DNA of 63,933 bases, counting the filler, from Asterionella formosa (taxonomy: Eukaryota): NCBI GenBank assembly GCA_002256025.1. It is 3 parts of 3 records of this genome, joined end to end, with 100 filler letters (N's around TTAATTAATTAA, not from the genome) between each part and the next. Parts side by side here need not be neighbours in the genome. Positions count along the whole stretch, not along the records: positions 1 to 30,920 come from NKIB01000776.1; 2 more parts are not named here. One strand, written 5' to 3'. Numbering within the stretch: the first letter of the stretch is position 1; every line of letters begins with the position of its first letter. The position numbers were made by a program, and so were the translations under genes. The notes under the pieces were generated by a model, which had not been told where the DNA came from, did not search any database, and saw nothing but the letters and a program-made list of their open reading frames with translations. Positions 1 through 63,933 of this stretch are shown here, one piece after another.

Positions 1-212
1 GTCCGGAATGAAAGTTGTTCTGGTAAGATTACTGCGCTATTTTGACGGCTATATAAGCAACGCTACTGATAACTCACACTGATCTTCCTCTACATTCAAT
101 TGACATTGCAGCAAACCCTTTCAGTGAAGGAGCATTCGCATGCCGTTCCGAATGAGCAGGCTTTATTTCATTAATGAAACTCTTCAATTTAGTTGAATGA
201 GCTCCAGAAAAT

Positions 213-397
213 TACGTAAACAAATTTAACACATTAAGTGAACTTTATTCTAGAATTATGTGAACGAAATTACAGAATTACGTGAAGGATTTCAAATAAT
301 TATGTGAAGTATTTCAAATAATTATGTGAAGTATTTCAAATAATTATGTGAAGTATTTCAAATAATTATGTGAAGTATTTCAAATAATTATGTGAAG
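213..397. repeat. 22-bp tandem minisatellite (TATGTGAAGTATTTCAAATAAT)
   Basis: Four perfect units at 301-388 plus a partial unit to 397. Progressively more degenerate units start at 279, 257, 235 and 213. Confidence 0.9.
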
Positions 398-1653
398 GTG
401 ATCACGTAATATAGTGATGATCAGGAATGCATGCATGATACTTTGATCAAATATTTAACGTGATGTATTCAGATAATATATAGACATGTTCAACTACGTA
501 TTTTGATGTATTCAACTAATTCATGTGATGCATTCAAAATCAACTAGGCTTATTTACGTGATGGTCACTTCACGTAATACGCGGCTTAGATGTATAGTAA
601 AAAACACGCCTGGATTTTATATTGAAAACAATCAACTGATGGCTGAGTTAACCAATTCACTTGCATGATGAAATTTTAATCTGTTGTGTCTTCCTCAATT
701 CTGTGTGATTCATACATTCAGAGCATTGTTCTATCAACTGCGTGGCAACCCATCGGTCCCATGCTTGTTCCGCCTACTAAATAGAGCTCTTGGATCCCTT
801 GAGTGTCATTGACTCCATATGACGTTTTTCTCCTTCTCAGTTCATCTTCTAGAATGGCTTCTGTTACTGAAATCACTCCATCTGCCCTAACAAACCGATA
901 ATAATACATGACAGGAAGGTCAATTAATCGATCTAGCGGGAAGGCTAGAAGCAGAGACAAGAGAGAAAGTAAGTGGTACTAGGTAGTACTATGAGCATGT
1001 AAGAGTCTACGTGAAGAGAGACCCAGCCCGGGGGAAGGAGTACGGACCATTTCAGCACAGACTTGCCGCACAAGATGAAGTCTGACGCGTGGTTTGAATA
1101 TAATAATAACCTCTAGTTCTCTTTTTAATTTGAAGAACTCTAGCGCCTGTCCTGCGTCACGTTAACAATTGTAGCAAAATGCATGGCAGGAACGCACTTG
1201 CAGGACTCCCTATGTGTGTATACCAGGTCCTTTTGTGACCAAAATCTTTGTTGAAGAATGCATCTTCCGTTTTGCTTTCTTTTCTTGTACTGTACAGAAA
1301 ATAATTCGAGTCGTGTTGGGGGGAACAAAATCAGCTCAAGTCATATTGTTTGATGCGAGCGACAGGAACGACATACCGCGTGTATGCTAACTACATATTG
1401 TACGATGAGAACACTAAATTTGGTTGTAGCTCGCAAGTTCGCTCTGAATAACGAGCATGGTTGATCCCAACTTCCAATTCAGTCATGAAGCATCGGGATC
1501 AAAGAAATTCAAGATAAAACCCCATAATCTGTTAGATTCAACTACCTGGTACCGGTACCGGTGCATACTATCGGTATAGGACTCACGTTTGTATCCAAAA
1601 ACTGCCCTTCTTGTTACAACTACCGTACCGGTACACAAGTACTCAATTCCCCC

Positions 1654-2295
1654 ATGGAGCATATGATCGCTCCTGCCCAGTTTCCGGACGAAGACAACTT
1701 GGTCGACCTCGTGCTTAACTTCGATGAGCTAGTGGCCTCATTGAGCCTGAGCATATCGCCCGACGATGGCATGGATTCTGTCTTGGAGAGCAGTCAAGAG
1801 GTTGGATGTCACGATGGATTCGTTTCTCGACGATTCACACATTTAGAGGGTATACAAAATGCTCGAACGCTCATGGATCTTCCCCCTTTTCCACTGTGTT
1901 CGACTCGACGCCAACAACCTCGCTATCGACGTCCGCTTTGCACGTTTCTCAACTTTCGTGGCACTCGGCGCTACGATTTGAAGGCTCATACGCTGCAATC
2001 ACAGCAACTTTCAATCTCTAGCACCTCATCCGTTCCTTCGCTCGACAGCGAAAACAGTGAACACTTTACTAAACGCAGGCGAATGGACGACTATCAATTT
2101 CTCGGCGAATGGTGCCATGATCCGATCGCAACAGAGTGTCAGAGACCAGCGGTTGCTTCGTCACTTCAAAACGACGCTATAATGATTGAGTTATCAAAAA
2201 CAATCGAAAAATTGAACCAAGATCTTGTCCAGACTGAGATTGCTATACGAGATTTTGCAAGTGAACAGCCAGTTGTAATGCATGGTGCTCCATAA
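1654..2295 (+). CDS. Hypothetical protein (~213 aa)
   Basis: First in-frame ATG of the 1561-2295 ORF is at 1654. Coding-like composition, basic KRRR motif, possible C-terminal coiled coil; no family recognised. Confidence 0.55.
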   Translation: MEHMIAPAQFPDEDNLVDLVLNFDELVASLSLSISPDDGMDSVLESSQEVGCHDGFVSRRFTHLEGIQNARTLMDLPPFPLCSTRRQQPRYRRPLCTFLNFRGTRRYDLKAHTLQSQQLSISSTSSVPSLDSENSEHFTKRRRMDDYQFLGEWCHDPIATECQRPAVASSLQNDAIMIELSKTIEKLNQDLVQTEIAIRDFASEQPVVMHGAP

Positions 2296-2810
2296 ATCGA
2301 TCAATGCCTTGTCACCCCCCCTCCCCCCCCCTGATATGTTTCACCGATGTCTTCATGTGGTGAAACCTGTCGATCACCAAGACAATCATCAAGACCATTT
2401 CTAGTATATTCGTTAGTGCCTAGATCGAAGCCTGTGTATGGCTCACAATTTCGTTTTGCCTACAGTGGCTCCAGAAAAGCAGTAATCCTTCATGTTAAGA
2501 AGCTCCTCTTCAGATTTGTTAACGCCTGCTCTTGAAGAGTAAGAATGACCAGAGCTATACTATATGTTAAGTGTATAAAAAGAGCATAGTTTACAATTTC
2601 ACACAAACGTCTCGAACATGAATAATAAATTTCCATTGCATCACTAGCTTCATCTGATATCATCAAACTAGGAAAACTTGAATGGATTAGCAAACGGTTT
2701 CACCAAGAGTCCATAACTATAAATTTAATGTGCCGATCATAACAAGCACGAGGCATTGATTGTATTAGTGTTGGGGATGGTCATTTGACTGCTAACGCAT
2801 ATTGTATAGC

Positions 2811-5800
2811 TCAAACGCGGCCGCGATATGGCTCCGTTTCAGAAACTTCAATACAATGATTTCGTTCCTGTAGTCTCTTTTGTTCTTTCTGAGACCATCT
2901 TTGATAGATCCAGTTGGCAATAAAAATTCCTAATTCACCAGACGTCAAAGCCTTCATGTCATTTTCTTCTTCGCGACGATTATAGACGTATCCCAAAAAG
3001 AGCTGCGTCTGCACCACGGCTTCTTGAAAAGCTAATTCACCACGAACAGGGTTTAGGAACAATTCCGAAGAGAAGGTAAACCTATCGCCATCCAAGCTAA
3101 CATATTTCTTCCATGCAGATCCACTTGTTCCCATGTCACTGCAAAGACGATTGAAATGTTGCTTTAGGGCCAAACAAACAGAATGAAGTGTCAATGATTC
3201 CTGCGGATTGAGACCATGTCGAATAAACGTCTGAAAATTCCTTAATCCTGACTGAGGATTATCGTGGCAGAATAGTTGCAATCTCGTTGTCAAAAACATG
3301 AGTTGTTCAAGTAAAGGAGGATCGAGGGTTAACATGCATGAAACACCCTCTTCTGGTGTAATGTGAAGAGTGTTTGTGGTTAAATTCAGAAGACTCATTC
3401 CATCCGCCATTGCAACTACAGTCCGTTCATCGTTTTTGACCTCCACGGCACGAGCCGCATCGTTCACAACCATACCAGCCACAAAGGGGACAGGTGAGTT
3501 GAGAAAGTCCAGCATCTTTCGAGGCAGTATCGGCATAAAGGCTGATGCCCATTCAAAAGGTTTCAGCAATTCAATGAGGGCACAGGCACAAGCAGTGACG
3601 TCTTGCAAGTCACTACCTAAGACCAAAATTGATCGCTCTAGCAATAAAAGCTTGAGAATGAAGAGGAGGGATTCAGGGCCTAAATCCAAGAGAATCTTGG
3701 CTAGGCCCCATTGACTTCCGACCTGTGGTAGCGGCAGCGGTAGTCTAATGTCGTCAGAATTTGCCAACTCCGGAAAGGAGGCAGAGAAATATTGCTGCTT
3801 CCCTGATACATGAAGTAGCTGACTTCTTGGAAACGAAACTAGAGATTGTCGAGTCGTTAGGCGAAGTTGACAAAGCATGGAAGAAATAATGGCATGCCGT
3901 CGACTTATCTGCTCTTGTTCGACTTTACGTGATTCCGTTACCAGCGTACTTCTCAATTTCATGTTTCCCTTGTCGCTCGACGATTTCAAAAATTCCATAA
4001 CTTCGTTCCGTTCAAAATTTACAAGTTGCTGAAGAGGGCCAAGGAGAAGAACGTGTTCATCGGGTTGGCAGCCGACCAAGGTGTAGCATTTCTCAACAAT
4101 ACAGACGAACCCCTTCTTCTCGTTCATTTTCATAAAATCGTATGACTCTTTCCCCTTTACCTTGGCCCATTCAGTTGGACTATCTTTGTCAAATTTTCTC
4201 ACCGAATGACTGGTGATATCTTCTCGGAATGAAGAACTTGAAACTCTTGATTGATTTGATCCACCTCTAGACTTTGCACTTCCTTGGGATGGTAGATGGG
4301 GCGAACCGCTATTATGCATTCGAAACCTTCGCAGATTTATACCAGACGCCTTTTCAGTTTCGCGAGGATCATCTTCCTCCTCCGAATTGGGGGAATGGGA
4401 ACTTCCACCAGACCGCAACATCGCGTTTCGAGTAACATTGGTCACTTCCAATGTTTCCGCTTTTGATCGTTGCCTTGAAGGGCGGGAACGAGCATCTCTA
4501 CCTTTTTCCTTTCCCGTTCGACTCAGTATACTTCGTAACTTCTCCTGAATTCGACTTGATGACGATGTTAACATGGACTTTCCATGTCCAGATTTGCGAC
4601 TAGATTCAGTTTGAGGAATCCGTCCGAGTGTCCTAGCCAAAATTCGGATCTCTCCAGCAGTCAATGCGGCTTTGAGTTCTTCTACAAAGAGATTTTCAAA
4701 GCCAGAGATTTGTAATGCTTCCAACAATATTCGATTCTCGAACTGCATCTTGAACCATCGAGAAATCTTGGTGGCTGCCAGACGCCTTTGGTGCCTTTCC
4801 AAAATTGTGGGTAACAATGCCATCCGTTCACCGTTGGCCAGTACAATTTCTTGCTGGATCGTTATGGCAACCCCATGATCGCATTCCCCCGCTTCATTAG
4901 TAAATAGTAAAATATGACAACGATCTCCGTTGGGTCCCACTAAACCCAGTCGTTCTGCGCCTTCCAGGCACGCCTTGGGCAAGAAGCGTATTCGCAGGCC
5001 TTCTGGAAAGCAAAATGCCGACAATGCAGGAGGATCCATTTTGTGTTCACTGGGGAAGCAATCTAAGAATTGGACATTTTTGAATACAAACGCATCCATA
5101 TTCCGTGGTCCATCATCATACAGCATGCGGTCATCATGGAGTCTTCGAAGGATCAGTTCAAGAGGCAAACTTAGCAAAGCAAACTGGTGAAAGGCTGGCC
5201 TATTTGTCAACTCAGGCCAGTGCTGCGTAGCATTTGTATCATCCATAGTCCCAATGCTAGCCACTGATTGTCTCGCAACAGACGCAGTCACTACATTGTC
5301 ATACGAAGTCTTCCGTCGCGTGGATTGTCGTTTGGATGGAGACGACAAAACCAAATGTTCGACTGGAGGTGAGTCTAACGACAGGTTGCAAGGAGTAATG
5401 TTGTCACTGTCTAGTGTTTCCACTTGGTAATATATTTTCTCCAATGAATCCGAGTTTGCGATTGGCATTGTGTACTTTTTATATGGGGCTGTTTCAATGT
5501 TGATCGCAGTAATTTCTGTATTCCTAACTTTCTGATCATTGTCCATGTCCAGTTCCTCGTCCGTTCCATCATATGGACGTCTCATGTTGATGGATTTTTT
5601 GGGTTGTTTGTACATGGTAGATTTAGCAGCACATGCTGCTGCTGCTGCTGTAGCTGCTGCTGTAGTTGCTTGCAGTTCATGTGCATACTCCTCCTCCTCT
5701 TCATTGTCATCGTTGTCCGAATATTGAGGTTCCATCGACGACGATTTCGTAAGTAGCACCATGGTATGCTTTGTTCTTGTCATTGAGTGTATACTTGGAA

Positions 5801-6275
5801 ACGTCTGATTATTGTTAGTATCTTGCTGCGTCTCCATGGACCAAGTCCTGTTACGTGTCGATTGATGCCTTTTATTCGTAGACGTCATAATGTGTCCCTG
5901 CGACAATGATACAGAAGGAATACAACCGGCACGTCTCTCCAAAAGTGATGTTGGCCCGAAGGAAACCACAGACGTTTCGTCATCATCATCATCATCATCG
6001 TCATCTCCAAACACTCCGTCATTCGAGGAATGAGATGACTTGGATTGATACGGGCGATTGTCCATCGGAAACAGGAGAGTCGTACCGGTAGTTGTAGGAT
6101 CCAAAAACAGTGGTCGCTGTGGTACCGGTAACACTTCATCGTCCTCTAAATCATCACCAGATACATGATTCATCATGCTTGAATCGCTTTTATCAAAACT
6201 TGCATTCGAATGTAGTCGTGGTGGCAATGATTGTCGATGTATTCGATCCTCCATGAGATTTGGGAAATTGTTCAT
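2811..6275 (-). CDS. DENN-domain protein (putative Rab GEF), 1154 aa
   Basis: uDENN-like FLDCFP...LSAFCFPEG, cDENN LLLERSILVLG...LLKPFEWASAFMPILP...FLNSPVPFVAGM, and dDENN-like VVQTQLFLGYV. Low-complexity acidic N-terminus. Confidence 0.88.
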   Translation of the reverse strand: MNNFPNLMEDRIHRQSLPPRLHSNASFDKSDSSMMNHVSGDDLEDDEVLPVPQRPLFLDPTTTGTTLLFPMDNRPYQSKSSHSSNDGVFGDDDDDDDDDETSVVSFGPTSLLERRAGCIPSVSLSQGHIMTSTNKRHQSTRNRTWSMETQQDTNNNQTFPSIHSMTRTKHTMVLLTKSSSMEPQYSDNDDNEEEEEYAHELQATTAAATAAAAACAAKSTMYKQPKKSINMRRPYDGTDEELDMDNDQKVRNTEITAINIETAPYKKYTMPIANSDSLEKIYYQVETLDSDNITPCNLSLDSPPVEHLVLSSPSKRQSTRRKTSYDNVVTASVARQSVASIGTMDDTNATQHWPELTNRPAFHQFALLSLPLELILRRLHDDRMLYDDGPRNMDAFVFKNVQFLDCFPSEHKMDPPALSAFCFPEGLRIRFLPKACLEGAERLGLVGPNGDRCHILLFTNEAGECDHGVAITIQQEIVLANGERMALLPTILERHQRRLAATKISRWFKMQFENRILLEALQISGFENLFVEELKAALTAGEIRILARTLGRIPQTESSRKSGHGKSMLTSSSSRIQEKLRSILSRTGKEKGRDARSRPSRQRSKAETLEVTNVTRNAMLRSGGSSHSPNSEEEDDPRETEKASGINLRRFRMHNSGSPHLPSQGSAKSRGGSNQSRVSSSSFREDITSHSVRKFDKDSPTEWAKVKGKESYDFMKMNEKKGFVCIVEKCYTLVGCQPDEHVLLLGPLQQLVNFERNEVMEFLKSSSDKGNMKLRSTLVTESRKVEQEQISRRHAIISSMLCQLRLTTRQSLVSFPRSQLLHVSGKQQYFSASFPELANSDDIRLPLPLPQVGSQWGLAKILLDLGPESLLFILKLLLLERSILVLGSDLQDVTACACALIELLKPFEWASAFMPILPRKMLDFLNSPVPFVAGMVVNDAARAVEVKNDERTVVAMADGMSLLNLTTNTLHITPEEGVSCMLTLDPPLLEQLMFLTTRLQLFCHDNPQSGLRNFQTFIRHGLNPQESLTLHSVCLALKQHFNRLCSDMGTSGSAWKKYVSLDGDRFTFSSELFLNPVRGELAFQEAVVQTQLFLGYVYNRREEENDMKALTSGELGIFIANWIYQRWSQKEQKRLQERNHCIEVSETEPYRGRV

Positions 6276-7541
6276 AATGGCTAGCTACGTACCAAAGATA
6301 TACCCAGTATACAGTTGTCGCATGCGAAGCCCCTGATAATAGCAAACGACAAACCAAGTACGGAATATACAATGTGACGGTACTTTGGAATTTCTCCAAA
6401 TCGACCCTACCCCCGCCGCCGCCCTTGGAGAAAATCCAATTTGTGTAATACTACTGGTGTAACTACGGAACAGCAAGTATAGTAAGTAAATCGTTGTTGT
6501 TTAATAATCCGCCAAATCCTGTCTAGCAGGAAGAAATTTGGGTCTCTGATTGAGACAAGCCACAGGAGCAGGATATCGGTATGTACCGGTACGATGATTC
6601 TGATTGAGAGGTGATGTGTAATTTTTGTGCCGGTATGGTACCAGGGTACCAGGGTACCAGGTACCCCACTTCCTTCAAGTCGACCTTCATTATGTGATAT
6701 CATATACCGAACGTAGTGAGTTTGTAAGTCGCTCGGCTTGAGCTGCTGTGATGGCAGACAAAGACGAAACGAATACACTAATAAAAAACATGCCATCAGA
6801 AGAATTACCGGTACGGTATACCAATTCCTACCAGGGACTCGGTACTTTGGCTGCAATTTTTGGGGCCACGATCGGTGCAGACCTCGCGGTGGGCCTACGG
6901 TACATACTGGGTAAAATTAGCATAAACCCTAGCCCTATTTTGTATATAATATTTTGCGCCTTTTCTTTGTTTGCACTTTGTACATAACCAGTAGTACTAT
7001 GGCATCATGTCATGAAGACACCCTACTATAAGCTTGAATTCATCCAGTCTTTGGACAAAGCAGGCAGGCAGGGTGTGTACATATTTCATAAGATAGGTCT
7101 ACTTTATATTTTGTCAGAATATCAGCCAGTATTACTACTAGGATCTGGCAAGAAGCAAACTGTAGAAAGGAACTTTGGTCTTTTTTCGTTTTGTGTTTCT
7201 TTTTCCTTTTGAATTGCGCTTTTTAGATCTACAAAACAAGGTAATAAGTTGTTACAAAGGCCACAAATAGTTTGTTTCCTAGTAGTATAGTATATTCTTT
7301 GACAAATGAATTAACAAAATTTTTTCAAACACACACACACACACATTTTTTTGGCAGCAATGTTGACCATGAAGGATTATACTACTACATGACTTGATTC
7401 CTGCTCTGTTGAAATGCTGAAAAGAATCATGGTAGATGTGATTGTTGTGGAAAAGAAGTTCTTTGACTTTTGCTAGGAAACCACCAATTATGATTTTTAT
7501 TGTTGATTATATTCTTAGTATATCCCTGACCAGCAGCCAGC

Positions 7542-9044
7542 CAGCCAGGCAGCACCAACCACTCCAATTTCTGCGAAAAGACAGACACCACAACTGGAGA
7601 GCGGCATGGTGTCGTTGCTCTTGTTTTTTAATAAATGTGTCGAACTTTAGGACAACATGTAACAAAATTATATACAAAGCGAGCTGAATACATGCATGTC
7701 AGTCACCTCACTTCCAATAGATATAGAACACAATTTACGTAGATGGATTGAAGTAGAATTACTAGTAGTAAAATGAATGAAATAGTAAAATAACTCATCA
7801 CTGCTACTAGAACTAGATCGTTTGGAAGTTGGTTTGAAACTAGTGTACACTTCGTTTGGGTACTTGTTCTTCAATAGGGGGGATCAAAACATCTTCAAAC
7901 AACAGTCAGGAAGTTAGATCTGAACATCTTTTCCCAGCCAGTCCAATAGTCCACAGAAAACACTGATTAAAAGTTTGTACAGAAGATTGCATACTCTTGA
8001 TACCGTAATGTCTTTATCCTTCTTCAACCTGGTAAGAATGGATTTACCTTCCAAGAATTTTACCACCAACTCTTCGACTTCATCCCATTGGCACTGACAT
8101 TCAGGGAAACCAAAATCGCAGCATTTTCAGAAGATGAGACTCTCACATCCCTCCATATCCGACTCTAAAATCAACCGGCGGTCTTGGTAGATAGGACAAC
8201 TATCATGACTGTAGTTGAATTTGTCATTGCCCTTGTCATCCTTGTGATATGTAATTTCGCTCATGGTTGATTGTTGCGGTTTTTTGTTCCTTACTGGTAG
8301 TCATCAGCAATATTGCAAATCTGGAATATACGATTTCTAATTATCTACACAGGATATGGTAGACAAGTTCATAAAGTATTAGGAGTACCAGTATTTTATT
8401 TTTTAGTAAGGGGGTTGTTAGTTGGTTAGCACGTCTTCATAGTCAGCCAGGCAGCACCAACCACTCCAATTTCTGCGAAAAGACAGACACCACAACTGGA
8501 GAGTGGCATGGTGTCGTTGCTCTTGTTTTTTATAAATGTGTTGAACTTTAGGACAACATTTAATAAAATTATATACAAAGCGAGCTGAATGCATGCATGT
8601 CAGTCACCTCACTTCCAATAGATATAGAACACAATTTACGTAGATGGATTGAAGTAGAATTACTAGTAAAATGAATGAAATAGTAAAATAACTCATCACT
8701 GCTACTAGAACTAGATCGTTTGGAAGTTGGTTTGAAACTAGTGTACACTTCGTTTGGGTACTTGTTCTTCAATAGGGGGGATCAAAACATCTTCAAACAA
8801 CAGTCAGAAAGGTAGATCCGAACACCTTTTCCCAGCCAGTCCAATAGTCCACAGAAAACACTGATTAAAAGTTTGTACAGAAGATTGCATACTCTTGATA
8901 CCGTAATGTCTTTATCCTTCTTCAACCTGGTAAGAATGGATTTACCTTCCAAGAATTTCTCCACCAACTCTTCGACTTCATTCCATTGGCACTGACATTC
9001 AGGGCAACAAAAATCGCAGCATTTGCAGAAGATGAGACTCTCAC
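7542..9044. repeat. Direct duplication of ~600 bp (7542-8146 and 8444-9044)
   Basis: Near-identical copies, both starting CAGCCAGGCAGCACCAACC and ending GATGAGACTCTCAC; few substitutions and small indels. Confidence 0.95.
7800..8264 (-). pseudogene. Decayed small Cys-containing ORF with a P2X7-ballast/Nanor-like C-terminal motif (second partial copy ~8700-9044)
   Basis: ATG at 8264 reads MSEITYH...KCCDFGFPECQCQW...LYKLLISVFCGLLDWLGKDVQI*LPDCCLKMF*SPLLKNKYPNEVYTSFK. In-frame stops differ between the two copies. Confidence 0.45.
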
Positions 9045-10559
9045 GACCCGATCGGCTTTTGCAACAGGCGCCAAAATATTGGAATCAAAATTCGCACGTG
9101 CAAAACGTAATTGCAGTCATAGGAGTCTTGCGTAGATACGTTTGCCTGCAGAATTCTCTATCCGAAAAGACTGCATGATAAGCAAGTTCCCGCGTCGCTA
9201 CACATATTCAAATAGCTAAATTAAATTTTCTCACCTATTCCAGATTGGCTGGAGACGGGAGATCTTGTAAAATCACCCTAGCCACACTGGAACCACATGT
9301 ACTATATTTTTTTAATACTGGAAAGTATAATCAGTAATAGTTTTTCCATCATCATGAACAAAGATTATATACTACGTCCTGATTTTCTGGTGTAAATATG
9401 TTTTTGGGCGTTGAGAAATATTAAATATACATCCAGCAACGTTGATATAACATAAACGTATAGATATCATTTCTGTTGTTTGAAAACGAGCCATGATTTT
9501 ATACTATACTGGCATACAACTGATTTATACATGTTTTTTGGTGTGTAATATCACATCTACATCCACCAACAAAGATGTCATTATATGAACGTGCAAATAT
9601 CATTCTTGTTTTTTGAAATGGAACTTTGTCAATTGAAATTGACGCTTGAATTTGTTTTTGTCGTCATATGCTCAGTTAAGAACACATAAACCAATTAGAA
9701 AAATTATTGATTCCATGGTGGCTCATTTGATAACTTATGTTTTATACTTATTTCTATCTTTAAGTCAATATTTTTTATAGCATTAGTGCTAGCATACTAG
9801 CTACAGGATTGATTCATTGGGCTCCATGACCAAGAACACTTGGTGGGGCGGTGGAGAGGTTTGGGTTGGTCACTCCCTCATGTAGGAGTCTTTTTTAAAA
9901 AGGTTTGCCAAGTGTTTGTAACCAGGTTCATGAATAACGGTCTGTCTGGATCTGATTTAGATGCGTGGACATCGTCAAAATCCTTTTTCAATGTAATGAT
10001 GCTGTTGGGTGGATTTCGATCATTTAGGTCTATCTACATGATTTTTTGTCAATTCTTGTGGTTCTTTCATCTGCCTATGCATCATAGCGTGGCGTATATT
10101 GTGTAGCTGCAGTGGCGCTGAATCGCAATCATTTGATGTTGTATCTGCAAATATGCATCTCCCTCCATGATGAGAGGGTCCTGACATGATCGTACTTATT
10201 TCTATCTTCTGCAAAAATAGATGAGAAAACGTGAACCAACAAAATTTCTGAAAAGGTTGAACAGCTCACCAAGATGCAAGAAAATATGTCAACGTATTTT
10301 TTGAACTGATTTTTAAATTATGTACTAATTGTCATGGTTAATATTCATATGGAATTTTTAGTAGATCATTTCAAAATTGAATTTAAACATATATGCAGAT
10401 ATACAAGAATATGGCATTGCTTATTCTTTACGTGACTAGAAAATTTGCGTCGCATGAATAGCCAAAAATTATCTGACTAACTTATTTTGCATTTTCGGAC
10501 ACTTTTGTGCAACAAAGGTATTTACTCCCTCCTTGACCTCTTATATACAATAAACCAAA

Positions 10560-11730
10560 ATAATATGCTTACTTCAAGTCAAAGCATGGCTAGATCTCTA
10601 CAGATTCCGACACTTTTGACTGGATCTCCTCTTCTTATGCTTCCACCCATCTCTTCTATGGCCTGAAACTAGAAACCATGATAAAATTCAACAATGGACA
10701 ATGGCCTACTGCCCAGACCCTGCATCGCCGGGGGAATGGCTTAGTTGGTTAGCACACCTTCTGAGGTGGTGGGTTCGATTCCTGAATTCTCCACCTGTCT
10801 TTTTCATCTACACCCTAGGGTTCTGGGATGTGTGGCTGACAGAAGCAAGACAGGTCCCATGCAATGTACCGTTAAGATGAAAAAAGAAACTGGTACTAAT
10901 TGTGTCCATTTATTTTGGCCCAGCCATGTTTGATTATTGGATAGCTTTAACATGCTATAAAACTTAATTGTCGATTTTTTACAGACCCTACACCGGCATG
11001 GTCACTGGAAATCCCTGTTATATCCTCACTGCAGCTCATATTCTGAAACCCATGATCACATGATCACGACGATGTCCTCCTCTGCTGCCCGGCATCAGTC
11101 GCTTCTTCCTATGACATCATATGTTTTCACACCAAGCTTCAGACCCCCACCCTATATTCTGCTAACACTTACTTATCATGGGCTTCAGTCCTGGGAGAAT
11201 GGGGACACCTCTCCATTATGGCCATTTTCTCCTCCCCTCGGATGTCCTCTAACTCTCACCAGTCTATGCTGCTTTCCACCAACAAACTTCGATTGGATGG
11301 AAACGCCTTCATTGGACTGCTTTCCACCAACAAACTTCAATTGGATGGAAACGCCTTCATTGGTGCCATATAGTAACCCACTCCTGGGGCCAAGCAATGA
11401 ACATCTACAACTCTCAATAATTCCCAGAGCAAATGTGCATATGATCTCACCAGTTTGATGAATGGGGGCACCTATTTGGCCTCCTCCCACCTTCCACTTC
11501 TTGCATTACCCACTCCCCCACTGCTTTGTTAGCAGCATGGATAGTAGAGATCTACAAAGCTGCTGGCTGGTCAAACTTGCCTCACTTGCCAACTCCATCA
11601 AGACCAAAGCTGGCAATTTCTTATTCGACTTGCCCTTGCCCTGCCATTCCTTCACTCCTGTCTGACCTCCTATAATTTTCGCCATATGGCCGCAGCTGTG
11701 CCCACAGATGTGACTTACCAGTATGCATAT
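10560..11730 (+). mobile_element. Degenerate 3' part of a non-LTR retrotransposon (zf-RVT-like region)
   Basis: Frameshifted motifs IKFNNGQWPTAQTLH, PHCSSYSETHDHMI and AFHQQTSIGWKRLHW are typical of LINE ORF2 C-termini. Contains a 48-bp tandem duplication at 11269-11363. Boundaries approximate. Confidence 0.6.
10730..10981 (+). mobile_element. tRNA-derived SINE candidate
   Basis: Pol III A-box TGGCTTAGTTGG and B-box GGTTCGATTCC; acceptor-like pairing GGGGAAT/ATTCTCC; T6 end at 10975-10980; flanked by 16-bp direct repeats matching at 13/16 positions. Confidence 0.65.
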
Positions 11731-11910
11731 GTAACAGCAAACTCTCCAGGCATGCTACCAGGTACTGGTACCTGGTACCAAGTACCGGGACCCCTTGGTG
11801 CCTTGTACCGGCATTACCGGTAGTCGAGGTCCTCAACGCTTTTCTTCATAATACTGTACTTTACATATATGTATTCTAAAAATGAATTTACCAGTATACT
11901 GGTGGTACCT

Positions 11911-12000
11911 GCAAGTTGCGGTAATTGTGCTAAAACTAAAAGTTTAGCTATCTTTATCCGATATTAAATTGTTTATTTAAGCAAAATGACCGCAACTTGC
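11911..12000. mobile_element. 90-bp MITE with GCAAGTTGCGGT(A/C)ATT terminal inverted repeats
   Basis: Starts GCAAGTTGCGGTAATT and ends AATGACCGCAACTTGC; homologous copy at 24044-24132. Confidence 0.75.
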
Positions 12001-12132
12001 TGGTTTTACACTCATCGTTGCAAGTTGCAAGAGTCGCTACCTGATGGTATCCGTATATATGTCAATGTTTGGACCATTACTATTTTTTGGTGTTTCTGAA
12101 ATTGAATCATCAGGACAACGAGGATCTTGCAA

Positions 12133-14199
12133 ATGTTGCAAGGTATGAACCACAGCAATAACGACGACTGCTTGACCGATGGTGACTTAGCTGCGGAAGA
12201 AAGTCTTAACAAAGCACGAGCGGATGGGAATCCCTTGCCTCCTGTTAGCATTGGTTCAGAAGCAAACAATCGCAAAGATGCGATTAGTGCAACAACAATC
12301 CCTGGCAGCACTAGCTGGAAACCGACAAGACCAGGTGCCTACGGATGTACTCCAGGAAAAGATCATGAATCATTTCGAATCAAGGGGATTCTATCAGATC
12401 CAGCCGTCGCTGCCATGAAACTCAATACCGACAAGGACGAAGAAACGACTGCAGCTGTCCCCAAAGTAAATACGGACCTTCACCAACATCACTTGCTGTC
12501 GCCGTCATCACCAAATGTCCATGAGATGCACAAAATTTCAAGAGCCAGACGAGAAATGAAGAAGAATCAAGATCATGCTCCTAATAGTATCGATAGTATG
12601 CATCAACGTGCACGAGAACGACGTCTGGCTGGAAAGATTTCAGCATCTCCTGGGTCATCAAAAATCGATGAGCCTGACAACGAAATAATTCACAATAACG
12701 ATGATGATAGGAATCCATCAGAAGTTTTGAAAAGGATTGCTGATCCATTGGATGATGTTGATGAATCAAGTAGAAAGCTCATGACAAGTGGGACAATTGG
12801 AATGTCTATTTCAAATTTAGCAATCGCTGCCGAAGTCGTGGACGATGAACCTCCAATCGATTTCGAAACTCAAATTCAGGAAAGGATGGGGCAATATCGA
12901 GAAAAATTAATGAGAGACGCCGTCCAGGCAGATGCAGTCAAAGTCATTCCGGAGGATGATGATCGTGTCCTAGCACCTGCACCAACACTGCTACAATGTG
13001 GTTGGAAAATTATTGCCTCACTTGTTGTACTGATTACTATTGGAGTGACACTAGGTGTTGTTTTGCCAAGGTCGTTGCATAATGATTCTCAAGTTGGACC
13101 TGCAACTCAGGCTCCTTCACAACTCGAATGTACCCTATGTCCAAATGGAAGCATGGCAATCCAGTACCGCAATAGGCAAATCCCTCGTCAACCCAATGAA
13201 GGTTTTTCCAAAACTTGCGGCTCTCTTGCTTCAGATCCAATGTTTGTTGCAGCATTGCTTGAAGGAGGAAGTGGTGACTGTTACATGGATGTCCAGGTTT
13301 ATGCAAATTATTGTGGGTGCCCTTCTGCATCCACAGAAACCAGAAGTTCAGGATGCTCATTCTGTCCACTTGGATTGAACCCTCCCAATGCATTAAGAAC
13401 TACGCCTGTATATAACGACACTTGCAGTGATCTTTCCACATTCATTGCTTCTGTTTCTAGTTCTCAATGCGTTGACAGCACAAGTGTTCTCAACGTAAAG
13501 GCATCTGGAACATTTTGCCAATGCGCCAATGTTCGAGATATACCAAAGCAATACTGCCAATTGTGTCCCATAGTGGGTGATGAACCCCAGTTTGTCCAAA
13601 ATAATGCATCACGCTATAACATGAGTTGTGATGACCTCAACGGTTATGCTTCCTTGCTTACCGAAACCGAGTGTGGCATAAATCAGAATGATTTAGTTCC
13701 ATCTGCTGGTGTTTGTGGTTGCCCTCCACTCAATTGCTCCCTCTGTCCTTCTGCTTCAATTCTATATCCATCCATGGTCTCATTGTTCAGCAATTATTCA
13801 TGTGCTGAATTGGATGGATTTATTGGTTCGCTCACAAGTGATGATTGTCTTGCATATTCAACAATCATTGAAGAAAATAAAGGTCATTGTCAATGTTTTT
13901 ATCCCCCAGTATCAGCACCGGTAGCAGCAGAGCCAAACCCAGCATTTTCCCCATCAATCAGTCCATATCCATCTACAATTTGGGAAAGCACATTCAAGAC
14001 TCAAGAACCCAGTTCATTCCTTTGCTCGCTTTGTCCTGGAGGAGAGTCGCTGCCTGATCCAAATCAGCTGGTTCCATCAGGGGATGGCACATGTGGAGAG
14101 CTTTCCACTATTGTCAGTTCATTTACATCCCAAAGCTGCCAAGAACAGCAAGCCGCCTTAAGTGCTATTGCTATAGCTTGTGGTTGTCCAAATGCCTGA
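12133..14199 (+). CDS. Single-pass (type II) membrane protein with extracellular Cys-rich repeats
   Basis: Disordered N-terminus; hydrophobic segment IIASLVVLITIGVTLGVVLP; five repeats of C-x-[LF]-C-P...[TS]C-x-x-L...C...C-x-C. Start could be ATG 12133 or 12145. Confidence 0.8.
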   Translation: MLQGMNHSNNDDCLTDGDLAAEESLNKARADGNPLPPVSIGSEANNRKDAISATTIPGSTSWKPTRPGAYGCTPGKDHESFRIKGILSDPAVAAMKLNTDKDEETTAAVPKVNTDLHQHHLLSPSSPNVHEMHKISRARREMKKNQDHAPNSIDSMHQRARERRLAGKISASPGSSKIDEPDNEIIHNNDDDRNPSEVLKRIADPLDDVDESSRKLMTSGTIGMSISNLAIAAEVVDDEPPIDFETQIQERMGQYREKLMRDAVQADAVKVIPEDDDRVLAPAPTLLQCGWKIIASLVVLITIGVTLGVVLPRSLHNDSQVGPATQAPSQLECTLCPNGSMAIQYRNRQIPRQPNEGFSKTCGSLASDPMFVAALLEGGSGDCYMDVQVYANYCGCPSASTETRSSGCSFCPLGLNPPNALRTTPVYNDTCSDLSTFIASVSSSQCVDSTSVLNVKASGTFCQCANVRDIPKQYCQLCPIVGDEPQFVQNNASRYNMSCDDLNGYASLLTETECGINQNDLVPSAGVCGCPPLNCSLCPSASILYPSMVSLFSNYSCAELDGFIGSLTSDDCLAYSTIIEENKGHCQCFYPPVSAPVAAEPNPAFSPSISPYPSTIWESTFKTQEPSSFLCSLCPGGESLPDPNQLVPSGDGTCGELSTIVSSFTSQSCQEQQAALSAIAIACGCPNA

Positions 14200-14329
14200 C
14201 CAATAATGAAGTATAGTTTATGGTTGAGACCAAATAAGATGCATTATTAGATATTGTTATGAATCACTATTTTATGATGTGTCACTCTGTCTGTTTGTCT
14301 GACAGAACCTACCAACACTATTTATTTTT

Positions 14330-15750
14330 CTTCTTCATTAATTTACTCTAATCACTCTTTTGACAAACCCACCTCTCAAACTCCTATAGAGCTTGTTAGG
14401 TCAGTTATTAGACTCACTTTATCCTTTCTCTCCTCATTCATTGACATCATCAATCTCCAATCTCCCCTCTTTCATAGCAGGTAATGAGCCCACGTTGTTC
14501 TCGTGCTATTCATTTGAGATTCAACTTTTCAAATTTATCAACTTGTGTATTTTGTCTTCGATTGTTGTTTGCACTCCATTATATTGTGATAACTCCTTGA
14601 CATCGACCTCAGAGTCAGACGTCAGCAAGTTTGTCTGTTCTTGCTGTTGAGGCAAGATGTCCAGTCAAAGAGGAAACGGAACAATATTCAGCATTCTATC
14701 ACAATTTTTTGTTTTGCTCCATGGTACTTCTACTTCTCTACAAGTGCGTGGATACCAGTGATCCCACCTTGAATTCTGTGGACAAGGTTGCACTATAACT
14801 TATAGTGAGTCATTCTCCCTTCCTGTAATTTCACAAACAGCCTGTGTTTGCTCTGTGACATAGTACACTTGTCGATTGTCCTCTTATTTGTATTTCATTT
14901 CCTACAAGAACGTCATTAATCGTCCATCTGTTGTGGCGCTATCTCATATAGATATTTGTACAAGCTCTGGTGGCTTCTTGAAATTTTCAAGTACCTACCT
15001 CATATCATTAATATCCCAGCCAGTGCAGCACTATCCCGGTTCCGAAATAATCATCAGCCGTACACCTAAGTACAATGCGTGGTGTTTTTGTGTGAATTGT
15101 GCAGCCTCACCATACTTGGCTTGCGTCAGTCCTGCATCTGATTGTCAACGTCTGCTTTCTTCTCCTCTTGTGATGCGTGCGCACGTGGTTTGGTGGAACT
15201 CAAGTGTATACCACCTTTTACAGAAGGTGTACTGCACCAGACTAGCTTAGTGCAGTAAACTTTACCAATATATCACGTAATTGTTGTGGACCACATTAAT
15301 TAAACAATTACTCTACTCTACCAATCCACACATTTCATACATCAACACAGTCGCTTTCAACTTAAGTCCAGATGTATCACCAACCCTGACTACTTCGTCC
15401 AACAATTCAACACCATTCTTGCTTGTGCAGATTGCTGCAGATTCAACCCTCTTGTCTTCTATCAGAGTGCCTTCACCTGATCTCCGACTCAACTGGTTGA
15501 GAGAAATACGTCTTTTTATTCCTGGGATTCTTGATGTCACAGCAGACCACCTTTTCCCAACAGATGATACTCAATTCAACCTGTTTCTCGGTTATTTGCA
15601 CTAACTTCTCAAGGTGAACCTTCGTTAGCCTGATTTTGGTCAGCTTGATCCTACTACTCTTGCTCACCTGACTGACAAGGATATCGATCACCTCCTTGCA
15701 TTAGGGCCCAGCTATGCTCCTCCTACCTTCGATTTTCCACTAGCTCTTAC
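14330..15750 (-). mobile_element. Heavily decayed retroelement relic (probable non-LTR 3' region)
   Basis: Many stops and frameshifts. Residual GWD...RG and TFL[W]E-like motifs on the minus strand resemble the LINE C-terminus at 10560-11730. Boundaries approximate. Confidence 0.35.
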
Positions 15751-17280
15751 ACTACGCTCAAGGAAGGCTACCCACTTTGCGTTCCATTCATGGAACTATA
15801 TGTGAGGGATCGTGGTCTTTTCGCTCCACGCATGTCCAAAGCTCCAAGTACTATGGACGCTGGTCTTCACAAACTCCTCCACAACATCTGGTGACCGGAC
15901 AGTGTGGGCAACTTGTCTTAAATACTTCTATATTTTACAAGCGTTTAAGTTTTCTTTTCTACTCTTTTCTCCTTCCCAATTTCCTCCGGACAATCAACCT
16001 ACAAAGGGATATGAGCTACCGCAATCTGTCTGCCTGGCGGGCTCATTTGTTGATTACACTCCTGCTGGTTCTTGTCAGTAAATCACTGCATTGAAAATAT
16101 TTATCCTCAATTGAAGTCAATCAAAGAATGCAGGGAAAATTGCAACAATTACTCTGGGCTCAGTTGGTTGTTCCTGTTGCCTTTGATTTCAAGTTGTTTG
16201 GTTTGATTCTAGATTTTTTTTTGAGAAGCAATTGTTGGGTTTGACTCCCGCACTCCTCACCATCCTGTGCAGTCTTGCCTGGCATGTAAGGAACAATGGG
16301 CTGCCCCCCTACAAGCAGTGTGCTGCCTTCCTAGGGGTTGGAGTTTCCCTAGTAGTAACACTGGTGTGCATGGCTATGACCATCACCTTTCACAAAAGAT
16401 GGTTGGGGACTCACCTATGCTAACAAAACTAGAGAAGCACATCATGGACTTGTTGGCAGGCTGTGCAATTAAATTCCATGTGTAACTCTGTGGTCTTAGA
16501 AACTGCGTTATGAGTGGTGAGTTTCACTTTTTTTAAATACTGGTATACCTGCACTGTCGTACTACCTTATCATTTTTATTATGGAAGTATACTGGTGTGT
16601 AGCCAGTTTTATTGTCCATCGGCCTGTCAATTTGTGTATCATAAATAGTACCGGTATAATATCCTCATACTTTTTAGGAAAACAGTGAAAAAATATGTAC
16701 AAATAAAAAAGGCAACAAAGTATGACCATGTACCACCAGGGTAATCTGTACGTACAGTACATACCGGTATGCATTCGGAGCCACAATTTTCGACTTATTC
16801 GAGTAACAGGATTGGAGATTGTTCTTGATGCGAATCTTTTCAAAGTTGACACCTTTCTCAATCGCCGTTACCGTTGCCTACAATACATGTTGGCACCAGT
16901 AGTAAGTATTATTTCTACATACATATGAAATATGAACTGCAATGATAGTCGTACAAGGTACGATGAACGAACACATACGAAACGATACGATACGACGGGT
17001 ACTGGCACATTCGTGATCGACGTCTACATATGTACTGGCATGTAGCACGGTATGGCCGTAAATGACAAATCACATCACATCACTTTTACTGTTGTAAAAC
17101 AAAGGCTCCTGCCCGGAGTCGGCTACGCATATACCGGTACTGTACAGTAGTTGGCATACGGTAGTACTTGCAAGAATCGCTTTTTGAGGGTGAAGTTTCT
17201 TAGATTGAATTAACATCCTCGGCTTCTAAACTGTTTGCGGCCTATTCATCTGACTGCTGTACGATCTACTTCTTGCCATT

Positions 17281-18072
17281 ATGAAGTTCACTGCATTGGT
17301 CCTTTTGTTGGCAGTTGGCTCTGTGTCGGCCTTTACTAGTCCTTGTCCTGTCTCGCCTTCGGCAGCGTTCCGAACTTCATCAACGTCGCTCGAGGCCCAT
17401 GCTCACCAGAACAATGGTTTTGTCAAAGCCATGGCTGCTGGGTTTGCGGGGTTGACGCTGGCCTCTCAAATGGCATTCGGTGCACCAATGATCGACAATG
17501 GTAAGTCGGCAATGTAGGCATGACTTGACCTGTTCTGACTGTACTGTATTTGATTTTGATTTGCTTTTGGTATCGGTGGATTGACTAACCCTGACGTGTG
17601 GCCTCCCACGATCTGTTTGCACGGCTCAATCACTAGGAGGCACTCCACAACACACAGTCGTTATGAAGCAAGCCTCTCCAATTTCATCTTCAACGCTCTT
17701 CCTTGGCGCCTTTGGAGCTCCTTCTGGAGTTGGAGGATCGTCCTTTGAAACCATGGACTTTACCATGCCGTCCTACGGCGATGTCAATAAGAGCGACGGC
17801 CCAAAGAATGCGCCTCCAGCCTTTTCCAACCCATTTCCTGATCTAGCTTTGCCCAGGGCAGCAGAGGAAAGCAAGCCTTCCGCGGACGAGGCTAAGCAAT
17901 CTGCGGCTGACGCCAAGCAAGCGGCAGCAGATGCCAAACAGGCAGCCGCAGATGCAAAGGAAGCGGCAGCAGCCAAAAAAGCGGAAGAAAAAGCGGCTCG
18001 ACGTGCGGCAGAATTAGAAAAACAAAAACAAGCATCAGCAAGAAGTATGGCGGACACAAAGGTGCGTGTCAG

Positions 18073-18109
<37 letters not shown>

Positions 18110-18752
18110 ATTTATATCTATGACGAGAGCAAGTGCATCAGGGCGACTTTCTAACAGTCCCATCTGATCTTTATAGGTTGAAGCAGCTCCAGCCATTATT
18201 GTTCCGGAATTCAAGGCTCCAGAATTCAAAGCACCCGAATTCAAGGCTCCAGAATTCAAAGCACAAGAATTCAAGGCTCCAGAATTCAAAGCACAAGAAT
18301 TCAAGGCTCCAGAAATGCCGGAAATGCCAAAGTTTGATACCTCAGCGTTCAAGATACCGGAAATGCCCAAATTTGAAGCTCCAAAGTTTGATACATCCTC
18401 CTTCAAAGCACCCGATGTTGCAAAGTTTGATACTCCAGCAATGCCTAAACTCGATGTGCCAGAGTTCAAGGCGCCAGAATTCCAGTTACCTGCAATGCCC
18501 TTCTCGGGCGGTCCAGCCGCCCCTGAGGAACCTCTTGAATCTCAACAAGTCAGAGATGAACGAGCGCGTGAAGCACGAACTGTCTTTTTGAGTTTCGATG
18601 AAGATGCCAAGGAATTGGAAGCCAAGGCTCGCGAGCTTCGCAACTTGGCAAATGAAAAGAAACAGCTAGCCAACGAAGCCAAAGGTGAAGCTTGCAAGAC
18701 GCATTGGGGTGGCAAGCTCTTATGCTTGCGTCCATTGAACTCGGGCTATTAG
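17281..18752 (+). CDS. Plastid-targeted repeat protein (~406 aa); exons 17281-17500, 17637-18061, 18177-18752
   Basis: GT-AG introns with CTAAC branch sites keep the frame. Signal peptide ends VSA-F, followed by a transit peptide and a second hydrophobic segment. Contains ADAKQAA heptads and EFKAP pentapeptide repeats. Confidence 0.85.
18073..18110. repeat. (TA)n(TG)n microsatellite in intron 2
   Basis: TATATATATATATGTGTGTGTG... seen directly. Confidence 0.9.
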
Positions 18753-18934
18753 GATTTGTGCAGTAGAAAAGAAACTAAAAAAAATGTGAATGCGAAAGTG
18801 AGAAATAAAACACTAACAAGAAATAGGACGATGAACTCCAGTGCGCTGCTCCTATGAATACAATGGTACATGATGAGAAAAGTGACAAATAACTATGGTG
18901 AAAACGGCATTAGAATAGCCTAGCTATGATCACT

Positions 18935-19642
18935 CTAGAAAATAGATGTCTCGGCAAGGACTTGTCCGTTGTGGACGAATTCTGAGGCGAACATGCCCAA
19001 AATTCCCAACATGGCAAGACGTCCGTTCGAAATCTCAGCACTCAAAGCTCTAATTTGCTTGGCCGATTGGTCGTCCATCGCGAAGCCAAAGTATCCAGTT
19101 CCGAAATCTCCAGGTTTTCGGCCTTGGCGCTGTTTGACGAGCAATTCGTGTGCCCCAATCAACACAGCCATCTGGACCCATCCTGCCAAGGGAACAACGC
19201 TCAAGGCACCGAGGCCGTTGGGGACATCCGCGAACTGGAGGTTGGCGCTGGGAGAAAGGAATCCTTCGAAATGGTAGTTGGCCTGGGTAAGCATACCGAG
19301 TGTGGCAGCCATGGCGATGCGTCCGTGCTTGACCTCCACAGCGCGGTAGTGGAAGAAGTTTTGTTCAGGAGTTCCGTACGGGCCGTTCTTGATGAATCCC
19401 AAAGGGCTTTTGAGAGAGGAGGAGACAATGAGAGTTAGAACGCTGTGCCACGTCCGGATAGTAAATCATGACAACGGCAGTGGTGGATCAGCCACGTACT
19501 CAAAAAATCCAAGAGGCGCTTGGGCGCCAATTTCCTTTTCTGGGGCAACAGCACTGAGCGCCGATGACGATACTGTCTTGGCGGCAGGTGCGAAGGCAGA
19601 GGCCGAGGCGGCAAGAAGAGTAAGAACGGCTGCAGTCTTCAT
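18935..19642 (-). CDS. fcp: Fucoxanthin-chlorophyll a/c light-harvesting protein (204 aa); exons 19642-19500 and 19406-18935
   Basis: MKTAAVLTLLAASASAFAP (exact ASAFAP motif); GFFDPLG reconstituted across a 93-nt intron; EVKHGRIAM and EISNGRLAM chlorophyll-binding helices. Confidence 0.96.
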
Positions 19643-20100
19643 GGTGGCGGTTGAGTGCAGTGCTTCAAACTAATAGCTGTAGCGTCTTCAATTGCTTCCC
19701 CGTCGAACGCAAACGTCGAGATGTCTATCTACCGGTAATACTGGCTGGTAAACCAGGAGAAGATTCTACAGGGTGCCTATGTAGGAGATTACGTCTCCTA
19801 TGCATACGACACAATCATATGACCTCATAAAATATAAATACAAAAGGAAGATGGAAGATCGGGAACTACGCTGACGTACGTGTGATAGATACCATGCATG
19901 TTGACGTCACCGAGCAGACACTTGTACTTCAACCACACCCAAAGCATTTGACAAGCATCACAAGGACCGACGGTTAGGCAAAACAATGGCAATACTTTCA
20001 TATGCCAGTGGTACTGGTACATAAAATAAAGTGGTACATAAGGTATGTGTCATGCATGCTTTTCGCATCTATGAAAAGCGAACTGCCTCGCTCCACTATA

Positions 20101-22402
20101 CGGTATGGCTGGTTGCAACCTGAATATCAATATAGTAGGATACGTAGGCCTCAGTATAGATTTTCTTTTGCATTTGTAATTAAGAGTAAAAAAATTGTGA
20201 TGCATACAAAAATTGATGCAAATTCTTTGATATAAATATATTGCCCTCTGCTCATTTCCCCTCAAAAGGTATGTAACATCGACCTGTTGTTGTCCTTCAT
20301 GTTTGTTGATTTTGCTGCGTGCTTCTTGTTTGCTTCATTGCTCTGCTGTTTGCTATGTTAGATCGTTGACATAGGTTGCCTTGCAGAACGTTGTGTCGAA
20401 AATGAGAGCACAGCGGTGTGTTTTGAATTGTTTGACAAGCTTCTCAACACTGATGGGGTCTGCTTCATGTGTTGTTGTGTCAACTTTGGCGTCCATCCTG
20501 TCATGTTGTTGTTCTTCCAGATCTTTCCAAATCTTGAAGTATGCACATATATATTGTCTTGCTTGCCTCGAAAAACGTCTTATCCTTTTTGTTTTTAACA
20601 CTTGTTTGTCTTTTGACAGGCTCTCTCGCACCACAGACCTGAAGTCCTCTTTACCCTTTTTCCTTAAAAATTCTTGGTGCAACCCCAAGAATACTCGATT
20701 CCCTCTCCTGCAAGTTCACAGTGACATTTCGGCGTTCGGTCAACAAGTACTCCCATTTCCCTTCCCATTGACTGCAATAGTATCTCCTCTTCCTCGAAAT
20801 CAAGACAGTTTCCCTTCAGCGACTTCAAAGAAAAGTCTTTCGGCAAAAATCCAAATGCATCCTGCTTTCCATTCAACGTGTATGTCTCCAATCTCAATTC
20901 GTCAATAAATCTACGCTCCCAAAGTACCTGCAACAGACCCTTTGGTTTATTTTCCCATCCTTGGATAACTTTTGTTTTAGTCTGTTCAATTGGTAAGTTG
21001 TGTTCTTGCGCCTTAGGGAACTGTATTGCTTGCTTCTTACCCTTTGCTAACATTCCTCTTTGCCTTAGTTGTTTAAGGAGCTCATCCTTTGTGTATTGTC
21101 TTGTGATTGTTTGTCCTGCCAGTACCAAGTCATGGCGCTTTTGATCTCGTTCAACTTGAGTCATCCAGAATGGTCCAGTGTCATCTATTCTCAATAACAT
21201 TGATTGCATTGATTGCATTTGTCCTGGTTCCAGCTTAGGTAAGTGAGGTCCCTGGTAAGCATGTGTTTGCCATATTTCTCAACCGTTTTGGGCACCTCCA
21301 TAGGACTTTGTCATTCATTCCACATTTAAGCCATATTCTTTCTGACAGTTGTGCCTACAGGAGTGATCAAAAAGAAACAAGAAATCGAATTGAGGGTAGG
21401 GTACTTTGAGAACATCAACGCAATCTTCGAGCTGCAATACCATGTGCTGATAGGACCAGTAGCCTTCTGAGTTTGCCCCATATTCGAACTCTCTAACAAA
21501 TGATGTTCTGATGATTCCTCACTCCCCCCTAGCAAAAATAGTCTACTAGTTGCTTCTTTGCCTTCTTCTCCTTCTTGTTCTTGTTCACTTGTCCTTCTCC
21601 TTTTCCTTGAATATAATTCATCTCCTAGACCAGTCATAGTATTTTTACTATTTGAATCAAAGGCAGTATGTAGAGTCACTTCTTTCTCTACTAATGGTTG
21701 AGGTGAATTACTACTACAACTACTAGATGAATTTACGTGGTGACCATCACGAAAATTTTGACCATCATTACCCCAGCTTCCATTTCTTATTAGCCTCTTC
21801 AATGGAACACATTTGTCTTCCCATTCAGATGATTTATCATATTTAGGAAGCTTAGGAACCGCTGATACTGTCTTTCCTGTAATGTAAATAAATCTTTGCC
21901 TTCTTTTGACTTTCGTTTGATACTCATGTCGAAATACCATCACCTTCTTGCATTTGGAAATTGTGACCTCGTTTGACTCCAAAGATTGATTTGGAAAAAC
22001 CTTATTGAGATACCTTATCAATCTATTAGTATTAAATTGTATGTTATCGCCAAAAGAGTACTTTTCGTGAAGATATTCCCTGAATTGATTGACCGGCAAC
22101 CAAACATCATGAATGGCAGGGTCACTGATGGCGGCCATAACAGATATTGCTATAACTTTTTAAATATCATGTGAAAAGTGATTCCCCAAAAGCATTTCAC
22201 TCATGACTATACAAACGAATATAAAAGCCTTCGGGGAATCACTTTTGCACAGGAAACGGCGGCGATATTGAGCAACATGGTGAGCCGATCGAAGCAAACA
22301 AATCGGCGCGATATTCCTTCCTGCGGTAGGGATAAGGATAATAGTTTGTACCAGCGCTACGTGGGCTACTATAATTATTTTTTTGATGCAACCAGCCTTA
22401 CA
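20101..22402 (-). mobile_element. Defective IS630/Tc1/mariner-type DNA transposon with TIRs and TA target duplication
   Basis: Left end TA|CGGTATGGCTGGTTGCA, right end TGCAACCAGCCTTACA|TA. Broken ORFs at 22138-21326, 21218-20664 and 20688-20353 include TPKCHCELAGEGIEYSWG (PKxHCEL...IE..WG DDE C-terminal motif). Confidence 0.8.
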
Positions 22403-22766
22403 TAGCCATCATCAAGACCAGACGAGGCACCACCAGCAAGCAGTCAAGCAAAATTCAAGAGAGTTGACATCATATGTACGGGATACGATGATGCATCTAG
22501 ACAAACTCAAAACTCTGTGATGATTGTTCTTACTGCCTACCAGTAATACAGAGGAGCCAGAGAAATTTGTTCTTTGCTGTCATGCTCGACTGCAAAATCG
22601 ATCGGTTGGGTGGGATTACTGCTCATACATATATGAAATGTCATAGTTTATTAAAATTAAAATTATTGGAATATTATATAACATGTGACGACTGAGATCA
22701 ATACACTATCCGGTACCTAAATCAAGAACCTTTCATGAATTTAACAACAAAAGCTGCCCATTGCTC

Positions 22767-23823
22767 CTATCCTCGCAGGCCTGCAGGGCAAGCTGTACCA
22801 GTAGTGATTTTGACGACAGAGTTGGGAGATAGTAATTTATGAGCACAAATCAACTTTCCAGCATTGATGGCAGTATTGACAAGCTGAAGGGCCTGGCCAC
22901 TGACCCCACTGGTAGGAATGTTCTCGGAGTAGTACTTGAATTGATAGAAGCCTGTCACAGAGTAACAAATTCTTCCCGATGAACAGCTGGAACGACGAGA
23001 AATCGAATCAATAGTTGCATTTATCTGTGTTTTGGCTCCCTTGGTGAAGAAAGGAGCAGTCAATGCATTTTTGATCAAGGTACCATATGCGTTTGCTAGT
23101 TCCGTTTTCTGCACTGTTCCAATGGTAGCAACACTGGTGCTGGTGGACACGGAAAAGGTATTTGTAATCCAAGCCCATGAATCATAATAACCAGCTTTGT
23201 ATGCTCCTGGACAGCTTCCACCAGTAGTGACTGTTAAAACCGTAGCCGGATATAGACTTCTTAACTTGCAGTCAAGTGCATTGGCATTAATAGCATCTTG
23301 AATAGCAGTCACAGCAGCTGGATATGGTTTGGTGGAGAAATCTGCCGTTGTGTAGTTGAGTTGAATGGTAGCAGCCACAGCGTGACAGACAGAGCCAGCA
23401 TCAGACAACGAAGGGCAAGTAGTGACAGAAATAGTTCTCAACTTGGCGTTTCCATACTTGACGGGTTTACCATTAAAGTTGAAGGCCGCCAGGCGTTCCT
23501 TAGCCAAGGCATTGTAGGCACTCAGCAATTGAATGGCCGGAGTACTTGAATGATTCCTCAAGATGGAAACTGAGACGGAACCAGCATTCAAAATTTCGAA
23601 GTTGTTGGTAAGTGTCGAGTAGGTCATCTGGAAAGTGAGATGAGAAATCGAATCAGAAAAAGGTGGGATTGGTGAATTCAATGGCGGAGGTGTGACAACC
23701 TGTGAGCACACCCTTTGTCCTTCCGCGCTCATGGAAACCCAAACGCACCTGTGCAGCAAACAACGAAGGCACCGACGATACTGCAAGCAACCAGAACACT
23801 GTCAAATAGGAGAGTCTGTTCAT
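22767..23823 (-). CDS. Secreted protein with two tandem ~140-aa Cys-containing domains (311 aa); exons 23823-23749 and 23627-22767
   Basis: Signal peptide MNRLSYLTVFWLLAVSSVPSLFAAQ; phase-0 intron GTGCGT...TTCCAG; both halves end AINA..L.C...L.P..V...TTG..CP. Confidence 0.75.
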
Positions 23824-24043
23824 GATAATTCAATCTTTCTCTTGGAACTGAAAATGGGATCGCTCGTTCACTTTTTCGATCTTGTGTTTTACTTCGTGTA
23901 GAGTTACCGGTAGTTATGATTATTGTTATTATCGACAAGACCACCGGTACCGGGATCATACTTACTATCAGGAAAAGAAGACAAAAATATTTGCATGTAA
24001 ACAAACTACCGGTACTCCGCGACATGATGTCACATGGGACCAG

Positions 24044-24132
24044 GCAAGTTGCGGTAATTTTCCTGAACTAAAGATTTAGCTATTTTTATCCTAGATTAAA
24101 TTGTTGATTTAAGCGAAATGACCGGTACTTGC
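24044..24132. mobile_element. Second copy of the ~90-bp GCAAGTTGCGGT MITE
   Basis: Co-linear similarity with 11911-12000, including the internal TTTAGCTAT...ATTAAATTGTT..TTTAAGC. Confidence 0.75.
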
Positions 24133-25273
24133 ACAGTTCCGGCCCGGTACTCTCACACAACCGGCATTCTACCGGTAGACCTATATGTACAGTAGTACTG
24201 GTACCTTGTACAGGTAAGTACATACCGGTATGTGTATGGATACATGTGGATATGCATTCTATACAGTACAGAAAGCAGTATGTTTCTATATATTTAAATA
24301 GCATCATGCACTGCATCATCCTATTTATATAAAGCAATCTATATGTTTATCGTTAACATTGTTCGGTATTCATTTTACACACATAAAAACAATACTGCAT
24401 ATAAATTATTTACCGGGGTATGTGGTATGTATGCACGACTAACCTCATTCTCCACTCTCCTATTATCGGTATACTGTGTGTACCGGTATTCTTTAAGTCT
24501 AGTCGTATTCTGCTCAGTCGTTGTGTATCATGTGTAGAGGAGTGGTTTGAATTTATGGGACCTACATTATGACTGTTTAGCCTAAATACCGGTAGACTAC
24601 CAGTAGCCTGCTTGTACGTACTGCATTCACAAGGAGAAGAAAACAAAGGAGGATCGAATAAGTTGATACCGGTAGTACAACATCACCACGACGCAGCATC
24701 TATTAGAGGGAAGGTTCATTGAATTGGTCATCCGGTGACATCACGATCACATCTTAACTGGGAGACTTTCCATGATATCTTCTTCGTCATCAACGAGCAA
24801 AGTCAAGCTTCCAGGGAATAGGACTGGATGGTGTGACAATTCCAAAGAATGGGCATCGACAGTTCCTCCTTCATCCATGCATTCAATATCTTTCTCTTTT
24901 TCAACAGTTGAGAAATCACTAGACTTTGGGATCAAGAATTTACTTTGCGAGTGATTTAATGGAGGATGTCCAAACAAATTTTCAGGATATACCATGCGCT
25001 TTTCATCAACTCCAATAACATCTGCCATAGAAGTCCGCAAATGAGAATCGAGCTGTAGCTGAGTGTTGATAGTTGATTCCTTCTCTAGTGCCGGATCTAA
25101 CTAAGTTAACAATTCTAAATGTGAATCCATTGGTTAGCTTGATCAAACAAGTCCATTTTGCTGGTGGGGTACTATATTGTGTTTGGCATGTAGGTTATCT
25201 ATAGCAATGATGCGCTCAAGTTTCTGATATATGGAAAAATGCAATGCAGTTAGGGAAACTCAACATTCTTCCT

Positions 25274-26323
25274 TTATTCATATTTGAAGGATGGCTCTGT
25301 CTCTGTGATATTCATTGCCGCTACAATGTTGCACAATTCCGCCATACGCTTACTGTACCCTGCTTCATTGTCATACCAGCAATAAATTTTAATCATTGTC
25401 CCATCAATGACTTGAGTCGAAAGAGCATCCACAATGGAAGATCTAGTGTCATCAGTGTAGTCGGTAGAGACGAGGGCCTTTTCTTCAAATCCAAGAATGC
25501 CCTTGAGTGGACCAGATTCAGACGCAGCCTTGAGGGCGGCGTTCACTTGCTCAACCGTAACGGTGGTATTCACTTCAAAGACGCAGTCCGTCAAACTCGC
25601 ATTCGTCAATGGCACTCGGACGGCGAGTCCATTGAGCTTTCCCTTTAGCTCGGGATAGATCTCCACAATAGCTGTAGCACTACCCGTACTGGTGGGGGCC
25701 AAATTGACCATGCCAGATCGAGCTCGTCTCAAATCAGATTTCTTGGTGTTTGGCATATCGACCAATGTTTGCGTTCCAGTGACATTGTGAATCGTTGTGA
25801 TACAACCATGCTTGATACCAAACTGTTCATGAATAACCTTTACGACCGGTGCCAAGCAATTGGTCGTACAGGATGCGTTGGTAACAATCCTGGTCTCCTT
25901 GGACAGCAATCCGTGATTGCACCCCAACACGACATTGAGAGCACCGACTTCCTTAACGGGGGCGGACACAACCACTTGTTTGACACCGGCATCTAGGTAC
26001 GGTTGAAGGGTCTTGACAGTCAAGAACTGCCCTGTACACTCCATGACCAACTCCACGCCCATACCGACCCAATCAATGTTGGTGGGATCTTTTTCGGAAG
26101 AAAACGTGACGAGTTTTCCATCCACAGTGAAACCATCATCTGTGGCTTCGACCTTGTTGCCCCAAGTGCGATGGACTGAATCGTACTGGAGCAAATAGGC
26201 AGCACTGTCCACACAACACAAGTCGTTGACATGAACAATTTCCAATTCTGGATCATCCCAAGCATAACGAAAGACAAGGCGACCGATTCGGCCAAATCCA
26301 TTTACGGCACACTTGACAGGCAT
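25274..26323 (-). CDS. gapdh: Glyceraldehyde-3-phosphate dehydrogenase, ArsJ-associated type (349 aa, intronless, no targeting peptide)
   Basis: [18 protein letters not shown] and WYDNE motifs. Subfamily signatures [44 protein letters not shown] and [17 protein letters not shown] match ArsJ-associated GAPDHs rather than GapC/GapA. Confidence 0.92.
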
Positions 26324-27203
26324 GATGCTAATGCTTGAATGCTTACAAATACAGTTTGATTTTTAGTCAACAACTTTTTAAAAATGTGAGATAAGGAAAT
26401 GATTGATGATAAGCAATTTTACAAATTATAATTATGTACACAGAGCTAAGTACAGTGCTACGTACCGTTCAACGATATACAGGTATGTCCCTTGGTCGGA
26501 TAAAATTTAATGTACCTAGTAGTACCTGGTACCAGGTACCTATAGAAGTTGTTGTACATATTATGAAAACCAACTTGCAGATCAACACCGGTATATGATG
26601 TCAACACTTCCGATGAAGTTTGAAGTGTCCATATGTATGTAAGGAGAAATACCAGTAGTTAGTGTTGTGCCCTTGTTGCACTCCTCAACCTCGATCCAAC
26701 CTCCTCTTTGTTCAAGGAATCTCAAACGAATCTGTGAAGTCACTCCTCCTCCACGCTGACCCATCCATCGTAGGTTCCTAGTTTCATAATATTTCTTCAA
26801 TTGAAATTGTCCCGACTGTCGTATGAACGCTGTATTGAATAGTTCGTTGTTCCCTTGTGCCGTAGTTCCCTTGTTTCGAAGGATGATCGGATGGGCTCCA
26901 CATCGAAAATTCACCTTTGATGACGAGGAGGGCGAGCCAAATGCCTTTTCGAATATTTATTATTTAGTCTATGCTTATACAATATATTACCATATAATAA
27001 ATATCTACAGTATTCCTGTATAATCCACTTAAATACAAAGATGTAGTATGTACGTAACAGGTGAATGCATTACCAGATTACAGTTCCGATGTCTCAATTT
27101 TTTTACTGCCTGTGGCATGCTCACAAAATACGCATAACGTAAAAGTGGGAACAACATAATCTCATCAACTATCAGTCCTTTGCAAAATCATTCACAAAGA
27201 ACC
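26324..27203. promoter_or_regulatory. Putative bidirectional promoter between the GAPDH and arsJ genes
   Basis: 880-bp spacer between divergent start codons; AT-rich ends; GGTACC cluster at 26521-26540. No specific element identified. Confidence 0.5.
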
Positions 27204-28880
27204 ATGACGACAAAAACTATAGAAAATTACAACGAGATAGATGTCGATTCGGACGAGATAGCTACAGCGCAGATCTCTCAAATGCCTCAGAAACAATTGC
27301 CCGGCACCCAACACCAATCGATTATGCAACAAGCGACATCCCAAGCCCTTCGACCCTTTATCATCATTTCCAGTAGTTACCTCTTATTTACCATCACCGA
27401 CGGAGCCGTTAGAATGATTGTTTTGTTGCACGCCTACAGCAAGTCCTTTAGTGCGCTTGAGGTTGCTCTCATGTTTACGTTGTACGAACTTGCTGGAGTC
27501 TTTACGAACCTTGCCGCGGGAGTCATGGGAGCTCGATGGGGGATCAAATGTACACTTGTTTCTGGTCTGGCACTACAACTAGTTTCCTTCGCTCTCTTAT
27601 TTGGATGGCAAGATAAATGGTCCAAAACGCAGGCCATTATTTACGTCACAATTGCACAAATGTTTGCAGGCATTTCCAAGGATCTCACCAAATTGGGTGG
27701 CAAGACAGTGACCAAATTGGTAACGCCAGATGAACAAGAGACGAAACTCTTCAAGTTGGTGTCACTTTTGACAGGATGGAAAAATTCTCTCAAGGGTGTG
27801 GGTTACTTTGCAGGGTCGGCGCTGTTGCAAGTATCCTACGAACTTGCATTGGGCGTCATGATGGGATTGATCCTCGTGGCCATGCCATGGGCTATTCTAG
27901 GGTTGGACAAGAATCTTGGCATGGCAAAGAAGAAAAATGCCACTTGGAAAGATATTTTTACATTGGACAATACCAATTTGAACTACTTGTCGGCAGCTAG
28001 GTTGTTCTTGTTTGCATCACGTGACTTCTGGTTTGAAGTCCCATTACCATTTTTCTTGCGATCTCCTTCTTGTGAAGGCCTTGGAACAGAAATTTGTTTG
28101 ATGGACAGTGATTGCAATTTGTCTGCCATTTGTGGCGTGCAGGGGCTTTGTGAAAATATCAATGCCGGTGGAGGGTGTGGTGGCCTCGGCATGAGCCGCG
28201 TCCTAGTTGGGAGCATTCTTGGTGGCTACATTATCCTGTATGGGCAGATTCAATCATGGACACCACAATTGGTGACGGGACCATTGAACCAAACACCGCC
28301 CAACAAGCTGACTGAAGTTTTGTGGGGCTTTATTAATTGCTTTCCAACCTTGGTCATGTCCTTTGTGATGATGATGGCTCCAGCCTTTGTCAATTATGAT
28401 AGCACCAAGATGACAATCTGGTTGCTTGTGATCATTGTTACCTTTGCCATTATTTTTGCCATTAATTCATCGATTCATTCGTTTTTGGTAGTCAATTATG
28501 CCTCAAAAGAAAAGGTTGCAGTGAGCGTTGGATTTTACTACATGTCGAATGCATGTGGACGTCTTATGGGTACTTTGGGAAGTGGATTGTTGTACTCATA
28601 TGTGGGTGAGGACCTTGGAGAATTTGCAGGAACAAATGCAGTCCAGGGATTGGCGGCTTGCTTCATGGCCGGAACGCTGAGTTCGTTTATAGCAGCAGTT
28701 ATCACAGTTAAGATTAATGATCACAAGGCTGGGTTAAAATGTGGGCGATTCGTACTGGTCAAATCAGACGACGACGACGACGATGCAGATGAAGAGTACA
28801 CACATGAAGGGGATGAAAGGGATAAAAAGACCGTGGTCGAATGCCACAAAGCAGAGGAGGAAGTCGAAATATGGATATGA
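27204..28880 (+). CDS. arsJ: ArsJ-type organoarsenical efflux MFS transporter (intronless)
   Basis: FTITDGAVRM, YELAGVFTNL, GISKDLTKLGGKT, LFKLVSLLTGWKNSLKGVGYF, LSAARLFLFASRDFWF, FAINSSIHSFLV and VGFYYMSNACGRLMGTLGSG align by eye with conserved ArsJ motifs. First ATG at 27204. Confidence 0.9.
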   Translation: MTTKTIENYNEIDVDSDEIATAQISQMPQKQLPGTQHQSIMQQATSQALRPFIIISSSYLLFTITDGAVRMIVLLHAYSKSFSALEVALMFTLYELAGVFTNLAAGVMGARWGIKCTLVSGLALQLVSFALLFGWQDKWSKTQAIIYVTIAQMFAGISKDLTKLGGKTVTKLVTPDEQETKLFKLVSLLTGWKNSLKGVGYFAGSALLQVSYELALGVMMGLILVAMPWAILGLDKNLGMAKKKNATWKDIFTLDNTNLNYLSAARLFLFASRDFWFEVPLPFFLRSPSCEGLGTEICLMDSDCNLSAICGVQGLCENINAGGGCGGLGMSRVLVGSILGGYIILYGQIQSWTPQLVTGPLNQTPPNKLTEVLWGFINCFPTLVMSFVMMMAPAFVNYDSTKMTIWLLVIIVTFAIIFAINSSIHSFLVVNYASKEKVAVSVGFYYMSNACGRLMGTLGSGLLYSYVGEDLGEFAGTNAVQGLAACFMAGTLSSFIAAVITVKINDHKAGLKCGRFVLVKSDDDDDDADEEYTHEGDERDKKTVVECHKAEEEVEIWI

Positions 28881-29599
28881 GTTCCTATAGGAAATTCAAC
28901 CTGTTGCTGATTGGCGCTCACCTTGCTGGTGCAGTTATTATTCATTAGGTATAGAGTCTACGGAATTTATTAAATACACATGTAGATTAGAACATACTCC
29001 TGTATTGCAATAGTCATGAGGCTTAGACCAATTGGTATTGGAAACAATTGAAATGGTTTTCTGTTGGTTATTTAGCCCCAAGCAATAAGTACACATGATG
29101 TCATTGATTTGTGAACGAGAAATAAAAATCGAGCAAACTCAATTTTATCCCCATCCTGACTACAGCTGTGACATGTTGATGCAACATAAAACGCACAAAT
29201 TAATGCCGACCTGAAAAAGCACCTCCTGGACTTGCAGGAGACATTGTTTTCTCTAAAAGAAACCTAAAATTACTTAGATACACATAGTTCTCATCGAAAA
29301 GCAAGACAACAGCTAAAATAGGTTGGGGATTGCTAAGAGAGTTATTATGATTCACATTCACTAATACCAAAATGAACATCGAATAAAACGACTCTACGTG
29401 TTTGTATGCAAAACAAAAATTTGTGATGCTAAATTTCCAACACACTACAAGCTACGGGAAGCTACCCAATGTACTCTGCTGGTGTGACACTGGTGCACCC
29501 AGCCATACCAGTACGGTACCAGGTACCAGGTACCTGGTAACGATTCTACTCGGCTCCTGTCTATTCATCCATATTTGCTGCTCTGCCCTACCGGTACCG

Positions 29600-29800
29600 G
29601 TATCCATGTTTGATCATGTGGTATCGATTTTTAAACTTGTTTTTCCCGTGAAAATTCTTTCACTCCTGACGTAGCTTGATCGTCCCTGCTCAAAGCTAAA
29701 ATTGGACTGCAAAAAATCCGCTGTGCCCCTTTCCTGACCTTAAATAAAAATTACTTCGACACTCACAGTTCTCATCGAAAAGCAAGACGATTGCTAATAA
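29600..29800 (+). repeat. Interspersed non-coding repeat (homologue at ~35830-36030; partial copy at 29265-29315)
   Basis: Shared blocks TGAAAATTCT...CCTGACGT..CT.GAT.GTCCCTGCT...CTGTGCCCC...TAAATAAAAA. The 22-mer AGTTCTCATCGAAAAGCAAGAC is identical at 29286, 29767 and 36000. Confidence 0.75.
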
Positions 29801-30241
29801 AAAAATACATAGAGTGGGGAGTGCACATTTCAGTGTCCCCAACGTTTGAAGAATAATGCCATACATAGGTTAACATACGGTTGTATCTGAAAATGCACAA
29901 AAGTGTGACGTCGCCTGTGAAAGCTTCGTGCCAGGTTGTTAAGTATCCCGATATGAAATTTATGATTGACATAGAAGTGTTCTGATGTGCTAATTCTGCC
30001 TGCCTGTATTGCTAAAGAACAGATCAGGATTAAATCGAGATATTATGGCTGTCATCAAGGGCATAAGTGGTACCGGTAATTCATATAGGTACAAGAAATC
30101 TCCCTTGCTTCTGTAGAATGTTTTTCTGCAGATACCGTAGCTGTGGTTTAGACACAATACATTACAGACAAACTTTTGTTGTTAGAACAACCATCATTTG
30201 CCACGGTCCGTGCCAATTCAGCATCTACTCTCAGTGGCCCC

Positions 30242-30920
30242 ATGAACACCAAACTGTCGAACGAGCAGTTGCTCCACTCAACACCAGCATCAGCATCAGC
30301 ATCAACATCAACATCAGAATATCCTAGTCGAACGAAACATGGAACCATTAGTTTCGCGCAATCAAGAAATGGAGGAAGAGACGACGCTGATGATGATGAC
30401 AAAAACGATGAAATCAGCATCATTAGTTCATTATCGGGGTTTTCCGGCGGTTCTTCTGACATGTATAACTATGGAGGCTTGATGCGCTTCAACCGTACCG
30501 GTCTTCTCTACGGCCGAAGCAGAGAAGTGAGTATCCTATTGGATGCTTTTACACGTGTCAGGAATGGATCTTCTGAAGTGGTCCTTGTTTCAGGCGAAGC
30601 AGGCGCTGGAAAGAGCAAAGTCGCCGAATCACTTCGAGGCCCTGTGACTTCGATCGAATCTTCTGGTTACTTCGTCGCTGGAAAGTATGATCAGCTTAGG
30701 CTGGACGAACCCTTTAGTGCGATTGTGAACGCGTTCAATGACTTGGCTGAAATCATAAGTCTCACCGAAGGTTCTCAGTCGCGAAGAAGCAGCATTAAGG
30801 AAGCTCTTGGAGATGAAGCTTATTTGCTTTGCAAGTTAATACCGAATATTTCTTATTTACTTGAACAAAAGAAAAATCCAGAGGAGGAGGTGGGGGGTAA
30901 CATGATGAACGTTGTTTCCA
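30242..30920 (+). CDS. 5' part of an AAA_16/COG3899-like P-loop (STAND-type) ATPase protein, truncated by the gap
   Basis: LYGRSREVSILLDAF...VVLVSGEAGAGKS (Walker A)...YFVAGKYDQL...EPFSAIV. Confidence 0.8.
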
Positions 30921-31020
30921 NNNNNNNNNNNNNNNNNNNNNNNNNNNNNNNNNNNNNNNNNNNNTTAATTAATTAANNNNNNNNNNNNNNNNNNNNNNNN
31001 NNNNNNNNNNNNNNNNNNNN
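30921..31020. other. Artificial contig-joining spacer N44-TTAATTAATTAA-N44
   Basis: Exactly 100 bp with a six-frame stop linker; identical spacer at 61885-61984. Confidence 0.97.
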
Positions 31021-31690
31021 CTACTTTGTCAAGAAAGTCTCTCCGGTTTGTGCAAATGCATGCAGAGAATTGTCTCAAAATTTGGAGAGTCCCAACAAGT
31101 CACACTGGATGGCAGTAGAACGTCTTTTGGGATATCTACGTGCGGATATCACAAACAGGAAATTAAAATTGAGAACTCCAATTGAGTTACATCCACAGGA
31201 TATTGTTGACACGTCATTTGGCGACAATAAGGACACACGAAAGAGCACTAGTGCCTACTTGGGTACAATCGGTGGAACTGCATTGATCAATTGGATTTCA
31301 AAAGGGCAGAACATCGTTACTGTTTCGAGCACTGAAGCTGAATACGTGGTTCTCAGCGATGGATCTAAAGAAAAGACTTTTACATCCAACTTATTGAATG
31401 AGATCGATCACGTTGTCTTGCCAAGCATAATTTTGGAGGATAATATTGGAGCGATTTTTCTCTCAAGAAATAAACAAGTTGGTGCAAGAACCAAACATAT
31501 TGATTTCAGGTACTATTTTATCAGAGAGAAAGTTGAAAATGGTAATATCCTTGTTCAATATGTGAATACATTGAAAAACCCTGCAGACCTTCTGTCAAAG
31601 AACGTAACTCAGAAAATCCATGATTCTCATGCACATAAAATGCTCAATGGGACAATGGATTGCTGGAATGAGGAGAGTGACAAAATCTAG
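31021..31690 (+). mobile_element. Ty1/copia retrotransposon: end of RT plus RNase H, open reading frame
   Basis: HWMAVERLLGYL, DTSFGDNKDTRKSTS, WISKGQNIVTVSSTEAEY, EDNIGAIFL and RTKHIDFRYYFIRE motifs. Confidence 0.93.
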
Positions 31691-32150
31691 GATGATTTGA
31701 GTTAGGGTTAACAGCATTCCATCAATGTACATGTCGTCAATATTATTTAGAGAAACTGTTTCCGGTGAGAAATATTTGAACTAATGTTAATGAAGACGAA
31801 CATACAATTAATAAGATGGGATGGAATATTTGGAAAGGTAAATGTTCTATGTAATGAAATATTCACAGGCGTGTCGTCGCAATTGGAGCTGCCGACAATG
31901 TAAGTAAAACAATATTCTATATGTGTTATGAAGTAAAAGAATGATTGAATGATCAGGAACAGATCATTATCATTACTTGGTTATCTGTATGAAAGTTTGG
32001 ACAAAAGATCCAAGATCCAACTGATCTGAAATAATTGGAGTTGAATCGATTGTAAATCGATTTCTAGTTTTATAAGCTCACAATAAAATAAAGAAGCAAA
32101 ACGTTGCTGTCTACATTTAACTTGTCTAAGAGAAAGACTATAGCATACAG
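31678..32150 (+). repeat. Probable 3' LTR of the copia element
   Basis: Polypurine tract GAGGAGAG immediately followed by TG at 31678; AATAAA near 32082. Right boundary uncertain. Confidence 0.55.
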
Positions 32151-32261
32151 CGTGTACAAACGTGTACTGCTACTGGTGTAAGGAATTTAACAACAATCAT
32201 CCTTGTGTGACTGTTTTTCATGCATATACCGGTACACTGGTACTCCACCTGGTACCGGGTA

Positions 32262-35200
32262 CCAGTAAAAAACTGTCATGACCCATTGAGTTAGGGTGTT
32301 TGTTTGACTTCTCCGACTAAAGGTAAATTCTATCGAATTTCGGACCCATCTGTTCGATAGTGTCAGAACAGCATCGTCAATCAAGCTGTCATGTTGAAAT
32401 TCTAATTGAACAATTACATCAGAAGATACGATGATAATAAAACAGCTAAGAAGTGATTTCAATGGGTCATGGCAGTATATACTTTATTCTGAATAAATGT
32501 TTGTAAATTTATATACATTTTAGAGGACGGATTAGTTCATGTGTTAATGCACTTTTATTTCATTATACCTTTTTACTAAAAACATATATTCAAGATGCCA
32601 CACCTTCCACCATCATGATGCTCCTCAAACTTTCAAGTCCAATGGTCAGATCATTGCGATCCCACTGGCCACAGCATCACCTGCATCTTCAGCAGCATGC
32701 TGAGGATCAGGAAGCTGTGCTGCAGCAAGTGCATTTCATGGAATCTGCTCCCCTCGATGGCAAGTGTCAATGTACCTTTGAAGCAGCTGTTGCCTTGTAT
32801 TTGGTACTGGTGCATCACCCTCAAGTTTATACCAAATCGCAAGAGTTCTGAGTTCAGTCACATTGTATGATTCAATCAGCTTTCCAGTTGCTCTCACAGC
32901 ACCATCAACCTTGTCCACCATTTTTTGAAATCGAATATTTGCTCGCTTTTCCTTTTCGTCTTGTTCAAGCTGTTGTATTTTCATAACTTCTTTTGCATGA
33001 TACCAAAGTTCTGGACCAAGTCGACAGTTACCAGCAGCAAAGTGTATTCCAGCAGTAATCCTTTTGTGTTGATCTATTGCAGCCTGTGCTGTTTCCTTTC
33101 GTTTCCTTGCATGATCATCAGCATCTATTCCATTCCTTGCATCTTCTCTCTTGCGAAAGGCAACAATTTTTTCTGTCAATGACCCAGAATATCCGTCTGT
33201 CAGATTCAGCATTTCAGGAGTTACATTCGAGTTGGTTGTGGTTCCAGCAAGTGATGAATTGAGTTGAGTGCTTGTATTCTGTATTTCCGCAGTGAGCAGA
33301 AGGTTATAGTTGAGAGGCCCCCATCCTCTTTCTGATACTGCTTTTCTGTTTGTTCTTTTATTTGCAAAGCTTTTTTCCCAGGCATTTGAAACAAGGGCAA
33401 CAATGTCAGATTTCTCAAAAGCAAAAGGCAAATCATGTTCAGTCTTTTTGGTAAGTAGGTCTCACTTTGCAACTGTCAGTTCCATTTTGAAACTTCCATT
33501 CTGCTCCAACGAATCTCCGACTTGCCAGTAGGAGGTTCCATAAGGGACACCTATACACACACTCCATGGGGTCAAAGGGCTGTTGATATATTTGAGAAAG
33601 GAGCAATCGAATCTGGAGCCATATCCATCTAGGATGAGGAAAGGGTTTATTCCATCACTGCGGTCAAACAATTCCAAAGAATCCATTTGGGCCAACATTC
33701 TCATCAACAGTTCTACAGTAATGCTTCCCGATTCCGAACAAAAACACAAAGTGGGCACATGCTTTCCATTTAACACACACACAGGTACCTGGGGATATCG
33801 CTTTCCTTTGCCAGTGTTTAGGTTGAAGTCGTCCTCATTGCTTGCCATGCCATTCCAGCACAAACGGGTTAAGCCCCTGTACCCAACTAAGTTCAAGCTC
33901 TTTGGCAGCGAATATTATAGCACACATCACTGGAGTTCCTTCGGCAGCTGTAAATCCCAAGACTGTAAAATGCGCATCCTTCATAGCACTTCGTTGTTGT
34001 GGTCTTGCCGCTGTTCCAATACATGACACTTTCTCACCCCCCTTCTGTCCACCTTTTGCCTGACTGGTGTTACTTCCGACTTCATCAACAAATATGAGTT
34101 TGTTGGGATGCTTCAAAATGTACTTTGTTTTCATTCCCAGGGCTCCTTCCTCATTTGCAACAACATCTCCTGATTTATTCAACCACACTTCTTCATCCAG
34201 CTTTTCCACAATACCCATCTTGGTCATTTCTTCACACACATCTCTATACATCTGCTCAAAGTTCCTTAATGTGCACCAGTCAGCACGCTTCCCATCGAAT
34301 TTGACACCTTTCTTTGCCTTGACATGAAGCCAATTGCGACTCATGAATCCCCTCCAGTACCCTTATCCCAGTGGTTTATCCAATGTTGGATCCTCTCTGA
34401 ATGAAATGCAATGTTTCTGCCTCCATAGCACAATATTTTCCATGATGGATTTACCAGACACAAGTGAGTTAGCAAGTTCCTGTCCCTGCCGAAATGTAAT
34501 TGGGACTCGCATTTTGGAGAGTTGTTCAATCAGCAAAATAATGTATGGCTCAACTTCGAGCATTGGTGACGTTGAAGCTTCGTTTTTTCCCTGGGTTTTT
34601 CTGCGTTTTGCCCGAGATCTCACTGTTTCTATATTTATTTCAACTCCAGGAGGAAAACCAAGCGCCTCTTTTCTCCCCCAATTATGCAGGCAAGTGTGAA
34701 TCTACTTGCTTTCTTGTTCTTTTGCTGCAGTTCTTCTCTAACCGTCATGTATTCTGTGGCCGACTGGACAATGCATTCTTCGATATTTCTTTGCATCGAT
34801 GCTGATGCCATTTGAGTGGTTCCCTTTGGCCGGCCTCCAGTAAGTATGGTGGTCATGGGGACAATGACTGCAGGAACACTAACTGCAGCAGTAGTCATAG
34901 TTGTAGAAAATAATTCAATACTAATAATAGCATTGATATTATCATCTACTCCTGTCATGTTGTCATCCTCTTCTCTTGTCAAAGTAGATGTTCTACTACT
35001 TGAAAAGTAAAATGAGCGCATATCTGCCTGAGAATCTCCTGATAGTATACCCATGTTGGGGACAGCACTAGCACCTGCCTTTTGTAACCAGTAGTCGACT
35101 TTTTTTGGTAAGACAAGGCAAGTATACCTTCTGAGCCTTCACCATGTTGGTAATGGCTCCGTATGGGAGCTTTCCATTATTGTTCGCCTTGATTGCTTCA

Positions 35201-35801
35201 AGTTCTGTAACAATGCCAAGCATGTTGCATTGAATAACGACCTGAGCATAATGAAGTGCTTCTGTCTCCTTCTTGATGCTGGAAGATCGACTTTTTCTTG
35301 ACTTCGGCATGGTGGTGCTGGTTTGCGTGATAGCTGTTTACTGTTTTTCATGTTTTGTGAACTGACAGATACGTATATATCAAAATCCTCAATCAGATAT
35401 AGGCGCGCCCATATCATTTGCATCTCTGTACAATTCAATACCAAAACAAAATCTTTATTTCTATAAATTTGGTTAACGTTCGGACGCTAATTAAATCAAT
35501 GTCGAAATATTTTTATATATCATTGTATATTATATGACAATGAGAGCTCCAAACTTACCCTAATCCGTGTTCTCTATGTTTTTTTGGTCAATTCACTATT
35601 TCCGGCAATCTATTGAGATGAACAATTGACTCCAAATCTCAAACACAATACATAGCTGACTAGCCTACATGCTCGAGAAGGAGCCAGAACTCTCAGAACT
35701 TACATTTACTTAAGTTTTGACAGCAAAACGTGTTATTCTGCGTTCAATGGGTCACGGCAGTTCAAAAATATTCTCAATGGGTCATTGCAGTTTTTTACTG
35801 G
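32262..35801 (-). mobile_element. Full-length defective pogo-like (Tc1/mariner superfamily) DNA transposon, 3540 bp
   Basis: 29-bp TIRs CCAGTAAAAAACTG(TC/CA)ATGACCCATTGAG (27/29 identical); TA duplication at 32260-32261 and 35802-35803; internal TIR-core copies at 32459-32476 and 35744-35762. Confidence 0.92.
32736..35310 (-). pseudogene. Frameshifted pogo-like DDD transposase
   Basis: Consecutive broken ORFs contain IFVDEVGSN, HFTVLGFTAAEGTPVMCAIIF, FLILDGYGSRF and GVPYGTSYWQVGD, preceded by an HTH-like region (LIEQLSKMRVPITFRQG..LANSLV). Confidence 0.85.
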
Positions 35802-36464
35802 TACCAGGTACCGGTGTATTCGGTGGTCCATTCATTTTTGATGTGTCTAAACTTTTTCCCATGAAAATTCTCCCCTGACGTTGCTCGATGGTCCCTGCTG
35901 CTCAAACCTAAATTGACTGCCGAAAAATCAACTGTGCCCCATATTGCCCCTAAATAAAAAAATTACTTAAAGGATACCATAACTTAGTTAGACAACCGCA
36001 GTTCTCATCGAAAAGCAAGACGATAGCTGATTTGGAGATTGCTTATGTAGTTCAACGGGCGACGTTTCTGTTTCCTCTTTGCACAAAAGTAATGATCGTA
36101 TCATTGAAAAAAAATATATAAAAAGAATAAAATAATTAGTACATACAAATACCATCACCAGGAATCGAAGCCGCTACGGTATAGTCGACCATTCATCATC
36201 ACAGGAGTCGTCTGTCCTGATATTGGAACGAGTCGAAAAAGTAAAAGCACATTTTTGAAACTAAATTAGTTGCATAGATTTCGTTCATTGACGCCAGCGC
36301 CAAGATCAAGCTGCTCGCCAGGTACAGGTCCAGGTGCAGGTACATATCGGCGGGGTGTCATCAGCCTGTTGGAAACTGAATGATATATAAATTCAATTCA
36401 TATAAGCGCTTGCTTGTTTCTTTCTTGTCAGATATAATCAGCCGTCCGGGAAGGAATATCGTAA

Positions 36465-39400
36465 ATGCCTCCATCATCGACGACAAAGAAAAGGCCTGAA
36501 CAGCAGCAGGACAAATGCAAAAAGGTACGTACGGTTGGAGCGTTTCCGTAAGGAAAAGTACAATCATCATCAGCTTGGAAGTCATTAAGTCATGATTGGA
36601 ATCATACATACATACACATGCATGCACTTTACACAGTGGCCACTAACACACCATGATCATCCCTGTTGTAACATACCTTCCTTGGCAAACAATTATTCTA
36701 TTGCATTAGTTCACCTTCAAGTGGTGTGCCGAAACTGGGGAAAAGATTTGGTACTCCACCGTTACATTGGCCGATATCCGAAAGGCTCAATCGACTGGCG
36801 AAACTCCCAATTCTAAGAAAAAACAGCTGGTGAGAATCCCTTCCAAACACGAGAGACAGATTCGGTATGATTTGGCGGCCGAAGCCATTGCCTCCCGAGA
36901 ATCCCAACTACTACCGACGTTTGGAGGTCGACCGTGGACCATATCGGTCAAGGTAACAGAACCCACTACTACTACTGCGCGACAAAAACCACCCTTGTTT
37001 CGATACTTTAGAGGATCGTTGGAACTGGCAGTGCTGCCTCACTTATTGGAAAGAATTCCACAAGATGGGATGGCAACCAAGGGAAAGGCGAAACATGACG
37101 AGGAAGGGATGGAACTTGCCGTCGTGTCGACTGCTTTGAGCGAGCGGACTGCGAGCCAAATTAGTGTCATGGCGTGGAATGATCCCGAGTATATGATACC
37201 CACTGTAACTACCAAGTGGCTGTCGCCAAATCACAAACTATTTACCAGTAGAAAGGCGGCGGAAGAAGAAGCAGCGAGGCTTCAAGCGGATCAATTGATA
37301 TTGGATAAGTTGTTATTTGGAGTTGGTGCACGTGGACAAAAGCTTCGACCAACCAAGACAACCAAAAACGACGCGTTAAGGGCGGGAAACTTGAGATTTC
37401 TACGGGATGGGATATGGGTCGTCGGTCAAGAAGATGCATGGCAAGCGGAACGAGCAGATCAAGTGGAATTGGAAGAACAGAAAAAGGCAGAAGCAGCCAG
37501 AAGGAAAGCTGAAGAGGAAGCAAAGCTTGAAGAAGAGAAGGCAGCCAAACCAAAACCAGCTCCCAAGAAACGCCATTTTTCTGCATTGTCATTTTTTATT
37601 TTTACGAAGCGCAATGCTCATAGACATCAGCGGCAGTTAGAACTTGACCTAAAACAACCGATTGAAAAGGTGAAATTTAGCTTGAAGGACGCCGAAACAG
37701 AATTAAAAGAGGCATTTGCATTACTCAAACCACGACAGAGAAATCAATGGAAAGAAAAGGCACGCGAGGCGAATTTGGCAAATACCGACATCATCTTGAG
37801 CGGCCTTGATTATTTTGTATTAATGAGGCGAGACGAATTGGAATGCCGACTGAAGCTTGCATTTAAAGCTGCTCATGTCGATGAAGGAAAATTGGACGAA
37901 GCATCTTATGGGCAATTGTCGAGTTTCGTCTCTAAAGATGGAGAAGAAAAGAAGGAAGACACAACTGCAACAATGGTCAATAGAAAATCGAACGTCGATG
38001 ATGAAGGAGTAGGGGCCGAACAACCAGTTTTCAATTCGTGCACAGTCCTGCGGAAATTACGACAGCAATGGGATGATCTTTCAGACGACTGTCGAGCGGA
38101 ATGGACGAGAAGAGCAAGAGAGTATAGTAATGCTGAAGCATCCAAAAGAAAGGAAAACGAAAAAATACCACCGGGGTTGAAGGGTACGACGGATTGTCTA
38201 ACGGCAGAAATGAGCAAAGCGATTGATTCTGTGATAGCGTTGATCGTGTCAAAGGTAGAAGACGAGGTTTCAATATCTTATGGCGTTGGTTCGCTGGTAC
38301 CAATCATGACTGCGTCGCCAGCTCGAATTGCTAGTTCACAGAACCAAGAACCTGCCATCGTTACATCAAACTCTCCGGCTGAGTCAGTGACTTCCCTGTC
38401 CCATCTCCCTACAAAACGTCGACGCCCATTTTCCAAATGTCCTCCTCGCCGATTTGGAGTATCTGATCACTGGAGGCTAAGCCAAAAACACATCGAACTT
38501 TGCTACGATGCTGCCATGGAGCACTATGAAAAAGTCATGTACACAGTCAAGGCTCGGGCCCTCTTTGCTGAACTAGCGGATGGATTTGATGTGCTTCGAG
38601 AACGAGGTCGAGGACGATACGATATGGAGCTGCCAGCCTTTGAAAGTCCTGCCTTTTCATTTTTGACTAGTTTGGAGAAAGCCGCTTGGATGCCAGTCGT
38701 TCGAGCAATTCTTGGCGAGGAGGTTACACTCATCCATAAGGGGGTATTCTTGTCCATGCCAGGAGCAGAGCACCAAGTATATCATCAAGATGGGCCTCAT
38801 TTGAATTCCAAATTTCAGCGTCCCTGTCATGCAGTCAATGTATTTATTCCTCTCGTCGACCTCAATCCTCGCAATGGACCGACCGAGTTTTGCCTCGGAT
38901 CACATATCCTTGGCTTTGAAGACTATGATAAGGCCAACGTCTATTTGCCGCTTGTTCAAGCTGGTACACCCATCGTCTTTGATTATCGCCTGGGCCATCG
39001 TGGGATGGCCAACACAGGACCAGCATGCAGACCCGTTGTATATTGCACGTATGCGGCTTCCAAGGACGGCAAGGAATTCCGGGATTCCGTGAATTTTTCC
39101 ACCAAGCGCTACCACAAGATTGGAAACTTAATCGAAAAGCCAATATCAAGGGAAGAACGAGCGAAAAAGCGAAAGTTGGCTCTAGAGGAAAAAGAGTGTA
39201 TCAAATTGATTCAAACGGCAGAGCTGTTTCATGATGAAATCAAAGTATCAGGGGAATCCAATGAAGGAGCTGTTGAGTTTTTGACCAGGTTTGAGTACCA
39301 TCAATTTGTTCCGCCAAAGGCAGAAACTTTTGATACTGAAATCATTGAATCAGAGGCAGTTAAAGAAATAGCTGTCGCGACGTTGACCGCTCCTGAGGCA

Positions 39401-39469
39401 GCGTTGTGCGATGGTGAAATCAATGAATCTGAGGAATCCAAAGAAGGGCCTGTTGAGATGGTGGAATGA
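36465..39469 (+). CDS. HMG-box-like plus PhyH-type 2OG-Fe(II) dioxygenase fusion protein (~939 aa); exons 36465-36524 and 36710-39469
   Basis: A phase-0 GTACGT...TTAG intron joins MPPSSTTKKRPEQQQDKCKK in frame. Dioxygenase motifs: QVYHQDG, VNVFIPLVD, NGPTEFCLGSH, FDYRLGHRGMAN, RPVVY. HMG-like segments: PKKRHFSALSFF and LRQQWDDLSDDCRAEWTRRA. Confidence 0.8.
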
Positions 39470-39869
39470 GCGCTGAGACATTTAATTCATCCTCCTTTGT
39501 GCTACTCCAATTAGTGGTGAAGTCGGCCCTATGCGCAGTTATGGTCCATTGCACCCTGGTACGAGCTTTCCCTTTTTTTCTTAAAAAATAAGAGTAAGGT
39601 GGCAGTTGCTCGTTTCATGGTAGATAGACATTGAGTTTTGTGTTGCTGCGGTCTACAGAACTGTCAGCTCACTAAAATACTACGTTGTGAATATCGCACA
39701 GTCTATCATCATGGTTTCTCATAACGATGGCAGAATATAAAATCATGATGCAAACTCGCAAGCAACTCCTGACCATGAGCACAAGCATGGATGTCGATTT
39801 CAATTCTGAAGTATGATGGCTATTATATTTGTTGTTTTTGCGCGTGCTGCGGATTCTCAAGAACTCAAA

Positions 39870-40529
39870 TCAAACATCATGGCTTGACCCTTCTGATGAT
39901 ATTGATCCAGTCTCGTCAGATGCAACAGGCAAATTACGCCGCTGAAACACAATGGCTTGGCCCTTCCATCGATGTGGTGGCAATTGGAATGGCCTTCTTG
40001 CCTTGAAATGTAACGAAATCTTTATTCCCAAATAACAAAACCTTTCCTGGTAGCATGCAATCACTTCGTGGTATGGTATTTCAAATCTGGATGATTTTCC
40101 GTGGCTCGACTTTATGCAACACAGTAAACCTATGAGAAGTGGTATGATACCTGCTGTTGTCATAAACATAATGCCATCCAATCCACAAGCCAATGCAGCA
40201 AGGAACGGATACTTTGTAGCTGCACTGTCCACAACTTCTAGGGCCGAGTGCAGTTGTGACAAGGCTGTATGCAGTCTTGGTGCTCTGCTTTCATCGATTC
40301 CAATGTATCGACACAGCAGTGTCGCACTGTGGTGATCCTTGGGGAATCCAGCCAAGCCCATGTTCAGTCCAGGTGGATCAAAGCACAGAGAAAAGCAAGG
40401 ATACACGGATTCATCCACATCGACCTCCCTTTCAAACCACCAAATGTAGCGCTGCTCTTCCGACGTTGGCGGGTTTTCAAGGTCGTCTGGAGGTCGCATT
40501 AAGAACCTGTTTGGATTATAACGACTCAT
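39870..40529 (-). CDS. Hypothetical membrane-associated protein (~219 aa), weak ERF4/Golgin A7-like resemblance
   Basis: ATG at 40529; hydrophobic hairpin followed by CC, then ..YQERFCYLGIKISLHF. Family call is tentative. Confidence 0.5.
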   Translation of the reverse strand: MSRYNPNRFLMRPPDDLENPPTSEEQRYIWWFEREVDVDESVYPCFSLCFDPPGLNMGLAGFPKDHHSATLLCRYIGIDESRAPRLHTALSQLHSALEVVDSAATKYPFLAALACGLDGIMFMTTAGIIPLLIGLLCCIKSSHGKSSRFEIPYHEVIACYQERFCYLGIKISLHFKARRPFQLPPHRWKGQAIVFQRRNLPVASDETGSISSEGSSHDV

Positions 40530-41480
40530 ACTGGCTGCGTATAGTAATGACAGGAGGAGTCGCCAAACACACAACCGCTTGATCGTTAACTTGCTTCACT
40601 CGTTAATCAGTTGCAGCAGACATTCGATGCAATTCCAGGAAGTTTCATTGCACTTCCGACGAAGCTCTGTCTACCATTGACGCTCCTCTGTTCCCTTTTC
40701 GAAAATGAGACAAGGAAAATGTGGTACCAACAGAATTCTCTCTGATGTGGTTGAGGTTTGCTTTATGTACCATAGGGATTCGTGACGACACTGGTATACC
40801 GTATATGCCTGTGAATAATTAACTTCCAGGTCCTATGGGTACTGACCTGTGGAAGGTCCGTATGCGAATCGAGTATTTTAGCTTAATCTTTTCTTAAGTT
40901 CAAAACGTTTTTTCCGGATCTTCCTCTGCACTACATACCGGTAGGTACCTGTACGCTGGTACCCTGGTACCACCCACTTGTGATACAAAGACTGTAATAC
41001 GACGAGGTACGAGACACTACTTATGCCTACCGGTAGTACCGGTATGTATAAATGAAGTTAATGGAGGAAAAGGTACCAGGTACCAGGTACCAAGTAAAAC
41101 GCTGATTGCTATTATTCCTGTATATAAAATGACAGAAAGATGAAGCCAACTACGGTACCGGTACTTGCTTGTTATCATTACTTCACAGCATACATGTATG
41201 TACAGTGCCTTGATAACGGTTATCATCTATTACATGTACGGATATTTATCAACACCCAAATGAATAATACGCACACAATATCCGGTATACATATATGTAG
41301 CACGGGACAAAAAGTCATCAAATTGTTCATTTCCTGGTTTTTTTTATTACAGTAAAAAGGTAAAAGGAAACACAAAGCAATATTTTTACCGTCAAAAACA
41401 AAAGGATCTATATCGCATTGTCTCTCACAGCATCACACATTGATGCATCGAAATGAGGAATTCAAGGGCAAAGCGGCATT

Positions 41481-42332
41481 GTGCGCAAGATATGTCTGGT
41501 GGTGACCATACTTTCCATTACAGGTATCCTCATGTCCCGAACGCCTAGCAAAAGACTGGATGACCGCGTCGTCATTGCTACCTCGACTTCCTTAGATATC
41601 ACGGTACGCTTGCCTAGGAATGAGAAAGGTCTATGTCCGGACAAAGTGAGAGCTGGAGATGCGAATGATGGTGGATGGTGGATTTGTCATGGAAACAAGC
41701 GACCCAATTGTGTTGTATATTCCTTTGGCATTCGGGACAATTTCTCATTTGATCATGCCATGGTTACGCAGCATGGATGCATCGTTCACGGGTTCGATCC
41801 TTCTCCCGATGGACTGGCATCCAAACCGGCGTATGAAACCCAAGGAACGGCGGCAGTGTATCACTCAATGGGACTTGGGACAACAGATGGCACATTTGGT
41901 CCTGGTCTTGTGCCCTTTCGATGGCCTGGAATTGGGTATCTGAGAGATTCAAATACAAAATCATGGGTGCTGAAACGAATACCCACGATTATGAAGGAGC
42001 TAGGGAATAAAAAACTTTCTATTCTCAAGGTAGATGCAGAGGGTGCTGAATGGGACATGATTCCGGATTTGCTGGGCGCCGACTGGGATGAAGCTTGTAT
42101 GGAGTTACATTTTCCTCCCAATGAATATTCCTTGAAAAAAGCTCCCAGCAATGATGATATGATTATTATACAGAGAATTAGCGATCCCAGCCCTCTTGAA
42201 TACCCAGAACAAAATGTTGCCCCAATAAATCACATTGCGATTCTGAAAGGTCTTTTGGCAAAGGCTGATGTCTTTCATTGGGACAGGAATGGTGCACATT
42301 GCTTAGAGGTTTACTTTCTAAGAAAACAATAA
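41481..42332 (+). CDS. Methyltransferase-like protein (Methyltransf_22/METTL24/FkbM-like), type II membrane-anchored
   Basis: DGGWWIC, CVVYSFGI.DNFSFD, CIVHGFDPS and ILKVDAEGAEW motifs. True start unresolved. Confidence 0.8.
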   Translation: MRKICLVVTILSITGILMSRTPSKRLDDRVVIATSTSLDITVRLPRNEKGLCPDKVRAGDANDGGWWICHGNKRPNCVVYSFGIRDNFSFDHAMVTQHGCIVHGFDPSPDGLASKPAYETQGTAAVYHSMGLGTTDGTFGPGLVPFRWPGIGYLRDSNTKSWVLKRIPTIMKELGNKKLSILKVDAEGAEWDMIPDLLGADWDEACMELHFPPNEYSLKKAPSNDDMIIIQRISDPSPLEYPEQNVAPINHIAILKGLLAKADVFHWDRNGAHCLEVYFLRKQ

Positions 42333-44408
42333 TTGAACTCGATATATTATAACCTCAAGGTTGAATATGAAGGCAATCTTAGAATGTCTACCATAGCACC
42401 CCCAGTGTACTTGTAGTGTATGGAAATATCATGGTTTGTCCTACAGTCCTCCACCCTTTTCACCAGAATAGAAATGACTGCCAAGCTATCTGCATCGCCA
42501 CTGAAGAACAGATCAGTCAAGTACACTAGTAGAGAAAAGACAAAGTTGGTGAAAACGTTTTGAAAATGGGCAGCAAAATGAAAAGTAAATTGAAGCAATA
42601 GCGAAAAATGGACAACAAAAGCAACAAGTCGTACTAGAGAGCAAATTAAACTACAAACGGGTTGGTTTTGATCTTTGAATTTGACTCTGCTGGCAAACAG
42701 TGGAAAACTATTTGGACATCATTTACAATGAATTGTAGACTCAGGCGAAGACACGAATGACAGTGCTGGCAAAGACGAAGTCTTCTCTCGATTCAGGCAG
42801 GGCTGCTGCATGGGTTGGACACGACATGATGATGCCAAGAAGGCAACATTGACAACCAGAATGATCCACTGAATGAAAGATGACGAGAACAAGCAAAATG
42901 AAATCGAATGTACAGACAAATGAGACATGAAAGAAGGCACAAAAGAAATCAAAGAAAAGGAAAAACGGTAATCCACGTTTAATTTACAAACGAAGACAAC
43001 CATAATATCCATCACGATCAGTTTTTAGTAGTTGCAGGGGAAAGAGAGATGAATTTCCGAAGCTTCCAGATAGGTGAAGACGACAACAAAATATTTTTCA
43101 GTGACAAAAAAGATCAAGATCAATGAAACTACGAGGAGCTTCTAACAAATCAGATGATAACTGTTAATGATTGATCCACCTCCTCATAGCTATGGATTGA
43201 AATTAAGAATAAAATGCCAACAATCCAGTCAGTGTTCGCTCAAGAACCCTAATCCGAGAATACAGGACTATGCATCGCTCCCTTTTTGGTTCATGTATAA
43301 ATCATGACATAGACTAAACAATCATAAAATATCATTGTAATAACACTTAAATTGACAACAAAAAGTGGAGTTGCCAATGGTGCATTTTTCATGTAATTTA
43401 TAGAAGCACAATTCAAAATGACAATGTTATACACAGATTCAACACTTTTGCAGTCGCTGCCAAATGAATACAATGACAAATAATAGAATAACATGATCAA
43501 TTGAAGCAAAAGATGTGATAAGAGTTATTTATCAATTGAGAATTTATTCATAATAGTATTGGCAATTTGTGTAGTCATGGAAGCAGGCATTGGCGCCATT
43601 GAGGAACAAGGATATGCAGAAGCGTTGCAGATTGGTTCAATATGAAGTCCAACCAGAAGGAACTCAGGAGTAGAAAGGTGAAGGATATGATGGTGGTAAC
43701 AAATAATATTGGAAAGAGGGAATGATGGAAGTGCGATGATGAGATTTCAAACTAGATTACTGGGATGTACTCCCTCTGTTCATGTATGTAGTTGCAGCAA
43801 TTCTTTTAATCAGCCTGCTCGATTCACGTCCTTCAAAGACGCCCTCTGTAGAAGCAATATGCATTTCTCCTCGAGACGATGCAGGCGATAAGTGCTTCGG
43901 TTAGATGAGTATTTTTAGACGAGTATAACTCCGAACCTGCTACCTGGTACTCGGAGTACCAGGTACCGGTACAGAAGATTTCAAATACTGAATTGATGAC
44001 GTTCTCCATGTCTGATGAAGGGCCTGTCCTGCATCACGTTGTCCGTTTTAGCAAAATGACAGCACCGTCGTGTTGCAGGGACCTGGTACCAGGTACCAAT
44101 TCTACTACCGGTACCGGTAGTCGCCTTACCATCACCACCAAATTCACCCCGGATGTTTTCTATTATGGTACCAGTACCTGGTACTGGTGTGTGAGGTTGG
44201 ATATCTGACCGTCATCCTCAGAGCATGGTGTAACATTATCATTGCGTTTCTTATTTTCATGACGGATGATATTATACCCGGCAGTACAGTAGTTTTCCGG
44301 CATTCACACTTTCATTACGTCAACAAATATAATCACTTTTGCATTGATTACCGGTCCTCAGACCCATTGTCATCATTACAGTCCTTGCTCCTTATCGATC
44401 ACCTCATC

Positions 44409-45808
44409 ATGCCTCCCAAGAAAGCATCCGATGCTCCTCCACTTCCTCGCTTTGGTCGCGTCGGGAACAACTTGAAAATGGGAATTGTCGGATTGCCCAA
44501 CATTGGCAAGGTGAGTTTCGAGTGTTGATTGTTGAGTGTGAGCTGTGCTGTGCTGTGCTGTCGTGCGGTGATCCCGCAGTTACCTAGTGTCAGGTCCTGG
44601 TAGTCGTTATGTGACTTGCACACCATCACTGGCTTACCGCTACCGGTAGGTTTTCTCATTCTCCTGCCATACATCCACCATATCATTAGTCTTCCATGTT
44701 TAATCTACTGAGCGAATCACTCCAAGCCGACGCGGAAAACTACCCTTTTTGCACCATTGACCCTAATTCTACCAGATGCGCCGTACCCGACGACCGATAT
44801 GAAAAGCTCTGCGAAATTTGGGACCCACCCAGCAAGTATCCGGCCTATTTGCACCTTGTCGATATCGCAGGTCTCATCAAGGGAGCATCCGAGGGGGCTG
44901 GACTTGGCAACGCGTTTTTGAGTCATATTCAGGCTGTGGATGGCATCTTCCACTTGGTCAGAGCCTTTGACAACATTGAAGTGACACACGTGGATGATAC
45001 CATTGATCCTGTTCGAGATCTAGAAACCATTACCTCGGAACTCTGTAAAAAAGATCTGGCCTACGTTATACAGCAACGGGCGGAGCGGGAAAAGGATGTC
45101 AAGAAGAACCCTACTATGAAGTTGCCACCATTGTTCTTTGCTGTCATGGACAAGGTACAAGATATGCTAGAAAAAAATCAACCTCTTCGCAAGGGGTGTG
45201 AGTGGACTGCCCCGGAGGTGGAAAAAATAAATGAACTGATTCCTGGATGTATCACTCTCAAACCCATGGTCTATCTCGTTAATGTTACCAAGTCGTCCTT
45301 TGTTCTGGGCGGAAACCGATACCTTCCCAAGATTAAGAAATGGGTGGACTCGCATGGCGGAGGACTGGTGCTACCATTTAGTGTTGACTTTGAGCAAGAG
45401 TTGAAGGCACTTCAAAAGGCAGGCAATGTCGATGGCGAGAAGGCATTGTTGGAGACACTCAAAGGACGAGGAAGTGTCTTGCCTCGGATCGTCAAATGTG
45501 GATACAAACAGTTGCAATTGATGTATTACTTTACAGCTGGTGAAAAGGAGGTTCGATGCTGGACTGTGGCACAAGGATCCACCGCTCCTCAAGCGGCGGG
45601 GGTTATTCATACTGATTTTGAAAAAGGATTTATTAAATTGGAGTGTTGCTCCTATGATGATTTCATGGAAACCAACAAGGGAGAAAAGTCCATGGCAAAT
45701 GTAAAGGCAGCTGGGAAGTACCGGATGGAAGGAAAGAATTACATTGTGCAAGATGGAGACATTTGTCATTTCCTCTTCAACAAACCAAATCCTGGAAAGA
45801 AAAAGTAA
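44409..45808 (+). CDS. OLA1: Obg-like ATPase 1 (YchF family), 406 aa; exons 44409-44510 and 44690-45808
   Basis: P-loop [12 protein letters not shown] spans the intron; [34 protein letters not shown] and [11 protein letters not shown] motifs. Confidence 0.96.
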
Positions 45809-45979
45809 GGCGGGTGGGACTCAACGATAAGAATGACACTTCACAAACCTTTTGCAAGAATTTCAAAATATTTATTGGTGAAATTTAAATAGCAACCCTG
45901 ATGCTGATGTTGACTTAAATCTACAGACAAACGCGACATTTCATAATGCCGTTTATGACTTCAGACCATGTACTACAAG

Positions 45980-48512
45980 TTAGCTAATAGATACATTCGA
46001 ACTATGGCGGTATTTTTCCCGAAAGGATTGTGTACAATCGGATTTTTGTTTGAGGGGCGTTGTGTGCGGCTGTAGCTGTTTATTTGATTGAGCCACACGC
46101 GGAGGTAGACTTGCTGGAGCCATGGGCTTGTTGGCTTGCATTGTGCCGACTTGAATCAACTTGTCAACGTCCTTGAGATTGTATTGGACCCTGGTTGGAG
46201 GTGACACAAAATTCGTGATTGGATGTGATATCAGGGAAAATGCATCGTCGGGAGGAGGCAGACCTAAACCTGAAGGTGAACGAATGAATTGCGTAGTTCC
46301 AGCTTCTTTCCTAATGTCACTGTGCTGTTCTGTAATAAATGACCTGCTCACAGTCCCATTATTTTCGTCCAAGTTACCTCGCTTAATATTCTTTGCACAT
46401 TTGTCAGATGTGGCAGAGTTTCGGCTTTGCTTACTTGACAAAACTTTTGGGGAACTTTCTCTGTGCTTCCTCTGTGTCATTTCTGCAAAATCGGTTGTGA
46501 CTCCGGAACCTTTTGGTTCTTCAAAATTTCCAGAATTGGCTCGCTGATCAACACCAGGAAATGCAGTTATCACTGAGAATCGGCGATCACTATGAATTGC
46601 AAGCTGTGAACTTTTGCCCACAGCGTTTTGAGTCTGTCTAGCATCACCGTTGATTGGAGGTAGGGAATTAGACCGAGCAAATCGTTGGTGTTGACTGTCG
46701 TGGCTTGTTTGAGGAGCGGATGCTGCTTCCGATTTTATAGTAGGTGAAATGTCGGCAAAGGCATCGGCTGAGATAAGTGATGAATCCAAGGAACCTTTCA
46801 AGTTAATACTCGATGTTGAGGTGTTGTTATCTTGCACCTTGAATGATCCTTTGTTACTAGGGAATGATGATCTGGTTCCGACAAGAATCGGCCTTTTTTC
46901 GGGAAGTTGACCATAAGGGCGAGCATAATTGTTCGTATGTGCTTCTAATACATCTCCTTCGAGATCGCTTTTTGAAGCAAGGCGCAAACGAGATAACGAG
47001 GCATTCTGTGCCTCATCTCCCTGTGCTCCCCTCATGCTCGGGCTCGGAGGAAATTTTTGTGGACGCGGAGGTAACAAATATTCACCATTCACACGCTGCT
47101 CCTGTTTGATCACTGCTCTTCCTTTTGTGTCATTTTGTTCAAATGATTCACTACCTCTCAAGTGAGGTTGTTTGGAATTCGTCTGTTGAAGTTGCTTGAT
47201 TGACCTCGTTAATGATCGCTTGCCATAAGGGCGAGCATAATTGTTCGTATGTGTTTCTAATACATCTCCTTCGAGATAACTTTTCGAAGCAAGGCGCAAA
47301 CGAGATAACGAGGCATTCTGTGCCTCATCTCCCCTTGCTCCCCTCATGCTCGGGCTCGGGCTCGGGCTTGGAGGAAATTTTTGTGGACGCGGAGGTAACA
47401 AATATTCACCATTCACACGCTGCTCCTGTTTGGTCACTGCTCTTCCTTTTGTGTCATTTTGTTCAAATGATTCACTACCTCTCAAGTGAGGTTGTTTGGA
47501 ATTCGTCTGTTGAAGTTGGTTGATCGATCTCAATGATCGATTGGAATTACCTTTACGAGCATTGTCCATAGTTGACCAATTACAATTATTCATTCGCCTC
47601 ATGGAACGACTGGAAAACTCGGAATCATGACCCAAGTAGGGATGGAAACAGGAGTCTATATTGGAAAATTTACCTTTGGCTTTGCCCAACGCTTTCGTAT
47701 AGAACTCCATCGGCGACATTACTTGCACAATTTTGATTTGACTGGACTTTACAGGCTTGTAAATCTCATCCAAATCATCATATCCAAGATAGTTGTTCGA
47801 TTTTCTGATGGGCTTGCGAAGGACGGTCGATTGGTGCTCATTCAGGACGCGAGTGACTGACGCTCGTAGTTTTTCCTTGAATGTCTGAACTGCTTTCTGA
47901 GCATAGAGATGATCGTTCCACGCTTGTTTCGAACTGATATTATTTGCATTACCGGGAACGGCAGATACTAAGGTGCAGTATCTTTGAAATTGATAGTTGC
48001 CTCCTTCCAACAGCGATAGGATTTCGGGAAAGGACCAGTTATCCATCGCTAGTGCCTTAATGTTGGAAAGCTTGAACGTCTTGTGGCGTTAGTAGAACAA
48101 GCAATCGAACCAGAAAGGGCAGCCATTGCATCCCTTTTTATCCACGTACCTTACCTCCGTCGCGTTCCATATGAGACAATGCACATAATTGACACAGTAA
48201 AGTTCCAAAGGCTACAGCTGCAAAGAGTGGTTCGACTTGAATTTGATCGCCGCTCGGAACTGTGACAATGTCGGAATCTCCGCAATCGACACAGCACTGG
48301 TTTCCCTTCATTAATCGAACAACTTGCAGAGTCTCCAGCGGATATCCATGTACGACGGGAGTTCTTCTTTGATGGGCGCTGATGATATAGTCGGAGTGAA
48401 GTTGAATGACTTCCTTTTTCGATGCCGTTATGCAACCAGGACGAAAGTCATCGATTTGGAAAAAATCGTATTGTTCGTAGTAGTCATGACTTGCTGCTGC
48501 GTTTGGGTTCAT
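45980..48512 (-). CDS. ArfGAP-like zinc-finger protein with a long disordered tail (~820 aa); exons 48512-48150 and 48079-45980
   Basis: GNQCCVDCG...FGTLLCQLC, then a 70-nt GTACGT...CTAAC...AAG intron, then IKALAMDNWS.PEILSLLEGGN. Confidence 0.75.
46911..47540. repeat. In-frame intragenic tandem duplication (~312 bp, ~104 aa)
   Basis: CCATAAGGGCGAGCATAATTG at 46911 and 47223; near-identical peptide units. Confidence 0.95.
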
Positions 48513-49319
48513 GGTACATACCGGGATGTGATATTTTGATGAGATCAACCCTTCTTGTCGGACGCAATCCAGAAGGAGATTCAAAAGTAGAATGGTGCTG
48601 ATGGTGATTTCACTTTATTGGTCCACTGTGGTGACATATGATGCGGCCAAAAGGAAATGCTCACCATCAAGTCGAAAAAATGCCTCTTCTTTATTTTGGC
48701 TATTTGTGTGTACCGGCAGTTCAAATACACTTGGTTTTCATGATCAGGTGTACATGAAAATATAATTATTACCGGAAATGTCATCGGTACTTCAAGTGAA
48801 CCACGTAAACTATTACGAGCAATGACCAAATCCTTCGAAGTAATGTGCCCGTCTGTCGGCCAAGTCACTTAGGTCACAGCGATTTCCATCTTGTATAGAA
48901 TACGGTTCACTATCACATTTTATATTTCTAATATTCATGTACGAATTATTCTATGATGAAAGTTTGGTCATATTGGTTTGATAAAACCCCGTTGGTCCAG
49001 AAACTTAGAATATGCTACGTAAGTGCCCGTTTCAACCGTGTCACCATCCGGGGTACCTTGGTACCAGGTACCAGGTACCGGTACTCCGAGAACAGGGTAC
49101 CTGGTACCTGGTCACTTACAAGGTAGGTGGTACCTATTTATCATGAATAAAGCAGCCCGCATCTACAATAGCCACCTCGTCTTTGCTAATCCTCGTCACC
49201 AAGCATACTTCATCCTACCAGTACTTTAGTTGCAGGGACGTGGAATACTGCAAAATTGCGGTAATTTTTCTTTTTTCGTGTCATTCCCCAACCTGACAGA
49301 TGCGTCACGACTCGGCAGC

Positions 49320-49750
49320 CATTGAGAAATCCAAGTTCGAAACCTCATAACGGCTGCAGGACTTCTTGTGGCGGCTGGACGCTTTAAACTGGGAACGGAA
49401 GCACTGGACAATATGACTAGGATGCAAAGAAGAGAAGAGGAGAAGGTGAGTGAGAAAGCGAATAAGAAAGTTATGAATTACACAGCAACATTGAACAAGG
49501 TGCAAGCGATCAGAGCTCTTAACAAACAGGAACACGAATACACCTTTTCGCAAACAAAAACAATGGTGTCTTGGTGGTACAAACGAATTGGCGATGCGCC
49601 ATTACCTGCAACAAATCATCTACTGCTTACTTACCAGATATATTGATACAATGGGATGTGGCAAGCACCAGTCCCAGTTGCCGGAGCTATACCACCACCA
49701 GCAGCCTCAGTTGAAGAGGATGACGAGGATGAAGTCGTGGTGACAGAAGA
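49320..49750 (+). pseudogene. Fragment of a pogo-like transposase C-terminus
   Basis: AAGRFKLG...WYKRIGDAPLPAT is paralogous to AAGNCRLG...WYKLEGDAPVPNT in the 32736-33431 ORF. Confidence 0.75.
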
Positions 49751-51049
49751 TTGATTTATGTGTTCCACATAATAAAACGACGTCGATTTGTTGTTGTTGT
49801 TGTTGTTGTTCTTGCCAGTGTGGTATGGTACCCTGGTACCTGTTACCAGAGTACCGGTACCGTATAGCTATTGTTGCATATAGATATGATATATCGGTAC
49901 CGGCATATGATGCGTCCTATATGAAGTGATTCTGCGACAATATTAATTGGGTTTCTAGTGACTACATTCAAAGTAGTCAATATGGAATCCTACGTTTAGG
50001 TAACTTTGGGAGAAAAAAAAACTAAACAAAATGCATTTGGGTAACTTATTGGGATATGGGCACGGAATCCCCTAAACGTAATGCGTTTGCGTTGGGTTTT
50101 TCACTCCTGATAGCATCGTTTTTTAGGGTTACCGAAACCAAAACACTGTTTGGTTTGCGTTTTGGTCCACTGTTAGCAACGGCCTAAAGTAGTGAAGGAC
50201 TAAATGGGCTATACTTTAAGCAAAACTAACAGTACTTGTAGCAATATTTTGCATAAACTACAGGTAGAAGTCCTTAAATTCATATTCTGGTTGCTAAACT
50301 AAATGCCGGTAGACAAACATACCTACCGGTATACCGGTGAACCTTATTTCATATGTACATACCGGTATAGCTGCCTGTGTCACTAATAGAGAAGGAAGGT
50401 TAAAAATAACCGGCTATGGTACCTGGTACCATACCAGTATTGCAATTCGAAACTTCGGCTTTTGGCTGCAGCCAATTCCTTTTGTTGGAGAAATTATTTT
50501 AGGAAAGAAAAATCCCGGTATGAATTACCTATTTACTACATATTGAATCGAATGAAGCTAAGAATATGGTACCAGAGAAAACTCAGAATTCGAAAACAAT
50601 CTACATCGCCAGTAAAACACAAAATTCAATTAACGCTCTTAGGAATGATTACAATCGATTACTGCAACATCGTTGTTCATAACTACAGCCTATTTGGTTC
50701 CTAACGTGTCCTTACAGGATACAAGAAAGCAATAGAGGGTTTCGGGACGCAATTTCAACAGTTTTAATAGAATTAGCTAGCCAGCCAGGAAGCGCCATAA
50801 TATTACAATCAACAACAGGCGGACCGTGGAGAGTCCGGGGACAAGATTTGAGGGTACCAGACCATCCAGAGTCTGAAGAAGTCGCACAAGGTGCATTAGT
50901 ATGAGTAGCAAAGAAAAGTTTTCCAAGAAGGCTCAGGCCAAGGGCAAGTTTCAAGCCAAGGGAGGAAGCAATCATGCTTCTCACACCATCAAGAAGTCAG
51001 TTAATGACTATAACTACTACCTCGGATCGACGAAGCAGGCATCTGACTA

Positions 51050-51411
51050 TGAGACACCTTTTCCGCCTTAAGCTCTTGTATTGCAAGTGCATGCTCCCAA
51101 ATACGCTTATGTATGGTCTTCTCTACCATGTTGTAGGATCTGGCCAATTCCTCTTCAGTCTTAAATGTACTCAACCAATCCATTGTGATCAAGAAGAAAA
51201 GAGGGTCAGGCTTGTTAACTCGATCTGTACCAATATGATCCATTGACTCCAATGCAGAAAATATCTTCATGGAACTCTGTGGACTGAGACCAAAGAATGA
51301 ACAAAATCGTCAAAGTTTCATTGCATCGCAAGTTCTTTCATTCCTATTCTCATCAAATCCTGCATGAAGAAGGCCCAGATCAAGAAAATCGGAAGTAGAG
51401 AGAGGGAGCAT
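51050..51411 (-). pseudogene. Fragment of an ISL2EU/PIF-Harbinger-like transposase N-terminus
   Basis: KL*RFCSFFGLSP...PLFFLITMDWLSTFKTEEELA...EKTIHKRIW...IQEL matches the RF.SFFG...L..L.FL..Y.TE...KT.RKW pattern. Confidence 0.6.
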
Positions 51412-53200
51412 GGAATGTTAGAAGGAAAGGACAGGCGATTTTGTTTCGTTTAAATTGTTCATTGAATCACTGATGCATTATGGGTTTGTTTGAAAATATA
51501 TTTTGTTTGACTCTATTATATCACTGTTACCTGTCTTGTGTTTTGCCAGTATAATATGATTTTATTATGACAGGTACTGGTAGTAGGTGGGGTGGGTGTG
51601 ATGGCAGTGAAGGGTTGAAATGGTGACATCACACATGAAGCAAAATTGCGACTTGAAGCAAACCTACTTTAAGCAAAATCGATGGAAGCAAATGGCAGAA
51701 TAAGCAAAACAGATTGGTCTCAATATTTTAGGCTTAAAATAAGATTTATCTAAATATAATTCGGAACAACAAGCCAAAGAGTTACACATGTATCAACTTG
51801 CAAGTGGAATCACCATATTTCTGGGACGACGACATACGTAGCACAATAAACAAAATTACCGCAACTTGCTGCTATATAGGTTTACAAATGGTACTCCCTC
51901 TGTCTAGTAACAGTTGCATCGATTTGCCGGCACCACCAGTGTCTTTACTGTTTGCATATGAAGGATTATGTAGACAACATACCAAATTTCTACGTGAGGG
52001 TCGGCTTGCTCGAAAAAAGGCGTTTTTTATGAGTTACATAGACATGAACATATACTCGGTTTCTGTAATTAAATTATTAGCATTGAAATAAATTAATCAA
52101 AACCAATTTAACAAACGCATATTCATTGCATTAATGAACATATCGCCAACTGCTGTTTCACATCGGCCGGCCAGTCAAATATTTGTGGGAAACCAAATAC
52201 AACAAGCCACTATCATAATTATAACTTGAATAGAATAATTGTCGTTCGATACACTTTCTACGGTTGTTGTACTTACGAGGACCATACCACCGGATGTTTA
52301 ACGGTTACAATCCTCAAAACGAGCATACCGTCGTTTTCTTAGTTCCTATCATCACCACTTTCGGGGTTGCACATTCCATAATCATAATTGAACGCAGTTG
52401 CCTTTGTACGTAAGTTGAGAATAGATGGTTCGAAGAAAAATGGGTCCTCATGCATCTGCATTTTGCTCGAGATGAGCAAAAGTGGAAGTCGAAAAAGCCG
52501 AAAAACGTTTTTTTGAAACGTAATTGCCAATTTTAATCTTTCTATAAATAATATATGCCGGTATATGATTCTGTAGCTTAGAGCAAGCCGCACAATAGGG
52601 CAATTGAGCCGGAGAAAATCGTAGGAGTCAAAATGGCCCCGGATAAATTTGATTTATCGATGCAACTGTTACTAGACAGAGGGAGTACCAGGTAACAATA
52701 GACTTGTTGTATTGTATATATAATATGGAAGTTGTTTCAAGCAAAGCTATTATTTCGTATAAAAACGTTGGTTGGAGTGAAGGAAAAAGTGTTGGAGTAT
52801 ATAATAGCATGCAGCTTGGTTGAGCTGGTATTAGCCACTGCACCATACCTTTTCAAGGAGTGGTAATTGCATGTATGTGCCATCAAGATAAAACTAGGCA
52901 GTCTATCATTTGTTGGTCAGTTCTCTTGTCCGACTTGAGGAGTGATGAGTGACATGAAGACAGAATATTTGAATAGTATATAAACAACTATGACAATTGT
53001 TACATTGACTCATGGTACCAGGAAGGAAGTTTATAATACACTCACAATAGTTGATATAGCATACAAACAACAACCAGTATAACAATTGCTATATTGACTC
53101 ATGGTAGTTTATACAATACACACTAATACTCATCTATGCCCATCACCTCGTGGTGAGCAAACACTATATTCATTGTCCAATGCATAAATAGTACACAACA

Positions 53201-54709
53201 CTACCACGTTGCAGCATCATTCGTTGTAATGTCTGACATTCCAGCATATGAATGTTGATCATTATGAGCAGGAGGCATCATGGGTTGGGGTAGAAGGAAT
53301 GGTGACAACTCTCCATGCTCTTGCATCGAATCGACCCTACGCACTCGAGACCCACCATTGACATACACATGACATCGTGTCAGGGCATCGTACAAGGGTT
53401 GAGCTGCCGGTGGTGTTGGAATACTCCCACTCAACAACTCTTCTCCACTAACTGCCCGACCATAAAACTTCTCATTGACATCATGGCGCGTACAAATAAC
53501 TTTCCCATCTAAGGACACGCCAGCATAGAGTCCCTTGCTAAATGAATACGAATAAATGGGCGCCACATTGTGAGCCGACGCTCCGACATTTCCTTCCAAA
53601 GCTCGTCCTAGTGGTCCCACTGCCATGCCCACATCTACGCCCAATTGCAGTGATCCGTTGTTATGAAAGAGCATTTCCACTGCTGCATCAGTCATTAACA
53701 AAAAGACATGATCGGACAATTGAGCCCCAATCAATGCGCCCCATGATATTCCCGCGGAACCAATAGCGCTTGGAGCTGACCAAGCCCCATTAGGAAGTCG
53801 TGCCACCACCAATCCAGTTCCGAATTCTCCTCCAATCAATCCAAACCCGCCCTTGACAACTGTCATGACGGCCAATCCCTTGGCATCTTCCAAAAGTGTC
53901 GCTGGGATCCGAATCCCATCGAGATTCCCAAGATTTGGTGACACTGCCGAGCATGATTCCTTGCATTGCTGTGCTTCGTTTCCATAAAATGGCATTGCTA
54001 CAGTCGTATTCAGCAATGCGCCCATTCGTTTGGGCAAGGGCAAGAGGTTGTTGAGTGTATACGCTGCCTTGCGGACTTCATGCCCCAAGGTAAAGGCCAA
54101 TGGCGAGTTGAGCATTCGTCTCGCGTCTGTGGGATCAATATGATTGTAGCGCATGGCGTTTGAATTGGTCCGGCGTAAGTCATCTTGTAGGGGTGCTAGT
54201 TGGACACTGCATGGATGGCAAACTCGCAGGGGTTCCCTGGCGAGTTGGAATCGCTCTTCGAGTCCCTTGCCGTACATGACTTGATTGTGCTCCCCAGTGA
54301 AGGTGAGCATACGATCTGGATCTTGGTCTGGCGAGAAGGATATCTCTTCCTGGAATGGCTTCGCTTTCTTGCCTCCTTTGGGAGCCAACACGATACTCGA
54401 TGGAGGAATGAGGCGCTTGTAATCACTGCAATTGCCGCAAAAGATCTTTCCACAGAGTCGACAATGATGCTTTCGATTCAGCGGATGGAATTCGGCGGAG
54501 CAAGAACTGCAATAGTGTTGCAAGTCGTCGTATTCCCACGGAGAGGATAGATTCGCCACAGCGTGGTCGTCTTCGTCGTTGTTGTCATGTTGCTTGACTG
54601 GAGGAGCTGATTCGAGTCCGTCGTTGAGTTTGAGTGGTTCGGGCTCGTTGCCCTCTTCTGGTGGAAGAATGGCAATCGTCGGTTGCAGCGTCTTGCGGTG
54701 ACCACTCAT
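53201..54709 (-). CDS. FYVE zinc finger plus SYLF (Ysc84/SH3YL1, DUF500) domain protein, 502 aa
   Basis: FYVE motif WEYD...CSSC...RKHHCRLCGKIFCGNCS...RVCHPC; SYLF motifs GTGLVVARL...WSAPSAIG and SKGLYAGVSLDG. Confidence 0.92.
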   Translation of the reverse strand: MSGHRKTLQPTIAILPPEEGNEPEPLKLNDGLESAPPVKQHDNNDEDDHAVANLSSPWEYDDLQHYCSSCSAEFHPLNRKHHCRLCGKIFCGNCSDYKRLIPPSSIVLAPKGGKKAKPFQEEISFSPDQDPDRMLTFTGEHNQVMYGKGLEERFQLAREPLRVCHPCSVQLAPLQDDLRRTNSNAMRYNHIDPTDARRMLNSPLAFTLGHEVRKAAYTLNNLLPLPKRMGALLNTTVAMPFYGNEAQQCKESCSAVSPNLGNLDGIRIPATLLEDAKGLAVMTVVKGGFGLIGGEFGTGLVVARLPNGAWSAPSAIGSAGISWGALIGAQLSDHVFLLMTDAAVEMLFHNNGSLQLGVDVGMAVGPLGRALEGNVGASAHNVAPIYSYSFSKGLYAGVSLDGKVICTRHDVNEKFYGRAVSGEELLSGSIPTPPAAQPLYDALTRCHVYVNGGSRVRRVDSMQEHGELSPFLLPQPMMPPAHNDQHSYAGMSDITTNDAATW

Positions 54710-55535
54710 GCTGTATGTTTGTATGATGTGATGTGATGATATGAAATGATAATATGATGCGGGAAGTTGAAATGGACAGCGCTGACACGATACTACTGAT
54801 TTTGAGAAATGCTCTTGTCAAGGAAATCGAAGAATCATGGCTGCCTTATCGTCCGCCAAATATATATTTTACATTCGTGAATGAATATACCACCGGGACG
54901 AAATAAACTCACAATCACATCAATTGTTCCACCGCTCTGGCCGCGAACAAGACTCGATCGATTGCCGTACCTGGTACCGGTATCTTAGACTTTCTATTCT
55001 TCGTCTCACCCGCCATATTCAAGAAGCAAGGGTATCAAGCTATAGTACCAGGTACGATGTACTGGTACCGTAGGCCACCCATGCATACATACCGCATGCA
55101 TGTACAGCCATACATAAGCGGGTATACGGAAGTACCGGTACTGCCTACTGGGACGTCCCGTAATCGAGATATTTAGCTTTTAAACAAAACGAATTTTACA
55201 GGACCTCCTTTCTGCTTCTCATCCCATTGTTTTGGTGGGGGAGTATCGTAAGTAGACTGCCGGTAATTACAGGTAAACTTGTACCAGGTACCTGGTAGTC
55301 TACCAATAGCAAGTTGAGGTAAATGAGACATTTAGCTGTGTTTTCCCTATAGTAAAAATTTCTTTTTACAGTCACTCCCACAGGTACCAGGTACGCACAT
55401 AAAACCAGGGAACTGGTACACCTGGTATACCATATATGAAAAAGAAGAACAAATTAATGATACATACCGGTATCATTGCATGTCAAATCCTCAATTATTT
55501 TTCAAGCCAGAGCAAATGTAATATATGGAGAAGCT

Positions 55536-56675
55536 ATGGTGGCCGATCACCACAGCGTTTCCTCTCCAGTCAACCTGTGGATTGATGCAGATCCTAGTGG
55601 CTTGGTATGGACAGGATTAGATTGTGACGATGATTTAGCCATTCTAGCGTCTCTATATTTGAATCAGACACGCCGTGATGCTGGCTGGACACTTGCCGGA
55701 CTCTCCATTTGCGGTGGCAACGCTCCATTAGAACATACGTGGGCCGACGTCCAGTTATTGTTGAGCCATGCTGGTAGCACAATGAAACCTCACAGAGGAC
55801 ATGGATGGCGATCCATGCATGTACCTTGGAAGGTCTTGAACTGGTTGCATAGACTAGCACCGGACATGTTGGATAGTGATGATGCAAGTGACGCCATTAT
55901 TGTCGCGTCGAAGCACGTACCGTTAACGATTCTCACGTTAGGACCAACCACCAATTTAGCCAAGGCACTGGACATGGATCTTTCACTTGCATCTCGCATC
56001 GCACATGTCTATGTCATGGGAGGAGAACTAACTCACTCTAGGATGGATCTTAACATAATGTCGGATCGAAGTGCCGCCCGGACCATTGTCAACGCCAATA
56101 TACACAAAACGTTTGTTCCCATTCAATTGTGCGCGCAAATTGTCATTACAGAACAACACGTGAAGGAATTTGAAAGAAATTGTTGCCCCACTGCAGCCGC
56201 ATGTGCGCTCTTGCCCAAAATGAGACAACAAGTACAACTCATGCCACAATTGGTCAACCGACATGTCATTCCCAAAATGACAAACAACTGGAACGCTTCC
56301 GAAAACATTCATCATGGTTTTATTCCATGGGATATGGTGGCATTATTGACCATTTCTCATCCAGAACTTTTTGACGAATGGAAGTATCATTATGCATCAT
56401 TTGAGAAGTGTGGAAGTGATGCAAATGAACCTTGTGATGGGACCATGGTGGTCAGAGACTATGAATTAAGTACAAAAAACATACTTAATTACAGTGGAGT
56501 GATTCGAGTTCCACATATCGTTAAGAATGAGACAGAATTTCTGCAGGTCGCATTTGAGATGCTGTGCAACGTTCCAGGTAAAGAATCACGATCGCCGCCA
56601 TTGTTATTGGGATTTCTTGGTCCAGCAGCAACTGGATTAGGAGTAGTACTCGTGTTCCTTTTATGGAGACTCTGA
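55536..56675 (+). CDS. Inosine/uridine-preferring nucleoside hydrolase family protein with C-terminal hydrophobic anchor
   Basis: WIDADP...DCDDDLA Ca-binding motif; GGNA, LGPTTNLAKAL, YVMGG and PWD motifs; tail LLLGFLGPAATGLGVVLVFLLWRL. Confidence 0.85.
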   Translation: MVADHHSVSSPVNLWIDADPSGLVWTGLDCDDDLAILASLYLNQTRRDAGWTLAGLSICGGNAPLEHTWADVQLLLSHAGSTMKPHRGHGWRSMHVPWKVLNWLHRLAPDMLDSDDASDAIIVASKHVPLTILTLGPTTNLAKALDMDLSLASRIAHVYVMGGELTHSRMDLNIMSDRSAARTIVNANIHKTFVPIQLCAQIVITEQHVKEFERNCCPTAAACALLPKMRQQVQLMPQLVNRHVIPKMTNNWNASENIHHGFIPWDMVALLTISHPELFDEWKYHYASFEKCGSDANEPCDGTMVVRDYELSTKNILNYSGVIRVPHIVKNETEFLQVAFEMLCNVPGKESRSPPLLLGFLGPAATGLGVVLVFLLWRL

Positions 56676-57882
56676 ATTTGTGCGGCATTCGGTGTTCGAA
56701 ATGAAACCCAAAAGGATGGAGCATACACCGAATTTTTTGGTGAACGTAACACGATGCAATTCTTCAATAGGGCAGGCAAAAGAACCGTCTCTTCTCATGA
56801 TGAGTTCAGGTGACCTGCAAGGTACTGTCAACATTTCAGGGCGACACTGTAAGAGATCATCGTAAATTTCTTCATAAACCCTTGTTAGAGGATCAAGTGA
56901 ATATTGTGCCAGAAGGAGCAATGAGCTAGTACTGCTGAAGGAAGTAAATCATATAATTGAACGCAATATTGTACTCTGTTTATAGAAATAGAAGCTAGGG
57001 CGAAAATTTTAGTTTAGCTCTCCTCTTGCTCGAAGCGATATTGAACAAGGGACCAGATCGAAATGATGTTAGACAATAAATTTGGACTTCAAAGTACGGA
57101 GAAGAAATTTCGCTCGGGAATTGTAAATGATGAACAAAGCAAAGCTACATCAGTACCTGGCAGACTACCAGTACTTGCTTCTGTGGGCGTCTCGTCCTTG
57201 TAACGAAGTACCAGGTACCCCGGTATAATACTGACACTGTTTGTACACGAACTAGTCAACGCGTACAGTACCGGAACTCTTATGTTGTATCCAATTCAAA
57301 AAAGGGAAAAAGCAGGATTCAGAATGAAAATGAATTTGTCCCGGTGTCGTCTCGGACTCGACGAACCGGGAGTCATAATATGTGCACTTCTCATTCTTGG
57401 AATTCTGTTACCGGCCGGTACCGGTAATCGTAATCCAATGGTCATTTCACACCGTCACATCCCAGCGTGAAACGAACATCGCTCAAAAGTGCATGGCATC
57501 CATTGCTTTACTGGTGGTTTTATCAATTACCGGTCCCTCACACAACAGCGTACATGTAATTTCGACCCCACAGCTGTGAGTAGAGGAACCAGAACGATAT
57601 CAAAAATACCTGGTACTCATAGTCTCGTACACTCACCATAAAGTACCAGGTAACAAAGATTCACAACAGTCGTGTGTAAAACAGTTTGTTCAACAAACGA
57701 CGTGGTTCATAATGAGAATTCCAAGACATTTTCAAGTCACCTTGTTTTGTTGATGCATCACACGTAATCACAAGGGTTTCTACGAATGTTGGCTGACACT
57801 GCTAATTACAAGCCAATACGCAATGTTTTCACAAAAATGATTTTGGCCACTGATCTACTAAACAACCAAAAATTGCATATTA

Positions 57883-58230
57883 TTGACATCAATAATGAAA
57901 CGTTCAAACATACTCCTTGTGGGTGAGAAGCGGATTCACATCACTGTATCCAACAAACAGAACGAGTTGTTTGGAAAAAGAGTGCATCGCAAGAACGTCA
58001 GAGTAACCTCGCACGTCGTTTGGGATGAATTGAGAAAGGAAATCGAATCACCTCGGTCTATACGAATGAAACACGCGTTGTTGTTATGGACATGCCGCCT
58101 TTGGCCACTACCGGTACTCAATGGTGGGTTAAGCAGTAGCATGATATCAGAAAAAGCAATACCATTCGCCACAATAGGATATATATGGGAAGCGTCGACA
58201 ACACAAGCGTTCGCTCAGATCTGAAAGTAG
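57883..58230 (+). pseudogene. Decayed copy of an unknown small ORF, paralogous to 60073-60480
   Basis: MKRSN...EKRI...FG.R.H.K...TSH.VWDELRKE.ES is shared between the two loci; downstream frameshifts in this copy. Confidence 0.5.
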
Positions 58231-58995
58231 AGGATGAGGGTTCTGTTTGCAAGCTGAACGGGTGTTTCTGCAACTTCAAGGATTTCAACTGGAGCACCGG
58301 GTATCACTTCGCTCTGTGTGTGAAAAAGCAAGTCCTCTCGAGCAAGAGGTAGAATATAAATCTAGCATATTTTGCTTGTTTATACATGATAGGTCTGTTG
58401 CAAGAAAGCGGCAATAGATTTCCAAGAAAAGACCATTCTATTCTTTACTTTCACATAGCTACGGTAGCATCGTACAAATATTGACCAAGGGATCGCGACA
58501 AAGTACCGGTACGTGATAGAGCTATGAACAGTTACGAACGTAATATACCGGTATAAACATGAAAATGGAAGAAATATGACAATATTCTCGAGTTTCAGCA
58601 AACGACGTCACCATTTGAATCCTAGTTCCGGTATTTAAGGCAACGAAAATGTAAATCAATTGTCCTCCTCCCCCACTTCATACAACATAATGAGCCAAGG
58701 GGTCATTTGACGGCGTGGTAAAATATAAACACAGATATCAATCAATTTATATTCAAATTTGGAAAAGAGCGAAATGTGGGTGGTATCAACTGGGCGTTTA
58801 GCCAGCAGCTACAACAGTGTCGCTACATATGTACAAGAATATCAATTTGTACCCAGATTTGGTAAAGATATGGCTGTGGTTGTCATCAACCGGGCATTTT
58901 GACCCGGTAAAACAGTATGTATGATATACCGGTAGTTGCATCGTCATTCTAAAAAAAGAAGTGCGGACAAACGACAGAAATAATAGAATTCTCCC

Positions 58996-59122
58996 GACAG
59001 TCGTCTCGGTCCCGAGACAAGGGTGTGTCTTTGCATCTTCATTCTGTTTATAAGAGGGAACAACAGATAGAAATAACAATAGCATTCTTCTGACAGTCGT
59101 CTCGGTCCCGAGACAAGGGTGT
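58996..59122. repeat. Two identical 31-bp repeats with an internal hairpin
   Basis: GACAGTCGTCTCGGTCCCGAGACAAGGGTGT at 58996 and 59092; GTCTCGG/CCGAGAC stem. Confidence 0.9.
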
Positions 59123-60072
59123 CATAATATTTTATCGTTTCAAATGGGCGAGCAATAGACTACCGGTAGGCATTTGGAGTGATAGCTTTACCAAATCATG
59201 AAATATTTGCAGGCATAGATACTTTTAACCTTGGACGAAGTGCAAAAGCGAAATCATGTAGCATATATCCGTAGTCATGACCGAACGGAGGCTTACGAGA
59301 CATTACAACAATAACTACCGGTATTTCATAACAGACTACCGGTAGTATGTCAAATTTACCGTCTTTCCACCAACAGAAATATAGCACTTGCTTGCAGGTT
59401 GCATTTTCAAATGAGGTGAAACGTGAGAATATATTTTACGTATGGGGGACAAGAGACATCGACACAAGAAAACTGGTAGATAATGTAGATTCGACATGCC
59501 GGCATGTACTAGGAACTCCACAATAGTCGAAGCTGCATAGCGCGTAATTAAAGTTTATCATTCGGTTCATATGCCGGTAACAATATAGACAGACTTCCGT
59601 TATTATAGATTAAAAAAAACAGGTAAATACCATATTGTGATGTGTTATACCATATTGTGATGTGTTAGAATTGTTAAGCGCAGATTTAAGTACTGGTAGC
59701 AAGCTAGTTTGACATTTGGTAAAATTGGAAAGCATAGAACAGTTCTTGAACTTTGTCCTGTTTTCCCACAACTTGCAAACATCCTGACACTGCACAGGGA
59801 AATTCATGAAGAGTGAAAAACAATTAATCGTAGATTTCCTAAGTCACTGGCTACTGGTGTGATTGTGTGACATTTGGTATGATAAAATTGGAGAGAAAAG
59901 CGCCGAACAATTCTTGAACTTTGTCCTTTGTTCAAATGTCCCTCCCCGACCCACAATTTGCTTACTTGCTGATACTGCATAGGGAAATAAAATTAAGTTC
60001 ATGAATTAAAAAAATACACCCAAAGCTGTCACATGACATGATTTACCAAGAATCAGTGATTGAGTACTACTA

Positions 60073-60480
60073 ATGTCGTCAATGATGAAACGTTCAAACC
60101 TACCCTTCGTTTATGAGAAGCGTATCAATTCATCGATCAATCAGAACGAGTGGTTTGGAAATAGAATGCACCATAAGGGTGAAGTCATTATTACTTCCCA
60201 CTTTGTTTGGGATGAATTGAGGAAGGAAGTCGAATCGTCCCTTCCTGTAATAAGACCCGAGATATTGGATATGCGGCTGCTTTTGGCTACAACTACTCAA
60301 GGGGTGGAGCAGCATGATATAGAGAGAGTAATACAAAGTCACAGCGAAAACAAATGCAGTGGGGAAAATCGCCTACACAAGCATGCCAAAACGAAAGCAA
60401 ATACTGTGGGACGACCGACAACACAAGAGGCATCCTTTGATCTTGGCTGTAAACTGGATTTTGCTGACAAGCGAGCATGA
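60073..60480 (+). CDS. Hypothetical 135-aa ORF (or pseudogene), paralogous to 57883-58230
   Basis: Open frame with peptide-level similarity to the 57883 locus. Confidence 0.35.
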   Translation: MSSMMKRSNLPFVYEKRINSSINQNEWFGNRMHHKGEVIITSHFVWDELRKEVESSLPVIRPEILDMRLLLATTTQGVEQHDIERVIQSHSENKCSGENRLHKHAKTKANTVGRPTTQEASFDLGCKLDFADKRA

Positions 60481-60578
60481 TGATGTCATTCCTTCCGCCC
60501 ATCATTTCGCTTAATATTAACCTATCCAGAAAAAGCGATATTTGTTTCATAGTGTTGCAATAATCAAACTGTTCTATT

Positions 60579-61304
60579 CTAGTCATCACTAGTGATTTGA
60601 ATATGCTCCATACTCAAGGCCTTCTCCGTCAAGTGGCCTGTTTTCCGAAAGATTTGGGCTCCGTTGAATCCAGATTGGACTTGCGCTCGAGGCCGTGTTT
60701 CCAAAGATGAGTCTGGAAATCTCATCCATCCCCACTTTTTATAAGTTTCGTCTCCAGTTTTCAATTCACCCTCCACAACCAAAATTTCTTCACCGCCGCT
60801 CACTGGCTGCAAGACCTGATTGGGTTCCAGCCAATACATTTGAACGCGTTCTCCCGTTTCTTCGTTGTAGTACAGCTCCATGACCCTTCCATTCTCTGTC
60901 GTACAAGTCGCTTTTGTTTCGTCCATCACGTTCACAAATAAGGGTCCAGAGAGGTCCTTGGTATCGGCCATTTGCAAAAGTTTTACAAAAATTGTACATC
61001 CGTCGTGGTCTACCCATGGAGCATGTTGTGAATCAATTGGATTTCGAACATAAGTCCCTTTTGTGAATTCTCCGAATTGATCCTTAAATGTTCCTTCCAA
61101 GACAAAAAATTCTTCGCCGCCAACGTGTGTATGCGAAGGAAATGTACTGTTCGGTTGATACTTAACAATTGTGGTCGCTCTCGCCCTTTCACCGCCGACT
61201 CGATCCAACATGAAGCGGTCGACACCAAACGATGGCGACGAGATGTACTTTGATGCATCGAAATGAACTCCAGCGAAGACTTTGAAATTGGAATGGACCT
61301 TCAT
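60579..61304 (-). CDS. ChrR-like double cupin (Cupin_7) protein, bacterial type, 241 aa
   Basis: SP..GVDRFMLDRVGGERARATTIVKY.P...FPSHTHVGGEEFFVLEGTF.D...GTYVRNP..S.HAP...GCTIFVKL; C-terminal KTGHL; intronless. Confidence 0.88.
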   Translation of the reverse strand: MKVHSNFKVFAGVHFDASKYISSPSFGVDRFMLDRVGGERARATTIVKYQPNSTFPSHTHVGGEEFFVLEGTFKDQFGEFTKGTYVRNPIDSQHAPWVDHDGCTIFVKLLQMADTKDLSGPLFVNVMDETKATCTTENGRVMELYYNEETGERVQMYWLEPNQVLQPVSGGEEILVVEGELKTGDETYKKWGWMRFPDSSLETRPRAQVQSGFNGAQIFRKTGHLTEKALSMEHIQITSDD

Positions 61305-61884
61305 TGTTCGTGACGAGTCTGTTGCTCAGTTGTTACCGGGTATTCGTCGTATGTATTAGCGGTAGATAGACTAGCTCTGAGAGATGACGTTGGAGGACGA
61401 GCAGATACCGGTACCAGGTACCGGTACTTCCTTCTTCAAGGTCTTACTGACGTCGGAGATAATACTACATATGACTACCGTATGTGTGATATTCTATATC
61501 ATGGTAACTTTTATGACGTCACACGTCATTGGCTTCCATTGTTTCTTTGCTGCAGTTACCGGTATATATTTTATTATATCCACACTTGTTCCAATGTGTC
61601 AACTGCCATCAGTTTCGATTACTCTTTGACTCCCAAAGTCAATATAGTACAGATTAATCTAACTCACAATATCTAGAATTTACTTCCGAAAGTACGTTGT
61701 TAGTTAGATTACCTTCAGACTATAGTCCAATCTCATACATTGAGATAGCTATTATCGCAGGTTATTAGAGCCCTTTTACGTTTCCATTCTAAAACGTACA
61801 TTATTTATTTATTTGTTGTTCTTCTTCCTCCTGCTTGAGAAGATGATAACTCCGACTCCTTCCATCCCTGGAAGCCTTGGAAGC

Positions 61885-61984
61885 NNNNNNNNNNNNNNNN
61901 NNNNNNNNNNNNNNNNNNNNNNNNNNNNTTAATTAATTAANNNNNNNNNNNNNNNNNNNNNNNNNNNNNNNNNNNNNNNNNNNN
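61885..61984. other. Artificial contig-joining spacer N44-TTAATTAATTAA-N44
   Basis: Identical to 30921-31020. Confidence 0.97.
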
Positions 61985-62505
61985 TTTATAGTACATTGTG
62001 TATTTTCACCAGGAACATGGGTTTTCCAACATGATTTGATTACAGATATGTAATTGATATTGGGATATCAATGTCGATAAGTGATAATTGACAAATGACT
62101 ACGTCGTGATACTTTCCGTCGTCGTTCTTGCGATTACAAGGTTGTTGATGAGGTTTTAATCCTATCGGATAATCCTACTACCTTGGATAACCATGGACGA
62201 GGTCCTTATTCTATTTATTCAAGTATATGCCAATGGTCCAGTTACTTTTCAACAAACTATGCATACTACGGACTGAATTAATATCCATTACATCAAACCT
62301 TTTCAAAGGTAAAAGGTTTTCCCTTGGTGTGGGAGAGTGAGCGATCTTGCGCATCAATACAGATGTATATAGGGTTAGTGTTATATCATGTATGTATAAG
62401 AACTCAATAATGAGAGAACTCGACTAACCCTCATTGTATACTTTGGTGTCGACTTGGAGAACGAGTTACACACAAGGATTAACAAATAAGCTCATATATT
62501 CAACA
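61985..62505 (+). mobile_element. Decayed Ty3/gypsy 3' end: integrase tail, PPT and short LTR
   Basis: Frameshifted SPG..VF, DYKV.DEVLI and GPYSI.QVYANG...INIHYIKPF. PPT GGGAGAG is followed by TGAGC at 62338, with inverted GCTCA at 62490-62494. Confidence 0.7.
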
Positions 62506-63933
62506 AATACTACTACTTCTAGTTAGATACTTCACCTGGTACCATGGTAGAGGTACCCCGCCGGTGGGCTGTTGCATCTGGCGTGATAGTGACTGAGAAC
62601 ATGTATATTAGATATGACTTTCCGCATGCTTATTCTTACTACCGGTGTGTAGTATTGGCAAGGCAATTAGCAGGGGGTAGTGGTTTTGTACGTATATATA
62701 TATACACTTCATTACAGTAGAGACACACTCCGACTTGCTTTTCAACTCCGGGAAGGCCCTACCGGTACAGTAAGATGAAGGGAATTACGAGAAAATGTTA
62801 TTTCCTCTTTCAAGGTTAAACTTTATGATAAAAAAATAAAAAGCATAGAGTGTAATAATACTGTATAAATATTTTTATTGCGAGCGCGAATGCTTTGATT
62901 TATGATCAGGAACAAAAAGTACGATGTTCTGATTTACCGGTATTTACCAGGTACCCTGTATGTTTTTAAATACCATAGATGCCAGTTCGAACCCAGATGC
63001 GATTCGGTGAAACTTGCAACAGTCATCCTACATTCGCATTTACCGGTTGTCGTGTGTGATAATGACCAATCTAAGTAATTTGAAACGGGGCATACGAGTT
63101 AATAGATACCGACAGTAAGTACCGGTACCGGTAAATTGTCGATCGTATCGGACGATAATCAGTAATCAGTACTGTAACTATTCTGTAGACTGGACCTGGT
63201 GCATTATTCATACCGGTATTCTGATTCGTTATACCGGTACTTACATCTGTTCGATTGGCCCGGTTTGCGAGGGCTTGCAATCCCACGCCTGCCACACTCA
63301 CTTAATACGCACACATGCAACATTTTCTTGGATGCTGTTGGCCGATACGAAATCCAGGACCTCGTACCAGGTACCTGATATCTGATACCTGATACCAGAG
63401 TACCTGGTACCAGGTACAAGGGTACCAGTACCGGAAGCCGGTATCGGTAGCTTATCATAGGAGTGTACGCCTAAGGGTCGTTCTTATCATTCCGAATTTG
63501 CTGTATCATTTCCGGGTTGCGGGCAAAAGGTGACGGTTGGTATCAAAACACGGTTTTTTGCCCCCTCCAAAAACAGTATCAGTGATACTGACGTTTTCAC
63601 GCGGGTATCATTTCCGTTGTCACTAATAAAATAACCGAAAATAAGCCTGCAAGGCAAGGCACCAGTGATAATATAAATGGCATATACTATTCCTTCAATT
63701 TTATGCTGGCTGCGTACATCGTCCAAGCAACACCATTGATACAATTATACAGCACCAGACAGAAAGTTATACTTGGCGATCTTATAACTCCCAAGTGTTT
63801 TTGTGTATTTGTTACTACAGATCAGTCATTTGAATCTCCCTGAAGATACTACAAGCAAGGCAAATGGAACCGCATAGTATGGAACCAGTCACACAAATGC
63901 AAACAACAACTGTTGATGTGGAGACCACTGTAT

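Follow-up and report, generated by a model that had tools for sequence, protein, structure and literature searches.

The question raised by this locus of the diatom Asterionella formosa is whether a GAPDH gene and a neighbouring MFS transporter gene make up a eukaryotic form of the gapdh-arsJ arsenate resistance pair of bacteria, and how such a pair came to be on a diatom contig. The earlier note described two intronless genes in divergent orientation, 880 bp apart, and the ORF coordinates (standard code, ATG starts) confirm this arrangement (Table 1). The term window is used here for the whole 63.9-kb stretch of DNA that was analysed.

Table 1. Features of the GAPDH/ArsJ-like locus, with positions counted along the window
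Feature	Position	Strand	Description
ArsJ-associated-type ("GAPDH3"-like) GAPDH gene	25274..26323	minus	Uninterrupted ORF, 349 aa, intronless, without N-terminal extension
Shared upstream region, candidate bidirectional promoter	26324..27203		880 bp between the two divergent start codons
Two direct GAATCT boxes	26717..26733	plus	26717–26722 and 26728–26733, 11 bp apart
ArsJ-like MFS transporter gene	27204..28880	plus	Uninterrupted ORF, 558 aa, intronless
Codons of the six-cysteine loop, residues 287–331	28062..28196	plus	From alignments with bacterial and eukaryote rows

The GC content at 24–30 kb is 0.42, which is the same as in the remaining window (0.37–0.48). A domain scan was performed on 29 of the 39 window ORFs of at least 130 aa, excluding the GAPDH and MFS genes and the ORFs that overlap a longer ORF. 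The flanking ORFs are eukaryotic and encode DENN/uDENN, FYVE plus Ysc84, YchF and PhyH domains, and an ORF for a chlorophyll a/c-type light-harvesting protein is located at 18938–19465 on the minus strand. One public run provides an independent DNA contig (3256 nt, with 11 differing letters) that is unbroken from 25000 to 28040; it covers the GAPDH gene and the spacer and reaches into the MFS gene. Because this contig bridges both genes, their adjacency is not an assembly artefact of the record. The GAPDH-spacer-MFS stretch is present in 20 of the 24 runs listed, from 14 studies.

The GAPDH gene product contains Gp_dh_N and Gp_dh_C domains and scores 482.2 bits against the NCBIfam model NF033735 (ArsJ-associated GAPDH), above the curated cut-off of 450; its score against the generic type I model TIGR01534 is lower, at 379.8 bits. 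The catalytic machinery is intact, with NGFGRIGR at residue 8, SCTTN carrying the Cys at residues 151–155 and TTIH carrying the His at 176–179, and the NAD-binding and catalytic motifs are invariant across 20 diatom sequences. When compared with the GAPDHs of five bacterial genomes, the window enzyme exhibits 53–60% identity to the arsJ-linked copy and 33–45% to the other paralogs. An IQ-TREE phylogeny of 69 rows, the comparison set of which includes no diatom GapC sequence, places the arsJ-linked GAPDHs in one clade of 56 rows (SH-aLRT 99), with all 13 other paralogs outside it; 23 eukaryote rows, including the window enzyme, form a clade (98) within it. Ten residues are common to the eukaryotic and bacterial arsJ-linked enzymes and never occur in the 13 other paralogs. 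The three peptide strings quoted in the earlier note as subfamily signatures are located at residues 179, 213 and 241, and the clade-specific residues S215, L239 and T245 lie in or beside two of the motifs it cited. By these sequence comparisons, the window GAPDH belongs to the ArsJ-associated subfamily, as was claimed, and stands apart from the housekeeping paralogs.

The transporter contains an MFS_1 domain, and its sole NCBIfam match is NF033734 (MFS_ArsJ), which is near full-length (residues 51–501 on profile positions 2–389 of 392). Since the score of 344 bits is under the equivalog cut-off of 400, the protein is named ArsJ-like, a member of a eukaryotic clade apart from bacterial ArsJ and not an equivalog, and the original description of the gene as ArsJ-like stands in this sense. 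The eukaryotic transporter is approximately 150 residues longer than bacterial ArsJ, which is without both its long termini, namely a variable N-terminal 45 aa and an acidic C-terminal tail, and an insertion of approximately 38 residues. From bacteria to diatom, 30 alignment columns are invariant among 31 sequences, and the invariant charged residues include D66, R70, E95, K159, D160, K163, K167, K193, K197, R266, R273 and D274. The eukaryote-like rows form one clade by both FastTree (118 of 200 rows, support 100) and IQ-TREE (70 of 99 rows, SH-aLRT 100), in trees whose sequences do not include the experimentally tested Chlamydomonas ArsJ. The AlphaFold2 model (pLDDT 72, pTM 0.74) is a generic 12-helix MFS fold by Foldseek analysis; its matches are many and diverse MFS proteins, the glycerol-3-phosphate and phosphate transporters being two of them, and no ArsJ structure is found among the 50 best matches listed.

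Between two of the transmembrane helices, the transporter carries a loop with six invariant cysteines (C290, C298, C304, C310, C316 and C325). This loop is present in 66 of the 91 eukaryote rows, all in the diatom-type clade, and is absent from all 80 bacterial rows and from 11 prasinophyte-like rows, which sets the diatom transporter apart from its prasinophyte-like counterparts. AlphaFold2 models the loop with a short hairpin at a pLDDT of about 79–87.

The nearest prokaryotic relatives of the transporter are the arsJ genes of gapdh-arsJ operons. Of the 80 best bacterial loci, 72 have gapdh immediately 5' of arsJ in the same orientation, mostly with a spacing of 3–110 bp or an overlap, and the divergent order is found in none (0/80). 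The best bacterial identities are 32–38% for ArsJ and 45–63% for GAPDH. PHO4-type phosphate transporters adjoin the ArsJ relatives at four loci of Methylophaga and at three that are prasinophyte-like.

Within eukaryotes, both proteins exhibit 63–92% identity across pennate and centric diatoms (63–80% for the transporter), orthologs of both are found among MMETSP transcripts, and the window proteins nest inside the raphid-pennate clades of both trees. The divergent pair is encoded in 12 of 80 eukaryote-like metagenome loci, and 15 of the 24 diatom-type contigs that are informative do not have the two genes linked; the divergent pair recurs in eukaryote-like contigs, but linkage has been lost at least several times. 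Two named diatom genomes can be compared by protein names and locus tags alone: Mayamaea pseudoterrestris has adjacent locus tags (337700 and 337800) for the two genes on one 1.24-Mb contig, and the Epithemia GAPDH and ArsJ-like proteins are listed with different longest contigs. A SelD-like fusion gene is found near ArsJ in one prasinophyte-like group and at one diatom-type locus; it is not called linked to ArsJ, because too few lineages contain it.

The GAPDH/ArsJ-like pair is therefore real, old and common to diatoms. Because the genes are conserved across diatoms and each protein has a single clade of eukaryote-like rows, any transfer was ancient and older than the diatoms. This bears on the proposal in the earlier note that the two-gene pathway was acquired horizontally with its linkage kept and its operon rewired into a bidirectional pair. 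The proposal is supported in that the nearest prokaryotic relatives are gapdh-arsJ operons and the eukaryotic order is divergent, but an acquisition specific to this lineage does not agree with the diatom-wide distribution and the single eukaryote-like clades. Linkage has been kept in some lineages and not in others. A recent transfer of a bacterial operon into A. formosa, with later rearrangement, would explain why both genes are intronless and why their nearest relatives outside eukaryotes are bacterial, but it is very improbable given the diatom orthologs, the nested position of the window proteins, the low best bacterial identities, the single clades and a base composition equal to that of the flanks. 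Bacterial contamination or a chimeric assembly that put two bacterial genes on a diatom contig would likewise account for intronless, bacterial-type genes. It is hardly credible for a stretch with eukaryotic genes on either side, a bridging DNA contig and recurrence in independent studies, the gene order of which occurs in none of the bacterial loci and the transporter of which has the diatom-type cysteine loop. The pair thus resides on a eukaryotic contig and is not a misassembled contaminant.

A comparable neighbourhood has been published for green algae, where an ArsJ-type arsenic-detoxification neighbourhood consists of ArsJ, GAPDH3 and PGK3 or PGK4A (Foflonker and Blaby-Haas, Mol Biol Evol 2020/21, PMC7826186). 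Insertion mutants of Chlamydomonas arsJ and pgk3 are described there as arsenate-sensitive, the green-algal pair is proposed to have been acquired from bacteria as one unit, and a non-canonical PGK-like gene is beside ArsJ/GAPDH3 in most, but not all, green algae. The A. formosa locus resembles this system in that an ArsJ-like MFS gene and the gene for a GAPDH of a bacterial-type subfamily are nuclear neighbours, and the eukaryote-like clade of both proteins also holds prasinophyte-like contigs. Unlike the green-algal neighbourhood, the window and the diatom-type loci are without a PGK-like gene. No PGK domain was identified among the 29 large window ORFs scanned, and a tblastn search with the PGK-like protein of eukaryote-like locus L079 (E ≤ 1e-3) found none in the window and none at the diatom-type loci; matches were found only at the eukaryote-like loci L075 and L078–L080. 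The domain scan of large ORFs also gave no arsenic regulator, reductase or methyltransferase in the window.

In bacteria, ArsJ and GAPDH are reported as an As(V) efflux system of Pseudomonas and Halomonas (PMC5930303), and the gapdh-arsJ arsenate resistance pair of Pseudomonas aeruginosa DK2 (Chen et al. 2016) is described in PMC5930303 and PMC7826186. The diatom pair shares with these the two protein families, the invariant charged transporter residues and the clade-specific GAPDH residues, and the two-step chemistry is presumably the same; the bacterial pair is co-directional with gapdh first, whereas the diatom genes diverge across their 880-bp spacer. The single eukaryotic arsJ clade found here fits the report that red algal (Cyanidiales) arsJ groups with Viridiplantae and other eukaryotes (Nat Commun 2023, PMC9812998), though the Cyanidiales arsJ is described there as an As(III) exporter that occurs alone, without GAPDH or PGK. 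The Pteris vittata GAPC1-OCT4 arsenate pathway (Cai et al. 2019, as described in PMC7826186) is similar in that an arsenylated product made by GAPDH is passed to a transporter; it is convergent, employing the plant's own GAPC and OCT4 families, which are unrelated to ArsJ.

The earlier note left open whether the arrangement had been described. In part it had, as the eukaryotic ArsJ-GAPDH3-PGK neighbourhood was already published for green algae. Diatoms, stramenopiles and a bidirectional arrangement are all absent from the main text of PMC7826186, PMC11370035 is silent on both arsJ and diatoms, and no paper on an ArsJ-GAPDH module in diatoms was found in the literature searched. The diatom pair is thus a further case of a module published for green algae in 2020, and what is new here is the absence of the PGK partner from the window, the six-cysteine loop in the transporter and a conserved tandem GAATCT promoter element.

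In the spacers of 10 divergent pairs, no 6-mer is more frequent than GAATCT/AGATTC, and the spacer of the window contains the sole close GAATCT pair of the whole 63.9 kb. Across 43 non-redundant diatom-type loci, the density of GAATCT is 2.74/kb upstream of ArsJ-like genes versus 0.50/kb elsewhere, with 23 close pairs upstream of ArsJ-like genes and 3 elsewhere. The plant P1BS motif GNATATNC is found in only 2 of the 10 divergent-pair spacers, and three papers citing the PtPSR study of Sharma et al. 2020 give no sequence for the motif. Poly(A) metatranscriptome contigs span both coding regions whole, without joints. RNA contigs from two runs of one study cover 25152–26364 and 27141–28993 and leave 26365–27140 uncovered, and a third run from another study (a 95–99% relative, at low depth) covers 26563–27022. 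Neither mapped transcript ends nor a silent spacer are claimed from these contigs, as the uncovered stretch is no evidence in itself and the third run covers 26563–27022. As a tentative proposal, which we consider possible but would not favour, the diatom ArsJ-like pump, together with GAPDH3 where the two are linked, may be driven by a conserved tandem HGAATCTY element with a spacing of about one helical turn, bound by a nutrient regulator of the Myb/GARP type, for example PSR, a factor of phosphate starvation. In that case, arsenate export would be built into the phosphate-scavenging response and not into arsenic sensing, and the clade-specific loop with its six cysteines, on the outer side of the pump, might serve as a novel module for regulation or stabilisation. 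Both the element and the loop are observed; the identity of the factor, the phosphate link and the role of the loop are conjecture.

The reading that we prefer, with a probability of roughly 0.7, is that the two genes represent, in a diatom, the arsenate-export module of algae. The GAPDH, as a member of the arsJ-linked subfamily, would act in the cytosol and allow arsenate to replace phosphate on glyceraldehyde-3-phosphate, yielding the unstable 1-arseno-3-phosphoglycerate, and the ArsJ-like MFS permease would carry this compound across a membrane, after which it would break down. The net outcome would be arsenate efflux without reduction. A bacterial gapdh-arsJ operon would have been the source of both genes, which would have reached eukaryotes jointly, well before diatoms diversified, and would have been inherited within diatoms ever since; in A. 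formosa, they are still neighbours, head to head around a shared region with the tandem GAATCT boxes that may co-regulate them. Counting against export are the transporter score below the ArsJ cut-off, with its insertion and long termini, and the absence from the window of an arsenic regulator, a reductase, a methyltransferase and a PGK-like partner.

The pair may instead serve ordinary carbon or phosphate metabolism with arsenate incidental, the GAPDH being a cytosolic glycolytic isoenzyme and the MFS protein moving a phosphorylated three-carbon acid or phosphate between compartments. The transporter sequence is very highly conserved for a detoxification pump, which would also fit a housekeeping metabolic role, and all diatom groups sampled have both genes, in highly conserved form. 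The GAPDH retains all catalytic and NAD-binding motifs, and the Phaeodactylum literature includes a "third cytosolic GAPDH" in the glycolysis model of Kroth et al. (PMC2173943) that is likely the ortholog of the window enzyme. The PHO4-type neighbours of ArsJ relatives and the predicted fold similarity to glycerol-3-phosphate and phosphate transporters, among many MFS proteins, are of the same tenor. This explanation nonetheless appears unlikely: the GAPDH falls in a clade with arsJ-adjacent bacterial members and not in the housekeeping clades, and green-algal ArsJ mutants are reported to be arsenate-sensitive (PMC7826186). Because a role in arsenate handling does not preclude one in phosphate scavenging, much of the evidence fits both readings alike. 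No arsenate experiment on any diatom was found in the literature searched.

Arsenate enters cells through phosphate transporters, and phytoplankton that live on scarce phosphate must therefore cope with arsenate. If the pair acts like its relatives, diatoms own a reduction-free arsenate efflux route, and such efflux by GAPDH and ArsJ is not considered in the diatom literature searched. In that case, one of the GAPDH isoforms that diatom metabolic models treat as "glycolytic" would in truth serve detoxification. The conserved GAATCT element provides a concrete handle on the regulation of the module, and the locus may illustrate the survival of a bacterial operon in eukaryotes, where it persists as two divergent genes flanking a single promoter region and was repeatedly split later.

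The GAPDH and ArsJ-like MFS genes are each a single uninterrupted open reading frame in the standard code, and they point outward from called start codons that lie 880 bp apart. Together with the eukaryotic neighbours of the two genes, this bears out the earlier note's description of an intronless divergent pair. The GC content around the pair (0.42) is the same as in the remaining window. A Pfam scan of 29 of the 39 window ORFs of at least 130 aa, omitting the GAPDH and MFS genes and ORFs overlapping a longer one, returned matches typical of nuclear eukaryotic genes, including DENN/uDENN, AAA_16, PhyH, an FkbM-type methyltransferase, YchF GTPase, FYVE with Ysc84, nucleoside hydrolase, a ChrR-type cupin and a light-harvesting protein; no phosphoglycerate kinase (PGK) or obvious arsenic gene was found among these 29 ORFs. 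The ORF with the AAA_16 ATPase domain is broken by unknown bases (X in translation), which mark an assembly gap at 2 kb from the two genes. The 4.2-kb stretch carrying the pair is present whole or partly in 20 of 24 listed public runs (14 studies), which are labelled freshwater, lake-water or algae metagenomes and include eight RNA libraries. An independent DNA contig of 3256 nt from one public run spans 25000–28040 with 11 differences. Both coding regions are fully covered, at 99% identity or more and with no joints, by contigs from RNA libraries, one of them poly(A)-selected, which fits intronless, expressed genes, with the caveat that RNA libraries may contain DNA.

Coordinates of the gene pair and associated features in the window
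Feature	Position	Strand	Description
Light-harvesting protein	18938–19465		Chlorophyll-binding (Pfam)
GAPDH ORF	25274–26323	−	349 aa
GAPDH C-terminal tail	25277–25315		Last 13 codons, ending EPSFKYE
GAATCT close pair	26717 and 26728		Near spacer middle; only close pair in the 63.9-kb window
ArsJ-like MFS ORF	27204–28880	+	558 aa
GL(K)CG motif	28725–28745		Transporter residues 508–514
AAA_16 ATPase ORF	30242 (start)		Broken by assembly gap
Unknown bases	about 30930–30976		Assembly gap

The GAPDH scored 482.2 bits against the NCBIfam model NF033735 (ArsJ-associated glyceraldehyde-3-phosphate dehydrogenase), above the curated cut-off of 450, and lower (379.8 bits) against the generic type I model, which supports its proposed ArsJ-associated identity. 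Both Pfam GAPDH domains, the NAD-binding glycine motif and the catalytic Cys and His are present. The best 120 homologues are 74–100% identical to the window protein and include those of Phaeodactylum tricornutum (84%), Fragilariopsis cylindrus, Cyclotella, Cylindrotheca, Epithemia, Fistulifera, Mayamaea, Proboscia, Eucampia and Helicotheca. The account of Phaeodactylum glycolysis by Kroth et al. (2008, PMC2173943) includes six GAPDHs in its model, among them "a third cytosolic GAPDH (23598)", which we infer to be the ortholog of the window enzyme. Within each of five bacterial genomes, the window enzyme matches the arsJ-linked GAPDH best (53–60% identity, vs 33–45% for the other GAPDH paralogs of those genomes). 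Ten alignment positions (W54, V119, V123, T148, V161, L208, S215, L239, T245 and S302) are common to eukaryotic and bacterial arsJ-linked GAPDHs and absent from 13 other paralogs. Two of the three peptide strings quoted in the earlier note as subfamily signatures contain or adjoin S215, L239 and T245 of this set, but the third contains no such position by the same criterion. Diatom GAPDH3-type proteins also have a conserved C-terminal tail extending past about residue 335, where matches to bacterial arsJ-linked GAPDHs end.

The only NCBIfam match of the transporter is NF033734 (organoarsenical efflux MFS transporter ArsJ), aligned across nearly the whole profile; at 344 bits against a cut-off of 400 it falls below the equivalog threshold. 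Modelled with AlphaFold2 from 19 diatom sequences (pLDDT 72, pTM 0.74), the transporter has a generic 12-helix MFS fold, with NorA, SPNS2, GlpT, MdfA and similar proteins as best Foldseek matches. The nearest ESM Atlas cluster, mostly Bacillariophyta, is auto-named "putative organoarsenical efflux MFS transporter", and automatic annotation thus already labels diatom proteins of this kind. Among 7998 scored candidates, 1946 proteins are relatives at E ≤1e-10; the best 120 of these are 63–99% identical, and all organism-named ones are from diatoms (Nitzschia, Seminavis, Fragilaria, Mayamaea, Epithemia, Fistulifera, Cylindrotheca, Odontella, Attheya and MMETSP transcripts). These homologues indicate that the GAPDH and transporter genes are old and general in diatoms.

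Diatom transporters have approximately 38 extra residues between the helix ending FWFEVPLPFFLR and the helix from around residue 332. This inserted, clade-specific loop contains six invariant Cys residues (C290, C298, C304, C310, C316 and C325) and a GGGCGG motif, and forms a small hairpin in the AlphaFold2 model (pLDDT about 79–87). The segment is long and Cys-rich in 66 of 91 eukaryote rows and three representative rows (P0243, P0244 and P0249). It is short, with 27–30 residues and 0–1 Cys, in every one of the 80 bacterial rows as well as in 11 that are prasinophyte-like and in 21 representatives; the pattern used could not score 19 rows. The N-terminus of MFS proteins is cytosolic and the lysine-rich stretch 236–256 lies one helix before the loop, which would place the loop on the non-cytosolic side, where its cysteines may be disulfide-bonded. 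The last helix is followed by a cytosolic GL(K)CG motif, which is common to the diatom-type and several other eukaryote-like ArsJ relatives, those closest to diatoms, and is lacking in bacteria. The window transporter is without the second Cys that most diatoms have two residues past this motif.

Prokaryotes, represented in a profile-guided scan by one genome for each species, have at least 575 transporter relatives. The best 80 are 32–38% identical to the transporter and come from many phyla, with sources including SAR116, Terasakiella, Methylophaga, cyanobacteria, Actinomycetota and Verrucomicrobiota. GAPDH lies directly upstream on the same strand in 72 of these 80 loci, is divergent in none, and is absent from the DNA examined in eight, in three of which the upstream DNA is no longer than 160 bp. 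Four of the eight are Methylophaga loci (L084, L086, L098 and L124), where a PHO4-type phosphate transporter homolog occupies the place of GAPDH directly upstream of arsJ (about 1395–2576 in each). The prasinophyte-like loci L078–L080 have a PHO4 gene too, at about 3 kb from ArsJ.

The GAPDH tree (IQ-TREE quick, LG+C20 PMSF) comprised 69 rows: the window, 11 named diatoms, 11 eukaryote-like loci, 33 bacterial loci (every second) and 13 other paralogs. The arsJ-linked GAPDHs form one clade of 56 rows (SH-aLRT 99). Nested in it is a clade (98) that unites all 23 rows from eukaryotes, where the window enzyme falls among the pennate diatoms. FastTree, run on 200 ArsJ rows, placed all 118 eukaryote-like ones in a single clade (support 100, branch length 0.66) and the window transporter in a clade of 32 raphid-pennate rows (95). 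An IQ-TREE quick analysis (LG+G4, 99 rows), omitting short-contig loci and two thirds of the bacteria, likewise split 70 eukaryote rows from bacteria (SH-aLRT 100). Because these trees lack a root and several of their deep rows are long, no donor is named. That eukaryotes form a single clade in both the GAPDH and the ArsJ phylogenies speaks for one joint, ancient acquisition of the two genes and against a transfer specific to diatoms. As both proteins are conserved across diatoms, the earlier note's account of the acquisition has to be amended: it was not a fresh one.

From a metagenome scan, the best 80 of 217 confirmed relatives were kept as loci, in which GAPDH was then sought by tblastn. 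A divergent GAPDH is directly upstream in 12 (L025, L028, L029, L030, L033, L042, L046, L052, L055 and L061–L063, the last three with identical rows in the FastTree ArsJ tree), a same-strand GAPDH is upstream in one (L077) and a GAPDH on the opposite strand is 3 kb downstream in one (L050). GAPDH is absent from 27 loci with at least 2 kb of upstream DNA; another 39 without it have less than 2 kb and are uninformative. Diatom-type loci (L001–L060) include nine divergent pairs and 15 unlinked genes, and all nine informative metagenome loci of the window's own pennate clade are unlinked (L001, L004, L006, L011, L012, L014, L019, L020 and L032). In Mayamaea the locus tags of the two genes are adjacent, and in Epithemia the genes are listed on different contigs. 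Linkage state needs at least six changes on the IQ-TREE ArsJ tree with 32 scored rows (13 linked, 19 unlinked). By these changes and the locus counts, the divergent pair is widespread, probably ancestral for diatoms, and repeatedly lost; linkage was thus kept in the window, as proposed, but often not elsewhere. Spacers in divergent loci are roughly 160–760 bp, vs the longer one in the window.

Several other arrangements were observed around these loci. L061–L063, L077 and L050 are related eukaryote-like contigs without the Cys loop, with Nop, KH+WW, Nop14 and LRR/F-box neighbours, and show three relative orders of both genes (divergent, co-directional, and tail to tail at a distance of 3 kb). 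Three centric-type contigs (L025:2120–4303, L028:1792–4125 and L033:35–2386) share conserved local synteny, with a gene convergent on GAPDH that encodes a protein of about 730–780 aa with a C-terminal Cys/Met-metabolism PLP domain. A Pyr_redox_2 and AIR-synthase-type (selenophosphate-synthetase-like) fusion gene lies 3–5 kb downstream of ArsJ in one diatom-type contig (L025:11219–13602) and one prasinophyte-like group (L065–L070, L072 and L076, e.g. L069:10421–13108); the two versions are 43% identical and their shared position may be chance.

GAATCT/AGATTC, a conserved candidate promoter element, is the commonest hexamer in ten divergent-pair spacers, present in nine of them, with 22 copies in 5576 bp (3.95 per kb) against 0.48 per kb in the rest of the window and 0.51 per kb in the rest of those loci. 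Under a first-order Markov null, 2000 draws averaged 3.3 copies and reached at most 11. A wider count took in 43 non-redundant diatom-type loci in which 150 bp or more precede the ArsJ core; their upstream DNA (up to 700 bp each; 23,014 bp) has 63 sites (2.74 per kb) and 23 pairs ≤35 bp apart, against 145 sites (0.50 per kb) and three such pairs in 289,848 bp elsewhere. At the background rate, 63 sites have a Poisson tail probability of about 4e-26, although such probabilities overstate the case because the loci are from related species and are not independent draws; even so, upstream and other DNA of the same contigs differ strongly in site density. A site is found in 30 of the 43 loci and a close pair in 18, and many site-less loci are short, probably transcript-derived contigs. 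Flanks extend the consensus to HGAATCTY, and among 22 close pairs compared, 12 are spaced 9–11 bp and 18 are direct repeats. The element is also kept at unlinked ArsJ genes (e.g. L004, L015, L022, L040 and L058). AGATTC-type cores are bound by plant GARP/Myb-like factors. In the cyanobacterium Nodularia, ArsJ-associated GAPDH and ArsJ are described as increasing under phosphate limitation (PMC9846622), and this response and the PHO4 genes beside arsJ in Methylophaga and prasinophyte-like loci give supporting context for a possible phosphate link.

The ArsJ-GAPDH module is of a kind already published. Foflonker and Blaby-Haas (PMC7826186) describe an ArsJ-GAPDH3-PGK3/PGK4A neighbourhood in green algae, propose that GAPDH and ArsJ were acquired from bacteria as a unit, and report that Chlamydomonas arsJ and pgk3 mutants are arsenate-sensitive; its main text has no mention of diatom, stramenopile, Phaeodactylum, Thalassiosira, haptophyte or bidirectional. 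In red algae, Cyanidiales are described as having arsJ alone, monophyletic with other eukaryotes (PMC9812998). A PGK-like gene divergently adjoins ArsJ only in L075 and L078–L080 (in L079, PGK-like 4227–5882 minus, Pfam PGK 1.6e-73, and ArsJ 5893–7365 plus), which fits the Mamiellophyceae PGK4A arrangement in the green-algal paper; these four loci have no GAPDH within 6 kb. Unlike the green-algal cluster, the diatom pair is without a PGK partner, as no PGK-like gene was found in the window or any diatom-type locus searched. Text searches of the literature for ArsJ or arsenate together with diatoms or phytoplankton turned up no work on ArsJ in diatoms, and the diatom case, with no PGK partner, the Cys loop and the GAATCT element, appears undescribed in the literature searched. 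The observation of the earlier note is correct. By homology to tested bacterial and green-algal systems, arsenate export is the best available reading of the diatom pair, with a probability of roughly 0.7. In evolutionary terms, the pair is an ancient, vertically inherited algal module.
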